Source: Entomortierella parvispora E1425 (lineage: Eukaryota; Fungi; Mortierellomycota). From it: a stretch of DNA of 64,000 nucleotides. Positions 1-64,000 of this stretch are shown here, in pieces. Position 1 is the first letter of the stretch; each line of letters starts with the position of its first letter. The notes under the pieces were generated by a model. That model had not been told where the DNA came from and ran no database searches. It saw only the letters and a program-made list of their open reading frames with translations. The translations under genes were made by a program, and so were the position numbers. The DNA is taken from the NCBI GenBank assembly GCA_020891255.1, contig BQFW01000012.1:62001-126000 (forward strand). The letters are read 5' to 3'.

Positions 1-100
1 TTGCGCCCCAAGACAGTGCCTGTCACTCGACAACTTGAGCTATTCGATCAACAAGAATGGCCCCTTATTCACTTTATTCCTTCCAGTTTTTTTTTACACA

Positions 101-448
101 ATGCAGAAAACCCTCGTATTGATGCTGTCGGCTGTCTTGTGCGCCAGCATGGTCGCAGCCGAATACGCAGTCCAGATCGCCAACAACAACGGATCAAAGT
201 CTCTCAAGTTGACGGCTCCAGATGGTACCCGCCCCTGCATCTGTCTTGCCAGCACTCAGACTGCAACAATCAAGGGCATCAATGGAGGCAACATCAAGGT
301 GTTCTCGTCAGTGGACTGCACTGGCAACTACCAGACCATCGGTAGCAACAGTGCCATCAGCAATGCCCAATGGGTCAACAGCATCTCCTTTGGCGCCTCG
401 GGCTCGTCCAGCGGCCCTGGCAGCTGCCCCAACTGGTACAACAACTGA
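101..448 (+). CDS. Small secreted cysteine-containing protein (115 aa), possibly beta/gamma-crystallin or MiAMP1-like fold
   Basis: ATG at 101. Signal-peptide-like MQKTLVLMLSAVLCASMVAA, four Cys (CIC, DCT, SCP), and beta-strand-type IKVFSSVDCTGN and WVNSISF motifs. The fold assignment is inference. Confidence 0.75.
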   Translation: MQKTLVLMLSAVLCASMVAAEYAVQIANNNGSKSLKLTAPDGTRPCICLASTQTATIKGINGGNIKVFSSVDCTGNYQTIGSNSAISNAQWVNSISFGASGSSSGPGSCPNWYNN

Positions 449-773
449 TTTCAATAAAAAAAAATCCTGTCGTCGGGACTGCAGTTGAACTTTGAGTTGA
501 TTTCAGTCTGCTAGACATGTCATCCTGCTTCGGCTCTGCAGGATTACAGAAACTGTTGATAAAAACACCTGCAAAAGTCTGCCTTGAGAGAAAAAAACAA
601 TGATCAATTGAAATGTCACGCATAGAAACAACCGCAAGAACATCTGGATGGTCAATTGAGGGGGAACAACGGAGACTCAGTTGAAGGATGAGTGTTTATG
701 AATGCCAAAAAAAATATTATGGTGTGTATGATTATTACGTTCTAGTTTAAGGAGTTGGGGTAAAGATGGCAAG

Positions 774-3412
774 CTACACCACTTGGACGTTTTCGATCCA
801 GTTCACCACATAGTTCCTGGCTTTAGGATCGGAAGTGAGTTTGACCGGATGAAGCATGCTTACGCCAGATGTCAGGTAGTTGCGCCAGTATTCACGGCCT
901 CCACCAATCCATAGATACATTTCCTGCCAGCTCAACCAATTTTCAGGTGGCTCTACTGCAACAAGCGCCAATCCAACTGCCATTTCCAAGAAGACACTGT
1001 GCTTGGCAAATCGCTTGAGAACATCGGTCAACTCGACAGAGATCCTTGCTGGGACATAAACAGCGTCGCAATATGATCTAATGTCCGCTGGTCCGTCTAC
1101 TTTGGTGAATGCGGAAATCCTCTTCCGCTGCTCCTCCGTAAGAGATGTGGTGTCATTCCACATGGCAGTCGACTCCTGCTTCAACCAGTGCCAGTCACTT
1201 GGTGGTGGTTTGGCGCGGTCACGGATGTCATAGGTGTGGTCTGGGACCTGCTTCCACACCTTGTCCTGGTCAAACTTTGCAAGCTGGAACACATTCAGAG
1301 CCGTGTCGTCGTTGGTATAGAGGTAGCCCGAGTAGTTGGGAAACCTCTCCATTGCATCAGCAAGAGCTCGGTACGAGGATGTGAATCCCCCGTCATATGG
1401 CTCGACCTCGATGACTTGATCTCTGAGGTCGGTAGGGACCTGGGGCCCATAGACCTTGATATTGGGGAAGTACGGCTTGTAGATGGAAAGGAATGGTTCC
1501 AGAGCTTTGTAGTCGGGGTGATTGAAGTTCACAACCAGGAGAATGTCCTTAAATCGGTCTGATGGGTCGCTCTCCAAGCCGTTGGTGATTTGGATCCGGG
1601 ACATAGGTGGGTCAACATCTGCCTCTAGTTGGCACTGCTTCAAGGCATCACTGGAAAGCTGATGAGATTTTTGTGCTCGGACACGAGGTTCTTCATAGAG
1701 GTAGAGAGAGGCCTCGAACGCCTGAGGGTCGTAGTACGAGACTTTTGGGAAGATGTATCCTACGTTTTGAAGGTCCTTGACCCATCGCTTTGCAAGATCC
1801 ACATCCTCCAGTCCAATGAATTTGTTTTCTGCCATCCCCTCCATCAAGTCGATAATACGAGTTTCGAGATGTGTTGAAGTGGAGTTCCACGAGGAGAGAA
1901 AATCGATGAACTTTGAAGATTGCTCATAGATCTGAAGCTCGTCCATGTAGTCATCGAGGTAATTGTGGGCATTTCGAATCTGATCGACGGTAGGTTTGGT
2001 AAAGCCAAGTGAACCGTTGACGTCCCAAAGCAGGCGCTGGACCCAGTAGCCGCGCCAAATGTCACAAACTCGGAAAGAGACTAGAATGATGTAAAAAGTG
2101 GTTAGTCACTCTACGCCTAAAACCGTAGATCTAGGTAAAAAAGGATGGCTGAAGTACCTGAGATTGGAAGGACGAGGCCCCAGAAGGCATCGTAGCTAAA
2201 CAGCGTATTCTGTATGAAGAGGCGACGAAGGGAAAGAGTTGAAAAAATATAGAATCAGAATCAGACAGACAATCTCAAGATCCAGTGCGTTCACAGGTAT
2301 GGCTGATAATCTACCTGCGAGTTGAAAGGGCAGAATGTCCCTGGTGAGAGTCGAATGGACGGGGATTTCTTGCAAAATTTTGCATGCTTCAGTTCCTGTC
2401 CTTGCGTCAAACGGAAGATTGCATCGACATCAGGGTCCAGGTCCGCCAGTCCTTGTTGGATCATCATTGGGGGAGCCAACACATCTTTTGCCTCCTCAGG
2501 GATGGACGTGTACTCTGTCATGTAGGACACTGGTCGACGAATATCAATCTCTTCCAGGGGAAAGCCGCGGGGCCAGATGTCCGGCCTGCCAAAATGCGAA
2601 TAAATGTTGACACTCTTTCCCGTTGTATTGTCATGGCGATAGCCAACAACACCCTCTGTAGGTGACTCAAAGATAATGTCGCTTCCTGTAGGCAGATTGT
2701 CATCTAAGTGTACCGCAATTCATTAGAAGGCATCTAGTTAGTTTGGCTGATCAAAGCGTCAAAGTGAAAATGCTGGAAAGATCTGCCAAGCTGGAAAGTT
2801 ACCATCGGTATCAAAAACTTTGGTGGCTCCGTGCTGAATGGCCCACAGATAGCCGATGTTTTTGCGGGTGTATGCCTTGTACGGGATAACTTCAACAATA
2901 TCATAGCTGAGGCATTGCTGGTCCTCGACAGAGAGATACACGCAAGATCCACAGGTCCATTCCTTGGGAGACTTTGTGTCAGCTACCACCACCACCTATA
3001 GAGCGCAGACGTCGGAAGGTTAGAACAAAGCAAGATATGCCTTTATCACCATGACGAAAAAAAAAAAAAGTCCTTTCGGATCGGCACTCACGTTCCAACC
3101 GTCCAGGTTGCACAATAGATCCATCGCATCCGTTGGTTGGTTGATCGTAGTCACTACAATCCAGCTCTTGCCAGTGATCTTCCGCTTTGCGTCGAGTTCC
3201 TTGCTCCTGCGTCCACAATCGACAGCAGCTACATGGGGTAGCACCTTCTCATCCTGATTTGTGGATGATCGCTGGAGAGGGAATTGGATGTGGATGAGAG
3301 AGAGGGTAAGGAAGAAGCATAGTGCAGCGAGGATGCCGCACAGCCTCGTGTTGCGAGGGATGCGGTTGAGGGCACTGTAGCGAACATCGCTAAAGCCGAG
3401 CTGGGCCGACAT
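774..3412 (-). CDS. STELLO-like / DUF288 putative glycosyltransferase, type II membrane protein, multi-exon
   Basis: N-terminal TM (LCGILAALCFFLTLSLIHI). Spliced motifs WIVVTTIN, RKNIGYLWAIQHGA-DTDDDN (joined across intron 2802-2704), QQGLADLDPDVDAIFRL, NTLFSYDAFWGLVLP, DIWRGYWVQRLLW and C-terminal GYLYTNDD parallel plant STL1/STL2. GT-AG intron also at 3091-2996. Confidence 0.85.
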
Positions 3413-3548
3413 GCGATGAAATTAGCTCTAAAGAGAGGAGAGGAGCAGAGATTGTGCGAGAAGGAGGGATGCAGGCGAGGAATGAGGACAAGAAAGAAGG
3501 AAATGAGCCATCCATTCATCATCTGAATGATGATGGAATGATGGACAC

Positions 3549-3588
<40 letters not shown>

Positions 3589-6500
3589 CGCCCGACTGCA
3601 GCCAACGGGCGAGTGGCTCCCTTCCCATACCCTCAGGAGACAGGGACAGAGCCAGGGACAGGGACAGGCCGTGTTCCACCCATCCAGCGTCGCGGGTTTC
3701 GGAGGACGCACCCTTCCTGACTTGCACCCTGCCTCGAGGACGACAATACTATTCACCAGACTCCCCTCCGACGATATATCCAGGCACGGAAAGAAGATTG
3801 CCTGCAGAAACAATGGCTCCAATTGAGATGCGCTTGTCTTCTACGCGCTCGTGCTCAGAAAAAAACAAACCAAAATAAAAACATCTGCTGTCAGTCACCA
3901 CAACACAGCCCCGATGCGGAGGACTGGAGAAAAGTTGAAAAAGACAAGAGGAGGCATAGACAAGGTTCCTTTTGTGTTGTTAAGTTAGACACTGTGAGCG
4001 TGTTGCAGAGTGAAAAGCAGTTCAAATTTGAGTGAGAAAATGGTTTAAAGACTCTCTTGATATTTGACTGAGAAGCGATCTGTTCATAATGACAGAAGTT
4101 ACGAAGTAGAGTCGATAAAGCGTGATCAAGAACGACGTGCCTCGTGGAGCATCCAAGAAAGACGTGGGATCAGGGGAGAGGAGAGCAAGATTTGTTCAAC
4201 CGACAAAAAAAAAAAAAAAAAAAAAGGAAATGGACAGGGACAGGCGGAACAGGCTGCATTCCAAGAACGCAGAGTGCGCGGGTCCCGTTGGAGGACTCAG
4301 GAGGACTCAGGAGGACTCAGCCTCTACAGTTCTGGTGCGGTGGAAGAGCTTTCTTCCTGAGACCTACTTGCACCTTGCCCGTTGCAAGTGATAGATTGCC
4401 AGCCTTCCACATGGCAGCAAACCACCACCGTCTCTTTCAACTCTCATTCTCATCTCTGCTGCAGGGCCTTCGCTCCACTTCACCGCCTCCACCGTCCATT
4501 TCCTACTCCTTGCATCTCAGCCCGTCAGTAGCGAAGTGCCGAGAGGGTTCAAAACTTCAGCAAAGGTTGGGTTGAGCTAAAAATGGTGGCAAAATACCTT
4601 CTTGGTCGGTTCAGACCACAATCTCACCTCTCGAGTTGGATGCTTCGATCGGAAGCAATGGACGTAGGGAGGCGCCCTCCTGCTTGACGCACGTTGCTTG
4701 TTTCAACCCATGTTCGTGGAATTGAACCACAACATGGAGGGGGAATTGCCTATGGAAAACGTCCTCCAATCCACATGTCTCCGATAACGCTCATCGTGCA
4801 TCCAAGGGAAACGGAGCATCAAAATTCTCGGCGCATGTTTTTTTTTTTTTCTTCTCTCGACAAAAAGCACAAGGTAAAAGGGGGGTGGAAGCAAGAGCGA
4901 TTGGCGCACACCGGGAAACTACAATTGGCGTTGGAAGAGCTTGTGAGAGCGATAAGTGGGAACCTTACAGCAGCGCCACAGCCCTCACATCTGTCGACTG
5001 CTCATAAAAACGATCGTGGGCGAAATCTTAACCTTTTCAACTGTTGTCCGTTCTATTGCTCAAAGTGCACATTTTTGTAATCATGAGGTCTTGGAGTTGC
5101 CAGCCACGTTATTTTCTGAGCGGTTACGCCCGGAACAAAGATCTTTGAACAGAGAGAGATACTACCATGACGATAGAGCTATCATCTAGTCTGATCCAGG
5201 GCCGTCACCTTCAAGTCCGATGGGTTCAATATCTAATTTGATTACATAGTCGGCTCTCCTCGGACTGGGATCCATTCCGCTTTGTGATTCTCGGGCCAAT
5301 GCTTGGTCCGAGTGGCATAGTGGAAGAACTGGCTGTTTCTATTTTTCTGAGGAAAGAGGGAGAGAGAGGAAAAATCTTTGAGGGGGTCGGGGGCGAGACC
5401 TGGCACAGTCTGACGGGGCGCAGGGTGAAGGGTGACATGGAAGGAGGTCTGGATCAATGGTCCTGCTGCGCGACGACGAGGACGTGTGGAGCAGAGAGCA
5501 ATTGGAGTTGTTACTGACATGATCAGCTCCCCTTGCTCTATCCCTCATTCTTGCATTGCGATCCCTGAATCCCTCTGTCATGGAGCAAAGCGCAAACATG
5601 AGCAGGTATGTGCACTTGTGGTAAGGCAATCCCTCCGTCCGAGGAGAGAGCGTGCTAGATGAAGTTTGGGTGGTTTGGTGTATTCACCCGACGCGGCGAG
5701 TTTGACGCCAAAGCAAATGAAAACGAAAACCAGATCCGTGATTCTCACCCCCCGCCCCAGAGCCCGCCTTACTGGACCCTGCCACGAATGGGAGATCCAT
5801 CGTCACTGCAGGCAGGCAATGAGATTCAGTTCATTGATCTTATGAATGAACCGGAATGGAATGAAAAAGGGACGCTGAGTCATTCCTTTGCAGCGACAGG
5901 CAAAAAAAGGAAAATGAAAAGGAGGATGGCCAAACGCGTCGCTTTTCTTTTTCCGATCCGTGAGATCGCTTTTTTTTTTGACCGCAACCACCACATGCCT
6001 CTGCCCGATGTGCCTGGCTATCATCCTCATCATCATCCACCTTCGTAGCCACTCTGCTCTCACCCCTACTCCTGTTCCTGACTCATCCATCTGCTCTGTC
6101 TCTCGTTGTTCCTGCTTCCGCCCCGCCTTCTCCTTCCCCTTCGAACAGGATCAGCCTTACCTGAATATCTTCCCTCAGCCCCTGCCTTTTTTTCCGGATC
6201 TACCTCCTACCCCCCCCCCCCCCGACTCTGCTTCCCTCTACAAAGGCACCATCCATACATCCAAGCCGGGAAAAAAAACACCAAGCACGCTTCCGCGGAC
6301 CCAAAGACGTAATAGTAGTAGAGATCGGTGGGACGCTCGAAACACACCGACTCCCCTCCTCAGGAACACGCGGCAATTGGGAGGAACGATCAGAAAAGAA
6401 AAAACGCCAGGACATTGCTCTTTTTTCAAGCTTTTACTCTTGTGCAACCTGTCCAACCTGTCGTCCTTCCTCCGCCCGAACTCCCCCCTGGTTTGCTCTC

Positions 6501-6865
6501 TTTCCCCCTCGGTCCACAGCACGTTGAGGGAGGCACGTCCATTTCGATATTTTTGAAGTCTACGCTTCTATTCTTAGTAGGCACAACCATCACTTTCTTA
6601 TTTTATTTCAACTGCCGTCTCAATCTCCATCCAGCCGTGGTTCAACTCTGGTTTTCACTGTCCACTCGCCCTTTTGTCCCTGCACATACCCCTGGAGTAT
6701 ATATCCCAGAAGAATACGCCTTCATTATCTCATATCGACACAAAGCAGAGAGCCGCCTTTTGTTCCTCTGTCTCGAACAGCAGCCTCGACCAGACAGACA
6801 CCTTTTTTTTTTCATCATAAGCAAGTACGCTCTCAAGGCGCCTTTGTTTTGTCTCAAGATTCAAG

Positions 6866-9259
6866 ATGGATTCCTTTGGACATCATCGTCGGCCTTCATT
6901 GCCTTCTACTTCTTTGTCCTCTACGTCCTCTTCCCCGTCTTCCTCTTCTTCCTCCTCTTCCTCCTCTTCTTCTCTCTTCACTTTTGTTTTCTCATTTCTC
7001 GCCTTTTCTACTTTCACTGCCACTTTAAGTCCGAGCTCACCTTCTCAAAAGATTCCTTCCTCTCCTTCTCCTTCCCCCTCGCCCTCCTCTCGATTTTCTA
7101 CAACGCCGTTCTATTCACTCTTCCTCTCTATTCTCACTGCCTTGAATTTTGTTGTAATCGCCCAAGCGAAAACATCCGACCACTTCCCCTCCCCTCCTTC
7201 CTCTTCCACCAGCGACAATAACAGTAACGACGACCGCTTCAACAACGATAACAACATTACAAACGACAATAATAACAACACTGATTTTGATCCAAATCTG
7301 ATGGAAGCTGCTGCTCCTCCTGCTGTTCCCCCACCTTCTGGTGGTCGACAAACTGGCCTCCCTGTTGAGCCCTCCACCACCACCAAAAATGTCACCCCGC
7401 CACTCATTACCACCGCGCCTGCCCTCACTACTGTTGACCCATTGCCAGCGACCACCACCACAACCACGACAATCCATACCTTTTCGGATCACATCATCAC
7501 TGTCGATCTCCCAACGAGTTCCAGCAACGGACAAAGAGGAGTGAGTCCAACACTAAATTTCCCGACAGAGACACCTTATGGATATGAAGATGACAAGAAC
7601 ACGAACGGTGGTCTGATGTTGACGGTTTCACTGGTGGTCGTGTTCGTGGTCCTGGCGGGGCTGATATTGGTCGTGTTTTGTCTCTTCCGAAGACGGTCAG
7701 CCCTGGCGCGTCGACAGATGCGGCAACTCTCAAAAGGGGCATCCTCCTCCTCTGTGCTCGAGAGTGGCACTGGAGGTAAAACAGGATCAACGGTTCGGGA
7801 TAATAATAACAACACTCGTCATAGTTTCAGCGGGATCCGAGGCATTGGTGGAGATAGCCGCTCGAGCGGGATCTTTTTGGCTGGCGGCGCTGCCGGACTT
7901 TCGGGTTCCAACGCAAGTCAGAATGGTAGCGGCATTGGCACGCCTGGGACGATTGGAAGCCATTATGGCGCCTCTGAGATAGACATCAACCGAGCTCTAC
8001 AGGAAATGTCGGAATTGCACCAGAGTCATCGACTGTCCAAGAGGAGTAGTACCCTCAGCTTGGGCCACTCGCGTATGTTGAGCCCTGTCATGTCTGCTGC
8101 TGCAGTGGCAGGTGCGAGACCACCCAGTGCATTGGGATCTGGGTATTACAGTGGATCTAATTCTGGAACGCCTGGTGGTCCAGGAGCCGACAGCGATAGT
8201 CGCGCCAACAGTTTTGTAGGTGGAGGCGGTGGAAGCACCGGCACTGGTGGAGGGGATTCTAATTCCGGACCTGAATCTGGTTCTTTGTCTGGGCCCAGCG
8301 AGTTCAGGCACAGTCGTTATGAGGAGCACTATGGACGGGTCAGTCCGCACCCACAACCTCTTCACCTTCAGCAGCAGCAGCAGCAAGAATTTATGCAAGA
8401 TCAGCCTCCACAATTGCTTGGCACAGGTCAGGACGTTGGTGTTGAGCAAACCACAGATCGCGCAATAGCTCCAGCACCGCCATTGCCATCCACCCCCCAG
8501 GTCCACGTTCACCCTTTCCCGCCAATGAACCGCAGCACAGGGCACCTCCCCGTGCATGGAGAACGGCCTCAGAGTATGATGGTTCCCCCACAGTCGTCTT
8601 CAGCACTTGTCATCCCTCCTTCAATCACAACAAGGAGACGATCCATGATGAACACAAACAGCATGTATATGGCCCAAGCGGGCCAAGGTCCTCCATTCAT
8701 CCCGCAGCCGCAACAGCCAGCCTTCTACGCTTCGCCTCCTCAGTTTTACCAGCAACAGCAGCAACAACAACAGTCCTTCTACCCTCCGCAGCCGTATCAA
8801 CTCCAACAGTACGATTACGTCGACTCACCGTACGAAAATCCCTCCACCCACCCTTCATCCAACAACCCCTTGTCGACCGATCCAACACAACGTGGACAAG
8901 ATCCAGGCACATCCTCTATCGCCGCTGCCGCCACCGACTCTGTCCTCAATTTCTCGGATAAACTCGACTCTAGGCGGGAAGAAGACGGGGAGGGGGAGGG
9001 GGAGGCTGAAGCAGAGGCCGAGGATATGGGAGCAGGGGTAGGGGGTGGATCCCCCTCCTCGAGTCTTCTCCTCGGAGCAAAAAGACAATCTCTCTCGCTG
9101 ACCTCGGAAGTCGAGGGCCACCAGCCCAAGGCCGTGATCCCATCTCCGCCTCAGACGACAGCCATCGTCGTCCTCCCTGACACATCAGCCTCAACTGCTG
9201 CAGGTTCTTCCACCTCCGACGCTGAAATGACACACTCAAATACCATCCATCCCGCATAG
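6866..9259 (+). CDS. Single-pass membrane protein with Ser/Thr/Pro-rich ectodomain and long disordered cytoplasmic tail (cell-surface sensor-like)
   Basis: 797-aa uninterrupted ORF with hydrophobic N-terminal segments ending VVIAQA, a T/P-rich region, and a clear TM (LMLTVSLVVVFVVLAGLILVVFCLF) followed by RRR. Confidence 0.7.
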   Translation: MDSFGHHRRPSLPSTSLSSTSSSPSSSSSSSSSSSSLFTFVFSFLAFSTFTATLSPSSPSQKIPSSPSPSPSPSSRFSTTPFYSLFLSILTALNFVVIAQAKTSDHFPSPPSSSTSDNNSNDDRFNNDNNITNDNNNNTDFDPNLMEAAAPPAVPPPSGGRQTGLPVEPSTTTKNVTPPLITTAPALTTVDPLPATTTTTTTIHTFSDHIITVDLPTSSSNGQRGVSPTLNFPTETPYGYEDDKNTNGGLMLTVSLVVVFVVLAGLILVVFCLFRRRSALARRQMRQLSKGASSSSVLESGTGGKTGSTVRDNNNNTRHSFSGIRGIGGDSRSSGIFLAGGAAGLSGSNASQNGSGIGTPGTIGSHYGASEIDINRALQEMSELHQSHRLSKRSSTLSLGHSRMLSPVMSAAAVAGARPPSALGSGYYSGSNSGTPGGPGADSDSRANSFVGGGGGSTGTGGGDSNSGPESGSLSGPSEFRHSRYEEHYGRVSPHPQPLHLQQQQQQEFMQDQPPQLLGTGQDVGVEQTTDRAIAPAPPLPSTPQVHVHPFPPMNRSTGHLPVHGERPQSMMVPPQSSSALVIPPSITTRRRSMMNTNSMYMAQAGQGPPFIPQPQQPAFYASPPQFYQQQQQQQQSFYPPQPYQLQQYDYVDSPYENPSTHPSSNNPLSTDPTQRGQDPGTSSIAAAATDSVLNFSDKLDSRREEDGEGEGEAEAEAEDMGAGVGGGSPSSSLLLGAKRQSLSLTSEVEGHQPKAVIPSPPQTTAIVVLPDTSASTAAGSSTSDAEMTHSNTIHPA

Positions 9260-9524
9260 TAGCGAATCTAGCATACCCCTACCCTCTTCCCCGACTTTCT
9301 CCTTCCCCTATCCCTTTCTATCCCACCCCCAAAAAAAGTAATAGAAAAAACTCAGTGAACAAGCAGAACTATCATGACGAGTCTTTTTTTTTCTTTTCTG
9401 TTTTTGTATTGTTTCTTATTAGTGGGGTGTCTCGCATACAGCGATCGGTCTATTAGATGTGGGAACTATTGACAAAAGAGAGGCACCCACCCCTTCTCCT
9501 TTGCGTATTTCTTTCATTCTTATT

Positions 9525-12500
9525 TTACTTTTTCACAGTTGATCGAGAGGCCTGGGCCGCGGCCCTGGCACTTTTCCTCTTGGCCCTGAACTGATCGTAA
9601 CGACGGTCAATGTCTTTGGTGGTCAGATCAAACGACCCCATCCTCTTGAAGCATGCCTCCATCAGCTTGTGACAGTCAATCATTCTCTTGGGTATGTTCT
9701 ATACAGAAAAAAGAGCGAGGAAAGTAATACCCCCAAAAGGTTTTTGTTAAGATACAATTGCCAACCAGACACTGACCAATGGTACGAAGAAGGGTGGCTA
9801 ATGATTACCTGGACCACCTGGAACACTTCTAAAGGATCATCGATCTTTGCAATCTCGGTTTCATGCATTCGAAGAATTGTCAGTGCAACTCGAAACAAGA
9901 TCTTGCGACCTTCATAAAAGAAGCAATCCCAGACTCGAAGGATGGACTAATGATAGATCAGAGTCGTAGTTAATATGAAAACCCTTTTTCTTTTCTCGCG
10001 TCTCCACGCGTTCATGCATTTCGCAGGATGGGTCTTACCTCCACTGGTAGAATGTTGATGAAAAGAGTCAAGAACCAATGACTGGTGACCAGAGTCACCG
10101 TTGGCAATCCAGGTCCTTCATCCATTTCGACTGAAGTCGCGCCTCCACTGAACTTTGCCCACACTGTTGGTAATCTTTCCATGATAAGCGTCATGAGCAC
10201 GGCTTGATCCACATTAGCACCCTCCATTGTCACGTCGTACATGCCTTCTGGCAAGAAGTTTTGAATGATCACCGACAATGTCCAGAAGGACTGTTCCTCG
10301 TTCATGAACAATAGCAACATCCCTGCAATATAATTCAGTGACTGGCAGTAACCGATGGAAGGGCAATGCAAACTGAAAGCCAGGAGCACACGACGCAATG
10401 ATTGGATAGCAGCCACACTGTCTGTTGAAACTTGAGAAGCGCCATCCTGCTGCTGTGTGATCTGGGACTTGAAGTTGATGTTCTCGGGGAACGTTCTGTG
10501 GAGATCTGCAGGGAAAATCAAGGCGGTTAGTTCCTAAAAAAAAGGCTCCGTGTTTCTCGATCCCTGAAGAATAAACTGCCCTTCGTAGCGTTCCTCTTAC
10601 CTCTTTCGATCACTTCTGCATATTCATTTGAAGATCCTTTGAGCTTTGCTTGGTTCACCAGTCGCTTAAAGAGTCCTGGATTGGCATTGCATTTATCCTC
10701 CGCTCCACTGTAGTGAAACCATGCCTAAAAGTCAAATCAATTGGGTTAGAAAATCTATATCAATTTGGAATCCGGACAGGACAAAAATAAAAAAAATAAA
10801 AGGGTGCTTACCTCGCCTCGCAGTGCAGGTGGAATGCCTTTTCGAATGTATCGCTTGACTTTTTGGCGTAAAGAGGTGGAAAATAGCAGAACAAAAAAAG
10901 ATCAGCAGATCGCTCACACCTCCCTGCATTTCATTCAGTCTAGATAGATAGAACCCCTTACGTTTAGCAGACCGAGGAGGGAGCTCTCCATGAGAATCGT
11001 TCATGAAGATGGCCCATTTTTGACGTCGCCTTTCCATGATGGGTATATAGTACGTCTCAAAGATGACAAAATCATGGTGCGAAAGCCATTGCGACTCTTT
11101 CTTGAATCCATATTGATCCCTAGAAGAAAAAGGCACGGTGGAAAATAAAGAAAGACAAAGCCCAAATTTCAGTCTAGATCCATGATAAAGCTGGGCTCTC
11201 CTTTTCATCTTTTTTTTCTTTTTTTGAGTTGCTGTACCTCTCCACATGATCATCATTGGTCTTTTCGACGGTGACAATTGGCTTGAGTCGCGACGTCTTT
11301 GACTTTGGTTTGGACTCGAGTTGGCCTGGGAGGCCGTTGAAAGACCGGGTTTCCTTGGATTCGTTTGTGAAATTATTCTGGGATACCTGGGGGTAGAGTG
11401 AAAGCTTTGGTGTTGACCGAGAAGCGATCTGACTGGACTGTACGTGTAAATTTTGGTAAGGCGACTTGGATGAGGAAGGTGCTGATTGAGAAGGCGATGA
11501 TGCCTGGTCCCGCTGACGTAAACGCTCTTGAGAAGTCGTCTGATGAAGCTGTTGTGGTCGCTCCTGGTGGCGTTGGGAAGGTCTTCGAGGTGTCCGTGTC
11601 TCCTGTTCCTGTCCTTGACCCCTACTTTGCGTAGATGCATGCTCATTGCCGTTGTGTGACACACTGACACCACGGCGCAATGGCGTTATTGGGTGCGCCT
11701 CGTGTGAAGAATTTTGGGGCTGGTCTGAAGGAACTCTGTAAGAATCGAGTTGAGTTTGAGTCAAGTTGGGCGAGTTAATTTGAATATGCTGAAAGTTTCC
11801 TCGAAGGTTGTGGATCGTGGGATCGGCCGTGTGGGAACGCGCTCGACCAACGAGTCCGTCCACTGATTTGCTCGACTTTAGTTGGCGATGTTGAGAAAAT
11901 TGATGCTGCCTTTGATGAGCGGTGCTGGTAAAGTTGGGTAGTGGAGTCCGATCGAGATCATGGCCATTTGTCCGAGGCGAAGATGGCTGGAGCGCTGCTG
12001 CTGAAGTGGTAGCCATGGCGATTGCTGGGGTATCTTTCTTTCCAAGAAGAGCTCCGATCCTATTGGCAACAGACCGTCGTCTTGATATGTTCTCGGCCTT
12101 GCGATCTGGATGCTTAATAGGCTGGATCGGCGGAGGGTGCTGATGGTGATGCTGCTTTTGCTTTTCTGGTCGTGAGGTAGAGGTTGTCCTTGTAGGGAAT
12201 TTGGGCACTCGAGGAGATTGCGATGGGGTTACAGATGAGTCTGACAAGGAGCGTAAATGAGTCTTAGGATGAGGATGAGGATGGCTCGTGTCCTTGAGGG
12301 TCCTGTCTCCAGTTCTGGTGGCGGTCCTGGCGGTCCTATCCTTGTGCTTGTCGTTGTGGCTGTCCTCGTGAACCGCGACTTTGTCCTTGCTTCGGTCAGA
12401 CTGGTGATGAGAACAAGGATGGAGAAAGAATGAATGAGTGGACGTGATGACAGGATGAGAAGGGGGAAAGGAGGCGAGAAGGAAGGTAAAAAAAAAAAGG

Positions 12501-13243
12501 AGCGAAACAAAAAGAGAGCGCTGAACTGGTGCAGTGTGCTTTTCGCACTGATTGATTCTGGCACACTGCACACTGCACACTGCACACTGCACACTGCACA
12601 CCTCCACTGCACTGCCAAATCGGTGCCTGGACGAGGGACGGAGGGATGGGAGAGGGTGTGTGTGCTTCGCCTCTTTCTCTCTCTCTGTCTCCTTCTCTCT
12701 CTTCTCTTTTCTCTGTTCGAAAGAGAGAGACAGAGAGAGCACGCGATGGATCTTCCTTCTCCTCCTTCCTCTACTTCTTTTCTTTCCTCTCCTTCTCTTC
12801 TTTCTTGTTTCTCTGGTCCATTCATTCCTCATGGACATGCACTCCCCCATCAACTGGCACATGCTGTAGTTCTTGTCCCACTGGAAAAATATAGCCGAGC
12901 ACGCTTGCAGGCAAACCACATCCAAGTCTGTCCCGCCTCTCTCTGACAGCCCCATGTCCCTCTCCTGCCCTGGGAAACATACTTGATCGTGTCTCCGGAT
13001 ACTTGCTCCTCGAATAGGGATCGGTGGTTTTGTTGAGGCGGGTTTAGATTTGGTCTTTGTTGATGCCGTCCTTGTTATTGTCCTGTGTCTCCTCTCCTCC
13101 TTGCTGTCGTCATGACCAGGGATAGCATGTAGAGTCTCTATTGTACCAAGGCTCTTATCCTTGTCCTTGCTTCTTATGGGGCTCTGGACAATCTCAAAGG
13201 CCTCATATCCCTTGTCTTTCGAAGAGTTCCAAGGCAGCTTCAT
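9525..13243 (-). CDS. TBC-domain Rab GTPase-activating protein, multi-exon
   Basis: TBC motifs DLHRTFP, LRRVLLAFS, GYCQSLNYIAGMLLL, WFLTLFIN and FRVALTI. Long disordered N-terminus. Stop TAA at 9527-9525 after ...RSTVKK. Probable first intron 12982-12401. Confidence 0.85.
12561..12601. repeat. 7-bp tandem repeat (GCACACT), about 6 copies
   Basis: Directly visible; lies in the probable first intron of the TBC gene. Confidence 0.9.
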
Positions 13244-14541
13244 TGTCTGTCTTTCGAGGAATGGAGCTGGAGACAGAACGGGTGAATAATCAGGGGTGCG
13301 GATGAGAGAAAAGGAGTTGAGTGGACAAATAAAAGTCCAGAAAAGAAAACGGAAGAACGGAAGAGGGTGAAAAGGTGAAGAAGGCCCAGCCTAAAGGACT
13401 GAGGCCGTAAACTCAAGTCGTTATTAGCGTTGGCTTGACATTTCATTTCTGCACCATTTCCGTTGTGCAACCCCAACTTGAGCTATTCAATTGCTGCTCT
13501 GCCCCCCTTCCTGGCTAATTTGTCGAAACCAGAGCCCTGATCCGCGATCAAAGGAACAAAGCCCAACGATGGGCTGCGGATGTAATAGTCTGAACTCTCA
13601 GATTTACTACAAGGAAATATTTCAGCCAGATGCAATCTCCATTCAAGCTTTAATGTTTAATCGCGAATAAAAATCCTTCTGAGCTCTCTGATTAGTATGG
13701 ACCATTGGGAATGTACCTGCTCAATTCTCAGGATCGCGACGACCTCAGAGGATGGCGCCCACACCATCCACCAGCAAGACACGTACAGATGGTGTACTGT
13801 GGACATGATGTCGAAAGAATCGGCGTGGCTCTTTGACGGACAAAAAAGAAGGCGCCAATACTAATAAATGCAAAGAAAGCAGAGTGCCACTGATAACATG
13901 TCAAAAATTGTGGGGTTCAGTTGAAAGTCTGGCTTTTAGAAAAGCTTTGACCTTCTACACTTGTGTGTTAATGACTTTGTGATGACTACTTCTTAGCTCG
14001 GCAGAGCCCAACGGTATTAGCAGAAAGGTATGTCTGCTTGGACAACAAAAGATGGCCGCTACTCCATAACGCCGCAATGCACGGAGGGAGACTCGAAGAG
14101 AATAAACTGTTTCAACAATGGCGCGAAGCAGCTAACTCACCAGCTTCACAGCGGTGCGATGTTAGCATCTTGAAGACATCTTGAGCAGATGACTACAAGT
14201 ATAGCGGGAGGACAACGATGTAGTGGCAGAAAGTAAAACATCAGGTGAGTGGGATGGTCAAACCAACCCTCCTTGCCCGCCATGCTCAACTGCCCACAGG
14301 GATGGAGCCGTGAAGATGTAGTGACGAGCAGCGAGACGCCAAAAAAAAAGAGAAAACGCGTCTTGGCGAATTTCTGCAGGGAACACTGCGAGTCAAATCT
14401 CTGTGTGGACGTCCCTGATTTTGGTCTGGTGCAATGAGATGGATGGGCGTTTAGAGATAAAAAGACGCACCTTTATTGTTTTCGTACTATTGAAAGAAAA
14501 GAATGAACAAAACGCTGTGTTGCAAAAAAGGGGGCTCCAGC

Positions 14542-16005
14542 TCAGAACTTGGGAGCGTCGCAGATGTTCAGCGTGTTGCCATCTGGATCAGTGAACGCAG
14601 CAACGGTGCCCCATGGGTAGGTGGCTGGTGGCATCTTAAAGACTACCCCCCTCTTGAGTAAACGCTCGTACGAATCGTTCACATCTTGAACCAACCAACT
14701 GATGCTGGTCTTTGCAGCGGGGTCCGCAGGAGCGCCCTTTCCATAGCAGAACACCGTGAACTTTGTCTTCTCCAAAGGGTTAGCAATAAACTCCATGTAG
14801 CGAGCTCCCTCTGGAAGACCTTCAGGTTGACGGTTGGCCAAACACTCGAGCCCCAGAGTTTTGGAGTAGAATTCAAAAGCTGAATGGAGAAGCGTTTAGT
14901 CAGTTTTAGAGGAATCCAGAATCCAGCGCAAAATCAGAAGAGAAAAAAACTGACGTCCAACTCACCTTTGTCCCAGTCGGACACACAGACGCCAGTCGAG
15001 TAGAGGGCAGCAAAGGGCTTGGAGGGACGGTACTCCCATCGGCCGCCCTTGATATAAGCTTGCAAGCGAGGATTGGACTCGAGGCGCTGGTACATCTTGA
15101 ACAAGGCGGGACGAGTAGACTCGTTACACATGGGCTTGAATTGGTTCGGATACACAGCGTAAAACATGGACATCCAGTCAAACCAAGGGAATTCCGCATA
15201 GGTGGTCTAGCACAACGAAAAAAACAACGCCGCCAATAATGAGAAGAGGGTAAACGATTGCAACCTTATCTTTCTCTGTTGCGACGATTGTATATTACCT
15301 TTTGACCCACGAGATAACCATTGGATCCGTTCTTGACAAGATACTGCTCAATACCATCAAGGAAAGGCGTCATGGCCTTGAAGGCCTTTTCGGTATCTTC
15401 GTCGGTTGATTTGGGCTTCAACCAAATGTTCATTTGCATGACGTTGAGGATATCCTCGAGTGCGCACTGGTTGCAAGAGTCGACAATGGCGTTTTCCTCT
15501 TCGTTGGATCCTACCAAGCCCAAAAGGCGGCCTGCGTAGCGCTGGATAGCGCCGACCTGCGACAGCCTAAAGACTGAACCGTCGGGCTTGTAATGGGTAA
15601 TCAAAGGGAGAAGGCCAAAAGGAGTGTCTTTCTTTCCCTTGGGCCAAGCTACGGGAGCCGAGCTCGTGTAATTGGCCTAGAGAGAACAATTCAAAAATAG
15701 GGCAGGAGTTAGAACTTCAAGCACCCTGGGATAAGAACACACAGTCGATGAGAGAGCCTGAAAAAACATACACCGCAGAATTCAAACATGAGTCGAATGA
15801 CTTCAGCGCGGGCTCGAGTAGCCATGTAGAACACATCGAAGCGCGACTGCTTGAGGGTCTCACTGAGGACATATTGATCTTGAGGGTAGTTTTCGAACCC
15901 AACTTCAACCTCGACCTGATCAACCTTGGCCTTCTTGACAGCAGAGTCAGCGGCAGACATATCGACGTCCTTGATGGTTGGGTAGGGAGAGTTACGTTTG
16001 GTCAT
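14542..16005 (-). CDS. Glutathione S-transferase (sigma-like, N and C domains) fused to a C-terminal glyoxalase/bleomycin-resistance (VOC) domain
   Basis: GST-N VFYMATRARAEVIRLMF and SQVGAIQRYAGR; GST-C YLVGQK|TTYAEFPWFDW. An 86-nt GT-AG intron (14965-14880) joins VSDWDK-A-FEFYSKTLGL in frame to the VOC ORF (WLVQDVNDSYERL, YPWG, FTDPDGN). Confidence 0.85.
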
Positions 16006-16423
16006 AGTGAACTGATGCGTTGAGTGTGGAGTGTGGAGTGTGGGGCAATTGAAATGGGAAGAAAGGAGGGGGAAACTGGGCTTTTTATGTCAACTGTCGG
16101 CGTCCTCCGCGCGGAAAGCGCGCAGGGCCCATTTCAGGTTGAATTGGTGGCCAGGCAGAGTCGATTGAGCTGTCCCTGTCCATCGCCCAATCTTTGTGTT
16201 CAAATGTGACCAACGGACACACCGAGGAAAACGAAAAAAGACGGCGGTCTCAATTGGCCGCAATTCAACCAGCTCGAATTTAATGCTTGTTGCCTGCCGT
16301 TGCCACCAACCTTGCGCTCTGCGCCCAGACCCCATGGATTGCGCTTTTGCCTGTCCTCATTCAAAAAAAAAGTGTACTTCATCAACCTTTATCTGCAAAG
16401 ACTATTCTACATCATTGATCCCT

Positions 16424-18098
16424 TTACAACAGACGCTGCTGCACGACGGCATTCAGAAGTCCAGCATCCTTGATAGTCTGCTTGACATCATCCAGATCTT
16501 TCTTGGGGAAGTTGGTCTGAAGCATGTAGGGTCGAGATGATTCGCCAACTTGAGAGGCATTGATGAATCCCCGGATATCGTTGATTGTGTGCGTGTGGTT
16601 GAATCGAGCTACCATCCTAGTACCGTCGGCCAATCGGATCTGGATTGAAGTCACCGGTTGAGACTCGTCAATCTGCAAGCTCCGAGGCACCGGGATAGGC
16701 TCTGAGGAAGCTCCCGGGAATGATCCAGGGGTGGCAGAAGGGGATGCGACACTTCCCAGACGGTTGCCAGTTCCTTCGAACGCTTTGGGTGGGGCCTTGG
16801 GAGGCTCCTTGTAGTCATCTTCCATGCGTTTGGCAACCCTCATTTCCACTGGCTGGCCAGGCTTGATGTTAAGGTACTTCAGAGGCGCTTGACTACAACA
16901 ATAACAACAAGTTCAGTGAGCATGTGTGAAGCCAATCCTATTTCTTCATGGTAAAAAGCAATCCTTCATACCCGCGGTTGATTGCATCTAAAAACTCTCT
17001 GTTGGCCGGGTCGTCGTAACTCATCAAAGGTCCATCTTCGAGACTATAACCGTTTCTCCAGAACGTAAGGTTGCGGGTCACCGTTTCCAACACTTCAGGA
17101 GAAGGTGTCGAGCGAACAGGTGCCTGTGGTGCAGAACTAGAAGACGAAGACGCCTCACCCTCGCTTCCTAAGCGGTTTCCTATTCTCGAAAGAGAATACA
17201 GTTAAATACAAACAAGAGATTGAGGTACTTTCGCGGTCAATAGTAATCTTGCATATACCTGATCCAGTAAAGTATGTCTTTTTAGGAGCTGCTGGTTCTG
17301 GAGGTTCCTCTCTGGCGCCACCTCTACGAAAATGATCAAGCGAGAGTGAGTTACTCTACTGGTTCAATCTTTTTTTCGAGCTATCGCACGCAAGGCTTAC
17401 TTGGCCGCTTTCTTCAGAATATCTTCGACGAGCGCATTGGGATCTTTCTTTCCAGGGGGTCCTTGAACCATCACACCTCTAAGAGAGATTACATCAACAT
17501 ATTCAATAATACTGGCCCGAATAGAAGAACCATCCGATCAAGTAACGTACGATTTCTCCCCGCCAGCGAAGTAGTTTTGTTTTTCTTCATCAGAAGATCC
17601 CTCATCCTCGTCGTCATCCTTGTTCAGGTCCCTGAAGGTGGCAATACCGCTGTAGTTTTTAAGAGTGAAGAGAAACTCATGTCAGCTCCAAGGTGTGGAA
17701 TACGCGATACAATACGGGTGAAGAGCAGTCACGATGGACGCGTACCCCTGTCTGCGGCCGGACGCGCTCGTGTCAGCCTTGCGCTTGCCGTCAGTGTTGG
17801 AGGAGCTGCTTTGGGGTGGGATATAGTCATCATCATCGTCTTCGTCGTCTTCAACAGCATCGTAGCGACTCTGTCCTGCGCCTGTGGGTGCGGAAGGCTC
17901 TTCATAAAAGCTACTCATAGCCGCCTAAAGAGAAAAGCAAGGTCAGCCCTGTGGCCACTTGAAATGAAAACATCTGCAGTCATTTTTAGGCCTTACATCG
18001 ATGTTCCAGTTGTTGGCCTCCAAGTAGAATTGTGCTTGCTCTGGAGTGGACCCAACGACGCCGACAAAATTGGCAATGAGTTCCTGGTGATCAGCCAT
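16424..18098 (-). CDS. SHP1: p47/NSFL1C-like Cdc48 cofactor (UBA-like, SEP and UBX domains), multi-exon
   Basis: N-terminal MADHQELIANFVGVVGSTPEQAQFYLEANNW; SEP LTFWRNGYSLEDGPLMSYDDP; SHP box FEGTGNRLG; UBX TSIQIRLADGTRMVARFNHTHT...FP...LLNAVVQQRL. Confidence 0.9.
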
Positions 18099-19084
18099 CT
18101 GAGGAGTTCGAATGTTCAAATGAGAGGAGAGGTTTGAGCGGAATCCATCTCACCACAGCACTTCATGAGCGGCGTGTCACGTGCAGTCAGGAGGCGAACA
18201 GCGAACGATCCACAAACCCCGCAGACTCAACCTGCAGACGCAGGAAGCGGGAGGGCGAGTCTGACTCTGCCAGCCCTGACTCTGTGCCAATCCCCAGATT
18301 GGCCAGGTCTTGACGGGCCCATTTCACGTCACCGTATTGGAATCTGTTGCTGCCCCTGCGGCAGCGTTCAATGGAGGCATGACCAAAAGCGATCAACGGC
18401 CGCCATCATCCCTCTCCGAAGTACCATCACTTGTCCAACCTAATCTTATCATCACCCTCCTGCCCTCCCTCGGCCCTCTGCACCACTACACCCCTGCAGA
18501 ATAACAGCAACAACAGCGGTCTTTCCAAAGGTTTGTTGTTCTGCCCATGGACGCCCCAATGCCTCCTTTTTTTCCTTTTCTTTTTCATTGCCCGTTTTTT
18601 TTTTTTTTTTTGGCTTTGCCTCGGGAGAGAGAGACTCCACCTTGGGACAGCAGAGAGCAGAGTGAGAGGGAAGGAGGAGCATCAGGTGTAAGGATGCAGT
18701 CCCTGCACCGTCTTGTCCTGTCCTCTCCTCCTGGTCACGGCAGAACAATGGACACATGGGTGTGACCCAGCTACAGCCATCATCGTTGCAGAAAGCTAAA
18801 AAACAAGGCCCCAAGCTGAACCTTGCTGCTGGCACTGAATGTTTGCTCTCCACCACTTGACCGCAAGCCCAGTTGCCCACTTTCTCGTTGTTCTTTTTTT
18901 TTTATTTCTGGTTTATTTCCAAGTGCGCTTTCCGCCTTCCCCTTTGCACAATTCAATTCGGTTGGCAGATAACGATACAGTCTGTGCTGCACCCTGACCA
19001 AGTCCCCTCTTTCTTCCTCTCTCCCCTCTCTGCTCTCTCGTCATCTCAAAAGTAGCCACCACCGCCACCGGGCACAAAAGGGTC

Positions 19085-21025
19085 ATGAACCAGCAACCTC
19101 AGCTCTTGTCCCAGCTGCAGCAACAGCAGCAGCAGCTACAGCAGCAGCAACAACAGCAACAAATTCAGCAACAGCAGCAGCTCCAACTACAGCAACAGCA
19201 ACATGCTCAACAGCATCTCCAGCTCCAACAGCCAGTAATGCAACCCAGACAGCCTGGAGGTGTGCGCGCAAATAGCGGCAACCAGATTCCTTACCCCCTG
19301 CAGACAAACACCTCCTCGCCGTCGTCCCCGTCGGCGTCTGGATCTCAGCCCTCCTCCCCGAATGGCTCTATGACCTCGCTGCAACCCCCTTCGCCTGCAA
19401 AAGCCAACACAAATACCTTTGTTCACAAACTGCACAAGTAAGTCGGTGGCCATCACCACTGCCAATAGCCTGTCTGCTCTGGACTTTACCTACACTGCAA
19501 CAATGTTCTGACTTGAATCATTCATTGATTATCCTATAGCATGGTGGTTGATAAGCACTATCAGCACTTGATTGCCTGGAACTATACTGGAACCTCCTTC
19601 ATCGTGTGCAACATTATGGAGTTCTCACGAGATGTGCTACCCAAGCACTTCAAGCACAACAATTTTTCGAGCTTCGTGAGACAGCTCAACATGTATGGTG
19701 ACCCTGTGCCTTTGCGGATGTTGAATGTGAGACGACTTGCGGCAGGATAGGACTCGTTCCCGAACCTGTCCCTGCTCTCCGAAGAGCAACTTACCCCAGC
19801 GCTATCGTTCACTGGCACATCGCACAACTGTTGACTGAGTGACTGATCTCTTCTTTTCTTGTTGATAGGTACGGTTTCCACAAAGTCAACAAGTCTCCAA
19901 GAGGCCATCGCACTTTGGCTGAGAATCAGATCTGGGAGTTCTCCCATCAAAAGTTTTTGAGAGGACGTCATGACCTTTTGGATGATATCAAGCGAAAGGC
20001 CATGGAATCTGATTCTATGCGACGGGAGGGAGGTGATCTTCCCCAGCATATGGCCGTTCTTACAGCGCAGCAGCAGGAAGTTCATCAGCAACTCAACCAG
20101 TTGCAGGGAAACTTTGATGAGGTTGTCCGGGAACTCGCAGAGACACGCCGCAAGCAGGCAGCACAGCAGCAGCTCATGAAGAACTTGCTAGAGTACATTC
20201 AAAAGACCTCTGGTGGTCAGCGTAAGTTGAAGAAATCGTTCTTTTTCTTTTTTTTTTTTTTTTTTTTTACATCATCTCTGACTCTTCTGCGTGTATCCAT
20301 GTATTCCATTAGCATTACCAGCGGAGTTGTCCTTCGAACAGTTTGAAGTCAAGCCCGAGCCAGAAAGACCCCCTATTTACATCACGGCACCAGAGAACTC
20401 ATCACAGCAAATGTATCACCACAATATGATGTTTAGCGGCCTTGGATCCAACGACGGGTCTGGACAAACTGCTCGTCGTCCTCAGTCACCACTGACGATC
20501 CAGACATCGTTGGGTGGAAGCTCTCCCCAGTCCCCTCAAAATGGACCTCTTTCGCCTCACCACTCTCCCCTTTCACCACACCACTCGCCAATGTCTCCCC
20601 TCTCGCCCCTGTCACCATCGTTTTCGATGCAGAACCTTGGATTGGGAATGTCCAACGGGAATTTGAATGTGGACCAGAATCAGGGCAACAACAATGGACG
20701 CCAGCAACGTACTCCGTCGATCAACATTCAAATACCCCCCTTCTATACAACTTCTTCAGGTCTGTTGGCACATGCTCCTCAGTCTCCAAACACATTGGCA
20801 GCATACACGAGTGCCGTCAACACACCCCTTCCACCAAGCCCCTCACCAGGGTCGCCAATGGCCACTATGGTCTCTGATAACGAGATGGAGTCAAGTGCCT
20901 CCTTGTACTGCCCAAGCCCCGGCGGACCCAATCTCCAGAGCGGACGGGGAAGTGAATATGGTGGTAGTGAATATGGCGGTAGCGAGTATGGCGACGACGG
21001 AACCAACTTTTTCAGCATGTCATAA
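19085..21025 (+). CDS. HSF-type DNA-binding transcription factor with poly-Q N-terminus and coiled coil, multi-exon
   Basis: FVHKL...[25 protein letters not shown]...WEFSH..FLRGR is the canonical HSF DNA-binding domain. Followed by a heptad coiled coil and an SP-rich tail. Confidence 0.9.
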
Positions 21026-21216
21026 CCTATATTCTCATTTTTGTTCCAATAAAATCCCCCCACACTTCTTCACTCAATGCCTGCCTTGTTCAAGAAGCAG
21101 TCACCGCGGGGAGAACGAGTATGCACATGTGCATTGCACCATCTCACCTCAACGATCAATTCTTATTCTAGACACACGCCACTTAGTCCTGGAATTCAGT
21201 CGTGAAGCAGAAACTC

Positions 21217-22504
21217 ATGTCGGACGCATGGGATGACTGGGAACAAGCCGACGAGGCTGATGTAAGGCTACTTCCCAGCACACACGCAACTCCTCCCTCT
21301 TCGGTTTTCCTCTAGTACCTCTGCCAAAAAGGGAGCCGTAGACTCTGATCTGGATTTCCTAGGGAAAAAAGGCCCTGACATTATTCTCTTGTAGATTCAA
21401 GCACCTGTACCCAAGTTGATACCTGCACGAAAAGTTAGTGCTTCACCGTTACCTAGAGCAGAAACAGGGATCATTCCAGCGGGACAGCCCCAGATTTTGA
21501 AGCGTAACCAGCAAGGGCCTTCTGGATTCGGCGACCAGGATCAAAGAGAAGAACAGCGCGATGGTCGATCTCTCCATGAAAAGAATCGAGCCCTCTGGGA
21601 CAAGGCGTAAGTTACACTGCGCTTACATGTATTGTGCAGCGGCCGTGGTTTTTTGTGAACGTTATCTCTGAACTGACCTCGCCAACGTCATATTCATGAA
21701 GGAATGCGTATGAGCAACCGATCATTGCCAGAAATGACAATAGCATGCGGACGGAATATGTTCCAGAGGTAATTGCAACGACCAAAGAACTTATGAGAAT
21801 TGACATTTTCATGAAGATATAGAAATCAACTTCAAGTTGCTAAAAAAAAAAAAAAAAAAAAAAATCACTGCCTCACTTGGTAGATTCGAATCCTTCGGAG
21901 ACCCAAGAGTCCCGTAGCAGCGGCGAGGGTCCCGATCAAATCCAAACCCCTGGCTGAACGCGAGGCGGAATACAATGCAGCGCGCGAAAAGATTTTTGGC
22001 CCTTCCTCCACAACAACACCAGCGACATCACCGAGTAGCGGCAGTGGTCAGTCAGGGAACTTATCCAACAAGAGTTCGACTTCCTCTCCCTCATCCTCCA
22101 GACCTGGATCCGGAAGATCGTCTCCGGCCCTGCCAGCTGGACAAGATAGTGGTTTTCAACAACTTTCCGTCAAACCGATCGAGTTCAAGGGGAAGCCAAC
22201 TCTGATTCGCAAGGCTCAAAAACCAAGCCAGGATGCAGTGATTCGACAGCCACAAGGCCCCACAACCATGGCCGCGACCTCGTTCTCTCAGAACCACAAT
22301 AATCGTGGAGGTGGAAGAGGATTACAATCCTCTCGTGACAATGGCACATCGGAAAGACAGACGCCCCAGGATACACAGCAACATCAACATCGACCACAGC
22401 AACATCAGCAGCAACCAGCTTCGCGAGGCGGGCGGTCCATAGGCTTCGGAAAATCTCTCCGAGGGGCTCCACGACACCCTGCTCCATCGTCACCAGGGCC
22501 ATAA
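21217..22504 (+). CDS. SUZ-domain protein (SZRD1-like), multi-exon
   Basis: Spliced MSDAWDDWE...WDKANAYEQP...TEYVPEIRILRRP...KPLAEREAEYNAAREKIFG (SUZ) and VIRQPQGP (SUZ-C-like). Confidence 0.8.
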
Positions 22505-22645
22505 TTACCCACACCTCTTCCGAACTGACCACAATCACTCTGCTATCCAACCCCCCGCCCATAATTATTACCCAGAAATAACAATATTCATTTTAGCATA
22601 CGAAACTGGTTCAAATGGGTATATGATTTATGTCTGGTCTCTGAT

Positions 22646-23692
22646 TCATGGTTCATACATGATATCAGTCCTGAGAACATACTTATAGCCCTGCTGAACA
22701 ATCAAAGCCTCATGTAGCATGCATTCATCTCCGTGTCGATGAACCAACAGCAATCCGCGGTCAGGTTTTACAGCAATACCACCATTCGGAAGCTCATGAG
22801 ATAATGAGGAAGAAGCAGTGGGTGATGACGACGACTGAAATGTCTTGTTGGTCTCCAATTTTGCAGCTCCTCCTCGCTTGGAAGCAGTGGCCCCACCTCT
22901 TTTGGCTGAGGAGGTCGCCGAGACTGGGTTCTTTTTGCCCTTTGGATAAAACACGGTTTCGCCGCCGGTTAGGTCGGAATCCTTTTCGCCATTGAGGTAG
23001 ATCAAGACAGTATATTCTGACACGGTACCGTCCTCTGGATCCGTGATGGACTCATCGTAATGGGCTCCAAAAGACTGGCCGTTTTGATACCGATAGAGCC
23101 GAATGTTTCTGTTCAACCCCACGGCATGTCGCACCCGCTTGTTATTTCTGGCTCCTGATGTCTACAATGATTAAAAAGACGAGAAAAGAGAGTGAGTACT
23201 GTAAACAAAAATCTCCGGACGCATTGGTTGACACATCCTCCTCCTTTTTCAAATAGGCCGGGAAAACTTCTTTACAATGCAATGGCCCTGGGTTGTCTCC
23301 AACCCCGACTTTGGATCCATCCAAAGCTCCCGCCACCGATCGGCCAGACCACATTTCTGCCAAAGCATCCTGGCAAAGTCGGGTGAATCCATCTGGACCC
23401 GATCGTTGTCTCTGAACGCATACCCAGGTCGAGGCACATTCTTGGGCCGTGGTTGAGTGGGGTCCAGCTTGTCGTCAATCTCCAGTTTCATCCAATGGTT
23501 CAAATAATCCAACAAGGCTCGCGTATCCTGAACCGGCAAGAACTGGGGGAGGACCAGAACTTGACTGGGTCCAAGAATCGTTGTCCACGACGAAATAGAC
23601 GACCCCTGTCGCCCTGGGGCGGACAAGCGTGGCCAAGATTCGATCGCCAAGGCCAACTCCTCGCTAACAGCACCGTCGTCGGGTTTGTCCAT
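22646..23692 (-). CDS. 2OG-Fe(II) dioxygenase (prolyl-4-hydroxylase-like superfamily)
   Basis: RDNDRV, GLNRNIRLYRYQNGQSFGAHYD (HxD), YTVLIYLN, GGETVF, LHEA and KYVLRTD. One inferred intron near 23160-23280. Confidence 0.85.
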
Positions 23693-23857
23693 GATGTATG
23701 TCGGTAATGGGAGTGAAAACAGAAGGATTTCATGAGCCCATGGACCGAAAGTATTATTGGTGGCAATTAAGGGTGTAATACGGAGAAGATGCTCTCGGAT
23801 CACGTGATTTGATTGCGACAGAGTGGTCTTGGAACCTTGACCGATGTCTGAAGAAGC

Positions 23858-23929
23858 TCCTAGTTGGTCCAGTGGTCAGGATTTGTCGCTCTCACCGACA
23901 AGGCCCGGGTTCGATCCCCGGACTGGGAA
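23858..23929 (+). tRNA. tRNA-Glu (anticodon CTC), copy 1
   Basis: 72 nt; acceptor stem TCCTAGT/ACTGGGA; anticodon arm TGTCG-CT-CTC-AC-CGACA; T-loop GGTTCGATCC; TTTT terminator just downstream. Confidence 0.95.
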
Positions 23930-23964
23930 CTCATCTTTTGCCCCGGCGTACCTGGGAGCTGAGA

Positions 23965-23973
23965 CGATCATTT
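23965..23973. repeat. Left target-site duplication CGATCATTT
   Basis: Identical 9-mer at 33584-33592 immediately outside the other TIR. Confidence 0.9.
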
Positions 23974-24023
23974 GGATTTATCTATTTGACAACCCAGGTT
24001 GTTCGTTTTGTTTGACAACCCAC
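23974..24023 (+). repeat. Left terminal inverted repeat
   Basis: GGATTTATCTATTTGACAACCCAGGTTGTTCGTTTTGTTTGACAACCCAC matches the reverse complement of 33534-33583 at 46/50 positions. Confidence 0.9.
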
Positions 24024-24129
24024 CAGTCACACTTTGGAAAATTGCATGGAAACCTGGGTTGTCAGATAGTGAGCTCCACCTCGTTCGCAACAAGCCCGCA
24101 AACCCGAAGTTGCCGCCCGAAACCGCCTC

Positions 24130-24668
24130 CATGGTACCAGCCATCGGACACGGCTTTGTGGACATCATTGTACTCTGCCTTCCATGACTCGCCAACGACC
24201 TGTCCTCCTGTGAGGGGACAGATCACCAGCCCGTTGGCACCAGCCCCGTTGGCATCGGCTCAGTCGGTCGTCACTGCCTACCAAGGAGTGTTACACTGCG
24301 CTTCGATCAAGGCCTGGACTCCAATTATTAAAGGCCCTCACTCGGTCGTGGTCGCAGTTGCTCATCAACTTATCCGTCGTCAGGATAGGGATACTCTTGC
24401 ACGTATCCGGAAGACACGCGGCGAGGTTACTATTGCCTGGGAGAAGACTCAAGGCATCCGCTCCAAGATGAAGAAGCAAGCACAGCGAGGCCAACCTTGG
24501 AACAATGCATTTGCTACGATCTTACCACCAGACACCTGCCAATGCGGTAAACCTCACTCCGGCCACCACCAAGGCCGTTGCCCAGATGCCCAAGATGACC
24601 TTAAGCTGGCAGACCAGCGCTTACTGGCTGGTGTGCGTGGCCAGGTTCATATATCGACACTTTTGTAA
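24130..24668 (+). pseudogene. Open frame without a usable start codon, ending in a Cys/His cluster (CQCGKPHSGHHQGRC); possible cargo gene fragment
   Basis: About 180 stop-free codons inside the element, with no in-frame Met until near the end. No family recognised. Confidence 0.3.
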
Positions 24669-24916
24669 CATTTTATTCTTTATTAAACAGCGATGAGTCG
24701 TGGCATTTGTTGCGCGGGGATTCGGGCTTCATTGTTAGTAGTTTGTTCTCGCACTTCGCTTCACTGTCTCGACATAGCAAATAATATGTAAAAAAAAAAA
24801 AAGTCCACCTCGTCCGCCATAGCATCAGAAGATATTTCGCAAGAATATTTTTATTGAATAATTGCGAACATAACCTGTTACACTTCGTCGACGTGGGATT
24901 GCGCACTATCTGTCTT

Positions 24917-25770
24917 TCACATGTCCTCGTCGTCCTGGCAGGGGCTGACCATGTAAGATGGGTCACTCTGAAGGCCTTTGAGTGCTCGCTCGCTGACTTC
25001 CAACGTGAAAGATCGATCGCGCTTGAGTGACATGAGGTTTCTAACCTCGTCCCTTGTAAGCTTCTGCTCGGCCATTATCTCTGCTTGATTGTTTTGATGG
25101 CGATTGTAGAACACTCTCTGTTCCTCAACAGCTGCTCGCTGCATCTCAATGGCAGCTCGCTGCTCCTCGAGGGCCGTGCGCTGCTCCTCTAAGGCCAAGC
25201 GGTTATGTTCAGCGATGCTGCGCTGATGTGCCACAGCTTGTTCAGCATACGAAGCGGTGAAGGTGTTCAGAAACGACAACTGAGACTGGGTCATGCTCTC
25301 GACGAGCTTCGCGCTCTGTCCTGTGAACGTCTCCAGGAAGGCTTGATGTTGCTCAATCAACTTTTCCTCCAGAATGCTCCCCGACGCTGCGCTCCGCTAC
25401 CACCAGGGCCGTTGAAGGAGGCGCCGGCGCAACAATAACGCCATTGCCATCGCCTGCACCACCTGCACCAGGGAGGAGGTGGATGTGCGATTGCATTTAG
25501 GGCGGCGTCCCTGGCAACGGCACAGTAATGGTAATGGCGATGGATCGAAGAGTTAAGGGTGAACGTCAGGCCACAGTAGCAGACGAAATCCATGTGTTTT
25601 GTGGGAATTCGACTAAAGGTGACTTGTCGATCAGTGTACCCGCACATGAACTTGATGGGGTTGTCGACGTGATACCCTGCAACATGGTTCTTCTGATTTT
25701 TGGTCTTGGGTTCGGCAGGGGGGAGGAGACCTAGCGCGCAATAGCCGTAAGTGCAAGCACCACGAGGCAT
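24917..25770 (-). pseudogene. Element-borne Zn-finger plus coiled-coil protein (about 283 aa), interrupted by two apparent +1 frameshifts
   Basis: MPRGACTYGYC...FVCYCGLTFTLNSSIHRHYHYC (C-x-C...H-x3-C). Removing one C in CCTCCCTGG and one G in GTCGGGGAG joins it to the coiled-coil ORF (LEEQRTALEEQRAAIEMQRAAVEEQR). The span is 854 nt, and 852 nt is a whole number of codons. Confidence 0.65.
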
Positions 25771-25928
25771 GTTGGAAGAGGTGAGAACGATGAGGAGGAC
25801 AAGATACAGAACTGGATGCCGCAAGTACACATATTTATACATGTGGGAGTTGCTGACACAAGAAGCCTGGATGTACGAGTCAGTCGAGTCAGTCCCTTTG
25901 TTTCGAACCAGAAGAACATGTCGGACCA

Positions 25929-28900
25929 TCATCCTCTATGACCTAGGGGATGTCTGTCAATGGCATGCATACAGAGGGCAAAATGTATCTTTTTTTCTTT
26001 TGGCCGACCATGGTACACGTACCGTCTTGCGAGTCCTTGCGAGTCGCCAGAAGTCCCAATTAGGAATGGTCTACTGTTGCATGCAAAGGCTTTTTTTTTA
26101 TTTGACCGAGGGTTGACCGGGGGTAGATCAATACAAGAGGAAAGAAACACAGCTGATACCCGCTCCAGTCTTCTGATCCAGACAAGGTCAGAGCCCACTG
26201 GACTATCATCCTCTATGACCGAGGGGATGTCTGTCAATTGCATGCATACAGAAGGCAAAATGTATCTTTTTTTTTCTTTTGGCCGACCATGGTACACGTA
26301 CCGTCTTGCGAGTCCTTGCGAGTCGCCAGAAGTCCCAATTAGGAATGGTCTACTGTTGCATGCAAAGGATTTTTTTTTTTATTTGACCGAGGGTTGACCG
26401 GGGGTAGATCAATACAAGAGGAAAGAAACACAGCTGATACCCGCTCCAGTCTTCCGGACCGGACAAGGTCAGAGCCCACTGGACTGTCACCCTCTATGAC
26501 CTAGGGGATGTCTGTCAATTGCATGCATACAGAAGGCAAAATGCACTTTTTTTTTTCTTTTGGCCGATCATGGTACACGTACCGTCTTGCGAGTCCTTGC
26601 GAGTCGCCAGAAGTCCCAATTAGGAATGGTCTACTCTTGCATGCAGAGGATTTTTTTTTATTTGACCGAGGGTTGACCGGGGGTAGATCAATACAAGAGG
26701 AAAGAAACACAGCTGATACCCGCTCCAGTCTTCCGGACCGGACAAGGTCAGAGCTCACTGGACTATCATCCTCTATGACCTAGGGGATGTCTGCCAATTG
26801 CATGCATACAGAAGGCAAAATGCACTTTTTTTTTTCTTTTGGCCGATCATGGTACACATACCGTCTTGCGAGTCCTTGCGAGTCGCCAGAAGTCCCAATT
26901 AGGAATGGTCTACTCTTGCATGCAGAGGTTTTTTTTTTTTTTTTTTTGACTGAGGGTTGACCGGGGGTAGATCAATACCAGAGGAAAGAAACACGGCTGA
27001 TACCCGCTCCAGTCTTCCGGACCGGACAAGGTCAGAGCTCACTGGACTATCACCCTCCATGACTTAGAGGATGCCTGTCAATTGCATGCATACAGAAGGC
27101 AAAATGCACTTTTTTTTTCTTTTGGCCGACCATGGTACACATACCGTCTTGCGAGTCCTTGCGAGTCGCCAGAAGTCCCAATTAGGAATGGTCTACTGTT
27201 GCATGCAAAGGCTTTTTTTTTTTATTTGACCGAGGGTTGACCGGGGGTAGATCAATACAAGAGGAAAGAAAACACAGCTGATACCCGCTCCAGTCTTCCG
27301 GACCGGACAAGGTCAGAGCTCACTGGACTATCATCCTCTATGACCTAGGGGATGCCTGTCAATTGCATGCATACAGAAGGCAAAATGCACTTTTTTTTTT
27401 CTTTTGGCCGATCATGGTACACATACCGTCTTGCGAGTCCTTGCGAGTCGCCAGAAGTCCCAATTAGGAATGGTCTACTCTTGCATGCAGAGGTTTTTTT
27501 TTTTTTTTTTTTGACTGAGGGTTGACCGGGGGTAGATCAATACCAGAGGAAAGAAACACGGCTGATACCCGCTCCAGTCTTCCGGACCGGACAAGGTCAG
27601 AGCCCACTGGACTATCACCCTCTATGACCTAGGGGATGTCTGTCAATTGCATGCATACAGAAGGCAAAATGCACTTTTTTTTTTCTTTTGGCCGATCATG
27701 GTACACGTACCGTCTTGCGAGTCCTTGCGAGTCGCCAGAAGTCCCAATTAGGAATGGTCTACTCTTGCATGCAGAGGATTTTTTTTTATTTGACCGAGGG
27801 TTGACCGGGGGTAGATCAATACAAGAGGAAAGAAACACAGCTGATACCCGCTCCAGTCTTCCGGACCGGACAAGGTCAGAGCTCACTGGACTATCATCCT
27901 CTATGACCTAGGGGATGCCTGTCAATTGCATGCATACAGAAGGCAAAATGCACTTTTTTTTTTCTTTTGGCCGATCATGGTACACATACCGTCTTGCGAG
28001 TCCTTGCGAGTCGCCAGAAGTCCCAATTAGGAATGGTCTACTCTTGCATGCAGAGGTTTTTTTTTTTTTTTTTTGACTGAGGGTTGACCGGGGGTAGATC
28101 AATACCAGAGGAAAGAAACACGGCTGATACCCGCTCCAGTCTTCCGGACCGGACAAGGTCAGAGCTCACTGGACTATCACCCTCCATGACTTAGAGGATG
28201 CCTGTCAATTGCATGCATACAGAAGGCAAAATGCACTTTTTTTTTTCTTTTGGCCGACCATGGTACACATACCGTCTTGCGAGTCCTTGCGAGTCGCCAG
28301 AAGTCCCAATTAGGAATGGTCTACTGTTGCATGCAAAGGCTTTTTTTTTTTATTTGACCGAGGGTTGACCGGGGGTAGATCAATACAAGAGGAAAGAAAC
28401 ACAGCTGATACCCGCTCCAGTCTTCCGGACCGGACAAGGTCAGAGCCCACTGGACTATCACCCTCTATGACCTAGGGGATGTCTGTCAATTGCATGCATA
28501 CAGAAGGCAAAATGCACTTTTTTTTTTCTTTTGGCCGATCATGGTACACGTACCGTCTTGCGAGTCCTTGCGAGTCGCCAGAAGTCCCAATTAGGAATGG
28601 TCTACTCTTGCATGCAGAGGATTTTTTTTTATTTGACCGAGGGTTGACCGGGGGTAGATCAATACAAGAGGAAAGAAACACAGCTGATACCCGCTCCAGT
28701 CTTCCGGACCGGACAAGGTCAGAGCCCACTGGACTATCACCCTCTATGACCTAGGGGATGTCTGTCAATTGCATGCATACAGAAGGCAAAATGCACTTTT
28801 TTTTTTCTTTTGGCCGACCATGGTACACATACCGTCTTGCGAGTCCTTGCGAGTCGCCAGAAGTCCCAATTAGGAATGGTCTACTCTTGCATGCAGAGGT

Positions 28901-29110
28901 TTTTTTTTTTTTTTTTTGACTGAGGGTTGACCGGGGGTAGATCAATACCAGAGGAAAGAAACACGGCTGATACCCGCTCCAGTCTTCCGGACCGGACAAG
29001 GTCAGAGCTCACTGGACTATCACCCTCCATGACTTAGAGGATGCCTGTCAATTGCATGCATACAGAAGGCAAAATGGATCTTTTTTTTTTTTTGGCCGAC
29101 TATGGTACAT
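25929..29110. repeat. Tandem array of ~281-bp units, 11 full copies plus a partial 12th, with higher-order variant pattern
   Basis: Marker CATGGTACAC at 26009, 26288, 26569, 26848, 27131, 27413, 27697, 27976, 28259, 28540 and 28819, with a degenerate copy at 29101. Spacing is 279-284, varying with poly-T length. Confidence 0.97.
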
Positions 29111-29365
29111 ATATGGTATATACACATAGACTGCAAATAGTGTTCGGGGTTTTGAGTTACTCTACTCGAAGCGGAGACAATGAAACGTTGGAACTTCTGA
29201 TATAAAGCTACGGCAGTAGGCACCGACGAAGATTCACAAGAATCTTATAACCTCAGCCGAGCCATACTTCTCTGTACGGGGTTTGTTGTCTGTCTCGTAC
29301 CTACTGAAGTTCTTTGGAGCGTTTTGCTGATACAGTCTATTTTGGCATTTAAAAAAAAATATAGG

Positions 29366-30819
29366 ATGTCGTCAGCTGTTAATCATCTTGTGGACGACCC
29401 AGGGACGTCGAAAGAATCGAAAGTGATGTACAGCCAATACTGGCAAAGGCTACAAACTGGCAAGGCACTGCTGAAAATCCCCCTTCCGATTACTAAAACT
29501 TGTACCGAGGTCGAGGTCATATATGAGCTGCCACCGCCCAAAGAGAGAATATTCGAAGCCAGAGTTGCAATTCTCAAAACGCTACCTTCGCAAGATGTTG
29601 TTATGAAGGCCAACGAAATGCTGCGTAGGTTCAATAAGAGAAAACATCGGCTGCTCTTTTCGTTTAGGTGTCAATTGGCAAAACTCCTGACCAGCACAGT
29701 TACAATATGTTTATTTATAGTTGGTGCGTCAGTGTCTCAAAAGGCGTGGGGCATTCGCATCCATGGCGTTGGAGATTTCTCGCATGCCTCGGTCAAAATC
29801 TTACTCGGCGCGGTGCAGACGCACACTTTCATCATTCAAGCGATGGAGATGTTTAACTGGATCGATGCCGTCTCGGATCGCAACTTTGCCGATTGGATCC
29901 GCGACCTAATTTCCAATACCTCAGGCATCATCCATTGGGAGTTTCAGCCAACTTCTGAGGCGCCATTGGCCATTGGAAACGCGTTTTGTCTCATGAAGGA
30001 GTGCTTCATTAATGACGAGGTCGTGCGCACGGTGTTGCAGCTCTTTGCCGAGTCGTATGGGGCAAGCAATCGATACCTTTTGATCACACCTACTCAACTC
30101 AACAACTGGCGAAAGAATCTATACCTGGAATGGAAAAGGGACGAGCTCCGAAGCGGGCGAGTTGAAAAGGCATTCTCGATTGTTTATATGCCATCTCATT
30201 GGGGTGCGATCGAGGTCGATTTCGTTAAATGTCAGATCTCATTTGGGGATTCCCTCTCTTATCCCACACCTCGTGAGGCCTGTCAAGCGATACGACAATG
30301 GATAAGATGCTGTGGGCTTGATATAGATCGTTGGAGCAGCCACATCGAGCATCTCGATGTCCCACGGCAACCAGCTAGCAGTGGATCGTGCGCTGTCAAC
30401 TCCATCAATGCTGTCGAGAGGAGAATGAATCCTGAAATAGAACTCTGGACTCACGAACGATCTGCACATCATCGATTGAGGCTTTTGAAGCTGGCCACCG
30501 GCTACAACAAGGTGAATCTTTGCTTGTTTGTAACGTATGACACAAATCCCCCGTTGTCCGACCACCGTAGATTAATACTCAATTCATCTAGATCGAACAT
30601 GCAGCACATGCTTCTCGAGGCCAAGGGGTGGCAAGGGTGGCTGATCTCGATATTGTGTCGGCAAATGATCCGGACATAGTTACAACTGACTCAATCATCA
30701 CAGACAACGCCATTGTAAAAGTCGCAGTCAATGAAGAGATACCTACCGAAGATGGGGTCACTACAGCTGTAGCCGATGCGGCTATTCTAGAGAGACCATT
30801 ACAAGTGATGCTTTCTTAA
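29366..30819 (+). CDS. Ulp1-like (C48) SUMO/ubiquitin-like protease carried by the MULE; N-terminus probably extends to an upstream exon
   Basis: CFINDEVV, PSHWGAIEVD (catalytic His), FGDSL (Asp) and PRQPASSGSCAV (Gln and Cys) in Ulp1 order. Inferred intron ~30512-30590. Confidence 0.8.
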
Positions 30820-33445
30820 ATGTCGGACCCTCTTCATGTGGGGCCAGGGCAGAGGCAGCGGCCGCCGCCGTAACCATTACAAGTGATGCTCTTGCAGCTG
30901 ACGGACCCTCTTCATGTGGGGCCAGGGCAGAGGTAGCGGCTGCCGCCATAGCCATCACAGGCAACAGTGCTGAAGAGGGTGACAGCCTGCCGTGGACACC
31001 TTATATCGGCCAGTTGCATGAAACTCTTGAAGAACTAGAAGAAAAACTCCACGCATGGGCTCGCAAGCAAGGATTTTTCCTGAGAAGGATGCAGTCCAGA
31101 CTCAAGAGGATGAATGGCCAAAGTCCCCGAGGTAGGTACTTAAAATCTGCAGGTTGTTTTTTTTTTCTCTATGGATCAATTCTTTTTGACACAAGTATGG
31201 TTTGCCGATGAATAGTAATTTTTGGTTGCAAGAAGGCTGGAAAACATGTTCCGCAAAAGAATGTTGACCCAGATAAGCACCGCAATTGCACCTCCAGCCG
31301 CGAGTGCTGCCCATGCCAAATCGTTGTTCGGTCTCCAAGGGAGTTGTTTCCACGTTGGCGTATTACTTCCCTTGTCACAGACCACTGCCACGAACTCAAG
31401 AAATGCGACATCCTGGAGTCCAACCAGCGTGATAAACGACTCAGTGCCGAAATGCTCCAGCTTATTACCACCCATGCAGGCAAATGTGATCCCAAGTTTA
31501 TTGTTTACATGCTTCAACATGAATGGCCAGACAAAGCGTTCGATCTTCGGACAGTCGCAAATGCCATCCAGAAAGCAAAAAACAGTGCTCACATCGGTGG
31601 CTCCGAGGCTGCAGAGCTCCACAAGATTCTACAGGATAAAACGCGCAACGATAAAGACTGGTTCTTTGCTACCGATCTGGATGAAAATGGCCGGCTCAGA
31701 AGGATGTTCTGGATGAGCCCTTCTCAAAGATACCTCTACCGACGCTACCGCGATGTTGTCATCAGCGATAACACTTACAAGACGAACCGTTTCGGCATGC
31801 CTCTTAATGTTATAGTCATTATCGACAATGCAGGAAAGAGTCGTTTGGTAGGGTGTTCATTGGTTTCTGGGGAATCAGTGGAGGACTATGAGTGGATTCT
31901 AGAGCAACTGTTGGCGGCAAGCGACAACGTATATCCTCATATCATTTTCGTCGACGAAGATCCCGCTATGGAGGCCGCTTGTGCCACAACTATAAGCAAG
32001 ACCACCGTCTTGAACTGTATCTGGCATCTGCGACAAAACCTGAACAAAAACCTCCACGGAGCGCTAGGCAAAGACTGGAATGATTTTATATCAGCTTTTT
32101 GGACAACCCGAAACGCGCTTACGGCCTCCGATTTTGAGCGTAGATGGTCAGAGCATGTTGCGGTCTTTGGTGTTGATAAGCCAAAGATTGAGGGTTACCT
32201 GAAAAGGATAAGCGAGAAGCGCGAGCACTGGGCTTGGCCTTGGGTTGGGACAAGATTTACCGCCGGAATGCAGTCGACTCAGCGTGTGGAGAGTATGAAT
32301 GCGGCCATCAAAAGGGCCGTCAATGGCAAGACGTCCCTTCCAGCACTGTTCGAGGCAATTGAAAAGAAGCTATCAAATGAAGCCCAGACTTCAAAGTATA
32401 TTCTCTACAAGACGGATACAACGGTTGATCCCGCAACGTCGACGTTTGTTCAGCAAATGTTTGCCGATGTTATCGATGCAAACAATCGCTATCTTGGCAT
32501 CGCAGCAAAAAGTCAGATGAAGTTAGAGATGTCGCGCTCTGTTTTGTATCAGTCCAATCCACACACAGGTATAGACGCCTGTGCTCCACGATCAATCGAA
32601 GGAGGTGATTTCGAGGAAGTAAGTACTTGTACATCATTCCAATACCCAAGCGCAATCCTAAGACCAGATAGAGGTACTAAGCCGTTATTCTTCTCTTTGT
32701 CCTTAGATTGAGAGATCGTCAAAAGACGATCGCGAAATGAGCTCTCTCCAGTCCATCCAGACAATCGTTGGTTCTGATCGAATTGTACAAATCTTCGACG
32801 TGACGTTCCGCTTGGACACGGAGCGAAAGTCACTTCAGCACATACTTTTACTGGCTGATGGCTCGTACATTTGTACTTGCCTCCTCCCTCCAAAACAGCG
32901 GATTTGTATGTCGACACTATTTCCATCTGATGCAAGTTAGTGACAGATGCAAGTATCATGTCAGGCTTATTCCGATGCGGTGGTTTAAAGAAGAACTGCA
33001 GGACCTAACAGATCTTGATCTCTCAGGGGCGTTTTTGAGCGCAAAAACGCAGAAGACGGTCGCTCAGGTGGGGAGTGCAGAGGGAGAGCCTGCTTCTTCT
33101 TTCATGAGCGATATCATGAAGGTTTTCCCCTCAGTGCCATCCCTGTCGGGGGTTGATAAACGCAACCTTTCCAAAAAACGCCGCATTGGAGAGATATCTG
33201 GCCTGATGAAGAATATCATGGACACCGTGAACTCCAATCCAGAAGTATTCGAAACAGTTAAAGATGGCCTAAACCGTGTCATTGTGAGGGGGGCAGGCGA
33301 AGAAGGTATGAAGGATCCTCACTATACAAAGACGAAGGGCAGACCGAGGACTTCTCGGATAAAGAGTAGCATGGAGACAAAAAAAAAATCAACGAAGTGT
33401 GGAGTGTGCAGCGGGGAAGGTCACAATTCTAGACAGCACTCATAA
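30790..33445 (+). CDS. MULE transposase (FAR1-type DNA-binding domain, DDE core, SWIM finger, C-terminal CCHC knuckle); one apparent +1 frameshift in the SWIM finger
   Basis: HAWARKQGF|RVIFGCKKAG...RECCPCQI...DHCHEL; ISDNTYKTNRFGMPL, IFVDEDPAM, LNCIWHL, STQRVESMN; YICTCLL/LQNSGFVCRH; KCGVCSGEGHNSRQH. No clear own ATG was found. Confidence 0.9.
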
Positions 33446-33533
33446 AAATAAACGTTTGTTTGGCAACCTGGGTTGTCAATTGAGGAATGACAGGTGGGTT
33501 GCCGAATAAAAAACGAGACTAACCAAATATAGA

Positions 33534-33583
33534 GTGGGTTGTCAGGTAAAACGAACAACCTGGGTTGTCAAATAGATAAACCC
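33534..33583 (-). repeat. Right terminal inverted repeat
   Basis: Reverse complement GGGTTTATCTATTTGACAACCCAGGTTGTTCGTTTTACCTGACAACCCAC. Confidence 0.9.
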
Positions 33584-33592
33584 CGATCATTT
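33584..33592. repeat. Right target-site duplication CGATCATTT
   Basis: Identical to 23965-23973. Confidence 0.9.
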
Positions 33593-33881
33593 TACTCCGT
33601 CTTTCTTTACACACGAAGTCCATGATCAGCATTCGTTCTTTTTTGTTCTCGGAGTCTTCGAAACTTCTAAAGAGATAGAGCAAGAGACAGACGGACAGAG
33701 AGAGAGAGAGAGATTTGCAGTTTCATTTCTCAGTTGAGGTCAGTTGGGTGCTATTCTGGGTGTGCTGTTATCAAAAGACTTCACAAGAAGAACAACGACA
33801 AGGTCTATCGAAAGCCGCCGCTCTCCTCACCCCTGGCGTTCGTATTTGCAAAGCAATTGGGCAATTGAGGCGACGAGGGGA

Positions 33882-34028
33882 GAGCGACCAATTTGCGACC
33901 AAGTTTTGCGACCAAGTTTTGATGTTTGAAAAGAAGTTGGTCGTTTCTCCTTAAATGGGCCTTGAAAGCTGGTCGCAAACCAGGAAAGGAAACTTGGTCG
34001 CAAAACTTGGTCGCAAATTTCGTCGCTC
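33882..34028. repeat. 147-bp segment with ~38-bp imperfect inverted arms built from TTGCGACCAAGTT subrepeats (MITE-like)
   Basis: Left arm GAGCGACCAATTTGCGACCAAGTTTTGCGACCAAGTTT versus reverse complement of right arm GAGCGACGAAATTTGCGACCAAGTTTTGCGACCAAGTTT. Confidence 0.75.
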
Positions 34029-34345
34029 ACCTTTTTTAGTAGCGAACACAAACGACCGACCGACCGACCGACCGACCGACCAGAAATTTCGGTTTCCCTG
34101 GATGCTCACTCTGCTTGGAGAAGAATCCTCGTCCTCGTGATGGTGGATCTCCTCCTCCTCATCGTCCAGGTCAATTGAAGACGTCGAGGCTTGCAACGCG
34201 TGTCCACAGCTTCTGTGATCTTGTCACTCCACTCCAATCCCTCCTACTCCAACCCCTGCCACTACAACACTCCAACCAATTCCAACATGGTTACAGTACC
34301 ATAGCCAGATAGACATGTCGCGCCTACACACACGAGTTCCGCACA

Positions 34346-35290
34346 CTACGACGCCGTGTACCTAGCCTTGACGATGACACTGCCCTCCATTGGTTCATGA
34401 AAGGCCTTGTGCCCATCCTGGGGGTCCGTTCGTGTTGCTGACATTGTTTTTCTGTGCGTGGTGGGATAACGATGATCGAGGATGAGATCCGTTTCTGGTT
34501 ACTGGTCGTCCAGCGTATTGATGAGAGAGGTATATAGGCGTTGGGGGAGGAGAGAGGGACAAGGAGGAGGAGGATCCTGCGAATGACGGGTTGGCATGGG
34601 TCGTCGAGGAGGAGGAGGAGCAGAAGCTACCCCAAGACTTTACTAAACGATGTCTCACCATGATTGCTTGCTGGGCAGTGACGGTCGCGGCGGTCAAGAG
34701 CCGATGAGCAGACACAAGCAACTGCAGATGGAGGGTCAAAAGATTCCAGATAAAGACATGGTCCCCGTCTTCCTGCATTTCCCCGACGACAAAGACGAGG
34801 GTGTGGTATTCGCCCGCATACGCTTCCTGGACATTAACGATGTGGATCTATCAGTAAAGTAAAGAAAAGTGAGCTTCAGTGGATGCGTCTCGTCGGGACC
34901 TTTGATGCACGTTATGCATGAAGGCCGTATCCTCCTCTCTCAATCGCTTACCTCCTCTCCGCGAAGAAGGTTCTTGAAGCGCTGCTTGTATAGGCCATTT
35001 TTTCCCCCTCTCCGTCGTATAAGAGTCTCTTCTTCACTCTCTTCTCCTGCTGACTCCTCGTCCCTGTTTGGATCGAGGATGGACAATTCCACGGCAACCT
35101 CTGGTTCCTCGTATGTGGACCCATGGTGACGAATATCAAATTCTGTTGTTGTATCTTCATCTGTCAGATCCGACTCTTCAAGTGAGAAGAAGTGGCCTCA
35201 TCAGGACACAAATGAGTATCCGCCTCAAGCTGAAGCTCTACCCCGTCCATTATAGCCTCCATCCTACGCTGTGCGTCAGACAGCAGTGAC
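34346..35290 (-). pseudogene. Probable degraded spliced hypothetical gene
   Basis: An acidic exon (SLEESDLTDED...FKNLLRGEE) joins in phase via a canonical GTAAGC...TAG intron (34951-34848) to IHIVNVQEAYAGEYHTLVFVVG. A frameshift lies upstream and no family is recognised. Ends are approximate. Confidence 0.35.
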
Positions 35291-35668
35291 AGATTTTTTT
35301 TTTCCAGAGTTGGTGGTTGTGAACTGTCGCCAGGTTTGGAATGGATGGTGAATGAAAAACGAAGGCGTGCACTCCCAGGGGAAAATAAAGTTACATTGAT
35401 TTTGTGCGACTGAATGGGAAACCAAGATAGTTGACAAAAAATCAATTATTTTGGAATTGATGATGGGAGAGTGAGAGGTGCAGTTGAGGCCTCGGGCCCA
35501 GGCGTTGATCCCATCCTCACGAAAAGAAAGGTCAAGAGCAGAGTGTTGAGCGTGCCTCTGAGTGAGCAGAAGTTTTGAAGGCTCCGAGAACAAAAAAAAA
35601 GAGTGCTGATCAAAGAAAGGCAGAGTAAAATGATCACCCAGCCTCGGTAGGCCGGGGCAAAAGATGAG

Positions 35669-35740
35669 TTCCCAGTCCGGGGATCGAACCCGGGCCTTGT
35701 CGGTGAGAGCGACAAATCCTGACCACTGGACCAACTAGGA
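35669..35740 (-). tRNA. tRNA-Glu (CTC), copy 2
   Basis: Reverse complement identical to copy 1 body. Confidence 0.95.
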
Positions 35741-35910
35741 GCTTCTTCAGATATCGGTCAAGGTTCCAAGACCGTTCTGTCGCAATCAAATCACGTGATC
35801 AGAAATCCTAATCATATTGGTGGCGACTTAAGGGTATAAACATTGGATGACATCACGTGATTTGATTGCGACAGAACGGTCTTGGAACCTTGACCGATAT
35901 CTGAAGAAGC

Positions 35911-35982
35911 TCCTAGTTGGTCCAGTGGTCAGGATTTGTCGCTCTCACCGACAAGGCCCGGGTTCGATCCCCGGACTGGGAA
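35911..35982 (+). tRNA. tRNA-Glu (CTC), copy 3
   Basis: Identical 72-nt body followed by a TTTT terminator. Confidence 0.95.
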
Positions 35983-37770
35983 TTCATCTTTTGCTACCCG
36001 GCGTTGGGCATTGCTGACGTGTCTGGGATCTCGTTTTGCTCGGGAGTGGTCATCGATGTACGCGGAATAATGAGGATTGACAATCTAGCCCCCGTGTTTG
36101 TCATATTTTATTTTTTTGTAACGGAGGTCAAAGTGTTTTGACGATCCTCTTGTGTCAATTTTTTGGGACAGGCACGGCCCAGCCGAGAGTGACAGGACAA
36201 GGTAGCAGATGTGGAGCAAGAGTGGTCTGATCCCTGCTGGTACCATCGACGGGTGCAACCATAAATAGTTTAACAGCGCGAGAATTCTTTGTAAAGTGCA
36301 ACCGTGCAACTTGGGGGTTATCTCTCCATACCCACAGGATCGGAGCAGTGAGGGAGGCCAACCTCTCGGTTGGACAGGTCCTCGAACCATGCGCGCAGGG
36401 GCTTGGTTGTGTTTTTCGCCTGACAAAATCGGAACGCGAATGTTGAACATGGGGAGGTGAAGCGAGCCGACCGGTGGCAATCAGGAGTATCCGATAGGAA
36501 AAGAGAGCGGGTTCCCCACAAGGACCACTCAGGCTTCGTGTAAATTCTTTGCCATTTCCACTTCAATCCGATCAGATTATGGCCGCCTGGGGAAGAACAG
36601 GGTTTCACCTCAGTGCGACAGGGTGAAGGGGGCTGGTCATCACCATCGGCGTCCGCTCGGTGGCCGCTTAAACAAAGATCGAGCCAAACCCAGCGACCAT
36701 GAGCCGCGTTTCTCTCACTGTCCCAAAGTAGCCCGATTCTTTTATTTGTTTGTTGTGCAACGTTGACGAGCCGGAGGGAACTCGAAAAAAAGGTTGGCCC
36801 AACAGGTTTTGGAAACAGCTTTTTTTTTCTGAAGAGTCCAGCCAGGCTCGTCTCGTCGCTTTGATCTAGAAGGAAAGGATTGGGGGAAGGGACGGGCGGG
36901 GGCCGGGAGACCAGAAAGCGGAGATAGGGTCGTTCGGCGAAGGAAGCGAGGACAGCGCATTGTTCAACACGTTAAAGACGACAGAGTGCGGTCGAGGTGC
37001 AGGCGGATCCAACGAGACGACAAAAGTGTATCTGTTGATGTGCAATGGGTGTCAACAAAGCTGAAGGGAAGGGTTTTCTTTTTTTACTTTCGGCTGCACA
37101 TCCATATGTACTTTGCTCCTGGCCCAGAGTTTTTTTTTCGCCTCTTTCTTCTCCACTCTCCTCCTCGCCTTCCCTTCACTTGCCCATTGCATTCACTCTC
37201 ACGGCTACATGCCTGTTGTTGCATTGCATTCATTCATTCATTTATTCATTCTCTCGATTGCTCAACTTCTTCACTTTTAGCCCGCCTCTCCTCCCACCAG
37301 CTTCACACCCTTGTGCCTTTCTTTCTTCTTCGGCGGTAGCACTATCATTTTAGGACTAGACAGGTACATATCACACACAGCCGGCCGTCCTGTAGAATTT
37401 CCATGTGAATAGAAGGGTACATGAGCATATGAGCACCTATGGATGACCATATCAGATGTTCACTCGTTGACACCCACGAGGGCTTGGATCGTCCACCGAT
37501 TGAAATAAAAGGGAGCAAAAAGTGCTCGGACCATGCAAGGCACACTTGCTTTTTTTTTCTTTCTTTAAAAGGTACACGTTCACTTACCTCTTTTCTCTCT
37601 CTCCTTGCTTCTCTGTAGACCTCACATCAACAATCCTCTCTTCTCCTTTATCTTTCTTTTCTACTCGACTTGACTGCACAGCACATCCACCTACTTCCTA
37701 CCCCAATTTTATTTTCAACCTCTCCTCTCCCAGCGCGTCCTGGTTCGCGTCTCACAGAAAGTTTCCCACC

Positions 37771-40089
37771 ATGCCCCCAGAGCGACGCGTCAATGCTTTG
37801 ACCTCACCTCGTTCACCCCTATTGCCTTCTCTTCCCCACCATCCTCAGCATCCTCTTTTCAACTCTGTGGAGGGCAGTTCCTCTCCAGACTCATATCCCA
37901 CATCTTATCACCAGGACCGACAACATAGTGCATCACCAACACGCAGAGGACACCATCGTCGACTCTCCAAACAGCAGCAGTTACGAAATGAACTCCAACT
38001 CAGGCACGAAAAGAGTATGCAGCAACAAGATCAACTGCGAACTGCCTACCTTGAGTTCCATCGCCAACGCGTAGAGTACCAGCAGCAACGACAGCCAGAT
38101 CCAAGAACCCAGTCGCGTCATTCCCACCACCATCCTCATCACCGCCGCACTCTGACCTCAAGAGTTGAGACCGATTCAACCAGAACATCCTCAGCCACTA
38201 CAACCGCAACCCCAGTGGCATCGCTTCAACTTCATCCATCATCCACTTTCCCCTCCTTCATATCCGCCTCCGCACCTCCAACCCGTCATCCTTCACCGCA
38301 CATCTTTCCTCCTCCCCATCGCACCACTCGAATTGCATCTCCACGACCACTGACCCCGCCGCCTTCTCGCACGAATCAGTATTCGGATTGGGCCACTGTT
38401 CGGGAAAGGGAGCGGGCACGACTCTTGTCCCATCTCAATTCATTTCGCGAAACCCTGGGGGCCACCGTGATGGCGCCACCTCCTCGGGCACGTCACCTTG
38501 CGCGGGAGAACCTTCAACAGCTTGCAGAAAGAATCAAACGACGTCGAGCCCGTGCCCGAGAGACCATCCTGTACGATCTACATCAAGGGGTCAAGTCTGT
38601 GGAGGCCCAAGTCCATAAGCAGGTTGAGATGGTCTTGAGTCGATTAAAGGAGGCTCCGGGTTCACGCTACGCGTTCGCATTGACCCATAGTTTCCTGTCG
38701 CAGATCCCTGCCTTGACATATGGTGGACGAAGCGAAGGAGAAGGCGAAACAACCTCCGTTCAGAACGAAGAAGACAACGGACAAAGCGAGGATCAAATGA
38801 AGGAAGACCAACAACAGCAACAACAACAGCAACACGCAGACTTGGAGGCTTCTTTTGACGCTGTGGCATTGGGCTGTGACAGCGGTGGCGCTCAAAAGGA
38901 TGGTCAGAGACAGCTTACGATCTCAAGTTCTGGAGCCTCCGAAGTCTTGTCAGCGTGCCTCAACACGTCCTACACAACCGCATGCTCCCAGGTCTTGAAT
39001 GCTGCGTTGCCTTCGTTCATCCCCTCCATGGTCGCACCGTTGGTCTGTGTGTTTTCTTACCCAGCTCCTTCCACCACCGCCCCACGATCAGAATCAAAGG
39101 GGTTTGTGTATCCTTGGGGTCTCCCTGGTGACGGACATCCGAACAAATCGGCAACAGCCCCTTCTTCTTTGTCACCAGCAGAAACGACACCCTTGGATGC
39201 CACGGCGACGAACCATCCAGAGGAAAGACAGGGCAGTCCGCATGGCACTCCAGATCCAGGAATCGTGGTTCTTCATAAAAAGAGCTGGACCCAGGCAGAG
39301 CGCGAAGCCTTGTATTTGGCGGCTACGCGGTTCCGGTTGCAGGGTCAATGGTCCAAGATCCGAGAGATGATGAACCTTCACCGAACAGACAAGGAGATCG
39401 AGGCCGAGTACAAGAAGCTGTACTGCCCACGCGAGGATGGTGCGCTGGAGGAGGACGACGATGATGACAGCGATGTCCTTGAGGAAATGGACGAGCATGA
39501 TGACGAGGAGTCTGAGCCTGTGCAAGGGATGCAGAGTAGCGACAGTGGCATGGATGAGGATCAGGACAGCGCTACCACAACTACCGCCACCACCCGTCCC
39601 AACTACCGTCGACGACGCGCTGCTACCACGGATGGCGAGGCCGATGACGAAGCAGAGACGGAACCCATCGTGTTTATGAAGTTTGGCGGCACACATGCCC
39701 GTCGATCCCAGGTTCAAATGCAAAATCAACTCTACCAATACCGTCAAAGTCAATACCCCGCCTTGGATCGGACTGGTTCGCCCTGCCAGAACATGACGAT
39801 GGCTGCCCGCCAGCAGGCCTATGGCAATAATAGCCCCCCCGCCCGCGATGGCGCGTCTCCGTTCCAGAGCAATTTGAGTCTGCATCCAATCCCGAGTCTG
39901 GACAGCAGCCCCGTGGTCTCTCGGCCCATGACCCCCCATGAACAGCAACAGCAGCCTCATGGACAGACTGAGTTGACCATGGATCCTCGTCAGAGACCAG
40001 CCGTGACCGAGCCGCCGATCCGGATCTTTAAGAGCGAATTCATGATTGACAAGCGATTCGTGCTCGAGGAGATCCCCATGCACATTTGA
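37771..40089 (+). CDS. Low-complexity protein with one Myb/SANT-like domain
   Basis: Long open ORF from MPPERRV; KKSWTQAEREALYLAATRFRLQGQWSKIREMMNLHRTDKEIEAEYKKL shows Myb-type Trp spacing. Confidence 0.75.
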   Translation: MPPERRVNALTSPRSPLLPSLPHHPQHPLFNSVEGSSSPDSYPTSYHQDRQHSASPTRRGHHRRLSKQQQLRNELQLRHEKSMQQQDQLRTAYLEFHRQRVEYQQQRQPDPRTQSRHSHHHPHHRRTLTSRVETDSTRTSSATTTATPVASLQLHPSSTFPSFISASAPPTRHPSPHIFPPPHRTTRIASPRPLTPPPSRTNQYSDWATVRERERARLLSHLNSFRETLGATVMAPPPRARHLARENLQQLAERIKRRRARARETILYDLHQGVKSVEAQVHKQVEMVLSRLKEAPGSRYAFALTHSFLSQIPALTYGGRSEGEGETTSVQNEEDNGQSEDQMKEDQQQQQQQQHADLEASFDAVALGCDSGGAQKDGQRQLTISSSGASEVLSACLNTSYTTACSQVLNAALPSFIPSMVAPLVCVFSYPAPSTTAPRSESKGFVYPWGLPGDGHPNKSATAPSSLSPAETTPLDATATNHPEERQGSPHGTPDPGIVVLHKKSWTQAEREALYLAATRFRLQGQWSKIREMMNLHRTDKEIEAEYKKLYCPREDGALEEDDDDDSDVLEEMDEHDDEESEPVQGMQSSDSGMDEDQDSATTTTATTRPNYRRRRAATTDGEADDEAETEPIVFMKFGGTHARRSQVQMQNQLYQYRQSQYPALDRTGSPCQNMTMAARQQAYGNNSPPARDGASPFQSNLSLHPIPSLDSSPVVSRPMTPHEQQQQPHGQTELTMDPRQRPAVTEPPIRIFKSEFMIDKRFVLEEIPMHI

Positions 40090-40334
40090 GGCAGAAGAGT
40101 TGTTAATGACGATCAATGATGATACATGTGTTGTTATGACAATATGACAATAAAAGCAGCAGTTTTTTTCATTCAAAAATGGAACATAGTATGGCCTGAT
40201 CCACAGATAACACCATGTACATTTGCCCGATTGGCGACTAGCGCCTCATGCAATCAGTGTTCCTTGAGGCACTGACTTTCAAATGAATAAGAGTATGCAC
40301 TCGTTCTAGATTTTATTATTCTTTATTTTTTTTT

Positions 40335-43300
40335 TTACATGAGTCCAAATCCTTCTGCATTGCCGATAGCTGTCAGCAGCCGCTCCTGTAGCCGCTCCTT
40401 CGTGCTGTAGGTGCAGAGCATGAGCGTATTATAGCAAGTATGACTCGTGGGCAACCGCATCGAATCCGGGCCGTTCTTGGAGATGGTAAAGGACAGTTGA
40501 CCCAGCCCCCCGATCGGCACCCGATCCGATCCGGTGGCAAAGAACAGGAGCCGTTTCTTGTCCTTGTCCTCGTACGCGTGCACGATTTCCCAAAACCATT
40601 TGATGATCTTTGAACTCGCCGTGAACCCTCCTTCATATTGCGTGATCTCCTGGAGGGCCTTGAAATCCAGAATGGGGGATCCACAAATCAACTGCTCTAC
40701 CTCTTCGGGCCGGAACAGCTATCAGAGAAAAAAGAAAAAAGATTAGGTGGGGATCCACATTCAATATTGGTGTGCAAAAAAAAAAAAAAAAAAGAGAATC
40801 TCTGTCCATGTGCAGCCCATACCTGGATAGCGCTCCCAAGAGTGACGAGATGGAACCCCTCACTGAATGCCTTGAACTGTTTCGCGATCGAGGTTGTAAA
40901 ATAAAACTTCAAGTACTCCTTGATGTACTCTTGTCGATTGTCATTTGTCAGAGGGATGTTGATCCCATCCGGCACAAGATCGTGTTTGAATGTCTGACCA
41001 AACGATTCGTATTCAACCTGGAAGGTCCTCTCGTACGCCTCTTGCACATTGCCCTCAAAAGTCTCTAGTTGACCCAACCCCTTGGCTAGAAGCTATCCAT
41101 TCAAAAAACGGACAAAATGAATCGGATAAAAAAAAAAAAAGGAGTTGGGCGTTAGAAATCGATAAAAGAGCAAACCATGCACCTGCGCCCACAGCTCTGA
41201 GCTACAATGAGACGGATTTGACCAGAAACACAAGAGCTTTTAGCACATGCACAGGCACATGCCCATGTCCTCATTCCCTTTTCTGTTGGTTATCAAGACT
41301 CTCAATGCCATTGGCTGGCCAAGTCCTGCTTCTTCATTTTCCATCCATCGTGAAGGGAAAGAGCAATGGTTCTCGTTTCATATCTGTTCACTTTACCGGG
41401 TCCACTTCCCATAGGTCATCTAGTGTCCATTGGGCATCCAGTTTTCGAGGGTCTCCCTGTGGTTCCGCTACGACAGCTAATTTCTTGTAAAGGGCTAAAG
41501 GAAAGTGAATGTCCAGAATTACGCCATTGTAAATCGCGAGACCAATCAGTCGCCCGACCATGTTGTATTCATCCAGGGCAAGTTCGTCGTCCAGAGGACT
41601 CTGTGCGAACCAGCAGAGGCGGGATTCCTCATTGGTGGTGAACATGCCTAGGGGACAATCACAAATGAGGTAAAGTAAGTTGATTGCCCGAATATTCATG
41701 TGAAAAAGGACCACGACCGCCAGCTTACCGTATTTCGGATCTATGAGTTCTCGCATTGCCAGCTGGAAAAACTCTTTCTGGACTCCACCTTCATCGATAC
41801 CCTCCTCATTCACAAACTTGATCTGCAGTTGCTTCTTTAAATCTTCATGAGTCTTGTTTTGAAGTTGAACCAACGCATCCTCGATGATGAAATCTCGTCG
41901 GATCGTCAGGACCAAATAGGGTGGGTTCACACCAGCAAACAGCGCGCGAAAGAAGGCCAGCTATCGGGAATTGAAACGAAAATAAAAATACAAAGGTTAG
42001 GGAGGCGAACGATCGACCCACTTTTGTTGCTACCAAACATAAAAAAATCACAAAAAATTCGAACCTGCAGCTTTTCTCGCATCAGCACCGATGACTCCAG
42101 CTTCAGGATATTGGCCTTTGTCGTCACTGTCAGCACAAAGGGAAAACTGCAGAGTGAAAATGTCTTTTCCCGGAATCGTTTAAAGTCGTCCATGAAATCG
42201 ATAAAACCGTTCAAGGACTCGTTGTAGAACTCGTTGTACTTGATCAACTTTGCCTCTAGGTTGATATGATCTAGAGTACCCATAGTAACCTGTTAGATCT
42301 TTACCAGCATCAAGGTCATAAAATTTGGAAAAGAGACTTACAAAAGAAGTAGAGGCATTTCAACGCCGACTTGACGTTATCATCCAGGTTGGCGGTACTA
42401 CACGGCAATCCGGCCCTGGTCAGATAGGACTCGATCAGCTCGACTCGGGAGTTAATATATCGATGCACGAGCCAGACAAGCCAAGACAATGTGTCTTCCA
42501 AGGAGGCGACACCAGTCCCTGAATTAGGTCGCGGTGTCACCAGATAGTATTGCAAAACTCTTTGACATGGTACCGTGGATCGCCACACGATCTGGCAAAG
42601 ATTTGAGACCAAACTTGTTTGCCATGGATTTTCTTTCAGGATCGGGTACTACAATCCAAATAAGAAGCGTTGCAATGGTTAGAAGCCTTTTAGAAGCGTG
42701 GGGTTAGGTGCGTGTGGCAAGGGAGACGCTGCAAGGAACTATACCATAAATATGATGATGATGCCCTTCATTAATCGAGGCGTAACGAGATCTGGTCTGG
42801 CCGCCACAGAACTCATGATCCTGTCCGATGCTGATGCGATCAAGACCTGGGCCTCGGCCGGGCATTCACGCAGTAACCAGTAAGCCTGCTGCACATCTGA
42901 AAGAAGCAACGAGAATGGATTCTTGGGGTCTTTTGTAGGCTAAAAGCACATATACACAGGTATTAGCATCTCATACCACGATAAAGACAGCCTCCGTCTC
43001 CGCAAGAAAACTTACATCCGCAAAGCTGAGAGAGAGTCTCGAGAGAGAGGAAAACACGATCTGCAATCGGGCATTGAGGGGTGTGTAGTCCTGGTCTTCT
43101 TTGCACTTGTCAATTAGATTCTTAAATGTGACAATATCCAGATCCACGTTGGGGTCTTATAGGAGATAACAAGAAAAAAGAGAAAAACGAGCGAAGGTTA
43201 TTTCATACACTTGCTTCCGCTCCATATGGTCTTTGGTCTTCTAGCACGAGGATAGTACGGTAATAACTGGTACTTACCAGCCGTAATCTCTCCTTTGGCG

Positions 43301-44875
43301 CCATTGGGTGGGGTAGGTTGAGTCACCAATCGTGGGCATAGGCCGCTCATCCCGCTCGTCGTCGCGGCTTCTATTGCCTTGGCCGCAATCTCCTTGGTAT
43401 CTTTGAGCGAAAAGGATGGATTGGAGGCACATAGGGGGGTAGAGCAAGGCACAAAGCCGCAACCTTGCAAAAACTGGCGTAGGTACCTACAGTCGGTGTT
43501 GTTTGTGTCGCGTGTTAATTTTTTTTCTCTAATTGTGCGTGCGCAGGGTCCATGCGCGATCTGCCCGTAGCAAACATTTCCAGCTCTTCTCCTTTTCATT
43601 AGTCCAAGGGGTCCTGTTGTTGCTTACCTCGTCACAAGTTTTTGATCTGCAATAGTTCCGTTTGTTGGAATACCTCCTGCTACTTCTGGCAGCCCATTCC
43701 AAGATCCCTGTGGCAGCTGTCCTTGACCATGACCCTGTGGTATATGTGGGGCCATAGCCGTACTGCTACTACTGCTACTAGTTCCATTGTAGTCGACCTG
43801 TCTCTGTAGCTGCTGGTGCTGGTGTTGTCCTTGTTGTTGAGCTTGTATTTCCTGCATTTGCTGCAATTGTTGCTGTTGCTGCAGTAACATTTGTTGTTGA
43901 TGTTGCTGTGCTAGTAACTGTTGCTGCTGCATTTGTAATTGTGTTGCGGTTGTAGCAGACGTCGTCGTCACCGCTGTGGAGGTTGGTGTTGGTGTTGTCG
44001 CTATCGTGGTAGCTGCCGATACCGAGTCTGTCAAGGTATGATTGCGTCCGTGGCGGATAACAGATGAAGAGGAGGAAGAGGGAGGCAAGGAACTCTGTGA
44101 CCGCATAGCTCCTGGTCCCGCCGATCCTGATCCTGATCCTGATCCTGATCCCGACGATGACCCCCCTGACGCTATCCGTGATTGTTGAAGCAGCTGGGAT
44201 GATCTCTGCTGAGGTGGGTATGGCTAATTTTGTTCAAGAAATTCCGTTCAAAATTCTCCAATGTTAAATCGTTTGAATTCATGCAGAATTAAAAAAAAAA
44301 AAAAAATGGCAGACTTGAAAATGTTGGCTTTCTTACGTGACCAGGCATCGCTGCAGGGACATGACGTCTTCGCTGAAGCTGGCTTGCGCTGCTAGAGGAA
44401 GACATGTTGAAAAAGCAGATAATGTCAGTCAATGCATCGGTTGAAAAGAGATGCTTTGGTTGGATCTCTTTCTGTTTCTTTTCTTTCTTTCACGTTGTAG
44501 ACTTGGGTGAACATAAGCATACCTTCGAGATCCTGCCGCCGACGAGCCTGCCGCTGTGGCAATCATCGAGGTGGACGATGATGAATTTCTTGGTGCGGTC
44601 TTTGTGGTGCCATAGAGGGATCCCAGTGCGGAAGAAGAGTCGCCTCGATCAAGACATACCATCTCTTCCGAAGTCTCTGAGGTGTCAGCCTGCTTTGCCG
44701 CTGCGGACGAAATGGTATGGTCCATTGCAGTCTCACCATGACCATTGCTGAGATTGCTGTCAATGCTCTGAGTGGGAGGATGAGGATGAGGGGCAGAAGG
44801 AGGTGCAGGGTCGCCGTTCTCCGAGATGTCCATGTCGTCTTCATGGTGAGACTGAGGGTCCTGGGCTTTGTCCAT
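40335..44875 (-). CDS. HECT E3 ubiquitin ligase, UBE3A/E6AP-like, with AZUL zinc-binding motif; multi-exon
   Basis: AZUL-like [17 protein letters not shown]...LCP; HECT entry [43 protein letters not shown]; catalytic LPTSHTCYN; ends NAEGFGLM. Confidence 0.9.
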
Positions 44876-45515
44876 TTCGTGTTTAGTGCAGCTTGATGAG
44901 CACTGAAATGGACTCTTATTCGATGGAGGAGAGAAAGAGAAGAGGAGGAAATAGAATAAGGGAGCTGTCCGCAGACAGAAAGGTAAGGATATAGAGGGAG
45001 AGAAGGCGAGAACGAAGGAAAGGAAAGGGAAAGACGGAGGGAGGTGAGGAAAGAAAAGGAACAAAGGGGTTTCTAGACGCTTTGTCGAGTCCATCGCATT
45101 CAGGAACCCTAAATGGGCACATGGTGGTCGCACAGTCTCTCCTTTTCTTGCTTTCGTGTCTGTGCTTTTTTATCTCTCTCCTCTCCTCTCCTCTTCTCTC
45201 CTCTCCTCTCCTCGTCTCATCTTCCAGGGTGGCGACAATCAGTCTTCCTCTTCTATGGTACAATGATGCGGGGTTTATTATGACAGGCAGATAGGCCGCA
45301 GCAGATTCCAGTTCCCGAGTGCTCAAATGCTGCCCTCGATGCTCGGTCTCCTGTTCCTATCCAAATGCAGGATGATGGCTCTTGTTTTCTTTCATTTCTC
45401 CTTGCCGCTTTCTAGGTGTTTGCATGTTCTCAGAGAGTCGGTCGAGTCCAGATCCCGATTCTTCAATAAGACCAGACCAACTTTGTGTCTTTCTGTTTCT
45501 TGTTTCACCACAGCT

Positions 45516-46846
45516 TTAGTAATCCTCATCGTCCTCCTCGCCTTCCATCTCCTCCTCTGGCTCCTTGGGTTCCTGATCCTCTCCAAACTGGATGGCATTG
45601 TCCACATGTGACAGAATAGCAGTGATCGAGTCCTCATCCGTCACGTTCAAGGGCAAGAATGCCACCATGTTGAATTCATCCACCAGTCCTGCAATCGCGC
45701 TGTTCAGTTGATGATATTTAGGACTCGTCTTTGCATTCACGTCCTCCAACAACAGCAATGGGTCAGGGTTGTAGTATCTATTGCAGATAAATAAAAGCGG
45801 GTCAGGGTCAAAGTTTCTTCCTCCGTTGTCGATCCAATGTCCAGTTTTTTTTTGCCTTCAAGCCTTCCTGTTTACTCGTTCCTTCATACCTTTCCAGCTC
45901 AGTGGCCTTCATCTTGGGCAAGAGATCCATCTTGCTCAGAACGTTGATATGGGGAATCTCCAAGTTGACCATTGCACTCATCGCACTCATGACACCTGCA
46001 AAGAATTTTGACTTGTCCTCCACGAATTGCTATCAACCATCAAAATCAACAATATTCAGTCAGTCAATCGAATCCAGAGTGAAAGCCAAAAAAAAAAAAA
46101 AATCTCAACTTACAGACTCCAACAGATAAACACCGCAGATGGCAATGTTCAACCGTCCGAGGGCCTCCACCAACCGTTTCATGATATCGAAATGGGTATA
46201 GAGCTCAATCTGGCCTGGGCAATCAATGATCAGGTAGTCGTCTGTGTAAGCTCCCACTTCATCCTCGAACCAGTCCAAGTTGTTCATCAAGAATTCCATG
46301 CAGTAGATCAATCCACCGTTGGGTCCATAGTTCAGTTCCTCCATCACATCCTCCAACGAGATCAAATCCTTGATATCTATAGCATGAGGCAATAAATGAA
46401 ATCCGTTAGATCATTTGCTGCATCATAGCCCTGCCTAGGTTGTTTCTGTGCAAGAAGGACATGTTTGCTCTTTCCGTTGCTTACCAATAGAGGGTTCATA
46501 TTCAAATTTCTCGGCAGCGGGGTCCAAGTTGACCAGATGCACAGGACGTCCAATGTTCTGACAGTGGGTCATGATTGTGGTGCAGTATGTGGACTAAATA
46601 GTCAAATGTTGCAAAAAATCTCAAGGTCAGATAAAACAGACGCTTTTGACAAAGTTCAAGGCATCTCCATGACATCATTGCTATTCCATTACCTTTCCAC
46701 TTCCTGCTGGTCCCATGACAAGTTGGCAATAGCGACCCCTATAGAATGATCCCCCACCATTGATTGTTATCGTTGTTTCGTCATTAGTAAGCAAGTGCTT
46801 CGAAACAAAGAGAAAAAAAAAAAGGAAGAAAACTCGGTCGTTACAT
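45516..46846 (-). CDS. GPN3: GPN-loop GTPase 3, multi-exon
   Basis: [62 protein letters not shown] and [11 protein letters not shown]. Confidence 0.93.
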
Positions 46847-47966
46847 TGTAATTCAAATGTGTTGAGAGGTGAGTTGTTTGGTGGTAGCTGTTCTGGCGGT
46901 AGTGAGTCCTGTCCGGTCTGTCCTTTGTCAATGGTCCTCGAGCTTGGTCGAATGTCGGTCTGGTTGGGCGAAAGAAAGTTGCATGCACCGCGTGGGTGCC
47001 ATGAGACAAAGAGACCACCCACTGCACTGCGCGGTGTCAACAGCCGAGCCACCGATTCAGCAGTCACTTTTTTTTTTTTGGATCCGTTTGCAGGAGACGC
47101 GACCTGGTAAATCTTACCCTAGACTTCAAAGTGCACTTCCTACACCGCTCAGTTGAGTATAGGCACCTGTACTTATTCATCGTGTTGTGAGGATGATTTT
47201 TATTATGCGATTGGAGAGAAAGAAGCAAACAGACAATAAGCAAACGAATGGATTGAGCTGCAAACGAAGATAAAAAAAAAGAAGCGATGTAAAAAAAAAG
47301 ACCAGGCGAACGCCTTCCCAGCCAGCTGGGGAGGAGGGGGGGATCTTTACAATAAATGACACGTAGGGTCCACAACAGCAGTCGATGCCTGCACATTCCT
47401 AAGAGCTCATTTTACCCCATCATGAGTACGAAAAGAAGCTTAGAGGAAAAAAGTGAAGAAGCACCAAAGATAAAACGCGGAAAGAATAAATAATAAATGA
47501 GAAAGGTCTGAGATGCGGCGAACGGTCCTTCCTAGAAAGACAAGACGGGTCGAGCCAAAAGAAGGCTCGCGTCGTTTTCGAAATAAGAATGATAATATAC
47601 AGAGGTAGTTTTGACTCCACTGTCTGTCGTGCTTGTCCTGAGGCCGGGTGAGGATGGAGAGGATGAGCAGGCATGAGGAATTGGGAGAAAGAAGCGGGGC
47701 GCGGGTTTTTGTGAAATTGCAAGCCCGCACAGGCACATGGGTTAGATAGCCCGCATCCAGGAATAGGACAACTCTCCGAGGCAAAGTGGCAGATGAGACC
47801 GCCAATGCTTTTGTGTCCTTCTTTCTGTGCCTCCACAATCTTTGATTCCTGGCGGACTTTTTGTCGTTCCCTTCTTTTTTCCATCCTCATGCAACTTTTT
47901 TGTACCCTCGCCCTTCGGCCTTTCTTTCTTGATCCACAGAAAGCAAGGGGGAAAAAAGCTGTTTTT

Positions 47967-49706
47967 CTACTTGCGAGAGTGGATCGGAGACCGACCTGCC
48001 GTTGAGCCAGACCTCGAACGAGAAGATGGACCTGGGGGACCTTGCTGGGAACTGGGTCGTGGATCCTCCATCGATCCTGCAGAGGAACGTCGTTCATGAG
48101 CTTGTAGACTTGCCACCGATCCATGCTGCTGATGCTGCTCCTGCAAGAGGAGGGCTTCCTCGGCTTCCTTGGTTTGCAACAGATTCCACATGATCGAGAT
48201 CCCTCCCTGAGATCTTTCCGGCAGGTACTTTTCCTGGATCTGACACCAATCCGATCCAAATTCTTCATATCCCAGCTTCAACAGCCGAACCTCTTCTTCT
48301 GTTCCTGCACGGCGCCGCATTATCTCCCACTTGTTCTTGCACTGCTTACGCGTAAAAGTGTTGCCCATCTGGGAGGCCACCCAGACCCAGTTGATACGGA
48401 ACCCTCCTGGGAAATTGTCCTCGATCAGGTTCTTGAGCTGGTCGGACTGTTTAGGTGTCCAAACTCTTACAGTGCGTGTTGGCTTGACCTCCACAGTGGT
48501 ACCAGCGCTGTTGTTGTTGTTGTTGCCAGACACAAGCGCTGTATCGGATTGTGATCTTGGACGACCGGTCGCGGACGATGCAGACGCTCTAGAGTTCGTG
48601 TGGAGGGCCGCCATTCCACCCCTGAAGCTAGCACCGCCACCAACGACTCGATGAGAGCTTGAAGAAGAGGAAGAAGGACGAACACCCAACATCATGGGTT
48701 CATCAAATCCGTCATCGTCCTGACGGTAATAGCTTCCTGCGGCAGAATGCGGAGGGTGCGTTTTCCGATAGGGGGTCAAAGAAGTCATGGTCGGATGGCG
48801 CAATTGCTCAGATGAAGAAGAGGGTCTAGTCGTCCTATAGAGCGAGTGGTGGCTGTGGTGTGGACTGTGATGGTGGGGGTAGTGACCGCCGCCGTTGCCG
48901 CTGTTGTTGCCGCCGCTGAATACCTCCTGGGATGATCTCCTGCTCAAGGATGAAGATGAAGTGGCGGAGGCTGCCGAGGGTGTCCTCCGACCCAACATGA
49001 GGCCATCGTTCTGTTCCGGGTATGCATGGTTGTGGTGGTGGTTATGATGGTGGGGGTGGTGTACAGACCATCTTTCCTCATCGTCCTCCGAGTCTGAAAG
49101 CTCTCCATACAGACGCATGTACTCGTTTTCGATCTCATCAATGGATCGGTTCTGTAGCTCCATCCGCTCCCTGACCTCGGACCAACGACCATACAGGTTG
49201 TGTTTCTTGACTGCGACATAGAGAGCCTCTTGTTCCTGATTGCTCCAAGGATGCCGTTGTTCTTGCCCTTGGCCCTGTTCTTGTTGTTGCGCATGATGAT
49301 GAGGGTGGTACTGAAGTTGTTGTTGTCTCCTACTCCTCCTTTCATTCTCGGCCGCAAGCTCGTGCTCAAGCTCCGAGGGGGAAAGGGGACGGAAGGCCTT
49401 GGCGGGACGCTCAAAGCTTTGACGCTCGTCGTCATCGGGCGCAGCCGCGGCAGCAGCAGCAGCAGCGACAGCAGAGTTCGTTCCAGACATGTCAGGGGAA
49501 ATCCAGGGGGCAGAATGAGGCGGGGACATTGTCGAGGATGATCGCTTCTTGTGTTGTAGGTGTTGTTGCTGGCGGTGTTGGTTAATTTGGTGTTGTTGCT
49601 GATGATGACTCAAAGAAGTAGAAGAAGAAGAGGAAGAAGAAGAAACAAGGGCCGAAGATGATGAAGTCGGACGAGGAAAGGCCTCATTCATATCGCTTGA
49701 GGTCAT
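47967..49706 (-). CDS. Myb/SANT-like repeat protein (three repeats)
   Basis: HPWSNQEQEALYVAVKKHNLYGRWSEVRERM; VWTPKQSDQLKNLIEDNF...INWVWVASQM...QCKNKW; TEEEVRLLKLGYEEFGSDWCQIQEKYLPERS. Confidence 0.8.
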   Translation of the reverse strand: MTSSDMNEAFPRPTSSSSALVSSSSSSSSTSLSHHQQQHQINQHRQQQHLQHKKRSSSTMSPPHSAPWISPDMSGTNSAVAAAAAAAAAPDDDERQSFERPAKAFRPLSPSELEHELAAENERRSRRQQQLQYHPHHHAQQQEQGQGQEQRHPWSNQEQEALYVAVKKHNLYGRWSEVRERMELQNRSIDEIENEYMRLYGELSDSEDDEERWSVHHPHHHNHHHNHAYPEQNDGLMLGRRTPSAASATSSSSLSRRSSQEVFSGGNNSGNGGGHYPHHHSPHHSHHSLYRTTRPSSSSEQLRHPTMTSLTPYRKTHPPHSAAGSYYRQDDDGFDEPMMLGVRPSSSSSSSHRVVGGGASFRGGMAALHTNSRASASSATGRPRSQSDTALVSGNNNNNSAGTTVEVKPTRTVRVWTPKQSDQLKNLIEDNFPGGFRINWVWVASQMGNTFTRKQCKNKWEIMRRRAGTEEEVRLLKLGYEEFGSDWCQIQEKYLPERSQGGISIMWNLLQTKEAEEALLLQEQHQQHGSVASLQAHERRSSAGSMEDPRPSSQQGPPGPSSRSRSGSTAGRSPIHSRK

Positions 49707-52700
49707 AGAAGGATAGTGAAGATAAAAGCAAGGGCAAAAAAAAAAAAAAAAAGTTGAAAAGGACAGACCCTGAAGGTGGTGCTGTCTATTGGCACGGAAG
49801 TGCGTAGTTTGATGTGGAGAAGCAGTGCGTGTCCAGTGGATGCAAAGAGCTAGGCCGAGTCGAAGGGAGCGTGCTGTGTGGAGATTGGACAAAAGGAGAA
49901 GAAAACGGGCATGGTGTTAGTTGTTAATCTGTGAAGTATCAGTCATGTCAGTCAGTCAGCAGAATTATTCATTTGGTGAACAAAAGAGGAAGAAGAGGAC
50001 AAAGAGGACAAAGAGGAGAGCATTGCGGATCGGATGAGTCTATCGAGGGCGACGGTCGAGTCCGGTTATTGAGCACCCACTCATTGTAATCTAGAAATCG
50101 GCACTTACAGAAGAGGCTCTTGTCATTATCACTCCGGAGCGACCTTGTTGTTCTCTTGCGTCTGGGATGGGGGAGAACTTGGCCGGTGTGGGTGTGGGAA
50201 AGCGGCGCAAGGACAGATCGGTTGACACGAGGCAGGCGAAGGAGAGGACGAAAGCAGAGACAGAGGGCAAACGACCGACGGTGAAAGGGGCAACGACGCG
50301 TTTGGTGGTGGATTCAAGTGACGCAAAGATAAAGGTGAAGTAAAGAAAAGGGAAAGAGCTAGTTACAGAGAAAGAGTGCAGAGAGAAGAGATGCAGAGCA
50401 AAAAAAAAGAAGCGAAAGGAGAAGGATAGGAAGAAGAAAGCAGTTATAAAGGGTCAAACAAGGGAAAGAAGGAAAGGTAAATAAAGAATAGGGAACAGAC
50501 CGGCCGTTTCCTACAAACAAAGGAGTGCAAACAAAGAAGAAACGAAAGTGACAGGAGATACGCGTCAGGGTTGATGGGAAGAGACAATTGGAGTGTGGGA
50601 CGATGGCTCGAGCACACTTTTTGGTTGTCGACTAGTTTCCGTCACCCAGGGGGGAACAAAGCGAGAGAGAAAGAAGGAAGAAAAGGAAGAAAAGGAAGGA
50701 GAGTGGGGGGGGGGGGGAAGGAAGGAAGGAAGGGAAAGGGAGCACTGGGATGGTACAAAAGAATCAAAATGGATAAAAATCACAAGGAAATGGAAAAGGA
50801 TATGGAAATGGGACGGAGGAGCAAAGGGAGAAGGAAGAGAAGGGGGTAAAGAAGAGAAGAGGCTGACAGAAAGGGCACAGGGGCAAACGATAAGAGAAGG
50901 TAGGAGATCGATCTCCGAGGGGTAGGAAAACGAACGCGGGTCGAGAGGATGTGAAGAGAGGAGATACGGATTGTGGATTGTGATAATGATGACAATGCTG
51001 AGGATGTCGCGATGCTTGGGGGAGGAAAAAGAAAAGAGAGGGGAAATGCTTGGCTACGATATGAATGAATGAATGTGTTTTTTGATATGAGATGTGCGTG
51101 GTATTAATTCAATTGTGGGAGTCTGTGTGTTTGTGTCTGCGTGTTTAAATATAGGACTCGATTCAACAGGGACGGAGGACCGAGGGCGGATAGATCCTTA
51201 TTGTTCCGCGTTGCGATCTTGCTTTCTGTAGATCAAAGGGAGGGACAGCAGGAGTGAAGGAGTGAAGGAAGGGGTCGTGAAAAAGGTGCAGAAGTGCGAC
51301 TAGAATAAATAAAATAAAAAAAAAGTTGGAATAAACCAATCGCGACAGTTGCCAACGGTTGAACAGAAAGGAGGAGGAGGGATGGGAAATAGCAAAGGAT
51401 GGCAATGTGGAATGAAGACAGGAGAGAAGGAGAGAATTCAGAAGGGGATTGGACTGAATGGGAGGATGGAGGGATGGGAGAGGTGAATGAGGGTGAGGAT
51501 GGATGTGGAAACAAAGAAGGAAGAAAGAAGAAAGAAAGAGTGAAGTGAAAAAAAGAGAGAAAGAGAGAAGAAGCGAGCAAACATTTCTTCAGTCGACAAC
51601 AGAAGGAAAAGGGAGAAAAGGGTCGGACCACCTCCTTTCCTTTCCTTGTCCTGGCAGACGGACAGACAGACAGACGGCGGGACGGAGATGAGTTGGATGG
51701 TGACGACGATGATGAAGGGACAAGGGACAGGACACCAGTACACGCTATTTGGAGAATGCCGAGCAAAGTGGGAAGGGAGGACAAGCACTCAAAGTCTGTC
51801 CCTGTCCTGCCCCTGCCCTGCCTGTTCCTTTGTTCGTTTGTGCGTTCCTTCCTTCCTTTGCTCGCTGCTTCGTCCTTGAGAGAGAACGGACGCGCGCGCG
51901 TGGCAGAAGAGCGAGACAGCAACTTTCTTTATTTCTATTCAATGGGTTCAATTGAAATGAAATAGAGAAATGAGCTCTGGCTCTTCTCTTGTTCCTGAGG
52001 AATGCGCATGGGTGTTTGTGTCTTGTTTGGTTGCACCGCTTGACATCCGCCTGCTCGCTCACCTTCACTCGTTGACTCTTTCACTCTCTCATTGTTGCAC
52101 CGTAGGGTACTGTACGAGGGTATCTGTTCGTTGGCTCTGTTCTCTGGCTCTGGCCGCCCACTTTAATTGCCTGGGATGGAATGACGGAGCGGGATCGCAG
52201 CGGGATCACAGCTGGATCAAACACATCAATCTTTGCTTGATCCTTGCTCCTCAGCCAAACGAGTAAAACATTATTGTCCTCGGATCCACGATGACTATCG
52301 AAATAAAAAGGAGGCACTACAAAAAAGACTAAAGAGAGTTCATCACAGCCACGATAGCACGATGAACAACAGAGAACAGGAAAACCACCTTGGTGTCTTG
52401 CTCCTTTGTTCTTTCTCAAGCGAACGAATGAATGGAGGATTGAATGGATGGATGGGAATACAATAGCCCAAGTAAGAGGCTCAATTTTTTTTCCTTCCAA
52501 TTCCTCTTGCCGTTGGGAAGGATGGCCGTTGGTGTACCCTTGATAGGGTAAAGAATAAAAAAACAAAGTCTCTATTCTAAAAAAGTTTCGTTGGCCCTTG
52601 CCTTGCCCTTGCCTTACCCTGCCCTGCCGTGTCTGCAACCAATGACCAAAAAATTACTCATGGGAAAGAGACAAAAAAAACCCCACCAGGCAGAGACGGG

Positions 52701-55700
52701 GGGGGCAAACGACCCAAAAACAGGCAACTGCTGTTGGCTGGTCCGCTCGTTGGGCTTCCCCTTCCTTCCTCTCTTCCCCCTCTGCTCAGAGATACATTGC
52801 ACAACATGCAGAAGCGGATCGATTTGATTTTTTCTTCTGCGTTGTGGGATTTTTTTGGATTGCAACTTGGAAACTCAGAGAGACTAACGGAAAAGAAGGC
52901 CGAACGACGGAGGATGGACGTTTTGACTGACACATGCACGCACTGACTATATCGAGACGGGGAACAAAGGACCCGACAAAGCAAGCGGGGTATCAGGACG
53001 GGAGTACAAATAAGCCTTGTCCACCAACACAACCACAGGGACAACAACAACGGTATGAAAAACAACAACAACTGTGGCTATGGTGATGCGCTCTCGTTCC
53101 CTGTCCGCAAACTCAACAAGCGATCGGAAGGGACACACACAGGTAGCCAAGTAGCCCGTTCACTCGGCTCTCAAATTCATTGCCGTTGATTGAAGACGCG
53201 TCCGACTATTATAAAAATAGGATTCAAAAAAGGGCTTGTTCACTTTGTTTGTATCTCCCTCATTCCATCCGCTCGGCTGACATATGTTCGCGCTGTGCAG
53301 AGCAGCTCGTTTGATTGACAGGTGGACTGACAGGCCTGTTGGCAGACAAACTCCCGCACGGTTGCTCTTTCTTTTTTTTTTCTTTTTTTTTCTCTCTCTC
53401 AATTTGTCTATCTGTCACTCTGTATTGCTATTGAGTGGACAGCTCTGCTCTGTACCGCCAACTGAAAGCCCAAAGCGCTCCAGTCCCAGTTCAATCCAGT
53501 CCAGTCCAGTGTTTTCAACCCAGGGATATAACAGGAGGGGAAAAGGGTCTGATTCATGCATCCGCTCCCAGCTCTCTCTCTCCAAGCGTCGAAATTAAGT
53601 AATAAGTCAGAGTGAAAGAGAGAGAGAGAGAGAGAGAAAAAAAAGAATCGAGGATCGCTGTCATGTGATAGTCCCTTTCTTGAACTTTGGTGCAATCTTT
53701 GAGCAGGGGCCATGGGTGAACTTGGCTGCCATTGCCGAAAACACCGAACACCGAAAGACCAAGCAAGACCATCTGGACTTTTTTTTTGTTTTTGTTTTGT
53801 TATTCTCTCACCTTCTCGTTGGTCTCGTTCTCCGCTCAATTCTTGTTAATTACCATCGCCGACAATAAATGTAATCTTGGGCTTGATCGATCGACCCATC
53901 AAGCAGCTCGATCACCCAGCTCCCCAGTAGAGTAGGTCGGAGGAGGATTTCCTTCTCCGTCACCCCCTCTCCTCATCACTTACTGGCGGAGGAGAGAGGA
54001 CCTAGGAGAGAGAGAGATTTTTTTTATAGACCTTGAGAGGGTTGAATGTGGAGCACTGTCCACAGTGGTCTGATCCTCAGTGGTCTGATCTGGCGCCATG
54101 TTTTTTTTTTTTTTTTTTTTGGACTTGGGTCCCTGTCACTCTACCAGAAACAATCACATTATCACCGTCATAACGACCGTCGTTTTAGTTTCTTTTCTCT
54201 TCAACGCCGAAACTCTACCTGAAAGCTGAGAGTCATCAAGGAGAGACATACACATCTTTCTACGCACAGCCTCCATAGATTGCCAAACCAAAAGCAAAAG
54301 AAAAAAAGTAGAAAGAGGCAAGACGGAAGCTTTCCGTAGTCAGACTTTGGCATGTGTCTCTGACTCTCTATCTCTGTCCACTCTTTACGAATATACTTGG
54401 TACAGTACCGATCTCAACAGCTCTTTTTTCCTCTCCGTCCTCATCTCATCTCCACAAATAGAGGAACGACAACGCGTCTCTATCTCTCTCTCTCTCTCAT
54501 TTTTTTTTTCTGTCCCCGAAAAGTGGCGCGATCTTGTGCTTTCATATGAAATATGAAGAGGTGAGAGTGTCATCGCGGGAAGAAAGAAAAAGGCTGGATA
54601 AAAAAAAGCTGATAGGGGGCCTACTATCCAACATGACAACATGACAACATGACTGGGGGGGAGGGGGCGGCGTTGAAAAAAAAAAAAAAACTGTTCTCTG
54701 ACGGACAAGATGGTGCGCACGCGCGTTTTCACTCAACAGTAAGTACCCTCTGCCTTTGCCTTCTTCCCTCTCCCCGCTCTATTTAAAAAAGGAACCCTCC
54801 TGTTAAGATGAACAGTTTTTGCCACTCAAAAGAGCGATAAGAATCAATCTTTTTTCAACCAGCACTTTCTAGTGTGTGTTCATGGTGGTGGTGGTGTGTT
54901 CCCAATATAAGAACTTGGACACACGAGATGGGTCTAAAAAAAAAGTCGAGCGCCTAAAGTTACAAAACAAGCAGAACAGAAAAGATCGGCGCGTTTCTGT
55001 TTGTTTTTTTTTCTTTGGGGAGAAAACAAAGCGAAGAATGGGGTTGAAGAATGAAAGATTTACATCTCTGACTCAAGGAAAATCGCGGGATGTTGCAAGA
55101 TAGAAAAGGAAAGAACAGGAGGGGAAAACGTATTTACGCGTTTGTCATTCTGTATGACCAACAAGGTGGTCGAGACCACTCTTCCGGCCCCACTCCTTCT
55201 TCTTCTTCATGTTACCCCACCTTGTGGTCCTGCAGGCGAACGCAGCCGTTGATGATGACTACACCTTTTTCTCTCTTTCTTTTGGGTCGGCGTTCCGCTT
55301 GGCTACACAAGATGGGCAACAAAGAGAAACCTGGGAAGGTAAGGAGTACGCCCTTTTCTTTATTTATGAGCGCAGCCCTTTGCCTTTTCACGATATCTTT
55401 TAGCATGAAAGAGACAGCAAGCAGGTCGTCTTTATCTCTGCGATCGATGAGGCGGCAACATTACCAAACATAACCAGGGGGGAGGGGCGGGACAAAGTCC
55501 AGGCTAGAAAAAAAAAGATCCATTACCTGCAAAGAGCTACCTGCTAACATGCACCACCCATAGACTTAATTTCGACGCGTCTCTTCCGAACAAACAGAAA
55601 CGAAAGCGAACCATCTATCTCTTTGTGTTTTTTTTCTTGTCCAACCAACAAAACCGGTTTGTCAAGAACGTCCTTGGTCCAGTCTTCCAATAATCTCTCA

Positions 55701-57796
55701 TCTTTCTCTGTGCTGGGTATCTACTCTTGTATCTCGGTTTCAATCCACACACACACACACACACGCACACAACAAAAAAAAAATAAAGCAAAAAAGCGCG
55801 CAACGCCAAGTAAAAAAGAAGCTACCTGACTGCAGAAAATGAATCCTATCCTCCCTTCTTCCTTCTTTTGCCCCTTGTCTGCGCGCCAATGAAAATGAAT
55901 GTCAGTGCTGTGCATTGATTGCAAAATAAAGTAAAGAGTCCCTCTTGGAGGAGAAGGAGGAGGTCTGTGTGAAAAAAAGGTTATCGATCTTGTTGTTTTG
56001 TAGACCAGTCTGCAGCAGCAGCAGCAGAGAGACAGAGAGAGGGGGGAAGACAGGTTTCGGAAAAAGACTGGACAAAAAAAATGATACAGAGCGCGCCAGC
56101 TCATTGTTGTTTTGGTTTCTTCCCAGAAGGACAGGGCCATGAGGCAGATGGACATCAGGTTGACAAGCAAGAACACTGTTCGAACGTAAACACAAAACAA
56201 AACGGCCAGAGAACGTTTGCAGGTTGTTGTCAACAGGCACATGCAAGGTGGTTTTGTTCCTTTCGTTCCTTCAGCTATTTTTTTTTTCAAGTTCAGCTCC
56301 GAGTCTAGTAAAAGCTTCAAGGGATGCTCCTCCTCAAGAGGGCTTGTTTGTTGTCCGACCGACCGACCGGACCCAACCGATCATTTTGACCTGTCGTCGC
56401 GACTGTACAAAACGCACCCACCCACCTTCTCTCGTGCACCCAGTTGGAAGGAGTACATGAAGTCCGTTACATGGATTGGACATCAATAATAATTCATCCT
56501 GTTGCACACATATTTTTTTTAAAGTCTACCCTCTCCTTCCTCTCCAACGTTCGTTTCGCGTTTGAGAAAAACAACTGTGCACCCACCATGGACGTTTTTT
56601 TTTTTGTAGAAAATAATAATTCATCCAGAAAGAAAGAGCTGTTCCTCTTTTTTGTGCTCGCTCTTTTTTTTTTTTTTCTTTTCTATCATTCCTTTCCTTC
56701 TTTTTCTTTTTCTCCTCACTCTCTTGCACACGTTTCTTCCTTCGTTTTGCTTTTCCTTTTGGTATTTCTGTTGCCCCTCAGGATAGATTGGACGTGACAG
56801 ACGGTAGCAACCAAAACCTTCTAGCGGGGAGGGATTTGAAAGAACTATAGGCTTTTAGAGCTTGGGCTTGGGCTTGACTTTTTGCCAATGGGCGATGATT
56901 TGTTTCACCTGGAAAACCCATGCAAGCATTGGACCCACAAAGGAAAGAGGTCGAGGAAAAAAAAAAAAAAAGTTAATTGAAATGAAAGAGAAAGGCACTA
57001 AGTTTCAAGAACACACAAAAACAAACAGAACAGCAAACGCCAGTCAAAGAAAAGCTCTTTCCGATTTCCTCAGCCCTGGGGATATTCAGCCCCTCCGTCC
57101 CCAGGTCAAGTCTAATCAGAGGCCTGGGTCAGAGGTTTTTCGTTCTCGCTTTCCATCCTTTTTTTTTTTGGCAGGCTGACTCGTTTTGTTCCCCTGATCC
57201 GACAAAGATTCCTAATCTCTGACTAACAGTCGCCCATTGCCTTGACAGTTGGTTTTCCGTTGGTTCCATCGATTGTGCACTCCAAAAGTCCCAACAATCA
57301 AATAAGACAAACAACAAAAACAACAACAAAAAAAAAGGGAACATAAACAATCAAGCAAGGGAGTAGGCCCAACGGAAATCAAAAAGACTTGAGAGCGTGA
57401 GCACAGCGATCTGATAAAATGAAAAATAGAGACTGGTGACATGAATAGCAGACCAAACAAACCCACAACAGGCAGACTGGAGGACAGGCCGGCACAGAAG
57501 CAACAGACAACACAACAGAGAAAGAACACACAAAACAGAAGGAACAGAGACATGGTAAAAATACACTTGTTTGTTTGTTTGTGTGTTTGTTTATTTCGTT
57601 TTTTTTTTTGTTCGTTCTTTTTTTTGAGGAATGTTGACCAAGGTTCATTACAATTAGTTTTTTTTGTTCTTTAGGGCAAAGAAAAGAAAAGAAAGGCGCA
57701 ATTGAAAGGGAGAAAGAGGCAGCAAGGCCTGGGAAAAAAAAAGAAACCAAAAACGAGGGAGCAACACAAGCCTGAATGGAGGAAGGCCTCTTGAAT

Positions 57797-60700
57797 TTAC
57801 TCTGTTGCAATTGAGGGCATCGATTCTGCGCCCTCATCATCTCCTGCCTGTTGCAATGGCATTTGTTCCGCTGATGCAATTCCAGCTGCAGCTGCAGTAG
57901 TTGGCTCTCCCCCTTGTTCCTCTTCGTCCATTGGCTCAGGGGCCTCATTAACGAGCCTTGGCTCTTGGTCCCCTGCAGCCTCAACCACCACTACAGGTCC
58001 ATTCTCAAAAGTCTCGTCGACGTCCACGCTCATGTTCGTAGACTCTTCTTGTCCTTCTGTGGTTATTGTCGTCGGAGCCAGCTCCGACTCTTTTTGATCC
58101 CGTAACGGCTGTTGTTGTTCAGGATCATCGATCGAGATCATTTCCGACTCTCGATCCATGTCGCTTCTTTCAATGACGCCTTCATCTCCGCTCAGGGCGT
58201 CTGTCGTAAGATCCACATCCACCACCTCAGGAATCGCGCGAGGAGGCATCGTACGTTTGATTGGTCCGCTGATGGCTGTTCGTGACTGACGCAAGGGTGC
58301 ATACAGGGGTCCTCCTGCTGCTCCTTCGTGCCGAGAGGCAGAGGGGCGGTGCTGGTGATGATGAGAGGGTTGACCGTACTGTCTACGGCTGTAGGAGTGG
58401 TGCTGGTGGTGGCCATGAGAATTACTTCTAGGGCGGGAGTGTTGGTAATACCCCCCCGACATTGACGACTGGCTGATCCTTCGAGGCTCGGACCGATAGT
58501 AAGGAAATGGCTCGAACCGCACACCATCATAGACCTCGTCGTCATCATCATAGGGACTCACCAACACTGGGACCCGGATTCGTTCCCGGATCGCATCCCA
58601 GCGCCGTCCTTGACGTGCTACCGCGGCCGCTAATCTGGCCATATCTCGACTTTCCCATCGCCCAGCGGCCCAGTCCAGGTCATCTTCCATGGCATAGTCA
58701 ATTAATGGCTCATGATCGCTCTCCAAGGGACCTCCACGCGTCAAGGGGCCCTCATAGCGACGTCGACGATCGTAGTCAAGTTCGTCATGATGGTAGCGAT
58801 AGGAGGATGAGGCTGGAGGGGGTGCGGTACGTCGATGGCCATCAGATTCGTAGCGGGGAGCGTACGTCTCCTCTCGGTCCAGGGCCTGTCTTGTGGCCGT
58901 TGTCCGACGTCCTTGAGAAGTTCCCAGGAGGCCTCTCTCTGGACTGCGTGCGATTGGCCGCGACCGCTGAACAGGCTCAAGCGGTCTGTGCGACCCCTCT
59001 TGCCTTTGGTGGTGATGGTGGTGGTCAGGTCGAGAGCCGCGCACTGAGGGAGCGTCGTGGCCAACAGGAGAGTGACCATAGTGCTGCCCTTGGGTTGATC
59101 CATAGGCTTCCCTGTACCCAGAGGATGCAACCGAGGACGACCGTTGGCGGTGATGGGCGGACAGAGGTTGGGGAGGAGGCGCCTGATGCGATGGCGTGCC
59201 GCGATAAGAGAGACGGGGGCTAGTCGCCATTGCCATCTCTCTGTTATCAGGGTTAGCGTCGCCGCCTTCCCTTGGCTCATCTGCCCACGATGATTGGGGC
59301 TCTCCAGCCGCTATTGGTTGATTGTGGTACCTTCTAGAAGAAGAATGAGGCTCACTTTGGCTCTCGAGTGGAAGCTCTTCCTCCTGCTCTTCTCCCATTC
59401 CCTGCGCTGAAGCAACCGTCGTTGTAGGTTCATATCGCTCATCCACTAATGCGGGTCTACTAGTTTCCAGAGACTCAGCCTCTTCTTGTGGTAGGCGTGC
59501 CTCATTCTCATAACGGGTATGGCGGCCGTACCTTGGGTCGAAGGGAGGCTCTCGTTCGTCGCGATAATAGTCTGCATAGTATGGGGCTGAGGCTGGGTCT
59601 GGGTCCCTGTGTCTGTACCCGTCATTGTGCTCCTTGGGGTACCGATCATCATAGGGGATGGACGTGTGTCGATCGTAGTGGTAAGGGTCATGATGGTGAT
59701 GACGGTGATGCGAGTGGCGGCGGTGGTGTGCATGATCAGGATGGGACTCGCCCTCCTCGGTTCTCCTCCGCTTGCCACCAGCATCATAGTACCGATCGTA
59801 CTCCATCTCGACCAGGCGTGCATCCAGGGGTCCAACATGGCCATAGTCTTCGCTGCCTCGACTGATCCCAGAGTCCCTGGGTCCAGTTTTGAGCCGCTTG
59901 GCACCTCCACTATCAGCGCGATAGCTTTGGCGATACTGTTGAGCGGATCTTTCGTCCTCTACGGGTACGCCGGTGCCGGTGCCGCTCGTCACACTGCCCA
60001 TGTCGGCATCCAAGTCCATGCTCATGCTCATACCGCTGCCCTTGATGTTGCCTTCATTCGACATCTTGTTGTGCTTGAGATGACGTCTCCACTTGGACAT
60101 GCATTGGGTCTGAGAATAGCCTCGACTCGCCATTTTTTCTGCAATAACACTCCAGACAACGTTACCTACAGGGAATTCTCTTTCGATAATCCTGTACATA
60201 TAACGGCTATCCTCTTCCTTCCATTCGATATGCTTTTGGTGCTCGCCCTTGGATGAACGGCCTTCTGTTGGGGGCTGCTGTTCGCTCTTGGAATTGGAAG
60301 TGTCTTGTTGATCCTGTCGTAATCGAGTCGAGTTTGGATCTTCAGATACAGAGGAGGCACGGGAGCCAACCGAGGGGTCATCTCGACCTTGTTGCGCCTC
60401 AGCCGCAGTATGCTCTCTCTGTTGCTCCTCTTGCAGTGCATCCTCGTTGTCAGAGTCCACAAAGGCAGGCTTGTCGTCCTGCCCTTGGGAGACCCCACTT
60501 TCTTGACGTTGACGACGCGATGCATGCAAGCCATGGCTGCCGCCGTGGTTGGATTGGTTCTGACGATGTTGCACTCTCCACCATCGAGATTTGCACTGGG
60601 TTCGATCATAGCCGCGCCCCTCCATCTGTTTCGAAACCCAAGCCCAATCCACCTTGCGCGACGCAAACTTTGACTCGATCAACCGCACAAGGAATTCACT

Positions 60701-61927
60701 ATCCTCGGGCTTCCACTCGATCTTGCCAAAGCTGTTGGGTGTTGCAATTGCAGAGAGGCGTGAATCCTCGCCATTCTCATCCGCCATGTTGGAGCTGCTT
60801 TGTCGGTAGTGCGATTGAGAATGCTGCCGTGGTCTCGCGGAGGAGGGACTCTCACCATAGCCGGGGTAGTGGCCCTGATCATATCCATTGTAGCCACTGT
60901 TGGGATCCTCGTCGTCAGACCAGATCTCATTTTCTTCTTCCACGTCACGTTCATTTCGACGCTCATCGTACCGAGGATGTCCTGGATATGACCTTGAGGT
61001 GGGTGATCTGGAGCGGTATCGGGATGATTGAGTCCTTTGTGATCCATGAGAGCGACCAGACTCTTGTCGCGCATGCCACCGTGCAGCGTCCTCAGAGGCA
61101 GCCATCGGTTCGTCGTCGTCATCATCAAGAAGCTCGTCGGGTTCCCGGGGATAGTCTCTGTCCTTTGCAGTTTGCGTACCATCTCCGTGAAGGACCTTGG
61201 TTCGAATACGCTTCCATTTCGACCGACATTGACTCTTTGTGAAGCCGCGACTGACCATTTGTTGACCGACCCAGTCCCAGATGATGTTTCCCTTGGGGAA
61301 CTGGTTCTCGATCAGTTGGACCAGATATTGGGCATCGTCTTCCTTCCAGTCTGTCTTGCTGACAATGCTGCGTCCAGAGGCCAGTGCGTGAGCCACCTCG
61401 TTGTCGACTTCGGATGATGTGCTGCGGGCCAGGTGACCAAGCGCCTTTGTCTTTGCTAGCGAGACGACGTGTTTGTTGTGGATGGAGGATGGTGGCACAT
61501 GGTTGTTGCTGTGGCTGTGGCTGTGCGCGACAGAAGAGGTTGAAGACGAGGAGGAATGCGTCTTTACACCAGCGCCTGTTGCACCTCGGGGACTTGCCCG
61601 CGCCATGTTGTTTGGATCCGAGGTGGATGGCCGGGAGTGGTGTGTGGGGGAGAGTCTGCGGGCAATCTTTTCAATCGATCCAGAGTCCTCACCTAGCATG
61701 CCCTGTTTGACCGAGCGCGAATGTGAGGAGGAGGAAGGAGGAGGAGAGGGAAGAGTAGTATGCATGGCTGATCCAGCGTCTGGTCCTGAGGACCTTGTGG
61801 GCGGGGTGACGGGTGGCGAAGTGGTTGAGGACGCCGCGTCGGACTCGGACTTGAGGGCGGTGTTTGTCTGAAGGCTCGAGAACGTTGGAGCCATAGAACC
61901 GGAAGAGAGTGGAGGGGATAGAGACAT
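57797..61927 (-). CDS. Large intronless Myb/SANT (trihelix-like) repeat protein, about 1376 aa
   Basis: Three copies of W(K)xxD...(L/I)IE..F.....W..(V/I)...M..RG(F/Y)...QC.S(K/R)W plus a degenerate fourth (RWESRDMARLAAAVARQGRRWDAIR). ATG taken at MSLSPP. Confidence 0.85.
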   Translation of the reverse strand: MSLSPPLSSGSMAPTFSSLQTNTALKSESDAASSTTSPPVTPPTRSSGPDAGSAMHTTLPSPPPSSSSHSRSVKQGMLGEDSGSIEKIARRLSPTHHSRPSTSDPNNMARASPRGATGAGVKTHSSSSSTSSVAHSHSHSNNHVPPSSIHNKHVVSLAKTKALGHLARSTSSEVDNEVAHALASGRSIVSKTDWKEDDAQYLVQLIENQFPKGNIIWDWVGQQMVSRGFTKSQCRSKWKRIRTKVLHGDGTQTAKDRDYPREPDELLDDDDDEPMAASEDAARWHARQESGRSHGSQRTQSSRYRSRSPTSRSYPGHPRYDERRNERDVEEENEIWSDDEDPNSGYNGYDQGHYPGYGESPSSARPRQHSQSHYRQSSSNMADENGEDSRLSAIATPNSFGKIEWKPEDSEFLVRLIESKFASRKVDWAWVSKQMEGRGYDRTQCKSRWWRVQHRQNQSNHGGSHGLHASRRQRQESGVSQGQDDKPAFVDSDNEDALQEEQQREHTAAEAQQGRDDPSVGSRASSVSEDPNSTRLRQDQQDTSNSKSEQQPPTEGRSSKGEHQKHIEWKEEDSRYMYRIIEREFPVGNVVWSVIAEKMASRGYSQTQCMSKWRRHLKHNKMSNEGNIKGSGMSMSMDLDADMGSVTSGTGTGVPVEDERSAQQYRQSYRADSGGAKRLKTGPRDSGISRGSEDYGHVGPLDARLVEMEYDRYYDAGGKRRRTEEGESHPDHAHHRRHSHHRHHHHDPYHYDRHTSIPYDDRYPKEHNDGYRHRDPDPASAPYYADYYRDEREPPFDPRYGRHTRYENEARLPQEEAESLETSRPALVDERYEPTTTVASAQGMGEEQEEELPLESQSEPHSSSRRYHNQPIAAGEPQSSWADEPREGGDANPDNREMAMATSPRLSYRGTPSHQAPPPQPLSAHHRQRSSSVASSGYREAYGSTQGQHYGHSPVGHDAPSVRGSRPDHHHHHQRQEGSHRPLEPVQRSRPIARSPERGLLGTSQGRRTTATRQALDREETYAPRYESDGHRRTAPPPASSSYRYHHDELDYDRRRRYEGPLTRGGPLESDHEPLIDYAMEDDLDWAAGRWESRDMARLAAAVARQGRRWDAIRERIRVPVLVSPYDDDDEVYDGVRFEPFPYYRSEPRRISQSSMSGGYYQHSRPRSNSHGHHQHHSYSRRQYGQPSHHHQHRPSASRHEGAAGGPLYAPLRQSRTAISGPIKRTMPPRAIPEVVDVDLTTDALSGDEGVIERSDMDRESEMISIDDPEQQQPLRDQKESELAPTTITTEGQEESTNMSVDVDETFENGPVVVVEAAGDQEPRLVNEAPEPMDEEEQGGEPTTAAAAGIASAEQMPLQQAGDDEGAESMPSIATE

Positions 61928-64000
61928 GAGCGTTCCCTCCGAAGGCAAAGTGTCCGTTCTGGGTCGAGTCTCGGGGGGGGGGGGGGGGGGGGGGCAAGGG
62001 CGGGTGGAAGGATGCGATTCCGGCTGTGGTTCTAGAGTGGGGTGAGAGCAGGATAGCACAAAAGATGCGAGATTGGTTAGAACCAAACGATCGAAGAGGC
62101 GCCAAAGGGGAAAGAGGGGATGGAGAAGAGCCTCAATGAGGTTGCAGGTGGTCGGAAGAGGGCCGAGTCGGAGAATCAGGCCCGGGCTAGATCACGATGA
62201 TGCGATCCTGACTCGCCACTGGCTGTTGACCACACCATGTTGACGTTGACGCACGAGGATGGAGAGACCGACTGACACAGAGCGAACGCGAGAACAGCCG
62301 AGATGAGCAACGCAAGGTCAAGAAGGACCACAAAGTCAAAGATGCGGTCCTAGGGACCACCCCCCCTCGTTCCCCTCCTCTTTTCTTTTTGCTCTTTTCA
62401 TGTCTGGGCATGTACCGAAGACTGGGCATCAACGAGGAACTCGAGGGGGGAGGATGGACAAGCAGAAAAAGGCAGAGAAAGAGAAAGAGAGTCGAGTGGG
62501 GCTGTCTTGTCTGCCATTTCCGGTCAGGGGGAAGACAAACGGAGACGAAACTCGTTCTTGCGTCTGTCGCAGGAGGAGCGCTCTCTGCGGAAACAGAGTG
62601 GGGGCAGGGGCAGGGGCAGGGGCAGAGTCGAGCAAGATACCCGATCGAAAGCGTAGAGGTAGAGAGGGAGAGAGATTGAGAAAGGTAGGCTCCCAGGTAT
62701 CCCACAGCTGCAGCAGCCACAGCGATGCAGCCTTGGCAGCCACGGGAGGATGATTAAGCCGAGGCAAAGGGGACCTCGTACGGAGCCATCTTGTCATCTC
62801 CTTCAGCCAAGAGCAAGGGGTTGGTCAACCCAGTGGTTTCTGAGAGCCGTTTGATCGAAGAACCTCCTCGTCGTCGCCACGACCGCCACTGCCACCACCA
62901 CCATCACTGCCACCACCCAGTTCCTGACATGCACACAGACACGCACGCACGCACGCACGCTCAGGCACAGAACAATGGAAACAGGGTACGTCTGAGGTGC
63001 GTAATATGAATCGAAAAAAGGAGTCAGGGGACGCAGGGGAGGAAGAAGGGCGTTTGGATGACTGATTGTGAAGAAATGCAGGGCCACTATGCCCAAACAA
63101 GGTACGAACGAACGACGGACATGACAGATAATAGATGGATAGACACTCTCAAACAAGGCACCAGCGCGCCACAAGGGCCTACAGGGTTGAATGGACCCAC
63201 GTCAGGTCCACGAAACAACGGTCATCTCTCTTTGACCAAGTACTGGCAACAAGAGCGACTTTACGACTGATGCCTGTTACTGCAGACACACATAAGTACG
63301 CACACTCGGCGGACAAAAGGTCAAGCGCGTAGAGAGCTTGTCGCCATCAGAGTCGATGGCGCAAAGCAGAAAAGAGCAGGGTACGATAACGAACAAAGAG
63401 TGAAGAAAGGGAGGCTGTACCTTTGCTGCAGACGAAGGCGTTTGTCGGGCGGAAGAGGAAGACCCAGCAGTGGCAGGCGCAGCCAGTGTTTTCGGGAGAG
63501 GGGTTGCAAAGAAGAAAAAAGTGGGGTCTTGCCAGAGGGATGGATGGATGAAGAGGCGATGGAGGGAGAGTAAGGATGTGAGTTTGATTCGATGGATGGA
63601 TGGATGGATGGATGGATGGATGGAAGGGATGGGAAGGGATGAATGAAGAGGCGACAGACAGGGGGGGGATGGTGGCAAAGGGCAAAGGAATAAGGGAATA
63701 AGGGAATGAGAAAAGAGGATGAGGAAAGAGAAAAAGAGGAAAAGAGAACCCCACACAAAGACGACGACAGCGACTCGAAGAGACCGAGACCACGACCCGG
63801 GGGGGGAGTGGGGGGAGAACCCAGTCCGATTGTGGATCCTCTCCAGTCCAGACCAGAGCTGTCACCTCACTCTCTGCAGTCAGGTCCGTCCTGTCAGCCA
63901 GCCCTCCCAGTCGAGTCGAGTCGGGCCGAGAAAAGAGGAAGAAGAAAAAAAAAAGAGCGGCGAAGTAGGTACAGTGCAGGGAAGAGAGTGGATGATGACG

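Follow-up and report, generated by a model that had tools for sequence, protein, structure and literature searches.

The Arabidopsis element VANDAL21/Hiun (VANA, VANB, VANC) is a Mutator-like element (MULE) with coding capacity beyond the transposase and with non-coding tandem repeats; its VANC protein carries DUF1985/DUF287 domains, and VANB is given there simply as an ORF, the word Ulp1 being absent (PMC5735166). Ulp1-like domains accompany transposases in plant and animal elements, including plant KI-MULEs, hydra and lancelet MuDR, and Ginger1, which has a C-terminal Ulp1/OTU domain (PMC2836005). Two-gene autonomous MULEs with 9-bp target site duplications (TSDs) are represented by maize MuDR (mudrA and mudrB) and Yarrowia Mutyl (MudrA and MudrB), the function of the second gene being unknown (PMC5014426). 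Proximity to tRNA genes has been described for other kinds of elements. In Dictyostelium, TRE3 integrates 40-150 bp downstream of tRNA genes and Skipper-2 (DGLT-P) 8-23 bp or ~140 bp downstream (PMC5911963), and Dada DNA transposons, which have a transposase superfamily of their own, are associated with tRNA and snRNA genes and insert at specific sites inside RNA genes (PMC3706591).

The window analysed here, 64 kb of the genome of the soil fungus Entomortierella parvispora E1425, contains at positions 23974-33583 one copy of a young cut-and-paste MULE family that is probably still active. In the element, two transcription units diverge from an intervening 3.2-kb satellite built of 281-bp units. 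Like VANDAL21, it has coding capacity beyond the transposase and non-coding tandem repeats, but it carries two genes instead of three, its protease domain forms part of the transposase, its accessory protein is of a C2H2-like zinc-finger/coiled-coil type and not DUF1985/DUF287, and it combines clear terminal inverted repeats (TIRs) with tRNA-gene targeting and a single satellite missing in relatives. Like the Ulp1-domain MULEs and Ginger1, it encodes a CE-clan Ulp1-like protease together with a DDE transposase; in contrast to them, it is fungal (Mortierellaceae), with the protease located N-terminal to a FAR1-MULE-SWIM transposase and too divergent for PF02902. It shares the two-gene autonomous layout and the 9-bp TSD with MuDR and Mutyl, whereas its genes diverge from a central satellite and its target choice differs. 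Its integration within a limited stretch downstream of tRNA genes, a safe-haven strategy suited to a compact genome, is reminiscent of TRE3 and Skipper-2, although those are RNA-mediated amoebal elements, and here a fungal cut-and-paste DNA transposon with unrelated proteins inserts in either orientation. Membership in the Dada superfamily was rejected, as the transposase is that of a MULE and the insertions lie outside intact tRNA genes of many species, past the terminator. Targeting downstream of tRNA genes was otherwise found reported for retrotransposons only, and this would be the first DNA transposon that we know of with tRNA-flank targeting.

Boundaries, copies and assembly errors

The inverted terminal match spans 57 nt at 88% identity (23967-24023 and 33534-33590) and includes part of the TSD; the element proper runs from 23974 to 33583. 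Its ends are bounded by the 9-bp TSD CGATCATTT, present on the left at 23965-23973, where it corresponds to a single copy in a paralogous empty site, and on the right at 33584-33592, as read from the flank. The 50-nt TIRs (23974-24023 and 33534-33583) are marked by the motif GGGTTGTCA, whose six exact copies in the 64-kb window all lie within ~115 nt of the element ends: 23987-23995(-), 24013-24021(-) and 24056-24064(+) on the left, 33470-33478, 33536-33544 and 33562-33570 (all +) on the right. TIRs, a TSD of 9 bp (9-11 bp being required) and a MURA-type DDE transposase domain (PF10551, E=5.2e-20; PF00872, E=1.8e-5) are all present, so that the TIR/TSD-bounded Mutator element and the transposase recognised in the earlier note are both borne out. 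Upstream lies a tRNA-Glu(CTC) gene on the plus strand (23858-23930; ARAGORN; Rfam RF00005, 58 bits), whose 3' end is 43 nt from the element start and 34 nt from the TSD start. A paralogous tRNA-Glu(CTC) on the minus strand with a related, unoccupied downstream flank (35560-35740; ARAGORN and flank comparison) has joined flanks with a single GATCATTT and serves as the empty-site proxy. As a separate observation, the sequence of this proxy is a loose end among the Illumina contigs.

Ten copies of the family were recovered, ~1-2 being missing from the set. Each has its own, different 9-bp TSD; the termini are identical, and the copies differ almost solely by 1-nt homopolymer indels, with 0-2 substitutions in 6.4 kb. 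Illumina depth, used as a copy-number estimate, is 708-953 for the element against 75 for the flank, and the family comprises ~9 full-length and 2-3 internally deleted copies. The assembly was produced with Nanopore reads and Pilon (PMC8759367) and was checked against Illumina contigs of the same strain. The indels at 25379, 25471, 29351, 30791 and 32886 are absent from 100% of the Illumina contig depth, and every apparent frameshift in the window is a Nanopore homopolymer error. The accessory gene of 283 aa is therefore intact, and the two single-base insertions ascribed to it earlier (25379 and 25471) are spurious.

Two divergent genes and a tandem array

The anatomy proposed in the earlier note was largely right with respect to the TIRs, the array and the opposite-strand gene; its frameshifts and its gene count needed correction. 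RNA contigs give two genes and not three, since the Ulp1-like ORF is spliced to the transposase. The resulting fusion gene (29366-33445, plus strand) is represented by a 3,355-nt spliced RNA contig containing five exons (29366-29624, 29721-30509, 30590-31129, 31214-32618 and 32707-33445) and all four GT..AG introns. Within it, the assembly omits a G after 30791 and contains a superfluous C at 32886; once corrected by the Illumina indel calls, the ORF is continuous and encodes 1,243 aa without a stop.

The N-terminal region of the fusion protein (29366-30509, plus strand) gave no Pfam match even at E<=10, the PF02902 gathering score not being reached, and it is therefore a divergent member of the Ulp1/SENP group (peptidase C48, CE clan), as profile and fold searches suggest. 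A profile of 9 homologs matches SENP1 (E=3.6e-5) in an alignment that pairs His, Asp, Gln and Cys, and the pattern HW..(17)..DSL..Q..(7)..C, invariant in all eight homologs that cover it, aligns with the SENP1 catalytic residues. The candidate catalytic residues, His246, Asp263, Gln303 and Cys310, have canonical spacing. The AF2 model of the domain (pLDDT 80-95) retrieved SENP5, SENP2, Ulp1, SENP1 and NEDP1 from the PDB with Foldseek (E 1e-7 to 1e-6, prob 1.0, TM by target <=0.73). By these models the domain has the Ulp1/SENP fold, with its predicted catalytic residues intact; the Ulp1-like protease noticed earlier is thus present as a domain, the N-terminus of a transposase fusion, and not as a gene of its own.

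An in-frame coding repeat (78 bp x 2.1; 30795-30959, plus strand), found by repeat search and contained in the RNA contig, lies in the linker that connects the protease to the DNA-binding domain, and other repeats occupy this position in relatives. The transposase proper (30980-33445, plus strand) is delineated by Pfam, with PF03101, PF21056 and PF10551 on the annotated models, which carry FAR1 and ZSWIM RNaseH-like families. It includes a FAR1/WRKY-GCM1-type DNA-binding region, a MULE catalytic region (~31755-32040), a SWIM motif (~32860-32935) and a C-terminal CxxC..H knuckle. The order of Ulp1-like domain, repeat linker and transposase is the same in a distant relative (contig L012).

The accessory gene encodes 283 aa on the minus strand (24917-25770; P0002, which is EMPS_02794 in another copy), as supported by RNA, homologs and the structural model. 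RNA contig coverage starts and stops at the bounds of its transcript (24808-25815, minus strand), with a TATAAATA box on the same strand ~30 nt upstream of where this coverage begins. Its summed RNA contig depth of 1e5-2.5e5, a rough measure of expression from one library, is far above that of the fusion gene. In the protein model (pLDDT 86), two zinc modules (C6/C11/H29/H34 and C64/C66/H79/C83) are followed by a disordered linker and a 139-residue helix. The family counts 61 homologs, in 36-39 of which the eight zinc ligands are nearly invariant, and is conserved across Mortierellaceae. The question of purifying selection, raised in the earlier note, is answered by this invariance and a dN/dS of 0.21-0.27 (~0.2-0.3). 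Accessory ORFs had no Pfam match even at E<=10, and a fold search of the protein returned weak C2H2 zinc-finger matches and nothing else. A decaying captured fragment is ruled out by the dN/dS, the ligand conservation and the divergent linkage in Linnemannia elongata: this is a real, conserved and transcribed gene that travels with the MULE lineage. Most likely, its product serves the element as a dimeric helper or regulator that binds DNA or chromatin.

Between the two promoters, where it had been placed before, lies the tandem array (25923-29113): ~3.2 kb, 11.4 units of 279-284 bp with 94% matches, in three subtypes arranged roughly A-B-C. The array matched nothing in Rfam, contains no copy of the terminal motif and does not resemble promoter-proximal or subterminal DNA. 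In Linnemannia elongata, the accessory gene is divergently linked to the Ulp1-MULE gene as in E. parvispora, and a 108-bp repeat (x 2.2) occupies the position of the array; in a soil-metagenome contig the gene is likewise linked to the MULE, with a spacer of 313 nt. In Mortierella polycephala, the end present on the contig has neither accessory gene nor array, the terminus being followed after 340 nt directly by the Ulp1-transposase gene; this element is cut by the contig end, and the accessory gene could sit beyond the transposase. The co-occurrence of gene, array and Ulp1 envisaged in the earlier note extends to the linked accessory gene in L. elongata and the soil contig and not to the array, and relatives without array or third gene, which that note had named as counter-evidence, are found in part, through the array loss and the M. 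polycephala end. Sequence comparison indicates that the large 3.2-kb array is specific to E. parvispora, and it is most likely a lineage-specific expansion of a shared intergenic control region and not an essential conserved part.

Insertion beside tRNA genes and its possible causes

Each of the ten recovered copies sits 24-69 nt downstream of a different tRNA gene, and the ten genes represent nine anticodon types: Glu(CTC), Gln, Pro (two loci), Ile(TAT), Tyr, Val, Glu(TTC), Cys and Ile(AAT). The transposase end faces the tRNA in seven copies and the other end in three. The TSDs, A/T-rich and often homopolymeric, begin 15-60 nt after the tRNA 3' end and lie on the far side of the first Pol III terminator T-run. 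All insertions are confined to a 46-nt window on the same side of the tRNA. Given 192 tRNA genes in a genome of 38.66 Mb, the chance probability is ~2.3e-4 per insertion and ~4e-37 for ten, the association being read from fixed copies. In M. polycephala, homologous termini occur 112 nt downstream of tRNA-Arg. Two tRNA-Pro genes of L. elongata are each followed, ~74-93 nt downstream, by a copy, one of which is a 430-bp MITE bounded by a 9-bp TSD. For contigs L012, L013 and L022 of other relatives, the sequence covers one side of the element and contains no tRNA there, the other side being missing. Insertion in a narrow window by tRNA genes of many species is thus seen in this family both here and in two other genera.

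We hold it to be reasonably probable that a young, probably active MULE with two divergent units integrates downstream of tRNA genes by means of a Pol III tether. The transposase complex would be bound through protein-protein contact to the Pol III apparatus, either TFIIIC or terminating Pol III, which would place it at the 3' side of tRNA genes, where a nearby T-rich 9-mer would then be picked; insertion in tRNA flanks would offer a safe haven in the compact 38.7-Mb genome. The preferred candidate for the tether is the Ulp1-like domain, because it is common to every tRNA-adjacent relative, including the one without the accessory gene at its present end. In yeast, SUMO is found at tRNA genes and Rpc53 is sumoylated (PMC6128692). 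It is tempting to propose, from yeast and mammalian literature and the presence of the domain, that the SUMO-protease-like domain docks on SUMO-modified Pol III or TFIIIC components, so that the MULE would land 15-60 nt past the gene; this specific form of the tether is speculative and rather unlikely, and if true it would give transposon-borne Ulp1 domains their first function. No report of tRNA association was found in the literature for the known Ulp1-domain MULEs and Ginger1, so that possession of the domain need not by itself suffice for targeting.

A second possibility, also doubtful, is that the accessory protein acts as target selector, binding TFIIIC/Pol III or tRNA-gene DNA and recruiting the transposase as in Tn7. 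Its conservation, very high RNA depth, probable dimeric state and C2H2-like DNA- or protein-binding head would suit such a role, as would the linkage of the gene to the tRNA-associated lineage in two genera and a stand-alone paralog situated 463 nt downstream of tRNA-Ser in E. parvispora. However, the tRNA-adjacent element of M. polycephala lacks the gene at the end seen, and the fold search linked the protein to no known Pol III factor or target selector.

The VANDAL-like module put forward in the earlier note, in which the predicted zinc-finger protein would bind the 281-bp array and keep chromatin open and the protease would strip SUMO from heterochromatin factors, appears improbable. An accessory gene and a tandem array do exist, and a protein of DNA-binding type adjoins non-coding repeats, as with VANC targets (PMC5735166); the transcription of the transposase gene from a multicopy family, the abundance of accessory RNA and the small repeat of L. 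elongata at the same intergenic position are likewise compatible with it. On the other hand, the protease belongs to the transposase, no VANC homology (DUF1985/DUF287) was detected in accessory ORFs by Pfam at E<=10 or by fold search, and relatives have either no such array or an unrelated one. No shared short motif was found among the arrays of relatives or with the termini, and the array copy number is merely inherited among identical copies. Together with the M. polycephala end, these findings leave the anti-silencing reading weakly disfavoured.

That there is no active targeting, with insertion into any open A/T-rich DNA and survival under selection of only the harmless tRNA-flank copies, is very improbable. 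In its favour, MULEs of plants prefer open chromatin close to gene starts, the TSDs consist largely of A/T and the genome is compact (11,641 CDS in 38.7 Mb). Against it, the practically identical copies have had little time for neutral intergenic insertions to be purged, and ten of ten insertions share one window on a single tRNA side, with the same side and range recurring in two other genera.

Integration downstream of tRNA genes

The Mutator-like element (MULE) is delimited by terminal inverted repeats, whose outer ends were placed at 23974 and 33583 by inverted-repeat comparison, and by a 9-bp target-site duplication (TSD), CGATCATTT, on both sides, so the coordinates proposed in the earlier note are exact; its ends were defined as 50 nt each. 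Downstream of a paralogous tRNA-Glu(CTC) gene in the same window (35668-35740, minus strand), the flank is related to that of the element, and there the sequences that border the element on its left and right run together across one copy of GATCATTT, which makes this locus usable as an empty site. A perfect 30-nt inverted repeat of a 13-bp tandem unit, GCGACCAAGTTTT, with arms 70 nt apart, occupies 33884-34019, 300 nt beyond the element's right end.

Exact-protein look-ups in the E. parvispora genome recovered ten copies (L001 and L003-L011, of which L006 is the window locus at 100% identity), 99.85-100% identical and with identical termini, each set in a different flank and bordered by a 9-bp A/T-rich TSD of its own. 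All ten sit 24-69 nt downstream of a tRNA 3' end, the TSD beginning 15-60 nt past the tRNA, and their neighbours are Glu(CTC), Gln, Pro (two loci), Ile(TAT), Tyr, Val, Glu(TTC), Cys and Ile(AAT). The transposase end points towards the tRNA in seven copies and the opposite end in three. As the 38.66-Mb genome has 192 nuclear tRNA genes, the chance of such a position, read here from fixed copies, is 2.3e-4 per insertion and about 4e-37 for all ten, and with a 200-nt window it is still 1e-30. Among relatives, the terminus of an M. polycephala element lies 112 nt downstream of tRNA-Arg. Linnemannia elongata has a 430-bp MITE whose termini are homologous (...GGGTTGTCAAATAGGTTAACCC) and whose TSD is TCGTCTTTT, about 85-93 nt downstream of one tRNA-Pro. 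A second copy, 96% identical, sits next to a degraded MULE on the downstream side of another tRNA-Pro, at a distance of about 74 nt.

Targeting downstream of tRNA genes is a new result for this element. In the reviews consulted, tRNA-adjacent integration is described for retrotransposons of yeasts and dictyostelids, the downstream type for dictyostelids only, where TRE3 and Skipper-2 insert downstream of tRNA genes as this MULE does but are retrotransposons (PMC5911963, PMC5006619). In a full-text literature search, the only tRNA-associated DNA transposons found were Dada elements, which insert inside RNA genes, whereas this MULE lies downstream of tRNA genes (PMC3706591); the search returned no tRNA-flank-targeting cut-and-paste element, absence there being no proof of absence. 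If true, a MULE landing downstream of tRNA genes in three Mortierellaceae genera would represent an independent, convergent DDE cut-and-paste solution.

The narrow one-sided window, varied tRNA species, free orientation and near-zero divergence argue for a transposition complex that would be tethered to the Pol III apparatus at tRNA genes. The favoured candidate for the tether, put forward tentatively and at a low probability, is the Ulp1-like domain, because it is common to all tRNA-adjacent relatives and because SUMO occurs at tRNA genes: in yeast these genes carry SUMO, the E3 ligase Siz1 and sumoylated Rpc53, and mammalian tRNA genes have likewise been reported to carry SUMO (PMC6128692). 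The other candidate for this role is the accessory protein. Recognition of a target sequence, or selection acting after insertion, could be invoked in place of Pol III tethering, but the same four features speak against both. Ulp1 domains in MULE and Ginger transposases are already known from plants and animals, with their role still at the stage of suggestion (PMC2836005), and the present element offers a concrete, testable function for them.

Fusion gene and its protease domain

Run X2 of the same sample, although labelled 'DNA?', is RNA-seq, as its spliced GT..AG contigs, TruSeq adaptor ends and uncovered tRNA and flanks indicate; the expression data come from this one library. A 3,355-nt RNA contig covers 29721-33366, a further GT..AG joint is recorded at 29624/29721, and the X2 joints define introns at 29625-29720, 30510-30589, 31130-31213 and 32619-32706. 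With these four introns and two Illumina corrections, the reading frame is open from the ATG at 29366 to the stop at 33443-33445 and encodes 1,243 aa. The Ulp1-like ORF thus encodes the N-terminal part of the transposase, and the three separate genes of the earlier note reduce to two; two-gene MULEs are already known in MuDR and Mutyl (PMC5014426). A fused model of 1,164 aa is already annotated in two copies, and L012, a distant relative with about 50-60% protein identity, has the identical order of Ulp1-like domain, repeat linker and transposase.

Two further features of the RNA contigs concern this gene. At 29336-29586, a contig of depth 29 has a joint omitting 249 nt with CT..AC ends, equivalent to a minus-strand GT..AG intron, suggesting that a spliced antisense transcript crosses the fusion-gene start codon in the direction of the array. 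At 30792-30873, the long contig lacks one unit of a 78-bp in-frame coding repeat, with three differing letters at the joint, explained either by variation in repeat number between copies or by collapse of the RNA assembly.

Pfam gives no match for the Ulp1-like ORF even at E<=10, and the protease assignment rests on profile and fold. The pattern HWG...(17)...GDSL...Q...C is invariant in an alignment of nine Mortierellaceae homologs, whose profile matches SENP1 (E=3.6e-5) and Ulp1 (E=0.033) with their catalytic residues in register, and the AF2 model (domain pLDDT 80-95) matches SENP5, SENP2, Ulp1, SENP1 and NEDP1 at E about 1e-7. The Ulp1-like protease domain recognized earlier is upheld by these profile and fold matches, which support a divergent CE-clan/C48 protease domain with a predicted intact active site.

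Accessory gene, tandem array and their linkage in relatives

The minus-strand accessory gene has an intact product of 283 aa (EMPS_02794). Its RNA contig coverage in X2 runs from about 25815 to about 24808 at a summed depth of 1e5-2.5e5 and the fusion transcript reaches 48, so that by this rough measure the two are three orders of magnitude apart. The annotated 337-aa N-terminally extended model is ruled out, since coverage begins at about 25815, downstream of its ATG. A 919-nt X2 contig (depth 87) at 23974-24862 bears six substitutions specific to L001, the deleted copy, and reaches the very end of the element, suggesting that the accessory-gene transcript of L001 reads through.

Homologs of the accessory protein numbered 61 in a full HMMER scan, the named ones from Linnemannia, Dissophora, Mortierella and Entomortierella, with eight nearly invariant Zn-ligand positions (C6, C11, H29, H34; C64, C66, H79, C83). 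The predicted structure (pLDDT 86) has a compact head of two fingers, followed by a disordered linker and then a helix of 139 residues. Pfam returned nothing for either piece of the gene even at E<=10, and Foldseek against PDB no match at E<=0.001; AFDB clusters gave weak C2H2-type matches only (E 0.02-0.1), the ESM-atlas feature search weak C2H2 leads only (score 0.85), and the fold searches found no VANC-like fold. The dN/dS ratio comes to 0.27 for the pair with the closest relative and to 0.21 for that with L. elongata, values with dS near saturation and limited to the closer pairs, dS being saturated in more distant ones.

The 3.2-kb array described earlier is real: it spans 25923-29113 and comprises 11.4 units of 279-284 bp with 94% matches, falling into three subtypes loosely ordered A-B-C. 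It has no Rfam match (the scan gave only three tRNAs) and lacks the terminal motif GGGTTGTCA, and its unit resembles neither promoter-proximal or subterminal DNA nor, poly-T excepted, the relatives' intergenic DNA.

The earlier note had likened this arrangement to the Arabidopsis VANDAL MULEs, with the accessory protein and the array as a candidate anti-silencing pair. Among relatives, compared on truncated contigs, linkage of the accessory gene to the MULE varies: in L. elongata (L014) a homolog lies divergent beside a degraded Ulp1-like-MULE gene, and in a soil contig 313 nt from a transposase fragment. The array is not kept; in the L. elongata spacer, 1.07 kb long, there is a 108-bp x 2.2 repeat. 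The M. polycephala relative opens with a homologous terminus, GGGTTAATCTATTCGTCAATC, followed directly after 340 nt by the Ulp1-like ATG, with neither accessory gene nor array at that end, which is visible on the contig. These comparative data speak against a conserved protein-array pair and weakly disfavour the VANDAL-like model of the element.

A metagenome scan with an 8-sequence alignment matched a single locus. A 'repeat' upstream of the L. gamsii accessory homolog was considered as an array and rejected, being a CT-rich microsatellite. E. parvispora itself has a stand-alone 218-aa paralog, EMPS_02200 (L020:9457-10657, BQFW01000003.1), with 38% identity to the accessory protein, located 463 nt downstream of tRNA-Ser(AGA) and with no transposase or Ulp1-like gene within 10 kb of it. 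This paralog could be what is left of a reduced element, or else a host copy, either domesticated or ancestral. Large DUF6589 genes (808 and 1,253 aa) at L012:6853-9279 and L021:3180-6941, on unrelated contigs, lie a few kb from the element's relatives and may belong to another mobile element family. On the L. elongata contig, a second, unrelated element with 254-nt TIRs at 97% (L014:13127-17273) lies together with the MULE remnant in the 12.5 kb that separate two inverted pairs of tRNA-Pro genes.

Copy number, age and assembly errors

One of the ten copies, L001, is a non-autonomous 4.6-kb internal-deletion derivative, and the array of L009 has four units fewer; array length among the young copies is simply inherited. 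Illumina contig depth from the same strain (708-953 for the element versus ~75 at a single-copy flank) implies ~9 full-length copies and 2-3 deleted ones. With a fusion transposase, a small accessory protein, 50-nt ends, the 4.6-kb derivative and the 430-bp MITE, the system is compact for dissection. Nine runs with the same species label (X3-X11) contain hardly any of the words sampled from the element, and X3, the largest of those examined, has coverage of the tRNA only; other isolates may lack the family, which may then be a recent arrival in E1425.

Differences between copies are almost all 1-nt homopolymer indels, with 0-2 substitutions per 6.4 kb of unique sequence. The assembly was built from Nanopore reads with SMARTdenovo and polished with Pilon (PMC8759367), and 100% of the Illumina contig depth contradicts each such indel in the window, identifying spurious extra bases at 25379, 25471, 29351 and 32886 and a missing G after 30791. 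Real frameshift mutations are ruled out, the indels being homopolymeric, partly in phylogenetic conflict and absent from the Illumina depth; the 'frameshifts' are therefore artefacts, and essentially every copy has both genes intact. In GCA_020891255.1, leftover 1-nt homopolymer indels thus persist after polishing in multicopy DNA, and frameshifts in its repeats should be read as polishing artefacts. Although the ten copies amount to one sequence, their annotated models vary in length between 125 and 337 aa for the accessory gene, and between 239 and 1,164 aa for the transposase.
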